Position numbers and translations under genes: made by a program. From an uncultured bacterium (GTDB lineage: Bacteria; Chlamydiota; Chlamydiia; Chlamydiales; Rhabdochlamydiaceae), in contig CAZEYJ010000201.1 of assembly GCA_964516795.1 (NCBI GenBank), positions 1-37,345 on the forward strand: 37,345 nt of DNA, written 5' to 3'. The notes below the pieces were generated by a model. It saw nothing but the letters and a program-made list of their open reading frames with translations, had not been told where the DNA came from and made no database searches. Positions 1 to 37,345 of the stretch are shown piece by piece; position 1 is the stretch's first letter; each line of letters starts with the position of its first letter.

Positions 1-824
1 AGTCCCAAATGAGTGACGATCCCTTGGTTGCTTAAAGCAGTGATCGTCGATCCTCCTGCAATGATCAAGGCTCGGTCTTCTAAGTCTTTAAGCAAAGGGA
101 CTGCCTCTTTCAGCGATGGCCCCGCACCGCAAATGATCGCAGGGACCCCTTTAAACTTCCCTTTGAATTGATTGGCAAAAAAAGAGGTCGGCCATCTCTT
201 GATGTTCGCAAGGACGTTTTCAACGAGCCGATGGGAGTAGAGGGCTTCTGTCATGAGGGCATTGGCAATGGCGCTTTGGCGCATCAACTTAAGACGGATT
301 TTTTTCAAGAGCTGAGGGCGCTTTTGCCGATAGCTCTCGAGGGCCGCCACTTCGATCCGATGGGCGGGATAGGTCTCAACAAGCTGTTCCAGCGTGTGGT
401 TTAAGGCATCGGGATCCTGAAGGAACTGCACATGGGCCTGAGGATCGAGGAGCATCTCCCGGCCCTGCAGCGTTTGAAACAGCGCGCCGATGGCGCCAAG
501 GTCATCTTCTAAATAGATGAGAACCCTTTCCCGCTTTTCTTTAAGCCAGTTTTGAAGTTCCAGGTAGGAGTAGCCCAGGCCAACTCCAAAAACATAGAGG
601 ACATCCACCTCATCGAGGAGCAGCTTAGAACAAAAACGTTCCATCTCCTTGCCAATCTCGTCAGAATGCAGAGACTGACCTTCTCTAACAGCATTCAGTT
701 TGCCATCAGAAGAAGGGACGATCTGATAAGGAGGAAACGGATGATAGGTTAAAATAAAAGAAAGTTCAGGATAACGCTCCAGAAGTAAAGCGCCGCTTTC
801 ACTTCCAGCACAACTTTGATCCAT
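1..824 (-). CDS. Maf-like / DUF115 (MptE-like) family protein, paralog 1. Only the N-terminal part is present; the C-terminus runs off the window start.
   Basis: Absent from the supplied ORF track because it is open at the window edge. My translation of the minus frame (codons starting at 824, 821, ...) reads MDQSCAGSESGALLLERYPEL...VDVLYVFGVGLGYSYLELQNWLKEKRERVLIYLEDD...FKGVPAIICGAGPSLKEAVPLLKDLEDRALIIAGGSTITALSNQGIVTHLG, with no stop down to nt 1. It is colinear and clearly homologous with the 533-aa protein at 1662..3263. The ATG at 824 is preceded by AAGGA and overlaps the end of the upstream gene by 26 nt. Confidence 0.7.
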   Translation of the reverse strand, partial: MDQSCAGSESGALLLERYPELSFILTYHPFPPYQIVPSSDGKLNAVREGQSLHSDEIGKEMERFCSKLLLDEVDVLYVFGVGLGYSYLELQNWLKEKRERVLIYLEDDLGAIGALFQTLQGREMLLDPQAHVQFLQDPDALNHTLEQLVETYPAHRIEVAALESYRQKRPQLLKKIRLKLMRQSAIANALMTEALYSHRLVENVLANIKRWPTSFFANQFKGKFKGVPAIICGAGPSLKEAVPLLKDLEDRALIIAGGSTITALSNQGIVTHLG

Positions 825-1665
825 CCCAATATCCTTTACGAACGCTTGCGCCGCGGGTTTCGAGGAAACTTTTTTCCGTGTAACTCATATCGGAAGCCCA
901 AATCCCTTCAAGCATCAGCTTGCCTTCTTCATTCCACTCTTTTCGGTCAAATCGGACCGGGGTGTGGTAAATGAACTCCTCTTTAGGCTTTCCCGAATGA
1001 AAGTAATGGCGATGCACGCCGTAAGGCAATCCACCCCGATACTGGCAATCATCGATCAACACGCCGCGCTCATTCCATAGCGCATCGCTTCCCTCGCGCA
1101 GCCCGCCGGCATATTGGGTCTTGCGTTTCATCTGGCCATTTTCCCAAAACAAAAGGACTTCTCCATCGAGCTTCCCATGGGAATAAACGAGAAGGCTTTT
1201 TTTCGATCCATCTTCGTAAAAATACTCCTGGATCCCATGCCAACGCCCTTCTTTAAACCGCTGAACGGAGGAGACTTTGCCGGAGAGGTAATAAAAATAA
1301 ACCTTTCCCTCCCTCTTTCCTTCGCAAAAAAAGGTCTGCGAGAGAAGTTCTCCATTCTCTCCGTAAAAACTGGAGGGCCCATGGAGCTTGTCCATTTGAT
1401 AGTACATCTCCGCTTCAACAGCGCCGCTTGGATAGTAGAGGCGGCACTGTCCATGCCGCTTGCCATCGCAGGTCAAAAATGCGGCGCGCAACATCTTCTG
1501 CTCGTCTCTTTCTGTGACGAGCAGATGGCCGCTTTGCAAAACCTTGCCGCCCGAAAGATCTTTGGGCAATTTTGGCAAAGAAAAGGGAAGGACCAGATTC
1601 AGCCCCAATTCCGCATCGCATAGGATCATCTGACCGTCTTTGATATGATAGAGATCTTGTCTCAT
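799..1665 (-). CDS. MORN-repeat-variant (YwqK-like) repeat protein, no signal peptide
   Basis: 288-aa ORF built from repeated G-x-x-x-G-x-x-x-x-[YF]-[YF]-x-x-G units, e.g. YYPSGAVEAEMYYQMDKLHGPSSFYGENGELL and GKREGKVYFYYLSGKVSSVQRFKEGRWHGIQEYFYEDGS. Its ATG overlaps the stop of the upstream gene (ATGA at 1662-1665). Confidence 0.8.
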   Translation of the reverse strand: MRQDLYHIKDGQMILCDAELGLNLVLPFSLPKLPKDLSGGKVLQSGHLLVTERDEQKMLRAAFLTCDGKRHGQCRLYYPSGAVEAEMYYQMDKLHGPSSFYGENGELLSQTFFCEGKREGKVYFYYLSGKVSSVQRFKEGRWHGIQEYFYEDGSKKSLLVYSHGKLDGEVLLFWENGQMKRKTQYAGGLREGSDALWNERGVLIDDCQYRGGLPYGVHRHYFHSGKPKEEFIYHTPVRFDRKEWNEEGKLMLEGIWASDMSYTEKSFLETRGASVRKGYWDGSKLCWK

Positions 1666-3263
1666 GAAATGGCCCTCAAATTAGCTTCTATTGCCCGTTT
1701 GAAAAACAAAAGTCGATGCAAATGTTGTCCCAAAGGATGGTTTGAGGCGCGTAGGATCGGCCTTTTCCAAATCTGCCAAAGCGGGTCTAACACCATCTGA
1801 AAAGCCGCCTCGCTCTCAAGATCGTGAAGGGCGGCAGCATACTCCCCTTTTTCTATCGGCGATCCGGGGTAATGCTTTTCCCATAGGCTAAGAAGCTGGT
1901 TGCATAGTTGATCGCACTGAGTATAGCTCGAACGCAAAACCCCTACCCTCTCATCAACTTTGGAGCGATCGGCCCGAGGGCGGCCGGCCCGCTGCAGCAC
2001 CGCATGGACAACTCCCGATAGATCAAACTGACGCTGCAGGAACTGGGAGGCGAACTCGTCGAGAGCCCCTTTTTCAACATGGGGAATATCCAATCCTTGA
2101 GTTGTTGCATTCAGGAAATGCACATCGGGATTTTCCTTGGCAAGGGCCCCTAGCCATTCAGCGCTCATCATCCAATCGTTCTTGGTCATCAAACGCCTGC
2201 CATCAGACTGCTCCACTTCGACAAACTTCCCTTGGTGCTCATCTGCCTGCATCCCTCCTGCATAGACTGCATCAGCGGAGCAAGAAAACTCCATCCCCAC
2301 AAAAATGATCGGACTGCATCCGAGCAGCATGGCCGCCGCCGTGCAAAAATTCGCTGCGGTCCATCCCGCATCAAAAGAGGGGAAATCGATCCCATATCCT
2401 TCTCTAAGCCATTTTTCTAGAGGATAATTCCCTCCGTCCGCCATCCATAACAATGGAGCATGGATGCAATTAAGCAGGGAAGAGGCAAACCGGCTTTGAT
2501 AGAAATGGGGAATTTCAGCTGCGTCTTGCTGCAGGAAGCGCAACCGGGGGGGATTGGGATCGAAATGGGCGCAAAAATGAGGACTGATCCCCTGCTTTGT
2601 CAAAGCTGTCACGGCAGATCCGCCAGCAAAGAGAAGCGCCTGGTCCTGCAGCGAAGCGATCAAAGGCGCTTGCCGGTCTAAGGAAGCCCCTGCGCCGCAA
2701 ATGATCGCCGGGATCTGGCGGCACATCCCTTTAAGCGATTGACCTATCAATGAACCGGCCAGTTTGTATTGATTAGCGGCCATATTGCCCAAGACCGCAA
2801 CGCCCATGTCTTGGAAATCTGAGCCGATCAGATCGATCCCTCGATGGAAATGCTCCACTTTGGAGAAAACCTCAACGATCCTCTCCCCCTTTTTTTCGAC
2901 AGATTCAGGGGTGGCATAAAAACCAAACTGAAGAAAGAGAAACTCCCAGGCAATTTCTTTAAACAGCTCGTCACTTCCCTCTTGGTAGAACAGCAGGCGC
3001 ACCTTGGGGTCCTTTGTCCAAGAAGCCTCTTTCATCTTCAAAAAATGCTCTTCGTCCTCTTCGAGGAAAACAAGGAAGCGCTGTTCCTGGGACTGAAGCC
3101 AAGAACGGACCTGGCGATAAACGGCGCCATCCCCAATGCCATAAACACAGATCAATTCGACCTGTGAAAGGTCCCCCTTCAAATCAAGGAGGGGAACAGA
3201 AGAAATAAATGACTGCACTAAAGCCATACGGTCCACCCATTCATCAAATAGAGGGAATTGCAA
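1662..3263 (-). CDS. Maf-like / DUF115 (MptE-like) family protein, paralog 2
   Basis: 533-aa ORF with the DUF115-type core IPAIICGAGASLDRQAPLIASLQDQALLFAGGSAVTALTKQGISPHFCAHFDPNP. It is homologous along its length to the partial gene at 1..824. The annotated start at 3263 is TTG; an in-frame ATG at 3227 is an alternative. Confidence 0.72.
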   Translation of the reverse strand: MQFPLFDEWVDRMALVQSFISSVPLLDLKGDLSQVELICVYGIGDGAVYRQVRSWLQSQEQRFLVFLEEDEEHFLKMKEASWTKDPKVRLLFYQEGSDELFKEIAWEFLFLQFGFYATPESVEKKGERIVEVFSKVEHFHRGIDLIGSDFQDMGVAVLGNMAANQYKLAGSLIGQSLKGMCRQIPAIICGAGASLDRQAPLIASLQDQALLFAGGSAVTALTKQGISPHFCAHFDPNPPRLRFLQQDAAEIPHFYQSRFASSLLNCIHAPLLWMADGGNYPLEKWLREGYGIDFPSFDAGWTAANFCTAAAMLLGCSPIIFVGMEFSCSADAVYAGGMQADEHQGKFVEVEQSDGRRLMTKNDWMMSAEWLGALAKENPDVHFLNATTQGLDIPHVEKGALDEFASQFLQRQFDLSGVVHAVLQRAGRPRADRSKVDERVGVLRSSYTQCDQLCNQLLSLWEKHYPGSPIEKGEYAAALHDLESEAAFQMVLDPLWQIWKRPILRASNHPLGQHLHRLLFFKRAIEANLRAIS

Positions 3264-3350
3264 AACTCTCTTACGGAAAAATGCGAATTTGACGCGGTTC
3301 CAGAGTTTGTCATTTCCTCAATCCATCAAAAACAATCCATCCCACAGAAA

Positions 3351-3797
3351 TCAACTGATTTCAGAGTAGGCCGGAAATCCCTTGCGAAAAGTGTAGCGCT
3401 TGGAGACGGAATCCCAATACCCGACAACCTCTTCATAAGGAGTAACTACAGAAAGGTAGGGCGCTCGGATCAAACAGTTATAGCCAATGACCTGGTCGAT
3501 AGCCTGTTGAGTTAACGGCTCATCTTTACACTCAATCACGATCAGAGGTTTCAGCCCACCCTCCAGGATTGTTGTAAAACAAACAATATCGATCCTGCGC
3601 TGAGGAGGAGCGGCTCCCTGTTCTTGAAGCAATTCCCCTATCTCCTTTTCAACAGCGATCAGCTCTCGAGGATATCCCAGCTGGCCGACCATTTTCCGCA
3701 GCACAGACTGTCTCACGATCTCTTCAGGAGTCGCTTTGACCCACTGGCTGCGGACCTCATCAAAAATTTGCTGATTACTCCGGCTGGAGAAGGCCAT
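3351..3797 (-). CDS. Stand-alone type I restriction enzyme HsdR N-terminal-domain-like protein
   Basis: 148 aa with the pattern typical of HsdR_N-only proteins: EEIVRQSVLRKMVGQLGYPRELIAVEKEI...RRIDIVCF...LKPLIVIECK. The ATG at 3797 lies 23 nt inside the 3' end of hpf. Confidence 0.6.
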   Translation of the reverse strand: MAFSSRSNQQIFDEVRSQWVKATPEEIVRQSVLRKMVGQLGYPRELIAVEKEIGELLQEQGAAPPQRRIDIVCFTTILEGGLKPLIVIECKDEPLTQQAIDQVIGYNCLIRAPYLSVVTPYEEVVGYWDSVSKRYTFRKGFPAYSEIS

Positions 3798-4401
3798 AAT
3801 TACCGTCTGTGCGGCGATAGAGCACCTTAAGCTTCAGATCCTCCTCAGAACGATAGACCAAGAAATGATCTCCTGAGAGCTCGATCTTCATTAAAGCTTC
3901 GTTAAGCGTCAGCGTTTTCAGGGGCCTTGTCTCACTGCCGATCAAAGCAGGAGGGCTGAATACTTTTTCCTTGACCAAGGTCGCTTCAATCTCTTGGTTG
4001 ATCTCAGCAATCTCATCGGTCGGCTTTTGCAGGACATTGACCTGCATATCGACGATGGAAAGGGATCTTTTATGGTGGTCTTGTATCCGGCTCTTATAAC
4101 GGCGGAGCAAGTTCTGCAAGCGATCAATAGCTCTATCGATCGAAGCGTACATATCTGTACTGCTGGCCTGCGCCTTGATCTGCGTGTGGTCTATTTTAAT
4201 AATCAGAGTACAAATATGTTCAAGTTTCTGAATATCCAGCGTGACGTGAATGTGCATAATGTGATTATGAAAACGCTCAACTTTAGAGAGCTTTTCCCAG
4301 GCATAGTTCTTCATCGGTTCAGTGACTTCAACATTGCGACCAATAATATCTATTCGGTATCCAGCAGCATCTTCTTCGACAAATTTTTTCTTATCGACCA
4401 T
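3775..4401 (-). CDS. hpf: Ribosome hibernation promoting factor, long form
   Basis: 208 aa. The N-terminal S30AE/HPF core reads IDIIGRNVEVTEPMKNYAWEKLSKVERFHNHIMHIHVTL...MYASIDRAIDRLQNLLRRYKSR. A linker and C-terminal dimerisation-type domain follow (LKTLTLNEALMKIELSGDHFLVYRSEEDLKLKVLYRRTDGNYGLLQP). An AGGAGCGAGG Shine-Dalgarno sequence lies upstream of the ATG. Confidence 0.9.
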   Translation of the reverse strand: MVDKKKFVEEDAAGYRIDIIGRNVEVTEPMKNYAWEKLSKVERFHNHIMHIHVTLDIQKLEHICTLIIKIDHTQIKAQASSTDMYASIDRAIDRLQNLLRRYKSRIQDHHKRSLSIVDMQVNVLQKPTDEIAEINQEIEATLVKEKVFSPPALIGSETRPLKTLTLNEALMKIELSGDHFLVYRSEEDLKLKVLYRRTDGNYGLLQPE

Positions 4402-4522
4402 AAAAAACCTCGCTCCTACACAATATTAGGTAGCCTATCCTACTTCTTTTCAAGAAAATTGTCCAACTTCTTTCATGAGCTTTCAAGTGACCAAGCAGTA
4501 GATCATTTTTTTAAAAGTTAAT

Positions 4523-5578
4523 TCAACGACAGACTCTAAGGTGGATATTGCCGAGCTGTCCGCAAGCTGCCATGATCCCACGGCCTTTGGTCCCTCTTAG
4601 AAGGGTATAATATCCCTTTTCCCGCATCCGCCTTAAAAAGGCCTCTCGGACCTCCTCGCTCGGAGGAGCAAAGCGGTCCCGGGACTGGGGATTGTACGGG
4701 ATCAGGTTTACCTTGACTCTCAGCCCATCCAAATACTGGGCAAGCTGGTCTGCATGCTCTAAAGAGTCGTTAACCCCTTGGATCAACACATATTCTGCGA
4801 AAATTTCTCGACGCGGATGGACGCAATAATCGAGCATGGCCTGCTTGAGCGCTTTCATATCCCACTTTCTATTGACAGGCATGATCTTCGTCCTCACCTC
4901 GTCAGAGGGAGCGTTAACAGAAACGGCCAAGTTAACTGCCGGATCAGCCTCCTCGATCATCCTGTAAATCCCATCGACACGTCCGCTGGTGGAAATCGTG
5001 ATCCGGCTCGGGCCAAATCCCAGGCCTGAAGGTTCAGTTAAAATGCGTACCGCCCCCATTACCTCGTCATAATTATCGAAAGGCTCGCCCATCCCCATAA
5101 AAACGATGTTCCTTAAGGCAACCCCTAAAACAAACCGCGCGTGGAAAACTTGAGCAATGATCTCTTCCCGCTTGAGATGGCGGACCAACCCCATTCTTCC
5201 CGTCTCGCAAAAAGCGCATCCCATCCGGCATCCGACTTGAGAAGAAAGGCACAAGGTCGTTCCCGATTCCATAGGAATTAAGACTGATTCGCTCTCAAGC
5301 CCATCTGCAAAGCGCAAGAGGAATTTTTTTGTTTCCGCCTCTCCTTTTTCAGCAGCGGCTGCAGGCAGCCCAAAATCGGTCATTGCAATCATCTGCTCAA
5401 CCAGCCTCACGGCCTGAGGCTCGATCTTGTTCAAAATCGAATCTACAGTTCCCTCTTGAAACCATTTCGCATAAAGCAACATTGCATGCTGGCGGCCGCG
5501 CCCTAAGCGGAGGACGATGGCATCAGCATAGCTTGCCTGGGTATGTTGGAAAATTAAAATAGAAGCAGTGTTTGACAT
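4523..5578 (-). CDS. rlmN: 23S rRNA/tRNA adenine-C2 methyltransferase RlmN (radical SAM)
   Basis: Carries the radical-SAM motif CRMGCAFCETG plus GMGEPFDNYDEV and the C-terminal ACGQL. The track ORF starts at a GTG (5620) inside tRNA-Arg. I place the start at ATG 5578 (MSNTASILIF...). Confidence 0.92.
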   Translation of the reverse strand: MSNTASILIFQHTQASYADAIVLRLGRGRQHAMLLYAKWFQEGTVDSILNKIEPQAVRLVEQMIAMTDFGLPAAAAEKGEAETKKFLLRFADGLESESVLIPMESGTTLCLSSQVGCRMGCAFCETGRMGLVRHLKREEIIAQVFHARFVLGVALRNIVFMGMGEPFDNYDEVMGAVRILTEPSGLGFGPSRITISTSGRVDGIYRMIEEADPAVNLAVSVNAPSDEVRTKIMPVNRKWDMKALKQAMLDYCVHPRREIFAEYVLIQGVNDSLEHADQLAQYLDGLRVKVNLIPYNPQSRDRFAPPSEEVREAFLRRMREKGYYTLLRGTKGRGIMAACGQLGNIHLRVCR

Positions 5579-5589
5579 AGAAAAAAACT

Positions 5590-5663
5590 CGCACCGAACA
5601 GGACTTGAACCTGTAACCACCCGGTTCGAAGCCGGGTACTCTATCCGATTGAGCTATCGGTGC
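5590..5663 (-). tRNA. tRNA-Arg (anticodon UCG)
   Basis: Hand-folded cloverleaf on the minus strand: acceptor GCACCGA/TCGGTGC, D arm GCTC..GAGT, anticodon stem CCCGG/CCGGG with loop CTTCGAA, T arm ACAGG-TTCAAGT-CCTGT. CCA is not encoded. Confidence 0.9.
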
Positions 5664-5788
5664 AAAATAGAGTCTTAAAGTCGCTCAGTATAGCCACCCA
5701 AAGAAAAAAAAACAATCAGATATTAAGATAGACGCCTATACGTTGACTTAAATATTTAATTTTCTTTACAAATCTTATCTTTCTTCAG

Positions 5789-5970
5789 CCTAAGAGACTG
5801 CCTGCGAATTTGGTTTCTGTCGATTTTTCGGTTCTTTTGAGCCGATTTTTGATTCTTTTTCAGGGGGTAATATCAACATTACGTATATTACCCCCTGAAA
5901 AAGAATCAAAAATCGGCTCAAAATAATCCAAAAACTCGACGAAATCCGAATCCGCAGACAGTCTCTAAGG
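5789..5970. repeat. Long imperfect palindrome (about 85-nt arms), member A of a dispersed intergenic palindromic repeat family
   Basis: The left arm cctaagagactgcctgcg...gtcgatttttcggttcttttgagccgatttttgattctttttcagggggtaatat pairs with the right arm atattaccccctgaaaaagaatcaaaaatcggctcaaaa...cgcagacagtctctaagg. The inner stretch of about 39 nt (5835-5873 / 5885-5923) is perfectly complementary around the loop caacattacgt. Confidence 0.85.
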
Positions 5971-6009
5971 GCCTGTTGACGCATTCAGTTTCTAACCAAG
6001 GACCTCATC

Positions 6010-8271
6010 ATGAGAACTCTATTCTATCTGACAGCCGGCTTCATCTTGAGCTCATTTTTTGGCCTAGGCATGGGCGGCGGATTTTCCTACTACATCCCCG
6101 GCGAGCGTCCTCCTAAAGCCACGCGAAGCGACATAGAATTTTCCTTGCTCTCGCAACACACGGCTTTGCAGCAGGAAATGAACCTCCAAGACGCCAATAT
6201 TACCCATAGACTGAGAAAAGCTCTTGCAATAGCCGAGGTTTTGTTCAATTTCGATGGGACCTTTAATATCGGCGAATGCCAATCGGTCAAATCAACATTC
6301 CTCTCAGCTCAACCTGAGGAGTATGAGATCAACATGGCTAAAGTGCTCGACCAGCTCGACGCCTCCTGGGAACCATTTTTCGATTCGATCAAAGCGCCGC
6401 AAGATCCCCATAGCGCCAACGCCTTGACATTGCGAGCTTTATTTAGCTTAGGAGCAACCCAGCCTTTGACAGACAGGCATGCCAAAGTTGCCGTCTTAAC
6501 AACGATGCTGACTCCTTATCATCAAAGTCCTGTCGGCAATTGCTTCGCTGCTTGCAGCATGTTGCTCGACAACAAGGAATTTTTAAGGCAAACCGCATCG
6601 GATTATGCCTCACTGATCATGAATGGCTGCCTTATACGGCCTGGCAATGACGGCCCCGACTATTTTTTCTATCTGCCCAGCTTGGCGGACGAAGATTTGA
6701 AAAAGCCCTTTACGCTGTCTATCTATGGAACTTTTGGCGACCCTCTGCATATGCTGAGCGATTCGCCGGGCTTAAGAAGCGCACGCGACGTCATGGGAGG
6801 AAGTTACAAATCGTGTTCAGATACGGAACTCTTGTCAATCCTGTTAAACGGAAGCGACCAATCGATCCAAGTCACCCCTGAACAAGTCATTGAAGCAATG
6901 GCAAGGGTCGTCTCCATCAAAACGTCCAAACTTTCAGTCGACGACTTGCGGAAATTGGGCCATTATGCCTTTAGCAGCCAGAGCTACAACCCTGTTCTCT
7001 GCGGAATTGAAGCTGCTTTTGCTTCCATAGCGGAAGAACGGACCTATGGTTCAATCCGCGCCGACATCAATGCCAGCGTCGAACAGGCAATGAAACCCAT
7101 GTGGGCAAAACTTATAGCACATCCCGGATCGCCCGAATTCCATACGGAATTCATCAATAACTTCAACAGATCCTACCAGTTGATCTACAATTTCAACATC
7201 TCTCTAGAACAACCCTCTTCCGGCGGCATTTCCACATCAAAAGGCTTCCAATTATATCAAAGGGACCTGCATAACCCTGCCTGCCTCGGAGCGCAAATTA
7301 CCACTCCGCAAGACTTTGAGCAGCTTGTCCTTGACGCATTGGCCGCAACCCAAACCAGCCTCTCCTCTATCGACGCTGCAGAAGCCATGGGAAGACTACT
7401 TACCGACTATGTTAAGACGAGCAACTTCCTCGCAAATGTCCTATGGGCCTACGATCCCTCGGTCTTACAAGAGCTCGACCCTGTGAGCAACTATCAAAAA
7501 CTCTCAAAAACGCCAATGCTCACCTGGGACACCGATACCATCGATAAGACCTCCTATGAAAAAACCAGGACAACCTGCATCCCGCTGAACGCCAAGGAAC
7601 TGATCTCCTGGTGCATGGACTTAAGCCAAAGAGCAAACGTAGACTTGGCTCCCATGCACACTTCTCAATACACCTTTCACTTCACGCCAAAAAACCCAGA
7701 CTTAACAAACTTTGTAAGCAGCAAGACCAGCTCTGCCTATTGGCTCCAAAAAACCCTCATCGTCCCCGGCATGCAAGTGGCAACCCGGCAGATCGACGCC
7801 ATCACTCAAAACAACCTCTCGCAAGCCATGTGGCCTCTCATCTCCGACCTTCTCTTTGGCGATGACACAAACTATCAAAACCTGGTCGAGCAACTCAGCG
7901 CCGCCCCGCTCAGCCTCCAAGCCTATAGCCAAAAACTCTTAGCAGGGATCAACTCCCTCCTTAAATCTAATGGCAACCAGTCCCAAATAATGGCAAGCGA
8001 CTTCGATGCCGTATTGATCAGCTGCTTATCTCCGGCCGATCGGACGATCCTCGAGCAATCAGCTGTCCGATTTGCCATGACGAACGCAAATGAAGAACTA
8101 AAAGGCGCTTACTTCTGCGCTTATTTCAATCCAAGAACAGAGCAGATCGGCTTCGGATCGATCCTTGAAGACAAAACCAACCTGCAGCCTATGGATGAAA
8201 GCTCCTGGGTCAACAACCAGCAATGGGATGTCGACCTGACACCGCTTCCTCCATTAGCAGTAGGACAATAA
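6010..8271 (+). CDS. Large orphan protein with an N-terminal hydrophobic anchor and a papain/calpain-like Cys motif; candidate secreted cysteine protease-like effector
   Basis: 753-aa ORF with an ATG start. The N-terminus MRTLFYLTAGFILSSFFGLGMGG is hydrophobic. HQSPVGNCFAACSML (Cys178, TGC 6541-6543) matches the clan CA pattern Q(-6)..G(-2)-x-C-aromatic-A. KLGHYAFSS (His318, 6961-6963) resembles the calpain GHAYS His box. A strong terminator follows the gene. Confidence 0.75.
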   Translation: MRTLFYLTAGFILSSFFGLGMGGGFSYYIPGERPPKATRSDIEFSLLSQHTALQQEMNLQDANITHRLRKALAIAEVLFNFDGTFNIGECQSVKSTFLSAQPEEYEINMAKVLDQLDASWEPFFDSIKAPQDPHSANALTLRALFSLGATQPLTDRHAKVAVLTTMLTPYHQSPVGNCFAACSMLLDNKEFLRQTASDYASLIMNGCLIRPGNDGPDYFFYLPSLADEDLKKPFTLSIYGTFGDPLHMLSDSPGLRSARDVMGGSYKSCSDTELLSILLNGSDQSIQVTPEQVIEAMARVVSIKTSKLSVDDLRKLGHYAFSSQSYNPVLCGIEAAFASIAEERTYGSIRADINASVEQAMKPMWAKLIAHPGSPEFHTEFINNFNRSYQLIYNFNISLEQPSSGGISTSKGFQLYQRDLHNPACLGAQITTPQDFEQLVLDALAATQTSLSSIDAAEAMGRLLTDYVKTSNFLANVLWAYDPSVLQELDPVSNYQKLSKTPMLTWDTDTIDKTSYEKTRTTCIPLNAKELISWCMDLSQRANVDLAPMHTSQYTFHFTPKNPDLTNFVSSKTSSAYWLQKTLIVPGMQVATRQIDAITQNNLSQAMWPLISDLLFGDDTNYQNLVEQLSAAPLSLQAYSQKLLAGINSLLKSNGNQSQIMASDFDAVLISCLSPADRTILEQSAVRFAMTNANEELKGAYFCAYFNPRTEQIGFGSILEDKTNLQPMDESSWVNNQQWDVDLTPLPPLAVGQ

Positions 8272-8292
8272 ATATCCCAACCAACTCACCCA

Positions 8293-8336
8293 AAGGGCCT
8301 GGCTTCTTTAAGAGGAGCCAGGCCCTTTTATTTTAT
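8293..8336 (+). terminator. Rho-independent terminator downstream of the 753-aa gene
   Basis: The stem aagggcctggc (8293-8303) pairs with gccaggccctt (8317-8327) and is followed by a T-run (tttattttat). Confidence 0.75.
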
Positions 8337-8397
8337 AATAATTTATAAAAAAGGCACACTTGGACAAATTAACTCAAATAAGATAAACTAAAAAATT

Positions 8398-9081
8398 ATG
8401 ACAACTAAAGAAGAAAAAGCCCAAGGAGTTGTCCTCCGCGCCTTTGATTACAAAGACAGACAGAGAATCATCACCCTTTTTACGCAAGAAGCAGGGGTGA
8501 TCAGCCTCATCATTAAAGGCATTTCAAAAAAAAGCTACAGGACACTAGCGCTCAGCACCCCCCTTTCTGAAGTCGAAGTCCTCTTTACGAAAGGGAGATC
8601 GGAACTGTTTCGCTTTGTCGATGGGACCCTTCTTAATGAGCACCTCTTCCTCCGCCAACAATACGCATTCCTCCAAACCGCAGGGGTTCTTGCCCAAGCC
8701 ATCCTCCAGTCCCAATTGCCCGGAAAACCTTCTCCTGCCCTTTACCAGCTTTTCCTCGCCTTCCTCAAACAGGTCCCCAACTTTAAAAATCCTTTGGCGC
8801 TGCTCTGCAGCTTCCGCCTCAAACTCCTCAAACACGAAGGACTTATCGCCCTTAGCGCTCAATGCGCCCACTGCTCTGCAAACCCCGCTTATTTTCTCCT
8901 GCACGGGGAAACTGTCTGCGCAGCGCATGAAACTCCCGACGCTCTCCGCTTTACCCCTGAAGAATGGGAGGTCCTCAGCCTACTAGAAAACGCCCCGCAG
9001 TTCTCAACCCTTCATTCCATTTCCTTGCCGCCCCGACTCCCTGACTTGATCAACACCTGCTTTCTTAGAGCTTATTGTTAA
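8398..9081 (+). CDS. recO: DNA repair protein RecO
   Basis: 227 aa. The N-terminal OB-fold signature is GVVLRAFDYKDRQRIITLFTQEAGVISLIIKG. The C-terminal Cys cluster CAHCS...VCAAH is typical of the RecO zinc motif. Confidence 0.82.
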   Translation: MTTKEEKAQGVVLRAFDYKDRQRIITLFTQEAGVISLIIKGISKKSYRTLALSTPLSEVEVLFTKGRSELFRFVDGTLLNEHLFLRQQYAFLQTAGVLAQAILQSQLPGKPSPALYQLFLAFLKQVPNFKNPLALLCSFRLKLLKHEGLIALSAQCAHCSANPAYFLLHGETVCAAHETPDALRFTPEEWEVLSLLENAPQFSTLHSISLPPRLPDLINTCFLRAYC

Positions 9082-9101
9082 ATTCACCACCATTAAAAAA
9101 T

Positions 9102-9701
9102 ATGCATTGGAAAGAAGCTTTCAAACTCAGCGCCATCAATCATCGAGGCCCCTATCTGCGCTTCATCTGCTGGGCCCTGAACGTGGAAGTCGGCAAGATC
9201 GCAGAGATCGGGGTCAATAAAGGAGAGACCTCCCGCCTGCTGCGCCACCTCTTTCCCGAAGCCAGACTCTATCTGATCGACCCCTGGAGCGTTTCTTCAG
9301 ACTATCTCCACAGCGGCTCGCCCATCTCCCGCAAGACAAAACATTATGAAAAAGCCTATGAAATGGTCCAAGAAGAGTTCAAAAACGACCCGGCGACCAT
9401 CCTGCTGCGGATGAGCTCGCGCGAAGCTGCCGCCTCTGCGCCAAACGACTTCGATCTCGTCTTTATTGATGGAAATCACGAATATACCCAGGTCAAAGAA
9501 GACATCCTCTGTTGGCTGCCCAAAGTCAAAACAGGGGGCATTCTCGCAGGACATGACTACGACCCCTCGATCCCCATTTTTGATGGGGTTAAAAGGGCCG
9601 TCGATGAAATATTTGGAAACCAGCTCATGCTAGGAAAAGACAGGGTGTGGCTCCATCAAAAAAAGATAAAAACCACACCCGATTCAAACAGCTTATTCTA
9701 A
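9102..9701 (+). CDS. Class I SAM-dependent methyltransferase (Methyltransf_24 / TylF-CmcI-like)
   Basis: Contains IAEIGVNKGETS (motif I-like), LYLIDPW and DLVFIDGNHEYTQVKEDILCWLPKVKTGGILAGHDY. The track start at 9075 is TTG and overlaps the recO stop. The first ATG is at 9102. Confidence 0.7.
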   Translation: MHWKEAFKLSAINHRGPYLRFICWALNVEVGKIAEIGVNKGETSRLLRHLFPEARLYLIDPWSVSSDYLHSGSPISRKTKHYEKAYEMVQEEFKNDPATILLRMSSREAAASAPNDFDLVFIDGNHEYTQVKEDILCWLPKVKTGGILAGHDYDPSIPIFDGVKRAVDEIFGNQLMLGKDRVWLHQKKIKTTPDSNSLF

Positions 9702-10850
9702 CTCGTCAAGAATCGCGTTCATATCATCTCTAAATGCTCCGATGTCGATCTCAGGCGGCTCAGGCATCATGACAAAATCGTCTATCGAAATAATCTCTTC
9801 TTTTTTTTCTTTTGCTTTCTCCTCAAAAAACATCGGATTTTGTCCAGACGCCTTATCTGCTTTGGAAGAACTCTTGCCGGCTCCTTGGCCGATCCTACTA
9901 GCGCCAATCTTCATAGTCCGCCGCGTCATCCGGCTGGGCCCTATAGTCATTCGGCTAGATCCTTCATTAGCCCCGCTACCGAAACCCTTATTAGCCCCGC
10001 TACCGAAACCCTCGATCCTTCTTCTGACCCTTGTTCCGGGCTGGCTCTGAGAATCACGGGAACTTTGAGGATGCTTAGAATTGGCTTCAAATTGAACATC
10101 AAATATAACATCAGGAGTCTCAAGGTCTACCAATGGCTTCAACTCCCGCACCCTCTCTTTACTAACCTGAGATTGATGAGCTTCCACGCTCCTAACCTTG
10201 AGAAAGAAGGGTCTTGCAACATGAATGAAAAAGCCAATTAAAGTAGCCGCTTCTTCATTAGCTTCCATTAGCTCAGCAAACTGATTTCTAAATTCTCCTG
10301 AATAATCACTAGACGCGAAACCGTGTATGCTATCCCTATTTTCATTGTAAAAACGCACTACACATCTGCCCGTTTCTTCAAGCGATCGACTCATCGTATC
10401 GGTTAGAGCCTTTCCCCCATTTACTCGGACATGAAATAGCTTCTCCGCTTGAACCAACTCTCCAACTACTGCTTCAATTTCCTGCGCTATGAGCCGACCC
10501 CCTACACCCAACTCTTTGCTCACTGACCGGTTAGCGCTGTAACGGATATCGATCATCCTTGCCATCCGAACAAGCTCCGTCTCATCACGTCGCCAGGTTT
10601 CACATGCAACCCCAGCCTTGCGACGCCACTCTTGACCTTTCGGAATTTGATTTAAAGGACTCAATAAAACTTTTTCATACAACGGACGAAATGTATTGTT
10701 ACCGGACAATTGAGCTTCTTCCTTAGGACAGCTCTTCTCATCACAATTAAAGATCAAGGAAGTTTCCCCATCTGCCGCCGTACCAAGCTGCTGAAGAGCT
10801 ATCACAGACAAATGAGTGTAACCACTTTCTATACCAGTAGCCGCAACCAT
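9693..10850 (-). CDS. Orphan protein with no TM segment, internal short tandem repeats and an acidic C-terminus; effector-like
   Basis: 385-aa ORF with an ATG start downstream of a very AT-rich spacer. I recognise no family motif. It contains GFGSGANKGFGSGANEG and SRMT-type repeats. Its 3' end overlaps the methyltransferase stop by 9 nt (convergent). Confidence 0.65.
   Translation of the reverse strand: MVAATGIESGYTHLSVIALQQLGTAADGETSLIFNCDEKSCPKEEAQLSGNNTFRPLYEKVLLSPLNQIPKGQEWRRKAGVACETWRRDETELVRMARMIDIRYSANRSVSKELGVGGRLIAQEIEAVVGELVQAEKLFHVRVNGGKALTDTMSRSLEETGRCVVRFYNENRDSIHGFASSDYSGEFRNQFAELMEANEEAATLIGFFIHVARPFFLKVRSVEAHQSQVSKERVRELKPLVDLETPDVIFDVQFEANSKHPQSSRDSQSQPGTRVRRRIEGFGSGANKGFGSGANEGSSRMTIGPSRMTRRTMKIGASRIGQGAGKSSSKADKASGQNPMFFEEKAKEKKEEIISIDDFVMMPEPPEIDIGAFRDDMNAILDELE
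9966..10013. repeat. Perfect-but-one 24-bp tandem duplication inside the 385-aa orphan
   Basis: attagccccgctaccgaaaccctt (9966-9989) is followed directly by attagccccgctaccgaaaccctc (9990-10013). On the minus strand this encodes the in-frame units (K/E)GFGSGAN. Confidence 0.9.
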
Positions 10851-11079
10851 AATTAACCTGTTTTTTTATTAAATAAACGTTTTACCTAAAACAATTCTAT
10901 CAAAAAACCAATATTAAATACAGTAAATTTTAATTAAAAATAAAACAAAACGCAATTAATTAAAAAACAACCACTTAAGAAAACATATTAATCCACCAAT
11001 AAACACCTCGAATCAAAACCCCTTCCATATAATATGGAGAATAAAGCATAATCATCCAAATTTTAAACTAATTTGAATT
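10851..11079. promoter_or_regulatory. AT-rich divergent intergenic region between the two orphan genes; contains a perfect TATAAT at 11028-11033 (+ strand)
   Basis: By eye this is much more AT-rich than the flanking coding DNA (runs such as ttttttattaaataaacg and aaattttaattaaaaataaaacaaaac). The TATAAT lies 47 nt upstream of ATG 11080. No convincing -35 element was found. Confidence 0.3.
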
Positions 11080-12312
11080 ATGAGCTCACACTCCATCCAA
11101 AATTTAACGCTGAATTTCGCTTCTTTCTATTTAGAGAAGCAAGCGCAGCTGCCCGGCGCAAGAAGCCGATTTTTCTCGAAATGCGGACAGTATTACGATG
11201 CCAACTCACCGATGAAGAGCTTTTTAGAAAACGACCTATTCTACCGAAAAGCAAGAAACCTCGATCAACTGTTCGGCCATGCGCCCGGTTCCATGCTCCG
11301 GCTTGAGCCCTTTAAACGGATGTACATCAACCGATGGAAAGATCTGCGCAACACGCTTCAGAATGGCCCTGGCATTTTTCCAGATGCAGAACTGGATAAA
11401 AAAGTCCGAGAGTTCATCATCGCCCACAAACATTTTGTCCTAAAATTTATCGAAGAAACAAAGACCAATCGAAAAGATTCTTCAGAAGCAGCCGAAATGA
11501 ACAATCCCCGCATGTTAAAACAATTTTACCTAGCGATTGTTCAAACAGCTCTTCAAATGCCGGATCGAGCGCAAGAGATCTTCACGCTGATCGAAGAAAC
11601 AGATCCCCTCCTTTTTGATTTCATCCCTTATCAAGCGATTTTGAACAGCCTTGACGAACCCTCCCAAGCAAGCAAGCCTCAGCCTCACGCTCCCAATCCC
11701 CTCTCAGATAACAAGCCCCCTGAAACAGATCAATTACTTCAATCCATTGCTGAACCGATCTCTGCTTGGAGAGAAGATTATCAAAAACTTGAAAAGACAG
11801 ATCAGCTTTCTCTGCGCCAGGCAAAACCCCTCCTTGCCTCAAAGCAAAACGCTCAAAGAGAACATGACGATGGTCTGACAGAAGAGGCAAAACGGCTCTT
11901 TATCCAGATCGGCGAAGGGATTTATCGCTGTAGAAACCTGGATCCCGTCTCATTTTCCGCTGTGTTCTCAAGAATGTTCCAATTTGTCTCTTACGACTTC
12001 AGCCAAGCGGCTAACCTGGCTGATTGCGATGTTTTCAAGCATCTTTCAGAAGAAATCTCGAACGAAAATGCCCTGCTGTTTTTGAAAAACCTCCCAGCCG
12101 AGCAGTATGAGAAATTCTTAAAAAATCGGCGGTTCCCTTTTCTTCCGAACAACCAAACCGACTTAAACGAATCATGCTACCAGCATAGAAATTTCTATCG
12201 GATCGTTTCAATTTTCTCGCTGGCTAAGGAACTTGGAAAGCTATTGGATAAAGAATGCGAAAGGGGGGACTCGAACCCCCAAGAGGAAAACCTCACTACC
12301 ACCTCAAAGTAG
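11080..12312 (+). CDS. Orphan protein with no TM segment and a central Pro/Gln-rich linker; effector-like
   Basis: 410-aa ORF with an ATG start. I recognise no family motif. The last ~57 nt (ECERGDSNPQEENLTTTSK*) are the antisense of tRNA-Leu. Confidence 0.6.
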   Translation: MSSHSIQNLTLNFASFYLEKQAQLPGARSRFFSKCGQYYDANSPMKSFLENDLFYRKARNLDQLFGHAPGSMLRLEPFKRMYINRWKDLRNTLQNGPGIFPDAELDKKVREFIIAHKHFVLKFIEETKTNRKDSSEAAEMNNPRMLKQFYLAIVQTALQMPDRAQEIFTLIEETDPLLFDFIPYQAILNSLDEPSQASKPQPHAPNPLSDNKPPETDQLLQSIAEPISAWREDYQKLEKTDQLSLRQAKPLLASKQNAQREHDDGLTEEAKRLFIQIGEGIYRCRNLDPVSFSAVFSRMFQFVSYDFSQAANLADCDVFKHLSEEISNENALLFLKNLPAEQYEKFLKNRRFPFLPNNQTDLNESCYQHRNFYRIVSIFSLAKELGKLLDKECERGDSNPQEENLTTTSK

Positions 12313-12339
12313 CGCGTCTACCAATTCCGCCACTCTCGC
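12256..12339 (-). tRNA. tRNA-Leu (anticodon GAG), class II with long variable arm
   Basis: Hand-folded on the minus strand: acceptor GCGAGAG/CTTTCGC, D arm GCG..CGC with GAATTGGTAGA, anticodon stem CTACT/GGTAG with loop TTGAGGT, variable arm GAGG-TTTT-CCTC, T arm GGGGG-TTCGAGT-CCCCC, discriminator A. Confidence 0.9.
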
Positions 12340-12511
12340 ACAGGGTGCTCCGGTAATGGATACCAGAGTTGAAAAAGAAAGAAAATCCTACTCGATCGAA
12401 TAAATCTGTTCAAGCAAGAAATCTCTAAAAAAATCAATTGTCAAAAATAACAATTCAGAACGCAACTCTGACAAGTTGCAGAATAAGAAGAAATCAGATA
12501 TAAGAAGGCTC

Positions 12512-13306
12512 ATGCGTTGTACCTGTTACTGCACTGCAGCTTCCTATGATATTCCACGCCTATTCCAATACTCGCAAAGAATGGGATCGACCCAGCTTTT
12601 CCGCGATGTTGTCCATATTCAACTCAAAGAAGACAAGCATTTTAAAGGCGATATCTTCTATTTCTCCTACGGATCGGTCGTCTGTTGGGGGTTTTCAGAA
12701 GAAGATGAGAAAGACCTGATCAGCAGCTTAAAGGAATTTGAAAAAGAACCCCTAGGCAAAGCAGAACTCGACGAGTTCACATTTGCCTATGGCGATGAGA
12801 TGAAAATTGAAGAGGATGAAATTGTCCTCCAAAACAAAAGCAGTTTGACCAAGCTGGCAATTTCCCACGGCCTCGCCCAATCTGTCAAACTCACAACCTT
12901 TGAAGAGATCATTCAAAAAACGATCGACCACACCAAACAACTGCCCATCGAGCTTGCCAAGCGCGGCAAAATCCCTCTTTCACGCAAAGAGATCTCGCGC
13001 AAAATGGGAGAGATCTTCATCGAGCGCAACTTCATCAACCTCCATAGCGATATCCTCGATACGCCGGAATTCTTCTGGGACTATCCGGAGCTCGAATCCT
13101 TCTACCGGCGCACCGCCCACTATCTTGATGTCAGCAAACGTGCTGAGATCTTGAACAAGCGGCTTAATGTCGTCCACGAGCTCTTTGAAATCCTTTCCAG
13201 CGAGCTCAACCATCAACACTCTTCCCGCCTCGAGCTGACCATCATCCTGCTGATCTTGATCGAAGTGACCCTAGCCCTGCTTCGCGACCTCTTCCATCTG
13301 ATCTAA
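12512..13306 (+). CDS. DUF155 / RMD1-family protein with a C-terminal TM helix
   Basis: The N-terminus CYCTAASYDIPRLF, the body and the C-terminal hydrophobic helix LELTIILLILIEVTLALL match the RMND1/DUF155 layout as I remember it. The track start at 12476 is TTG. ATG 12512 is preceded by AAGAAGG. Confidence 0.6.
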   Translation: MRCTCYCTAASYDIPRLFQYSQRMGSTQLFRDVVHIQLKEDKHFKGDIFYFSYGSVVCWGFSEEDEKDLISSLKEFEKEPLGKAELDEFTFAYGDEMKIEEDEIVLQNKSSLTKLAISHGLAQSVKLTTFEEIIQKTIDHTKQLPIELAKRGKIPLSRKEISRKMGEIFIERNFINLHSDILDTPEFFWDYPELESFYRRTAHYLDVSKRAEILNKRLNVVHELFEILSSELNHQHSSRLELTIILLILIEVTLALLRDLFHLI

Positions 13307-13433
13307 TTTTAGAAACTGCCCTAAAACCCGCTTTGCAAAAAAAACCACAGATTCGGCTCAAAATCGGATCTTTAGGACAGCTTTTTAGACCGCTCCCGCC
13401 ATCCGCTTGCAGAAAAGAGAACAGCGAGAATAA

Positions 13434-13592
13434 ACCGAACGTGTCTCAAAAATTGGATTTTCGGCTGCGCCAAAGCCTCGGGGTTAAAATTTTTCAGAGG
13501 GAGCTGTATTAATGCAATACAGCCCCCTCTGAAAAATTTTAACCGCGAGAACTTTCGCGTTGCCCAAAACCAATTTTTGAAACACGTTCGGT
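13434..13592. repeat. Long imperfect palindrome (member C) between convergent genes; partial extra arms lie just upstream (13345-13433)
   Basis: accgaacgtgtctcaaaaattggattttcggctgcgccaaagcctcggggttaaaatttttcagagggagctgtatt, then loop aatgc, then aatacagccccctctgaaaaattttaaccgcgagaactttcgcgttgcccaaaaccaatttttgaaacacgttcggt. It shares the ...tttttcag(a/g)gg... core layout with elements A and B. The segment 13345-13433 carries attcggctcaaaatcgg and cagaaaagagaacagcgagaa, which resemble arms of A and B. Confidence 0.8.
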
Positions 13593-13609
13593 ATAAGCAT
13601 CGGTATAAA

Positions 13610-13948
13610 TTAGTTATAACAGGTCCGGCACCAGATATAATAATTTTCATTGCAGTCGTGACAGACGCTGCACTCCCAAAAACCATCGGGACAGCCCCCT
13701 TGCCGAAAATCTTTGAAGTAGACCCCCCGCTCATCCGTATAAATTGCTGAAGTCAAATAGACCTTGCCTTCACAATTGACCTGAATTTGGTTCTCATTGA
13801 TCTCTATTTGCTCCGGGTCTATGTACGTTTTGTCACACTCGATAAACTTAGTCGGTTTCGGACATTTGGGGCATCCCGCATAAGCTGCGGCCCAACTCAA
13901 GCAAACTAAAAACAGCAGAGCAAAAAAACGACACGTTAACGTTTTCAT
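13610..13948 (-). CDS. Small Cys-rich exported protein, possibly a lipoprotein (112 aa)
   Basis: MKTLTCRFFALLFLVCLSWAAAYAGC is a signal peptide with a lipobox-like AGC. The mature part has 12 Cys, including CPKC, CSVCHDC and CRTC. The longer track ORF (to 14068) extends into a repeat element, so I start at ATG 13948. Confidence 0.65.
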   Translation of the reverse strand: MKTLTCRFFALLFLVCLSWAAAYAGCPKCPKPTKFIECDKTYIDPEQIEINENQIQVNCEGKVYLTSAIYTDERGVYFKDFRQGGCPDGFWECSVCHDCNENYYIWCRTCYN

Positions 13949-14046
13949 AAAACACCTTCCTTGTTTATCTGCCCCAACAATTGTTAGGGATTTGCAAAGA
14001 ATTCTTTGTATATTTGTTAATATTTTTTTGACAAGCAGTTTTTTCC

Positions 14047-14116
14047 GAAGAGAGAAAAATCGGCTCAAAAGAACCCCAAAATTGACAAGAACTTTAATTG
14101 ACGACAGGCTCTAAAA
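14047..14116. repeat. Solo arm (half-element) of the palindromic repeat family
   Basis: gaagagagaaaaatcggctcaaaagaaccccaaaattgac...gacaggctctaaaa aligns with the right arms of A (aaaaatcggctcaaaataatccaaaaactcgac...cagacagtctctaagg) and B. No partner arm is present. Confidence 0.6.
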
Positions 14117-14186
14117 ACCCAACTTGCCCCTACCCTTTCTAGACGCATTGCGAGATAGAGGTGCTGCAAGATCCGTCGGCTGTCTT

Positions 14187-15443
14187 TTATTTTTTTTCGG
14201 GGATTTCCAACTGCTTTCCAACCCTGAGCCGTTCCGACTCAAGACGGTTGGTCTTCATGATCTCTTCGATCGAGACTTGGTATTTTCTGGCGATCTTCCA
14301 AAGACTCTCGCCTGCTTGAACGATGTGGACCTTCTTTTTGGGCTCGGGAGCCGCCTCTTTTTTCAGCAGAGGCGGAGACTGGGCCAAAACAGGTTTAGGC
14401 TGCACTTGAGGCTGAACGGCCTGAGGAACAAAGCGGGCCAGCGCTTGAGCATGATCATAGGGTTCCGGAAGAGCCTCTCCCGAAAAGCTATACAAAAGGC
14501 TTGCAGCTTTTTTCCAGACTGCATCGGTCCTAGGCGATGTGAGAAGCTCTTTTGCCAGAAGCTCAAGCTCCGGCGTTGCTTCGTGGACGAGATCAAACAT
14601 CACAAGGATCTGATCGTCGCCAAGATTTTTTACCGCAAATTCAAGGTCTGTTTTCAACAGCAGTTCTGCGGCAAGAGACGAGTGATTGTTCAAATACTGG
14701 AGCAAAAAATCCCTTCTGCGCTCAGGAGAGAGATCGAGCGCCTGCCTCTGAGAAGCGGCCAACTCGGCAAGGCTCTTCCATTCTCCTTGGCATAGGAGAT
14801 CGACCAATTTTTCAAAAGGTAAAGGCTGGCCCGATTTGGCAAACAGGGTCTGTGCCGCGTGAAACTCAGAAGAGAGATAAAAAGCCTCTAATAAATTCAG
14901 ATCATATGGGAGCGCTGAGCGCTTAATCTCGTAAAAAAGTCCCTGGCTGGTCAACGGCCACTTTTCCGTGCGGGCATACTGAACAATAGCTTGAAACTGG
15001 AAATCGGCAAGGCCGGGATAAACCCCCACATCAATGCTCTCTGAGCCGTCGGGATGGCTGAGCGAAATGAGCCGCTTTTGCAAATTGATCCCCCCTAAAG
15101 CTTTTTCCAAATTGAAATGGTGGAAAGCAACTAAGCAAGCTAGGGCCAAATCTCTTTTCGTAAGCCCCTCCTCTGCAAGCTCCTTGTTTTCCAGCCGCAA
15201 AAGAAGTTCCTGGTAAGGAAGCAAAGAGTAGGAACGCAAAAGCTGTTCGTTAGACCCATGCGATGCTCCCTGCTCCTTGACCACAGGCTTTAATTCAATG
15301 GAGAGCGACTGCTGCTTCTCTTGAAGAACAAAGTAGATAAACGTCGCTAATAAGCCGACGTTCAGGGTTCCGCTGATAATGAGGGCCTGTGTCAGCCACT
15401 TTGTCCGCTGAATCCAAGGTTTTTCCGATGATTGGGAGCTCAT
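14187..15443 (-). CDS. Membrane-anchored protein with a C-terminal LysM peptidoglycan-binding domain
   Basis: 418 aa. The N-terminal TM is LTQALIISGTLNVGLLATFIYFVL. The C-terminal LysM reads VHIVQAGESLWKIARKYQVSIEEIMKTNRLESERLRVGKQLEIP and is preceded by a Pro/Gln-rich linker. Confidence 0.8.
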   Translation of the reverse strand: MSSQSSEKPWIQRTKWLTQALIISGTLNVGLLATFIYFVLQEKQQSLSIELKPVVKEQGASHGSNEQLLRSYSLLPYQELLLRLENKELAEEGLTKRDLALACLVAFHHFNLEKALGGINLQKRLISLSHPDGSESIDVGVYPGLADFQFQAIVQYARTEKWPLTSQGLFYEIKRSALPYDLNLLEAFYLSSEFHAAQTLFAKSGQPLPFEKLVDLLCQGEWKSLAELAASQRQALDLSPERRRDFLLQYLNNHSSLAAELLLKTDLEFAVKNLGDDQILVMFDLVHEATPELELLAKELLTSPRTDAVWKKAASLLYSFSGEALPEPYDHAQALARFVPQAVQPQVQPKPVLAQSPPLLKKEAAPEPKKKVHIVQAGESLWKIARKYQVSIEEIMKTNRLESERLRVGKQLEIPEKK

Positions 15444-15523
15444 AATTTTCTTTTCTAGGATATGAGGAATTTGATATCCTCAGCGTATCTTCTAATCCTA
15501 AATTTTTCCAGAGATTTATCACC

Positions 15524-17914
15524 ATGAAAGTTCCCTTATCTTGGTTAAAAGATTTTTTAAAAATCGACCTTACGCCTCAACAAGTAGCTGAAGCGCTTAC
15601 ATTGGCCGGCCTGGAGGTCGAAGGAATCGAGACAACCGCGCTTAATTTTTCAGGAGTTGTCGTCGGATCGGTCACTGCTGTCGCCCCCCATCCGAATGCA
15701 GACAGGCTCCAAGTTGCAACCGTTTCCGACGGCGTCGAATCTTTTCAGGTCGTCTGCGGCGATCCTAAATGCCGAGCCGGAATGAAAACCGCCTTTGCCA
15801 AAATAGGGGCCGTCTTAAAAGACGACTCGGGAAAAGAATTTAAAATCAAACACTGCAAGCTGCGCGATATCGACTCATTCGGGATGCTATGCTCCGGCCC
15901 GGAGCTTGGGCTACAGGACAAAAATGATGGGATCTTAGACCTTCCTCAAACGTGGGAAACGGGACAGCCCCTCAACTCCTTCTACTCTGACACGATTTTC
16001 GAAATCTCCTTGACGCCTAACTTGGGCCACTGCATGAGCATCTACGGCATTGCCCGGGAATTATCAGCCATCCTCAACCTTCCGCTCAAACAGCCTGATT
16101 CCTGCGTACAAGAAACAGGCAATCCCATAGAACAAACCGTGCGCGTTTCCCTGGTCGATAAACGGCAATGCCTCCGCTATAGCTGCCGACTCATCCATGA
16201 CATTCAGGTCGGACCTTCTCCCGAATGGTTGAAAAACCGGCTCGAATCGGCCGGAGTGCGCAGCATCAACACCATCGTCGACATCGGCAACTATGTCATG
16301 TTGGAACTTGGTCAGCCATTGCATCTCTTCGACGCCGACAAGATCGACCAAAACCATTTGATCATCACATCGCAAACTCAATTCTCCTCGCTTGAAACCC
16401 TCGATCAGGTCACACGGGAAATCCCTCCTGAGTCGCTGCTCATTTGCGACCCGTCCAAACCGCTTGCCTTTGCGGGGATCATGGGAGGAAGCAGCTCTGC
16501 CGTGACGGAACAGACTCGCTCGATCCTCATCGAGGCTGCGGTCTTTACTCCCCAGTCGATTAGAAAAACCTCCAAACTCCTTGGCCTGCGGACCGATTCC
16601 TCTCAGCGATTTGAAAAAGGGATCGATCCCAATGCCACAGTGGCCGCTCTAAACCGCGCCGCCTTCCTCGTGCAGCAACTGGCAGGAGGAACAGTAGCCA
16701 AAGGGATCATCGACGATAAGGCCCATGAGTTCGAGCCGAAAAAAATCACTTGCAGGGTCAATCGGGCAAACCAGATCCTCGGCACCCAGCTAAGCTTAAG
16801 CGAAATTGAAGAGATCTTCAAAAGGCTAGGGTTCGCGATCGTCTCAGAAGAGGCTCAAAGCTTCACCCTCGCCGTTCCCACATTCCGCAATGACATCACT
16901 CGCGAGATCGATCTGATCGAGGAGATCGCACGCATTTACGGATACAATAACATTCCGAGATGCCCGCCGCGCCATACCGCCTCGACAATTTTGCCGGCCC
17001 CTATGTACATGATGGAAAAAAGAGCGCGGGAACGGCTCATTGCAGAAGGGCTTCAGGAATGCGTCACTTGCGACCTGATCAGCCCCGAACAAGCCGAAAT
17101 GGGGATGGAAAATGCCTTGTCCAAACAATCCCTGATCTCCGTCCTCTCCCCAAGCTCGATCGACCAATCTGTCCTGAGGACATCATTGCTTCCCGGACTC
17201 CTTCATGTTGTGAAATACAATCGAGATCATTCCAACGACCATCTTTCCCTTTTTGAGATCGGGAGGATCCATTTCAAAGAAGGAGATGCGTTCAAGGAAT
17301 TTTCAACGGCGGCGGTCATCTTGACAGGTAGAGCCTCCCCGTACCACTGGGACCCTAAGCCCCGCGAAGTCGATTTTTTCGATCTCAAAGGCATCATCGA
17401 AAACTTCCTGATGGGCTTCCATATCGGGACAGTTGAATTCCCCCCCTCCCATCTGCACAGCTTCCATCCCGGCCGTCAGGCAAGCATCAAAGCCGGCCAT
17501 CAAACAATCGGGGTTCTTGGAGAGGTCCATCCAAATCACATCCAGAAACTTGACATCGGGCAAAAAGTCTATTTTGCCGAGATCAACCTGCATGATGTGC
17601 TGCAACTGATGCCTAAGCAAAGCCAAGAAGCGGCGATCAATCCATTTCCCGGCTCTGAACGAGACTGGACTGTGACGGTTCCCGACGAAGCCCCAATTGC
17701 AAAACTGCTTAGCATCATCGAAAAAATCCGATCGCCCCTTCTTGAGAAAGTCTATCTTTTAGATCTTTACAAAAGCGAGCAAATCGGCCAAGATAAGAAG
17801 AATGTTACATTCCGGTTCCTTTATCGCGATCAAAAAAAGACGATTGCCTTTGAGACCGTCGAAAAAGAACACGAGCGCCTGACAGAGGCTGCTGCGCAAC
17901 AACTTAAAGTTTAA
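15524..17914 (+). CDS. pheT: Phenylalanine--tRNA ligase beta subunit
   Basis: 796 aa. The N-terminus MKVPLSWLKDFL is followed by a tRNA-binding domain (VVGSVTAVAPHPNADRLQV), the B3/4 and B5 regions, and a C-terminal FDX-ACB-like end (ERDWTVTVP...FRFLYRD). Confidence 0.95.
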   Translation: MKVPLSWLKDFLKIDLTPQQVAEALTLAGLEVEGIETTALNFSGVVVGSVTAVAPHPNADRLQVATVSDGVESFQVVCGDPKCRAGMKTAFAKIGAVLKDDSGKEFKIKHCKLRDIDSFGMLCSGPELGLQDKNDGILDLPQTWETGQPLNSFYSDTIFEISLTPNLGHCMSIYGIARELSAILNLPLKQPDSCVQETGNPIEQTVRVSLVDKRQCLRYSCRLIHDIQVGPSPEWLKNRLESAGVRSINTIVDIGNYVMLELGQPLHLFDADKIDQNHLIITSQTQFSSLETLDQVTREIPPESLLICDPSKPLAFAGIMGGSSSAVTEQTRSILIEAAVFTPQSIRKTSKLLGLRTDSSQRFEKGIDPNATVAALNRAAFLVQQLAGGTVAKGIIDDKAHEFEPKKITCRVNRANQILGTQLSLSEIEEIFKRLGFAIVSEEAQSFTLAVPTFRNDITREIDLIEEIARIYGYNNIPRCPPRHTASTILPAPMYMMEKRARERLIAEGLQECVTCDLISPEQAEMGMENALSKQSLISVLSPSSIDQSVLRTSLLPGLLHVVKYNRDHSNDHLSLFEIGRIHFKEGDAFKEFSTAAVILTGRASPYHWDPKPREVDFFDLKGIIENFLMGFHIGTVEFPPSHLHSFHPGRQASIKAGHQTIGVLGEVHPNHIQKLDIGQKVYFAEINLHDVLQLMPKQSQEAAINPFPGSERDWTVTVPDEAPIAKLLSIIEKIRSPLLEKVYLLDLYKSEQIGQDKKNVTFRFLYRDQKKTIAFETVEKEHERLTEAAAQQLKV

Positions 17915-17933
17915 TTTTGTGTGAGGTTGAACG

Positions 17934-18932
17934 ATGAAGAATAAAGCTTATTCTCTCCTAATGATGGCAGGCCTGTTGGTCGGCGGATGTAATCATGATC
18001 GTCCAAATGATGAAGTGATCTCTCAGCGTTACATTCATAAATACGGTTACGCTGTGTCAAAAGCGGAATGGGACGAGAGGGACTATCCCGGCCAAGTCAT
18101 CACCAATATGCGCAACGGGATCACGGTCACAGCGACCTACGAAGCTGGAAAGCTCCACGGTCCGACGACCTATACATTCCCCCATAGCCAGACCGTCGAA
18201 CATTTCTATCTGTACAACCAAGGGGCAAAAGTCAAAGAGATCCACTATAACCCCATGGGCATGCCGGTGCAAGAGCGGGTCCAGCTATCCCCTTCCCGCC
18301 ATGCAGTCACTATGTGGTATAATGAAGGCTCTCCGCTATTGATAGAAGAGTTTGTTGGAAATGAGTTGCTCGAAGGACAATATTTCACTTCTGACAATGA
18401 GATCGAATCGCGCGTTGAAAAAGGACATGGCGTCCGTATCCAACGCAACGCAAGCGGCCAGCTCCTTGCTAAAGAGCAAATCGAGCAAGGCTTTACAACA
18501 AGGCGAGAGACCTTCCACCCCAACGGCGCCCCTCAATCAATCGCCTTCTTTCAGCAAGGACTTCTACAAGGGGAAAAGCGATCCTTTGCCCCTAGCGGCG
18601 AACCTGTCGCCATTGAAGAATATGTCCAAGGCAAATTGCACGGCGTCTCTACCTACTTCAATAACGGGAACAAATATCTCGAGGTTTCCTATCTCAACGG
18701 ACAGAAGAATGGGATCGAAAGGCACTATGTCGATGGCGATATTCTCACAGAAGAAGTCTCCTGGGAAAACAATCTCCGGCACGGCTCTGCGATCGCCTAT
18801 ATCGATGGGAAAGCCCAGCAGCGCTGGTTCTATGCAGGGGAAGAAGTCAATCAAAGGAAATTTGATGATCTCAACCGCCTTGACCAGATGATTGCACAAA
18901 TTTCCCCTGACGCAAAAGGTCCGCGCAGATAA
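17934..18932 (+). CDS. MORN-repeat-variant (YwqK-like) lipoprotein
   Basis: The signal plus lipobox is MKNKAYSLLMMAGLLVGGC. Repeated units follow: GKLHGPTTYTFPHSQ, GLLQGEKRSFAPSGEP, GKLHGVSTYFNNGNK, GQKNGIERHYVDGD, NLRHGSAIAYIDGK. It lies 20 nt after pheT, with a GAGG Shine-Dalgarno sequence. Confidence 0.8.
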   Translation: MKNKAYSLLMMAGLLVGGCNHDRPNDEVISQRYIHKYGYAVSKAEWDERDYPGQVITNMRNGITVTATYEAGKLHGPTTYTFPHSQTVEHFYLYNQGAKVKEIHYNPMGMPVQERVQLSPSRHAVTMWYNEGSPLLIEEFVGNELLEGQYFTSDNEIESRVEKGHGVRIQRNASGQLLAKEQIEQGFTTRRETFHPNGAPQSIAFFQQGLLQGEKRSFAPSGEPVAIEEYVQGKLHGVSTYFNNGNKYLEVSYLNGQKNGIERHYVDGDILTEEVSWENNLRHGSAIAYIDGKAQQRWFYAGEEVNQRKFDDLNRLDQMIAQISPDAKGPRR

Positions 18933-18936
18933 AAGG

Positions 18937-19097
18937 CTGTTGACGAACTCAGGTTCAGTCGATTTCTCGGTTCTTTTGAGCGAATTTTCGTTTCCTTTTC
19001 TGAAGGCAATATCAACTTCCGCATATTACCCTCAGAAAAAGAAGCGAGAACTCGCTCAAAAGAACCCGAAAACTGACAGAAGCTAATTCTGAAAACG
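18937..19097. repeat. Long imperfect palindrome, member B of the same family as 5789..5970
   Basis: The left arm gtcgatttctcggttcttttgagcgaattttcgtttccttttctgaaggcaatat pairs with the right arm atattaccctcagaaaaagaagcgagaactcgctcaaaagaacccgaaaactgac. The arm and the loop region (aatatcaac..atatta) align closely with element A. Confidence 0.85.
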
Positions 19098-19146
19098 TCC
19101 CCTGAAATAGAATCCAGATTTAAACTTCTCTATGGGGAAATAGAAG

Positions 19147-19641
19147 ATGAACTCTACCCATTTCGTAGAAAAAAAAGGCCCTCCGATCCGCATCGCCTGT
19201 TCCCTTGAAAATGAAAAAGTCGTCAAGACCTCTATTGAACACTACCCCTTCTTTGAAGCTCTGATTGAAGCCGATCCTTTAAGCCTCCAAACAGCAGAAA
19301 TCCTCCTCAACTGGCTCCATCAATTCAGCCGAAAGAAAAAAATCAACGCTTTTCCAATCCAACACCTAGACATAGGGCATCTTTCTTCTTTCCGCAAAGA
19401 GGTCCTTTCTTCCCTTTGTTTAATCCCTTTTGGCGAAGTGGCGAGCTATAAAGAAATCGCCAAACGCATTGGCAATGAAAAAGCCTCCAGGGCCGTTGGC
19501 AACGCCTGCGGCAACAATCCTCTTCCCCTCCTAATCCCTTGCCATCGGGTCATCGCAGGAGATGGATCGCCGGGCGGATTTTCCCTCGACTTCCGCATCA
19601 AACGCGACCTCCTCGCCTTCGAAGCCAGTGCGCCGCTTTAA
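19147..19641 (+). CDS. ogt: Methylated-DNA--protein-cysteine methyltransferase (Ogt/MGMT family)
   Basis: The C-terminal domain has FGEVASYKEIAKRIGNEKASRAVGNACGNNPLPLLIPCHRVI (active-site PCHR). Confidence 0.85.
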   Translation: MNSTHFVEKKGPPIRIACSLENEKVVKTSIEHYPFFEALIEADPLSLQTAEILLNWLHQFSRKKKINAFPIQHLDIGHLSSFRKEVLSSLCLIPFGEVASYKEIAKRIGNEKASRAVGNACGNNPLPLLIPCHRVIAGDGSPGGFSLDFRIKRDLLAFEASAPL

Positions 19642-19886
19642 CGGATCATCGAGACGTCGAGCCTGGAAGGGGCATCGACTCCTTCCTCGACGATGATCTC
19701 TTGGGGTTCAGGATAGACATCGCCGGCAAGATGTTTTCTATCGGGATCTGGACCTGAGGTCCATTCCACCTCTTCCTCATTGTTCACCATATGGTCGTAA
19801 TCGACCTCCTCCTCGTCCTGCTGACTGCCGCAGCCAGCTAATAACAGAGGAAAAACCAAGCATCCCTTTAAGAAGACAGACCTCAT
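19638..19886 (-). CDS. Small acidic lipoprotein (82 aa)
   Basis: MRSVFLKGCLVFPLLLAGCGSQQDEEEV has a canonical LAGC lipobox. The longer track ORF (to 20066) has no signal-peptide logic. The stop overlaps the ogt stop by 4 nt. Confidence 0.5.
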   Translation of the reverse strand: MRSVFLKGCLVFPLLLAGCGSQQDEEEVDYDHMVNNEEEVEWTSGPDPDRKHLAGDVYPEPQEIIVEEGVDAPSRLDVSMIR

Positions 19887-20099
19887 TGCAAAACCTACTT
19901 GATCATTTTGCCCCATTGTACCCCTTTGACCGTTTTTAGCAAGAAAAGGCCATTGCCGTTCTTCAAAAAGATTTTCCCTGGAAGGAATTGCTAAATTCGC
20001 TTTCAAAAAAAAAGCGGGAAGTCGGAGTTTTGCAATTTTCTCCGCGCCTTGGCACGCTTTTGGCATCTATTGTTAATGCTGAAAAAGAGGAGAAATCAA

Positions 20100-20282
20100 A
20101 TGACCAAAGAAGAGCTTCAAAAAAGGGTCTCAGAACTTGAGTCAATGAACGACCAGCTTCTGACGGAGATCCGCTACTTAGATCAATTATTGAGAGAAGT
20201 CGGATTTGAGGAGGGGCTAAAAACCCTCAAATTTGCCGCTAAAGAGCTGATTGAAGAGGACAAAAGAGAAGATCAAGCTTAA
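20100..20282 (+). CDS. Small coiled-coil protein (60 aa), function unknown
   Basis: MTKEELQKRVSELESMNDQLLTEIRYLDQLLREVGFEEGL... has a heptad-like pattern. An AGAGGAG Shine-Dalgarno sequence lies 7 nt upstream of ATG 20100. Confidence 0.5.
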   Translation: MTKEELQKRVSELESMNDQLLTEIRYLDQLLREVGFEEGLKTLKFAAKELIEEDKREDQA

Positions 20283-20351
20283 AGATGAAGTGGCAACACT
20301 CGGGCAAAAACCACCGTTTTTTTTCACAAACCCGAGTTTTTGCAGTTCCTT

Positions 20352-23036
20352 CTAGAGAAGGTCCTTTAGGTCCTCGATAGTCAAGGAAGGCATATCTGCC
20401 TCCATATCGAGGATCCCTTGGGCCAAAGAACGCTTGTGCTCTTTGAGGCGCATCAGCTTTTCTTCGATGCTGAAAGCTGTGATATACCGGCGCGCGATGA
20501 CGCGGTCCGCCCTTCCGACCCGGTGAGCCCGGTCGATCGCCTGGTCCTCAGCAGCCTCATTCCACCAAGGATCATAAAGAAACACATAGTCCGCAGCGGT
20601 GAGGTTCAATCCCACGCCGCCAGCTTTTAAGCTGATCAAAAAAACTTGGGTCTCAGGGTCTTCCTGGAACTGCCGGACGATCGATTCCCTGTCCTTTGTC
20701 GATCCGTCCAAATAGACATGTTTCAACGAGCGGGCTACAATCTCCCTTTGGATCAGATGGAGCATTTGAGTGAACTGGCTATAGACAAGGACCTTTTTTC
20801 CCTCTGCCGCCACCTCTTCAATATCGGCGATGAGCCTCTGCAGCTTTCCGCTGATTGCCAAGGGATCTTCATCCAGCGCCTCTCCGACAAGCCAAGGATG
20901 GGAACAAATCTGCCTCAATCGCAAAATCGCCTCCAGAATCTCCATTCGAGCTGAAGAAGCCCCTTCCAGATCGATCTTTTTCAGCACGCCCATCTGGTTT
21001 TTCCTGACCCAATCTTCATAAAGGCTTCTTTGCCTTTCTTCCATCTCTACCCAGATCTCTTGGGTCACCCTTTCCGGCAAGTCGATCGCCACATCCCGCT
21101 TTTTTCTCCGGAGCAGAAAAGGACATGTCTTCCTTTTAGTCTGCTGCAAATAGCGGGAATCGGAAGCCGCAGCGGCCATCTTTGCGGTAAACTCCCCTCT
21201 TTCTCCTAATAGATCTGGCATGAGAAAATGAAAAAGGGACCAGAGATCTTCCCAGCGGTTTTCGATCGGGGTCCCTGATAGGACAAGCCTCATCTCGGAG
21301 CGGAGCCCAAACACCGCTTGAGCAATCTGGCTATCAGGATTTTTAATCGACTGCCCCTCGTCTAAAACCACCGCCTCATACTCGACCGATTGAAACAGCT
21401 CTTGGTCTTGCCGGAGCAGCGCGTAGGAGGTCAGAATGATCCCGCAAGACCTGAGATGCTCTTGGCTTTGCAGCCTCTCTGGCCCATGATGCACATCAAG
21501 CGGCACACCCGGCAGGAACTTCTCGATCTCCCTTCTCCAATTGAACAACAAAGAGGTCGGGGCGACGACAAGCGTCGGGCTATTCATCTTCAAATGGGAA
21601 AAAAATGCCAAAACCTGGACAGTTTTTCCCAGTCCCATCTCATCGGCAAGCAGACCGCTGAACCCCAGCCGCTTCAAATAACACAGCCAATTAAGCCCCT
21701 GCTGCTGATAGGGAAATAGGTTCCCCTGAAAAGTCGGAAGGGGAAGGACCGGGACAATCGAAACCTCTCCCTTGAGCTGAGAAATCGCATCGGCAAGAGG
21801 AGTTCCTTGAACAACAGATGCCTCGTTGAGCAGCCCTCCTAACAGGCCAAGCTGGTTTTTCTTCATGAGGATCTGCCCGGAAACAACCTCTGCCGAGGCC
21901 AAGCCCCCCAGTTCTTCATCCACCTTGACAGGGTCTATAAGGCCGACTGTTTGAGCATCCAGCATTAAAAACTGCTCGCGTCTGTTAAAAGCCCCGACCA
22001 GATGGGCAAGATCTGCCTCATGAGACTCATAACTGATCTTCCCCTTAACAACGAGGCGCTCGCCCTCCATCCCCAACTCGATCGATTTTCCTTTCTGGCG
22101 CACCACCTGCCTCTCCCGGTGATCGAAGATTTTCCAGCCGACCTCCAAAAGAAACGTCAAACTCTTGGCCACCTTGTCCAGCGGGCAGTAATAACGGCTT
22201 TTATCTGCATATTTAGGAATAAAATCAGTCTCAAGAAGGTCCTTTTCCCAGGTCCTTTCCACTTGAGGCTGACGCCAAGAGACTGGCCTTGGGTCATGGT
22301 AAAGGCATTTGCCCAAAGGGCCATAGTCCATCCACAGATTCGCAAAAGCTCCCGTCCGATCGGTCAACTCTAAAAAAGGGAGAGGTTGAACTGCAGCGCT
22401 CAAAGGCGCCGGTTCAGAAGAAACCCAGCGGCAAGCAGGCGCCCATTCCGGATCATCCTTCCATTCCGCTTGCCATTTCTGCATCTGGGCCAAATCGGCG
22501 CGAAAAGGTTGGGGATAAACTAAAGCATACCATTTTGCCTCGATCTCCCCTGAAAAAGCGTAAAGGGTCCCATGCTTGACGACCAAAGGAGGCTCAGAAA
22601 GGAACAGCCACTGACATTCTTCGAGCCCTCCACTACCGCTAGCGCTTTTCCACTTCCCCTTGAGCTCGACCAGCTCCGCTCCAACTTGACGCGCTTCATA
22701 GTCAAAAGAGAGGGTCGAAAAAGGATCAAAGAACAATTTGGAACGGTTGAAATAAAGTTTCCGCGTCAAGCTTAACCGCTTGATTGCCTCAAGAGCCTTC
22801 TCCGCGCGGACATGAAACTGCGCCAACGCCGGCCTCTCCCCTTGGACCTTGAGATCCTCATTGATCAACCAATGAAGGGCCTCTTTTTCCTGGGGGTCGG
22901 AAGCTGCGAGCAAAAACTGTTTTGCCAACCCTGAAGAAAGAAGCGCCCCTTGGGCCCAGATCTGAACGACCAAAAAAGGTTTTCCCTTTCTCTCTTCAGC
23001 TCCGAGATGGTATGCTAGCTCCTGATACGACACCAT
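20352..23036 (-). CDS. SNF2/SWI2-family helicase (ATP-dependent translocase)
   Basis: 894 aa with motif I LADEMGLGKT, motif II DEGQSIKN, SGTPIENRWEDLWSLFHF, and a helicase-C region SLKAGGVGLNLTAADYVFLYDPWWNEAAEDQAIDRAHRVGR. A long N-terminal domain of about 440 aa has unassigned function. Confidence 0.9.
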   Translation of the reverse strand: MVSYQELAYHLGAEERKGKPFLVVQIWAQGALLSSGLAKQFLLAASDPQEKEALHWLINEDLKVQGERPALAQFHVRAEKALEAIKRLSLTRKLYFNRSKLFFDPFSTLSFDYEARQVGAELVELKGKWKSASGSGGLEECQWLFLSEPPLVVKHGTLYAFSGEIEAKWYALVYPQPFRADLAQMQKWQAEWKDDPEWAPACRWVSSEPAPLSAAVQPLPFLELTDRTGAFANLWMDYGPLGKCLYHDPRPVSWRQPQVERTWEKDLLETDFIPKYADKSRYYCPLDKVAKSLTFLLEVGWKIFDHRERQVVRQKGKSIELGMEGERLVVKGKISYESHEADLAHLVGAFNRREQFLMLDAQTVGLIDPVKVDEELGGLASAEVVSGQILMKKNQLGLLGGLLNEASVVQGTPLADAISQLKGEVSIVPVLPLPTFQGNLFPYQQQGLNWLCYLKRLGFSGLLADEMGLGKTVQVLAFFSHLKMNSPTLVVAPTSLLFNWRREIEKFLPGVPLDVHHGPERLQSQEHLRSCGIILTSYALLRQDQELFQSVEYEAVVLDEGQSIKNPDSQIAQAVFGLRSEMRLVLSGTPIENRWEDLWSLFHFLMPDLLGERGEFTAKMAAAASDSRYLQQTKRKTCPFLLRRKKRDVAIDLPERVTQEIWVEMEERQRSLYEDWVRKNQMGVLKKIDLEGASSARMEILEAILRLRQICSHPWLVGEALDEDPLAISGKLQRLIADIEEVAAEGKKVLVYSQFTQMLHLIQREIVARSLKHVYLDGSTKDRESIVRQFQEDPETQVFLISLKAGGVGLNLTAADYVFLYDPWWNEAAEDQAIDRAHRVGRADRVIARRYITAFSIEEKLMRLKEHKRSLAQGILDMEADMPSLTIEDLKDLL

Positions 23037-23056
23037 GATAAATCCGGTTTTGGTCT

Positions 23057-23893
23057 ATGACAAACAAGCTTAAACTCTGGGATGCTTATCCTCAATGGGA
23101 AGATGCGGAAAAAGCCTGGGATGCCCAAGCTCAGCAAGCAGCCCGCTCCCACCCCCTCAAACAGCTTTCCAGCCTTCCCCAGATGCCGGGAATGACCGCC
23201 GACACCGCCAAACACCTCAAATGGAAAAGCCTCAACTACATCATCAGGCACGATAAAAAAAACATCCTTCCAAAATACTTTTTTAAACACCCTCTCCGCT
23301 ACACCCTTGCCTTCCTCAAATCAGCTCTCCGCAAGGAGTCCTACAGCCGAGACGACGATTTCTTCTTTTACGGATGCCGCGGCTTAAAAGACTTTGAACA
23401 CCTTCTCACAGGTCCAGACACCCTTCTTGTCTTAGGCTTTTCCTACTGCCATAAGCCCCATGAATGCCCCTCTCAACGATTCACACCCGATTGCATCCAC
23501 GATCCCAACCATCCCGTCTGCAGGCAGTGCTTCATCGGCAAGGCGGTCCACGCCGCGCCGCAGCAAGCTACGATTCCCCTGTTCATTCCGACGATCCATT
23601 ATATCGGCGAAAAAATTTTTGAGATCGTCGACAAGAACCCATCAAAACAGGTCCTCTTCCTTATTACCGCTTGTGAAATGACGCTAAAAATGTTCGGCGA
23701 CTGGGGAAACATGGTCAATATCAAAGGGATCGGCGTCCGCCTCGACGGACGGATCTGCAACACGATGAAAGCCTTTGAACTTTCTGAAGCAGGGATCAAA
23801 CCGGGGCTGACCGTCGTCCTGCCCCATACACAGCGCAAAATCCTCTCCCTTCTCAAGAGCCGGAGATCAAATGCTTCCTGCGAAAAGGTTTAG
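23057..23893 (+). CDS. Conserved Cys-rich hypothetical protein (possibly DUF116-like)
   Basis: 278-aa ORF. The Cys cluster FSYCHKPHECPSQRFTPDCIHDPNHPVCRQCFIGK resembles the DUF116 signature as I recall it. The family name is tentative. Confidence 0.55.
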   Translation: MTNKLKLWDAYPQWEDAEKAWDAQAQQAARSHPLKQLSSLPQMPGMTADTAKHLKWKSLNYIIRHDKKNILPKYFFKHPLRYTLAFLKSALRKESYSRDDDFFFYGCRGLKDFEHLLTGPDTLLVLGFSYCHKPHECPSQRFTPDCIHDPNHPVCRQCFIGKAVHAAPQQATIPLFIPTIHYIGEKIFEIVDKNPSKQVLFLITACEMTLKMFGDWGNMVNIKGIGVRLDGRICNTMKAFELSEAGIKPGLTVVLPHTQRKILSLLKSRRSNASCEKV

Positions 23894-24800
23894 GCTTGTC
23901 AGCCTTGACAAAAGGCCTAAGCCGCGGCGCCGATTCACACTCAACGGAGCAGCACCCCAAGAACTTCTCAGCGCACTCGGGACAGCATAAAAAGAGCTCG
24001 TTGCAGTCCATGTTGGCGCAATTGTGATAAGTATCGGAAGGCTTATGGCAATGCCTGCAAGCGCTGATCGGCTCCACATCCTGGCCATCGATCGACACGG
24101 CCAGGCGGTCGTCAAAGACAAACAACTTCCCCTGCCACAGCTCGCTTCCCTCTTTAAGGCCATAGTTGATCACCCCCCCATCGAGCTGAAACACCTGCTC
24201 GAACCCCTCTTTTTTCATCAGGGCCGAGTAGAGCTCGCAGCGGATCCCTCCGGTGCAGTACATCATCACCTTCGTCTTTGCAGGGTCCCTCTCTTGCTTC
24301 AACTGGCGGGCATAATCGGGAAATTTGCGGAACGTATCGAGCTTAGGCAGTTCTGCCCCTTCAAAATGGCCGATCTCCCACTCATAATCATTGCGCACAT
24401 CGATCAAGATCGTGTTCTCATCCCGATTTTGAAGCATCCGCTTCCACTCTTCCGGAGAGACATGCTGCCCCACCTTGGAAAAATCAACCTTCTCGTCCAT
24501 GGCAACGATCTGCTGGCGGTATTTGACCGTTGCGCGGGGGAACACATGCTCAGGATAAGTATGAATTTTAAACACCACCTCGGAAAAGCGAGGATCGCTT
24601 TTCAACCACTGCATATAGGCTTCGGCGGCATCTAGAGAAGCGCTCATCTGCCCATTGATCCCTTCTTCAGAAATATAAACGCGGCAGGTGATGTCGTGCG
24701 TATTAACAAACTCTTGATGCTTAGCCACCTCGACGTGCGGATCTTCGATAGGAGTAAAAATATAATATGCCAAAACGTAATACATTTCTTGTTGATTCAT
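23853..24800 (-). CDS. trhO: Rhodanese-domain tRNA uridine(34) hydroxylase (UPF0176/YceA family)
   Basis: The N-terminus YYIFTPIEDP, the rhodanese active-site loop MYCTGGIRCE, and the C-terminal Cys cluster CRHCHKP...CANMDCNELFLCCPEC all fit. The track start at 24812 is TTG; the first ATG is at 24800. Confidence 0.85.
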   Translation of the reverse strand: MNQQEMYYVLAYYIFTPIEDPHVEVAKHQEFVNTHDITCRVYISEEGINGQMSASLDAAEAYMQWLKSDPRFSEVVFKIHTYPEHVFPRATVKYRQQIVAMDEKVDFSKVGQHVSPEEWKRMLQNRDENTILIDVRNDYEWEIGHFEGAELPKLDTFRKFPDYARQLKQERDPAKTKVMMYCTGGIRCELYSALMKKEGFEQVFQLDGGVINYGLKEGSELWQGKLFVFDDRLAVSIDGQDVEPISACRHCHKPSDTYHNCANMDCNELFLCCPECAEKFLGCCSVECESAPRLRPFVKADKPKPFRRKHLISGS

Positions 24801-24985
24801 AGGGCGACCCAACTCTGTTAAATTTCAAAAAATATAGCTCACCTCCGCAGATCCCCGCAATGAAAATAGTTCAGCGGGCTTTTCTTGCCATGCAAGAAAA
24901 ACAAATAGCTCAAAATTATTTCTTTGCATCAGCGCCAATATATCTTATGTCGGAAACACGGCACTACATGCCCGCGTTTCCCGCA

Positions 24986-25061
24986 CCCGGTTCGCGACCA
25001 AGGTCTTCTCACCTGCTTCGCACTGCGAAGGTCCACTGGACCTTCTCGTGTCTCCGCAGCC
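24986..25061. repeat. Copy 1 of a 76/77-nt direct repeat in a 680-bp gene-free region
   Basis: cccggttcgcgaccaaggtcttctcacctgcttcgcactgcgaaggtccactggaccttctcgtgtctccgcagcc. It contains the hairpins cttcgc-act-gcgaag (25016-25030) and gaaggtcc-act-ggaccttc (25027-45). Confidence 0.85.
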
Positions 25062-25203
25062 TTCTTGAGCCTCATCTCACTTCGCCAAATCGTTTGCTCG
25101 GATACGAGCTGTGTCTAACACTAGCTCGCCGCCCTTTGGGCTATCCTGCGCTACGATTTTGCTTTGCGATTTGAGGCCGTCGACTGCTCGCAGCGTTCAG
25201 CAT

Positions 25204-25280
25204 CCCGGTTCGCGACCAAGGTCGCTTCACCTGCTTTGCACTACAAAGGTCCTCTGGACCTTTTTCGTGTCTTCGCAGCC
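25204..25280. repeat. Copy 2 of the 76/77-nt direct repeat (offset 218 nt)
   Basis: cccggttcgcgaccaaggtcgcttcacctgctttgcactacaaaggtcctctggacctttttcgtgtcttcgcagcc. A 1-nt indel relative to copy 1 argues against coding. The hairpin aaaggtcc-tct-ggaccttt (25245-25263) keeps its pairing through a G:C to A:T double change. Confidence 0.85.
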
Positions 25281-25492
25281 GCCCGGACTTCGTCTCGGTT
25301 AGGCGGGCTGAAGCTCACGTCAACTCGCAGGGCGATTTTTTAATCTCTAAGCCAAATGCTTTAAGCTTGCTTTTCATAGACAAATTCTCAATAAAGCAGA
25401 CAAAGCCCTTCTTAAGATCAAGTTGACCTCGAAGAACAGTGCACAGCCTAACCGATTCAAAAAAATTACAAAGTCGAATTCAGTCCAGGAGC

Positions 25493-26158
25493 CTACTTTT
25501 TAATGTTCTGGATAGAGGAAATTAACTTGTGAAATTTTTCTTGATGATGAGTCCATGATCTTCCGGAAACGATATTTTCAAAATATTCTTCAATCGTATT
25601 TTTGGGCGGTGTTGTCAATGGCTGACATCGAAGGCCTTTTTGAACGTAGACCTCAGCCTGTTTCAGGTCTCCAATTTCTAAGTACAATTCAGCAATAGAT
25701 CGGTACAAGATAGGCCAATTAGGAGTATAATCGATAGCCAGTAAGTACAGATTAATAGCCTCACCTATATTCTTGGTTGTATCTATGACAATAGAGGCGA
25801 GTAAAGAAAGACATTCTGGTCTATAGGGATCAATTTTCAAAGCCTCCATCAAAAGTGTTCTAGCCTTTTCATAAGCACAAAAGTCGTGGTAATAGCAAGT
25901 AGCAAGCCAGAACCGAGCTTCGACATTTTGAGGGTCCAAAGCAATCGCTTTTGCGAGATATTCAATTGCTTTTTCATCTTCGTGAAAAGGCTCCCATGAA
26001 AGAACGCCAAGCTGGATCAGAACTTGAACATCATTTGGAGCATCTTTAAGCACAGCCTCTAAATAACGGCGATATGCCTCATCCAAAGCAAATAACTCTG
26101 ATGTTTTAGCTCCACTAATCGAAGCTATCTGGTATTCCCTTTCTAATAGCTTGTCCAT
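25493..26158 (-). CDS. Tetratricopeptide (TPR) repeat protein
   Basis: 221 aa with several 34-aa TPR-like units: AIEYLAKAIALDPQNVEARFWLATCYY, ARTLLMEALKIDPYRPECL, AINLYLLAIDYTPNWPILYRSIAELYLEIGDLKQAEVYVQKGL. Confidence 0.75.
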   Translation of the reverse strand: MDKLLEREYQIASISGAKTSELFALDEAYRRYLEAVLKDAPNDVQVLIQLGVLSWEPFHEDEKAIEYLAKAIALDPQNVEARFWLATCYYHDFCAYEKARTLLMEALKIDPYRPECLSLLASIVIDTTKNIGEAINLYLLAIDYTPNWPILYRSIAELYLEIGDLKQAEVYVQKGLRCQPLTTPPKNTIEEYFENIVSGRSWTHHQEKFHKLISSIQNIKK

Positions 26159-26361
26159 ATTTTCATAAAAAAATTTAATTTAATATCTTCATGCTGTCAA
26201 TATGAAATTTTTTAACCTAGAGCAACAAGCAAATCAATGCTGTCGCCTTCCTTGCCGCGGTAAGTTTGTTTTTGACACAGGGAGATATTTACAAAAAATA
26301 CTGGCTGTATTAGCATTCATGCTTTACCAATTTTTATTAGTCTCATCCTTTAGGAGAAACA

Positions 26362-26982
26362 ATGGCTCGATATACTGGCCCAAAGAACCGCATTGCTCGA
26401 CGATTTGGAGCGAACATTTTCGGACGTGCGCGCAATCCTCTCTTGCACAAACCTAATCCTCCCGGAATGCACGGTGCAAAACGGAAGAAAAAATCAGACT
26501 ACGGCCTTCAGCTTGAAGAGCAACAAAAACTCAAAGCGATCTACGGCCTTATCCCACACTCTCAGCTCGTCCGCTACTACAAAGAAGCTGTTAGAGCAAA
26601 AGGGAACACTCCAGCTCTCTTCATCGAGCGCTTAGAGTGCAGACTCGACAACATGGTCTACCGAATGAAGCTTGCGCCAACGATCTTCGCTGCGCAGCAG
26701 CTCGTTTCCCACGGCCACATCCTCGTCAACGGGAAAAAAGTCGACCGCCGTTCATTCTTTGTTCGTCCAGGAATGACCGTTTCGATCAAACCAAAATCGC
26801 AGCAAGTGCCGATCATCAAGCACAGCCTTGAAAACGCAGCGATCGCAACACCTGAGTACATCGCCCTCGATGCACCAAAATGCTCAGCGCAACTGCTCAT
26901 TTCCCCAGCTATCGATCAGATCCCACACCCACTTCCACTCAACGTTCCTCTGATCTGCGAGTTCTTGGCCCACTCCAACTAA
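26362..26982 (+). CDS. rpsD: 30S ribosomal protein S4
   Basis: [16 protein letters not shown]...[17 protein letters not shown]...[49 protein letters not shown] Shine-Dalgarno sequence is present. Confidence 0.97.
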
Positions 26983-27011
26983 CGGACAAGACCGGAAAGA
27001 AATCGAAGCAC

Positions 27012-27040
27012 AAGGCAGCCCACCGGCTGCCTTTTTTTTT
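27012..27040 (+). terminator. Rho-independent terminator after rpsD
   Basis: aaggcagcc, loop cacc, ggctgcctt, followed by a run of T (cttttttttt). Confidence 0.8.
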
Positions 27041-27103
27041 ACAAGAAGCACCTTGTCAAGATCTGATCTGTTGCCTACAATGTGTGCTTTTAAATGATAT
27101 CCT

Positions 27104-27979
27104 ATGCATAAAATCACTCCTCCAGAAGATCTTTTAATCGGCGCTCATACTTCAGCCTCAGGCGGAGCTCACAACGCCCTGCGCGAAGCATTCGATATCG
27201 GAGCGACGACCTGCCAGCTCTTTACGAGCAACCAAAAACGGTGGGAAGGAAGAACGATCACGGAAGAAGAGCTCGATCTCTGGCACTTAGCCCTGAAAGA
27301 AACAGGGATTAAAAAGATCATGAGCCACGATAGCTATTTGATCAACTTAGGCTCTCCCGATCCCGAAGGGCTCCGCAAAAGCCGCAAAGCCTTTAAAGAA
27401 GAACTCCTCCGTTGTCACAAGCTGGGCCTTTCCTTTTTAAACTTCCACCCCGGCGCTGCGCTCGATTCGAGCGAAGAAGATTGCCTGGACACCATCGTTG
27501 AGAGCTTAAAGCATATCGAAGATATCGCCGCAAAAGGGGAGACCCGCATCCTTCTTGAAACAACGGCCGGACAAGGATCTTCCGTCGGCTGGAAGTTCGA
27601 GCACCTCGGCTACCTCATCGATAAGCTCCACAAAAGACTCTCGATCGGCGTCTGCATCGACACCTGCCATATCTTTGCCGCAGGATACGATATCCGAACG
27701 AAAGAAGCCTGGGAAGAAACCCTTAAGGAATTCGATAAGGCCGTGGGGCTGAAATACCTCTGCGCCTTCCACGTCAACGACTCGATGAAGCCTCTTGGGT
27801 CCAAACGGGACCGGCATGCTCCTCTTGGCGAAGGGGAGATCGGGATCAATTGCTTTAAAATCATGATGGCCCACCCGCTCACGCGCGACATCCCCAAGTA
27901 CCTAGAGACGCCGGAAGGCCCTCCCTTGTGGAAAAAAGAGATCGCCATGCTGCGCAAATTCGCAAAAAATCCTTTATGA
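27104..27979 (+). CDS. nfo: Deoxyribonuclease IV (endonuclease IV)
   Basis: [11 protein letters not shown]...[13 protein letters not shown]...[12 protein letters not shown]...NFHPG...[14 protein letters not shown]...[13 protein letters not shown]...FHVNDS...[12 protein letters not shown]. Confidence 0.93.
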
Positions 27980-27996
27980 AAGATCAGGATAGGTTC

Positions 27997-29382
27997 ATGA
28001 AACACACAAAAATTAAACGCATCCTCCCTTCCGATATCGGGAAGAAACTCACTGTGTGCGGATGGATCCGCACAGTTAGAGACCAAAAGAACTTTGCCTT
28101 CATCGAGCTCAACGACGGCTCGACCCTTTCCAACCTGCAGATCATCGCTGAACAAACGCTGCCTCACTACCAAGAGCTGATGCAAGCAATGGCAACGGGA
28201 GCGTCGATCAGCGCGACAGGGACGCTTGTCGAAAGCCCGGGACAAAAACAAAAATGGGAGCTCAAAGCAGAGCAGATCACCCTTTTTGGCACCTGCCCAG
28301 AAGATTATCCCCTGCAAAAGAAGCGGCACTCCTTTGAATTTTTACGGACGATCGCCCACCTGCGTCCTCGGACCAATACCCAAGGTGCCGTCTCGCGCGT
28401 CCGCAATGCCCTCGCCCACGCCACCCACCTCTTTTTCCAAGAGAGGGATTTTCTCTATGTGCATACGCCCATTATCACCGCCTCAGACTGCGAAGGGGCC
28501 GGAGCGCAATTCCTTGTGACGACGCTCGACATGAACAAACCTCCCCGCCATTCAGACGGAACAGTCGATTTCTCCCAAGACTTCTTTTCCAAGCCCGCCT
28601 ACCTGACCGTATCGGGACAGCTCAACGGAGAAGCTTTTGCGTGCGCCCTTTCCGACATTTACACCTTCGGCCCCACATTCCGCGCTGAAAATTCCAACAC
28701 ATCGCGCCACCTTGCCGAATTCTGGATGATCGAACCGGAAATGGCATTTGCCGACTTGCGATGCAACATGGAATGCGCTGAGGCCTATCTCAAGTACATC
28801 ATCAACTACGTCCTCAATCACTGCGCCGAAGACATGGCCTTCTTCGACGCCTTTATTGAAAAAGGGATCATCGAGCGCCTCCGCCTCGTTGCCGAGACTC
28901 CGTTTGCCCATCTGACCTACACAGAAGCCATTCAGATCCTGGAAAAATCGGGTAAATCATTTCAGTTTCCCGTTGCCTGGGGCAACGACCTGCAATCGGA
29001 ACATGAACGCTACCTTGCAGAAGAGCACTGTAAAAAACCGGTCATTCTGACCAACTATCCCGCAAAGATCAAATCCTTCTATATGCGCGGCAATGAAGAC
29101 GGAAAAACGGTGGCCGCGATGGATGTGCTGGTCCCTAAAATCGGCGAGATCATCGGTGGAAGCCAAAGGGAAGAGCGGATCGACCTTCTCGAAAAGAAGA
29201 TCGTTGAATTCGGGCTGCGTCCTGAAGATTATTGGTGGTACACACAGCTGCGCCGGTTTGGAAGCGTCCCTCACGCAGGATTTGGAGCTGGATTTGAAAG
29301 GCTAGTCCTCTTCGCCACCGGGATGGAAAACATCCGCGACATCATCCCCTTCCCCCGATTCCCCGGCCATGCCGACTTCTGA
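27997..29382 (+). CDS. asnS: Asparagine--tRNA ligase
   Basis: The OB domain is [23 protein letters not shown]. Class II motifs are present: [24 protein letters not shown] and [16 protein letters not shown]. The start is ambiguous: ATG 27997 (AGGA upstream), or ATG 27976, which overlaps the nfo stop as ATGA. Confidence 0.94.
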
Positions 29383-30903
29383 CCGGATGACAAACACCTT
29401 GACCTCTCGGGCTGAAAGGGGAACGGAAATAGGAACGCGCACCGTCAGATGCGTGAAGGGATCAAGCTGCTCTCGAACGGTGATCTCATGCCTGCCAACC
29501 TCCCTGCCAAAAGGATCGAAGAACGACATTTGCAAATGAACTCTGCGCACAGGCCTGCTGCCTGAGTTCTCGATGATCAATTGGACAGCATTGGATGCGA
29601 CGATGCGAGCGTGGACGCGAAGGGCTGAAACTCCTCCTGCCTGCAGCCGCGACAGCTGCTCCTGGGCAGCCCGCCCTGTAGATGAGGGATTCTTGGCAGC
29701 TCTTCTAAAATGGAGGACCGCCCCCTGTCGATCTGAATCCTGCAGGCACAAATTCCCCAAAGCATACTCAGCTTCTGCAGAAGGGAGCAGCTCTTCGCTT
29801 TTCAACAGATCTGCCCGAGCCGAAGCATAACTGCCCATTTTCATCTTCAGCAGTCCGCGCTGCAAATAGAAATCAAAATAATCAGGGTTCAGGTCGATCG
29901 CTGTTGAAAACGAGGCTAAAGCAGCCCGCTCATCCTGCTGCATCAACTCGGCTTTGCCCCTTAAATTGTATAAATGCGCTTCGCGAGGAGCAATCTTGAT
30001 CCCATGCTCAGCATAAAAAAGCGCTTTGGAAGCCCTTCTTTCTTTTAGGGCCAGATAGCCGGCGTCGAGATCCTCATATGCCCCCTGCGCTGCAAATAAT
30101 TGCGCCATCGCTTCATCATACTCTTGCCAGCCGAAAAAACCGCCCGGATATTGGGCTGCAGTCGCCTTGTTCGCATCGAGCCTCTCTTGACTTGGCGGAT
30201 GGCTCGAAAACAACCCTCCCATCCACTCCGGATTGCGGTCTTTTTCAAGGCGCAAGAATGTTTCCTGAAGGATCACAGCCGCTTTGGGATTATACCCCGC
30301 CTTTGACATGTACTTGATCCCATACCGGTCTGCTTCCAATTCTGCTTGCCGGCTGTACTTAAGAGCGATCAATCCCGCGCCGACAGCCGCAGAACCGACG
30401 ACGACATCCTCATACTTATGGTCTTTCATCAACCCTTCCAGCCCTAGGATCCCAACTCCCATCAAGATACTTTTTTCCATCATCTGCGCCCCATGGCGCG
30501 CAGCGCTATGGACAATCTCATGGGCCAGCACTGCAGCGAGCTCCGCCTCGCTGTCCAACTCCATGAGCAGCCCCCGGTTGATCGCGATCTTGCCTCCCGG
30601 CAAAGCCCATGCATTGGGAACCGAATTGTTCAACACGACAAATTCATAAGGGAGATTGGGCCGGTCGCTTTCTGCGGCAATCTTCATGCCGACCGATTCA
30701 ACATACTCCTGGACTTCGGGAAAAGTGACAAAGGGCCCCCCTTCCGCCTGCTGCAGATAGAGATATTGCTGTTCTCCAATTTGGATCTCCTGCTCTTCAG
30801 ATACGAGCTGGAGCTCACTCTCGCCCGTCACAGGATTTGTGCCGCATCCCGAAAGAACTGCGGCAAAAACAAGAAGAGAACAAACGGCCTTTCTACTGAT
30901 CAT
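29302..30903 (-). CDS. M48-family zinc metalloprotease lipoprotein with TPR repeats (BepA-like architecture) plus an extra C-terminal domain
   Basis: The signal plus lipobox is [30 protein letters not shown] is the HExxH motif. TPR-like units follow ([48 protein letters not shown]). I start at ATG 30903, which overlaps the upstream stop (ATGA). The track extension to 31092 is antisense-free overlap and is rejected. Confidence 0.85.
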
Positions 30904-32147
30904 GCCGGCATCCTTTCTCGAGAAAACTGGCGGGCCTGCGCTAACACGCCTGCACCCATTCCAAACAACATCGCGGCAAAGGAAAGGACCGCACCCAAAA
31001 TCGGGATCGAGATCAAGAAGAAATACAGGACCAATCCAATGGGCAAGGCCGCCATGCGGCTTATGCGGAACTTGAACTTTCCCAACACCCAATTGGAAAC
31101 CCAGAATATAGAATAGATCTTAGCCGTGTAAAATCCTATGATGTTGGCCGCAATCAAGGTCAAAGCAAATGGGACCCCCAAAATCGTCATGAGAAGGATC
31201 AAAGACGCAAGCGGCAACAGGATCAGCAACATCAGTCCCCAGGAAAAAGCCTTCCACGGATGGGTCTTGAGCACGTGCAATGCGCTTTCCAAATTTTTAG
31301 GGAACATCTTGATCAAGACGATCCCCACCACCAACGTGTACAAGAAGTTCATCAAAAGGGCGACCACCTTGCTGCCGACCAAAAGCTTTTGAATCCACGT
31401 CCCTTTGACAAGCTCATGGACCAAAGAAGGATGATGGGTCACCTGCCCTTCGATCACTGCCCCCTGGTCGACCCAGGCCACCGAGCTGCTCCGATAATCA
31501 ATCCCTCCAACGATATGGGCCCTCGAGGTGATCCTCAATTGCCCGACATAGGCTTGAATTTTATGCGCAATATAAGAGGAGATCCTCAAATTCGAGGCAA
31601 CGATCGTCGCATCTGAGCCGATCTTTGAAGAGAGATCGACATTGCCCGCTGTAATCACAGCATTATTGCCGATCGAGCCTGAAGCCAGCAATTGCACATT
31701 TCCGGCAACGGCAGTGACATTATTGCCGACAGTCCCGCTGAGCAACACCTGCCCGGCAACACACCGGATATTTTGCGCAATGGCCCCTGAAACATCGATG
31801 CTTCCTCCAGCCGCGATCAAATCCCCGTTCACCTTGCCGTCGATCACGATCTGATTGGCCAAGATGTAGACATCGCCGTTCACCTCTCCGGAAATCTCAA
31901 CGCTGTCGCCAAAAGCAAAATAATCTCCCTGGTATACAGAACCTGCCGGCAGCACGATCACACCCGAATCAGCCGGATCGGGCTCGAAACTAGCAGCCGG
32001 AGAGACCAGTTCATCTGCACAAACTGCACCTGCCAGAAAAAGAAAGGGGAAGACAAGTTGGATCAATAGTCTGCGCACACAAGAACCTTTTTTTTCGAGG
32101 AAATTACTCACCCTTCGTTCCGCGCCAAATCCGCGCTTTTTGCCCAA
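30900..32147 (-). CDS. Exported bactofilin-like (polymer-forming beta-helix repeat) domain fused to a C-terminal polytopic membrane domain
   Basis: The N-terminal signal-like segment is RRLLIQLVFPFLFLAGAVCA. About 170 aa of short beta-helix-type repeats follow: VEISGEVNGDVYILANQIVIDGKVNGDLIAAGGSIDVSGAIAQNIRCVAGQVLLSGTVGNNVTAVAGNVQLLASGSIGNNAVITAGNVDLSS. Then come 4-5 hydrophobic helices. The start is uncertain: TTG 32147, GTG 32111 or GTG 32078. Confidence 0.7.
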   Translation of the reverse strand: MGKKRGFGAERRVSNFLEKKGSCVRRLLIQLVFPFLFLAGAVCADELVSPAASFEPDPADSGVIVLPAGSVYQGDYFAFGDSVEISGEVNGDVYILANQIVIDGKVNGDLIAAGGSIDVSGAIAQNIRCVAGQVLLSGTVGNNVTAVAGNVQLLASGSIGNNAVITAGNVDLSSKIGSDATIVASNLRISSYIAHKIQAYVGQLRITSRAHIVGGIDYRSSSVAWVDQGAVIEGQVTHHPSLVHELVKGTWIQKLLVGSKVVALLMNFLYTLVVGIVLIKMFPKNLESALHVLKTHPWKAFSWGLMLLILLPLASLILLMTILGVPFALTLIAANIIGFYTAKIYSIFWVSNWVLGKFKFRISRMAALPIGLVLYFFLISIPILGAVLSFAAMLFGMGAGVLAQARQFSRERMPA

Positions 32148-32204
32148 GCCTAAATTGTGTGCAAATCACCGCCCCTCTATCGAGCCTCTCAATTTGTGCA
32201 CAAT

Positions 32205-33245
32205 TTAAACCTGGGCAAAAACCATCGAATTTTTTCGCGAAAGCGAGTTTGCAATCCCCTCTTTTGTTTGAAAAATCTCATTCTGCCTTTGGACAAGATG
32301 CCAGACCGTCTCTTTCATCCGTCCGATCTCGCTTAAATCATTCCGCCGTCTTTGCTCGATCATTTTGCCAAGCTCTTCGACATTGAACAACGTCAGTCGG
32401 GGATCTTTTCCAAGCAGAGGATCTACCGTTCTAGGGACACTGAGATCAAAGACCAGCTTGGTCCTCAACGTTTCAGATCCGACCTGTTCCGCTTTCAGAA
32501 CATAATCAGAATGCGTGGTGCCGCAAATGACCACGTCATACTCGGTCCAACTATCCAAGTTAGACCAATCATAAACAGGCAGCTCCCATTCTTTAGCCAT
32601 CTCCTCTGCACTCATAGCGCATCGAGTGCACAGGCTCATCGAATCGACCTTTTTCTGTTTGAAATAAGCAATCGTCCTCCGATTGATCTCAGAATTGCCA
32701 ATGAACAAAACCTTCTGCTTCCTAAAATCCTCGATAAACCATTGGCCCGCCTGAAAGATCATCCCCGAAAGAGTCGCCTCCTTTGGAAGGACCACTCTTG
32801 CCGAACGGATCTGCTTAGCGATCTTTAAACACTTTTGAAAAAGAAAGTGCATGCAGCTTGGAAGAGAATAATAAAGAACGGTCATCTGATAAGCGAGCTT
32901 GACCTGCCTCTGAATTTCCGATTCCCCTAAAATCACACTGTCAAGTCCGGATGTCACCATGGCCAAATGAAAAAAACAATCGACCCCGAAATAGGTGTAC
33001 AGCTTGTGCTCAAAAGGCTCCAACACCTCTTCTCTCAAGCAGCTTAAAATCTCCGTGTGCGCTTCAGCCAGACCTTCCGCGCTGAAATAAATTTCAGTCC
33101 GGTTGCAGGTCGATAAAACCACGCAGCACAGCTCTTGGACAATCGGAGTCTGCTTAGAAAACTTGCGAAGGCAGACCCGAGCCAAAGTTTCTCTTAAGGA
33201 AAGCTCTGAAGACTTATGGTTGATCCCCAAGACACCAATGCGCAT
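32205..33245 (-). CDS. hemA: Glutamyl-tRNA reductase
   Basis: MRIGVLGINHKSSELSLRE...VVLSTCNRTEIYF (catalytic Cys motif), GESEIQRQVK, and an NADP-type region VLFIGNSEINRRT. I start at ATG 33245 rather than the track start at 33293. Confidence 0.88.
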   Translation of the reverse strand: MRIGVLGINHKSSELSLRETLARVCLRKFSKQTPIVQELCCVVLSTCNRTEIYFSAEGLAEAHTEILSCLREEVLEPFEHKLYTYFGVDCFFHLAMVTSGLDSVILGESEIQRQVKLAYQMTVLYYSLPSCMHFLFQKCLKIAKQIRSARVVLPKEATLSGMIFQAGQWFIEDFRKQKVLFIGNSEINRRTIAYFKQKKVDSMSLCTRCAMSAEEMAKEWELPVYDWSNLDSWTEYDVVICGTTHSDYVLKAEQVGSETLRTKLVFDLSVPRTVDPLLGKDPRLTLFNVEELGKMIEQRRRNDLSEIGRMKETVWHLVQRQNEIFQTKEGIANSLSRKNSMVFAQV

Positions 33246-33360
33246 ATCCCACCCTTTTACGCATTTTATAGTCTCAAATGAAATTATTTCCAAATCCCTT
33301 TTTCAGGAAAGAGCGGATGTGTAGAAATTTCTTTAATCCCATGAAAAATAAAAACATTTT

Positions 33361-33389
33361 TTGACAATCTGAGCTTAGTAAATAAATTA
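33361..33389 (+). promoter_or_regulatory. Candidate sigma70-like promoter upstream of the F-box/LRR gene
   Basis: TTGACA at 33361-33366, followed after 16 nt by TAAATT (33383-33388). It sits within a very AT-rich 219-bp spacer, about 125 nt upstream of ATG 33513. Confidence 0.3.
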
Positions 33390-33512
33390 TTATACAAAAA
33401 AAAGAAACAGAATCAAATCCAGCAATAAACACACAACAAAATCGTTGAATAAAAAATACAATACAATATAAAATAACTGCAAAAGAAATAAAAACAATAT
33501 AACGAGACTAAT

Positions 33513-37345: not shown

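Follow-up and report, generated by a model that had tools for sequence, protein, structure and literature searches.

Two structured repeat units in the trhO spacer of an environmental chlamydial genome as probable copies of a modular intergenic repeat

The largest gene-free spacer in a 37,345-nucleotide stretch of DNA from an environmental member of Chlamydiota (the whole stretch is called the window below) holds two similar repeats that can fold into hairpins. An original prediction, made from the letters of the sequence, had read this spacer as a candidate structured RNA locus with a switch-like layout. The question is therefore whether the two repeats constitute a unique locus with an RNA of its own or belong to a repeat family whose copies happen to lie here.

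Two hairpin-forming units between trhO and a TPR gene

With long ORFs taken as a proxy for genes, the spacer (24813-25492) exceeds all other non-coding gaps of the window, the runners-up being 446 nt (a gap that contains tmRNA) and 389 nt. Both genes that border it are encoded on the minus strand; these two features are as the original prediction gave them. On one side lies trhO (23853-24801), encoding a TrhO-like rhodanese-family protein with the Pfam domains UPF0176_N, Rhodanese, and Rhodanese_C. Its true start is probably the ATG at 24801, because an identical 315-aa protein is already on record. The best relatives of this protein (61-83% identity) all come from chlamydial MAGs, some of them labelled Verrucomicrobia, and a contig identical to that of the window is present in the Logan assembly of SRR13076506. 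On the other side lies a TPR gene (25493-26158), which is followed by rpsD on the plus strand (26362-26982). The sole ORF within the gap (24860-25174, plus strand, 104 aa) traverses the repeats and is probably spurious.

The original prediction had described a GC-rich, structured region with 76/77-nt direct repeats that differ by a 1-nt indel, two hairpins in the repeat that overlap by 4 nt, and further hairpins around them, and our results agree with this description. Aligned over 77 columns, the repeats at 24986-25061 and 25204-25280 share 87% identity, with a single 1-nt indel (BLAST E = 7e-21). Within them, a covariance model recognizes a structured core module of 75 nt in Unit 1 (24987-25061, minus strand; CM R1 95.1 bits, E = 8e-21) and of 76 nt in Unit 2 (25205-25280, minus strand; CM R1 94.3 bits, E = 1e-20), and these are the only two copies that it finds in the 37 kb with filters off. 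Their sense orientation appears to be the minus strand. The units have a GC content of 57-63%, vs. about 49% for the window, and the region folds far more stably than shuffled sequences (z = -5.4 on the plus strand and -6.6 on the minus strand). The further hairpins are present at 24951-24983, 25097-25110, and 25281-25308.

The first hairpin reads GAAGGTCC-act-GGACCTTC in one copy and AAAGGTCC-tct-GGACCTTT in the other, so that the predicted change of the outer pair from G:C to A:T, on both sides, can be read directly in the sequence. The second hairpin (CTTCGC-act-GCGAAG vs. CTTTGC-act-ACAAAG) shows the predicted replacement of one C:G pair by T:A; in addition, its loop-closing pair becomes C·A on the plus strand, which is U·G on the minus strand. 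The four nucleotides common to both hairpins are GAAG. All three helices are intact in Unit 2 (GCGACC-UU-GGUCGC), and the 3' hairpin of Unit 1 is partly decayed, with GACC/GGTC alone left.

These structures do not correspond to a known RNA. The Rfam scan suggested with the original prediction matched no family in the region, at the gathering threshold or even at E <= 10, nor at the unit copies of seven related loci at E <= 1; both gave chance-level snoRNA and sRNA matches only. Membership of an Rfam family (riboswitch, sRNA, ribozyme, HEARO, and others) was accordingly rejected for want of a covariance-model match, and likenesses to SRP RNA, RNase P, and 6S RNA that had come to mind were not borne out by Rfam either. 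ARAGORN and the Rfam tRNA model found no tRNA in the spacer (the tRNA-Arg, tRNA-Leu, and tmRNA of the window all lie elsewhere), and a tRNA- or tmRNA-like identity was set aside as neither tool found a cloverleaf in the region. Scans for sigma-70 promoters and intrinsic terminators were negative in the region. By eye, a TATAAT box precedes the copy at the related locus L002 and a T run follows the composite described below in four of about nine copies; neither is consistent among copies. Searches of plasmid, phage, and viral contigs gave no match to the unit.

A dispersed family of structured modules

A degenerate pattern derived from four good copies was used for a single scan of metagenome contigs, which returned 26 contigs, and a covariance model was built from 29 distinct copies. 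This model finds 37 copies, 32 of them distinct, on 30 sources comprising metagenome contigs and chlamydial MAG loci. Conservation of the 5' half is partly there by construction, because the search pattern fixed this half in the metagenome copies. Among 80 chlamydial trhO loci, unit-like sequence occurs in three: upstream of trhO in L010, beyond the rpsD terminator in L002, and, inverted and decayed, in L020. The hairpins are broken in the L002 and L020 copies. The family is patchy: the 626 kb of sequence from 80 chlamydial species contain only three copies.

Several contigs have multiple copies. In L106, a 10.9-kb contig, four copies are spread over three spacers, with both strands represented, beside unrelated housekeeping genes; L099 has two in tandem, L103 has one on either side of a gene, and L096 has tandem partial copies. 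The neighbours include genes for Rho, a Ser/Thr kinase, VKOR, TrhO, RseP, Prs, UppS, CdsA, a 1499-aa SecDF, and an ABC-3 permease fused to a DtxR-type repressor domain (ytgC/R-like). A YtgC-YtgR-type fusion and a giant SecDF are chlamydial traits and place L106 and L107 in Chlamydiota; proteins of L102, L104, and L105 are 64-73% identical to those of chlamydial MAG loci. The 20 neighbouring proteins that were scanned include no transposase. All copies lie between genes or at the edge of an ORF. By crude ORF calls, about 31 are co-oriented with neighbouring genes and 19 are opposite, and this mixed orientation argues against an obligatory role within particular transcripts.

The module is therefore present in multiple copies dispersed through spacers in either orientation, and its old copies decay. 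This settles the choice posed with the original prediction in favor of a multi-copy repeat: with 37 copies on 30 sources, in both orientations and beside unrelated genes, the proposed unique structured-RNA locus has to be given up, and a module scattered in this way through chlamydial spacers is no one-off regulatory RNA. What survives of the candidate RNA locus is that the region is non-coding and that its hairpins are under constraint, as properties of a dispersed repeat module rather than of a locus-specific RNA.

On the model strand, which is the minus strand of the window, the unit reads GGCUGCGRAGA-CAC-GA-[GAAGGUCC NGN GGACCUUC]-GCA-GUG-CGRAGCA-[GGUGA(A)-[stem-loop]-GAACC]GG. Helix P1 is the first hairpin described above together with a CAC/GUG extension, and this extension is supported by copy L096b, where it is replaced by UUU/AAA with closure of the internal loop. 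P2 is a stem of 5-6 bp that occurs in the versions GCGACC, GUGCCC, GUGUCC, GCGCC, GCAGCC, GCACCC, and GCGUCC·GGGCGC, or alternatively as a short form of 2 bp with loops of 3-5 nt; it has a GGU/ACC base with tandem G·A pairs and a CUUG loop. A third helix, P3, immediately follows the unit in about 12 copies and is absent from the window. It combines covarying stems with a G-N-A triloop (GAA, GUA, or GGA), as in CCC-GAA-GGG, CCCC-GUA-GGGG, GGCC-GAA-GGCC, and CUUCC-GAA-GGAAG.

Two hairpins of the unit covary across the family. In a MAFFT alignment (A1), 89.7% of cells are paired and seven pairs show double changes, compared with 3.4±1.1 in shuffles (0/500 reach this value) and 1-2 in slid controls. 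In the covariance-model alignment (A2), which is biased towards its own structure, 10 of 20 pairs show double changes (shuffles 4.4±1.2, 0/500; slid controls 3-4). The unit's main hairpin is genuine and under selection, and the compensatory changes that the original prediction had noted there stand, the G:C to A:U double change recurring in three of the 29 family members. The unit also contains a strongly covarying further hairpin that had not been singled out.

The second hairpin (CUUCGC-AGU-GCGAAG) fares less well. It is paired in 88.5% of cells, a central G·A mismatch occurs in 10 of the 29 copies, and its covariation does not rise above shuffles (47/500), so that the covariation proposed as a check is found for two hairpins and not for this one. 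The notion of mutually exclusive, switch-like hairpins is weakened by these figures, but it retains one point in its favor, since in three copies (Unit 2, L094, and L096b) column 38 changes along with columns 18 and 48, its two alternative partners. Two other candidate helices were rejected. The helix GGCUGC/GCAG(G)U proposed by RNAalifold has a 5' strand fixed by the search pattern and conflicts with the covarying base of P2, and the helix CUGCG/CGCAG, as read from the alignment, is broken in L083, L093, and L100.

Elements that carry the module

Both units of the window lie within a composite of about 470 bp (24879-25341) that is itself repeated elsewhere. Its left edge is an outer hairpin, CTTTTCTTGC-cat-GCAAGAAAA (24879-24900; self-complementary match at 24880-24900), and equivalent outer hairpins (CCTTTCC...GGAAAAGG) lie equally far upstream of three backbone copies in L106 and L107. 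This is followed by a conserved left extension, TATTTCTTTGcatcAGCGCCaatatATCTT (24917-24946), where BLAST homology to L106 (3428-3614) begins at 24917, and by the left-end motif ATGTCGG with hairpin A (24947-24985; the hairpin itself at 24951-24983). All eight backbone copies start with ATGTCGGGG and then a hairpin. The central backbone (25062-25204) has arms that pair (25069-25093 with 25153-25177), an inverted repeat, I1, of 25 nt and 72% complementarity, and small apical hairpins that include the one at 25097-25110; the blocks GAGCCTCAYCTC..GCCAAATCG and GCTTTGCGATYTGAGGCC are kept in L027, L103, L106, and L107. The right part (25281-25341) consists of hairpin B (25281-25308), the right-end motif CTCGCAGGGCG (25324-25334), and a T run (25335-25341). 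The eight copies have in common a right-end motif, CTCGCAGGGCC, with A and T-rich sequence behind it, and CCGGACTTCGTCTCGG is conserved in L027, L106, and L107. Beyond the composite, CTTTTCATAGAC on the plus strand (25370-25381) is like a motif, GCTTCCATAGAC, that immediately precedes the left end in other backbone copies and may, judged from this resemblance, represent either a target motif or a solo end.

The backbone recurs, whole or in pieces and in both orientations, four times in L106, twice in L107, and twice, truncated, in L103; a tail-to-tail pair of copies is found in L106 and L107. Terminal inverted repeats (TIRs) are absent from the window composite. Of the eight backbone copies, four have the unit at site 1, and three of seven have it at site 2; the window alone among the eight has both sites occupied, and the site-1 unit is found on either side of the CCCGCTTG motif, at slightly different insertion points. 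The module is thus present in some backbone copies and absent from others, and its gain and loss are independent of the backbone.

In four lineages the unit forms the tip of a long imperfect hairpin, that is, of a rod-like element. When three metagenome groups (A, B, and C) were aligned with their flanks, they resolved into sharply bounded elements of 230-330 bp. Four types of carrier have defined ends and TIRs of 23-57 bp, with sequences that differ between lineages: the TIR starts with TACCACGCGCGGTTAGG… in L093 (34 nt, 100% complementarity), TATACCCAAATGAC… in L082 (26 nt, 92%), TATTAACCGGGGCGG… in L085 (57 nt, 77%), and GAGGGAATTGCAAAAC… in L010 (23 nt, 100%), and the carrier ends read TATACCACGCGCGG…, TATACCCAAATGAC…, TTAACCGGGGCGG…, and GAGGGAATTGCAAAAC…. 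Three of the four types are flanked by TA, on both flanks in most copies of groups A, B, and C, a pattern that would be consistent with duplication of a TA target or, alternatively, with TA being part of the element.

L082 and L088 are identical over about 250 nt and have different flanks. Together with L085/L098/L099 and four group-A copies, they form near-identical sets at different loci, and the carrier elements were therefore recently mobile. Small modules come and go between copies, for example the hairpin ACACGGGGUCCCC…GGGGUGUG, and when L083 is compared with L093, nine of 10 differences in one arm have a compensating counterpart in the other. At 230-470 bp and with no coding capacity, all of these elements are of MITE size.

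Origin and possible function of the module

The reading that we favor, with a probability of roughly 0.7, is that the two units are copies of a structured module of about 67-78 nt that belongs to non-autonomous, modular, MITE-like intergenic repeats of environmental Chlamydiota. The TIR-bearing carriers would move by cut and paste with a transposase supplied in trans, for which the TA flanks suggest the IS630/Tc1-mariner type, and the module might spread between carriers by its own insertion or by recombination. Its covarying hairpins may be kept for the propagation of a single-stranded form, either RNA or ssDNA, whose sense would be the purine-rich strand (the minus strand of the window), or for tolerance in transcripts. 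We infer TA duplication and mobility in trans rather than observe them, because no transposase with ends matching the carriers turned up in the contigs and loci examined and no empty site is at hand. The lack of TIRs in the window composite speaks against a MITE in the usual sense, as do the patchy distribution of the family and the strand asymmetry described below, and so does the core, which is far more conserved across lineages than the arms, the reverse of the textbook MITE. A conserved core with variable arms fits either selection for a function of the core itself or a core that is independently mobile.

The placement of the units invites an explanation tied to trhO, in which they would be a unique cis-acting structured RNA of the trhO leader working as a tandem riboswitch or attenuator through mutually exclusive hairpins. 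As in such systems, two similar structured units lie in a row upstream of a gene and on its strand, the hairpins are real, alternative hairpins are possible in the unit, and column 38 changes with both partners as noted above. The family nevertheless has no conserved gene association or orientation, most copies adjoin unrelated genes, and the window element is multi-copy and decays at orthologous sites. The composite is absent upstream of trhO in the closest relatives (L002, L003, L004, and L020; TrhO 78-83% identical), where the L020 unit is inverted and that of L002 lies beyond rpsD, and the position and orientation of a cis-regulatory leader are thus not conserved. Among the 80 trhO loci, a unit lies upstream in the orientation seen in the window only in L010 and, decayed, in L027. 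The latter, a distantly related Rhabdochlamydiaceae MAG with a 66% identical TrhO, has the same backbone in the same place upstream of trhO and only remnants of the units (GGUCGCG…; GG-AAGAGCGA-GUGCACAAGCAG); since both units have been lost there, nothing at trhO depends on them. With the alternative hairpin mismatched in about a third of the copies, covariation no higher than in controls, and no match in Rfam, a leader function is very improbable, and the distribution of copies had largely refuted it already. The window element would be a passenger in the TPR-trhO spacer, and no regulator made for trhO. Even less can be said for a decayed protein-coding gene with an internal duplication, to which we give a negligible chance. 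The 104-aa ORF does run over Unit 1, and several copies have one reading frame of the unit open, but in Unit 2 this frame is shifted by a 1-nt insertion and interrupted by a stop codon, copies are found in either orientation and fused to the ends of unrelated ORFs, and the alignment between the window and L027 shows blockwise conservation with many indels. Because the unit lengths (67-78 nt) differ by non-multiples of three and are mutually out of phase, the unit is non-coding, as the original prediction had held, and the long ORFs that traverse it are read-through artefacts joined to real genes.

The remaining alternatives concern the strand on which the module might act. In every full element purines predominate on the model strand (G132 C96 A110 T63 in the window), and in 13 of 14 elements this strand forms a more stable fold than its complement; it carries GNA and CUUG loops and internal loops rich in G·A and A·A. 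This asymmetry points to a single-stranded active form on the model strand, RNA or ssDNA. Evidence from G·U vs. A·C pairs is mixed: one P2 copy has G·U on the model strand, and one P2 and five P1 copies have A·C or C·A there, which is G·U on the other strand. The core could therefore be a functional RNA domain carried as cargo by different mobile hairpin elements, for instance as a small ribozyme, an RNA bound by a protein, a signal for the processing or stability of read-through transcripts, or an RNA that the element requires in order to move. In favor of such a domain, sequence conservation of the core is 85-95% among lineages that have nothing in common in their carrier arms, its helices covary, and the optional P3 with its G-N-A triloop, the CUUG loop, and the tandem G·A pairs around P2 all lie on one strand; in the window this strand is also that of both flanking genes, so that read-through from the TPR gene would contain both units. 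Mini-hairpins with G-N-A loops are stable in DNA too, and these motifs cannot, for this reason, tell RNA from ssDNA. Set against an RNA domain are the two orientations relative to genes (about 31:19 by the crude ORF calls), decay or deletion at orthologous sites (L027, L002, L020), and the absence of an Rfam family, and we regard it as unlikely though far from negligible. Derivation of the composite, the unit, or both from an IS200/IS605-type single-strand transposon moved by a Y1 transposase, with unlike end hairpins, no inverted ends, no target duplication, and perhaps a remaining guide-RNA scaffold, is more doubtful still. The backbone is asymmetric, with subterminal hairpins and defined ends (…ATAGAC|ATGTCGGGG plus hairpin; hairpin plus CTCGCAGGGCC|A) and without TIRs, the unit consists of two unlike hairpins without TIRs, and the strand bias fits a single-stranded intermediate. 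Yet no TnpA, TnpB, IscB, or RAYT gene was seen beside any copy, no Y1 transposase was seen in the contigs and loci examined, and the left end is preceded by flanks that are similar only (ATAGAC, TTATAC, AGAGAC, ATCTT) and not by a fixed tetranucleotide target. The two end hairpins are unrelated in sequence, which is not the case at typical IS608-type ends, the other carriers clearly have TIRs and TA flanks, and there is no match to HEARO or other Rfam models that would recall a TnpB/IscB scaffold.

Within the MITE-like interpretation, the closest known parallels are the Correia elements of Neisseria (CREE/NEMIS) and other TA-flanked bacterial MITEs of the IS630/Tc1-mariner type, which are likewise short, non-coding, multi-copy residents of spacers with TIRs of about 25-35 bp and TA on both flanks, and which fold along their full length into one long hairpin that can be carried into transcripts. 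The Correia elements are unrelated in sequence and belong to a different host phylum; moreover, the chlamydial ends vary by lineage around a conserved structured core at the apex, the opposite of the usual situation, the window composite lacks inverted ends, and a parent transposase is only presumed. The REP/BIME/REPIN elements of proteobacteria also build mosaics from intergenic palindromes and short motifs, with hairpins preserved by compensatory changes and modules present or absent between copies, but the chlamydial units are twice as long and contain two or three different hairpins. A REP/REPIN identity was rejected, as the alignment of 29 copies has no conserved GTAG/CGTC head; nor was a RAYT gene seen beside copies. 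Rickettsia palindromic elements (RPE) are palindromic repeats of about 100-150 nt in an obligate intracellular lineage and show varied decay, as here; they often lie in frame inside genes, whereas the chlamydial lengths are not multiples of three, and they have no sequence similarity to the chlamydial unit.

The genomes of environmental chlamydiae are generally portrayed as compact, with insertion sequences as the source of their plasticity. In the literature on MITEs and palindromic repeats in Chlamydiae or Rhabdochlamydia we found no description of this family; expansions of insertion sequences are known in Rhabdochlamydia, and small repeats were not reported there (PMC9723776). The repeat family thus appears to be undescribed in Chlamydiota, and its existence means that mobile DNA which is modular and forms hairpins is present in chlamydial spacers. 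Repeats of this kind can interrupt assemblies, pass for structured RNAs when genomes are scanned, and put hairpins into transcripts, and compensatory changes between two local copies are, before copy number is checked, no proof of a locus-specific RNA. What sets this family apart is that the core is conserved while the transposon arms around it are replaced. That the core of about 75 nt is a new, small, independently mobile structured module, either a functional RNA domain or a minimal single-strand element, which hops between unrelated hairpin transposons and is conserved in many chlamydial lineages, is a tentative and rather unlikely proposal; a function of its own for the core at the level of RNA or single strands is correspondingly a minority prospect. 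If the core does have such a function, it would be a portable RNA or ssDNA module.

Known RNA genes and coding features in the window

The window encodes tRNA-Arg(TCG) at 5589-5664, tRNA-Leu(GAG) at 12255-12340, and a tmRNA gene (36983-37345; Rfam, 132.6 bits) that is truncated by the window end. At least seven tandem 69-nt repeats are located at 34154-34705, within an ORF on the plus strand (33513-34946). These repeats are coding sequence rather than an RNA array, with each specifying a 23-residue leucine-rich-repeat-like unit. Flanked by the SNF2 helicase gene and the rhodanese-family gene trhO is a putative 278-aa ORF (23057-23893, plus strand) that matches nothing in Pfam and overlaps the 3' end of trhO by 41 nt.

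Palindromic families besides the unit

A second, near-perfect palindromic family of ~150 nt, unrelated to the unit family, occurs at 5791-5940 and 18930-19090. Its arms are 50-62 nt long with 79-94% complementarity (TTTTTCGGTTCTTTTGAGCCGATTTTTGATTCTTTTTCAGGGGGTAATAT / reverse complement), one copy sits close to tRNA-Arg, and partial copies are found at 13338-13364 and 14045-14112. The spacer at 13307-13609 harbors a further long palindrome (13477-13549), with 34-nt arms that are 94% complementary. An additional palindromic family (GCAAGGAGGCT…AAAATTTT…GGAGCGARCGACCATTG…CAAGGCGCGAG…) is common to two MAGs with chlamydial trhO loci, and was identified by eye at L020:3740-3900 and at L027:1-130 and 270-300. 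The L020 copy forms a ~170-nt hairpin adjoining a decayed unit.

Possible solo parts, carrier arms, and unit arrangement

A 38-nt direct repeat in the window (20302-20339 and 32213-32250; GGGCAAAAACCA.CG..TTTTTTC.C.AA.C.GAGTTT…TGCA.T.CC) is similar to one arm (…GCGAGGAGTTTTGCAATTCCCTC) of the L010 carrier, a hairpin element with the unit at its tip. The two copies may be solo arms of this carrier type. Downstream of the ~470-bp composite that holds both window units, CTTTTCATAGAC (25370-25381) resembles GCTTCCATAGAC, which in metagenome contigs L106 and L107 directly precedes the left end of backbone copies (ATGTCGGGG); it may represent either a solo end or a motif recognized as a target.

Among other metagenome contigs, L083 and L093 share the same carrier, and their arms differ at 10 positions; at nine of these, the opposite arm carries the exact compensatory change. 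The two ends of this carrier are either co-evolving or being copied from one another. Contig L093 also encodes a TPP riboswitch (7775-7869; 77 bits) that has no relation to the repeat. Single carriers can contain units in tandem: two copies 106 nt apart at L099:2175-2348, and two full copies plus one partial copy, head to tail, at L096:237-495. This arrangement suggests that the units spread by local duplication in addition to dispersal.
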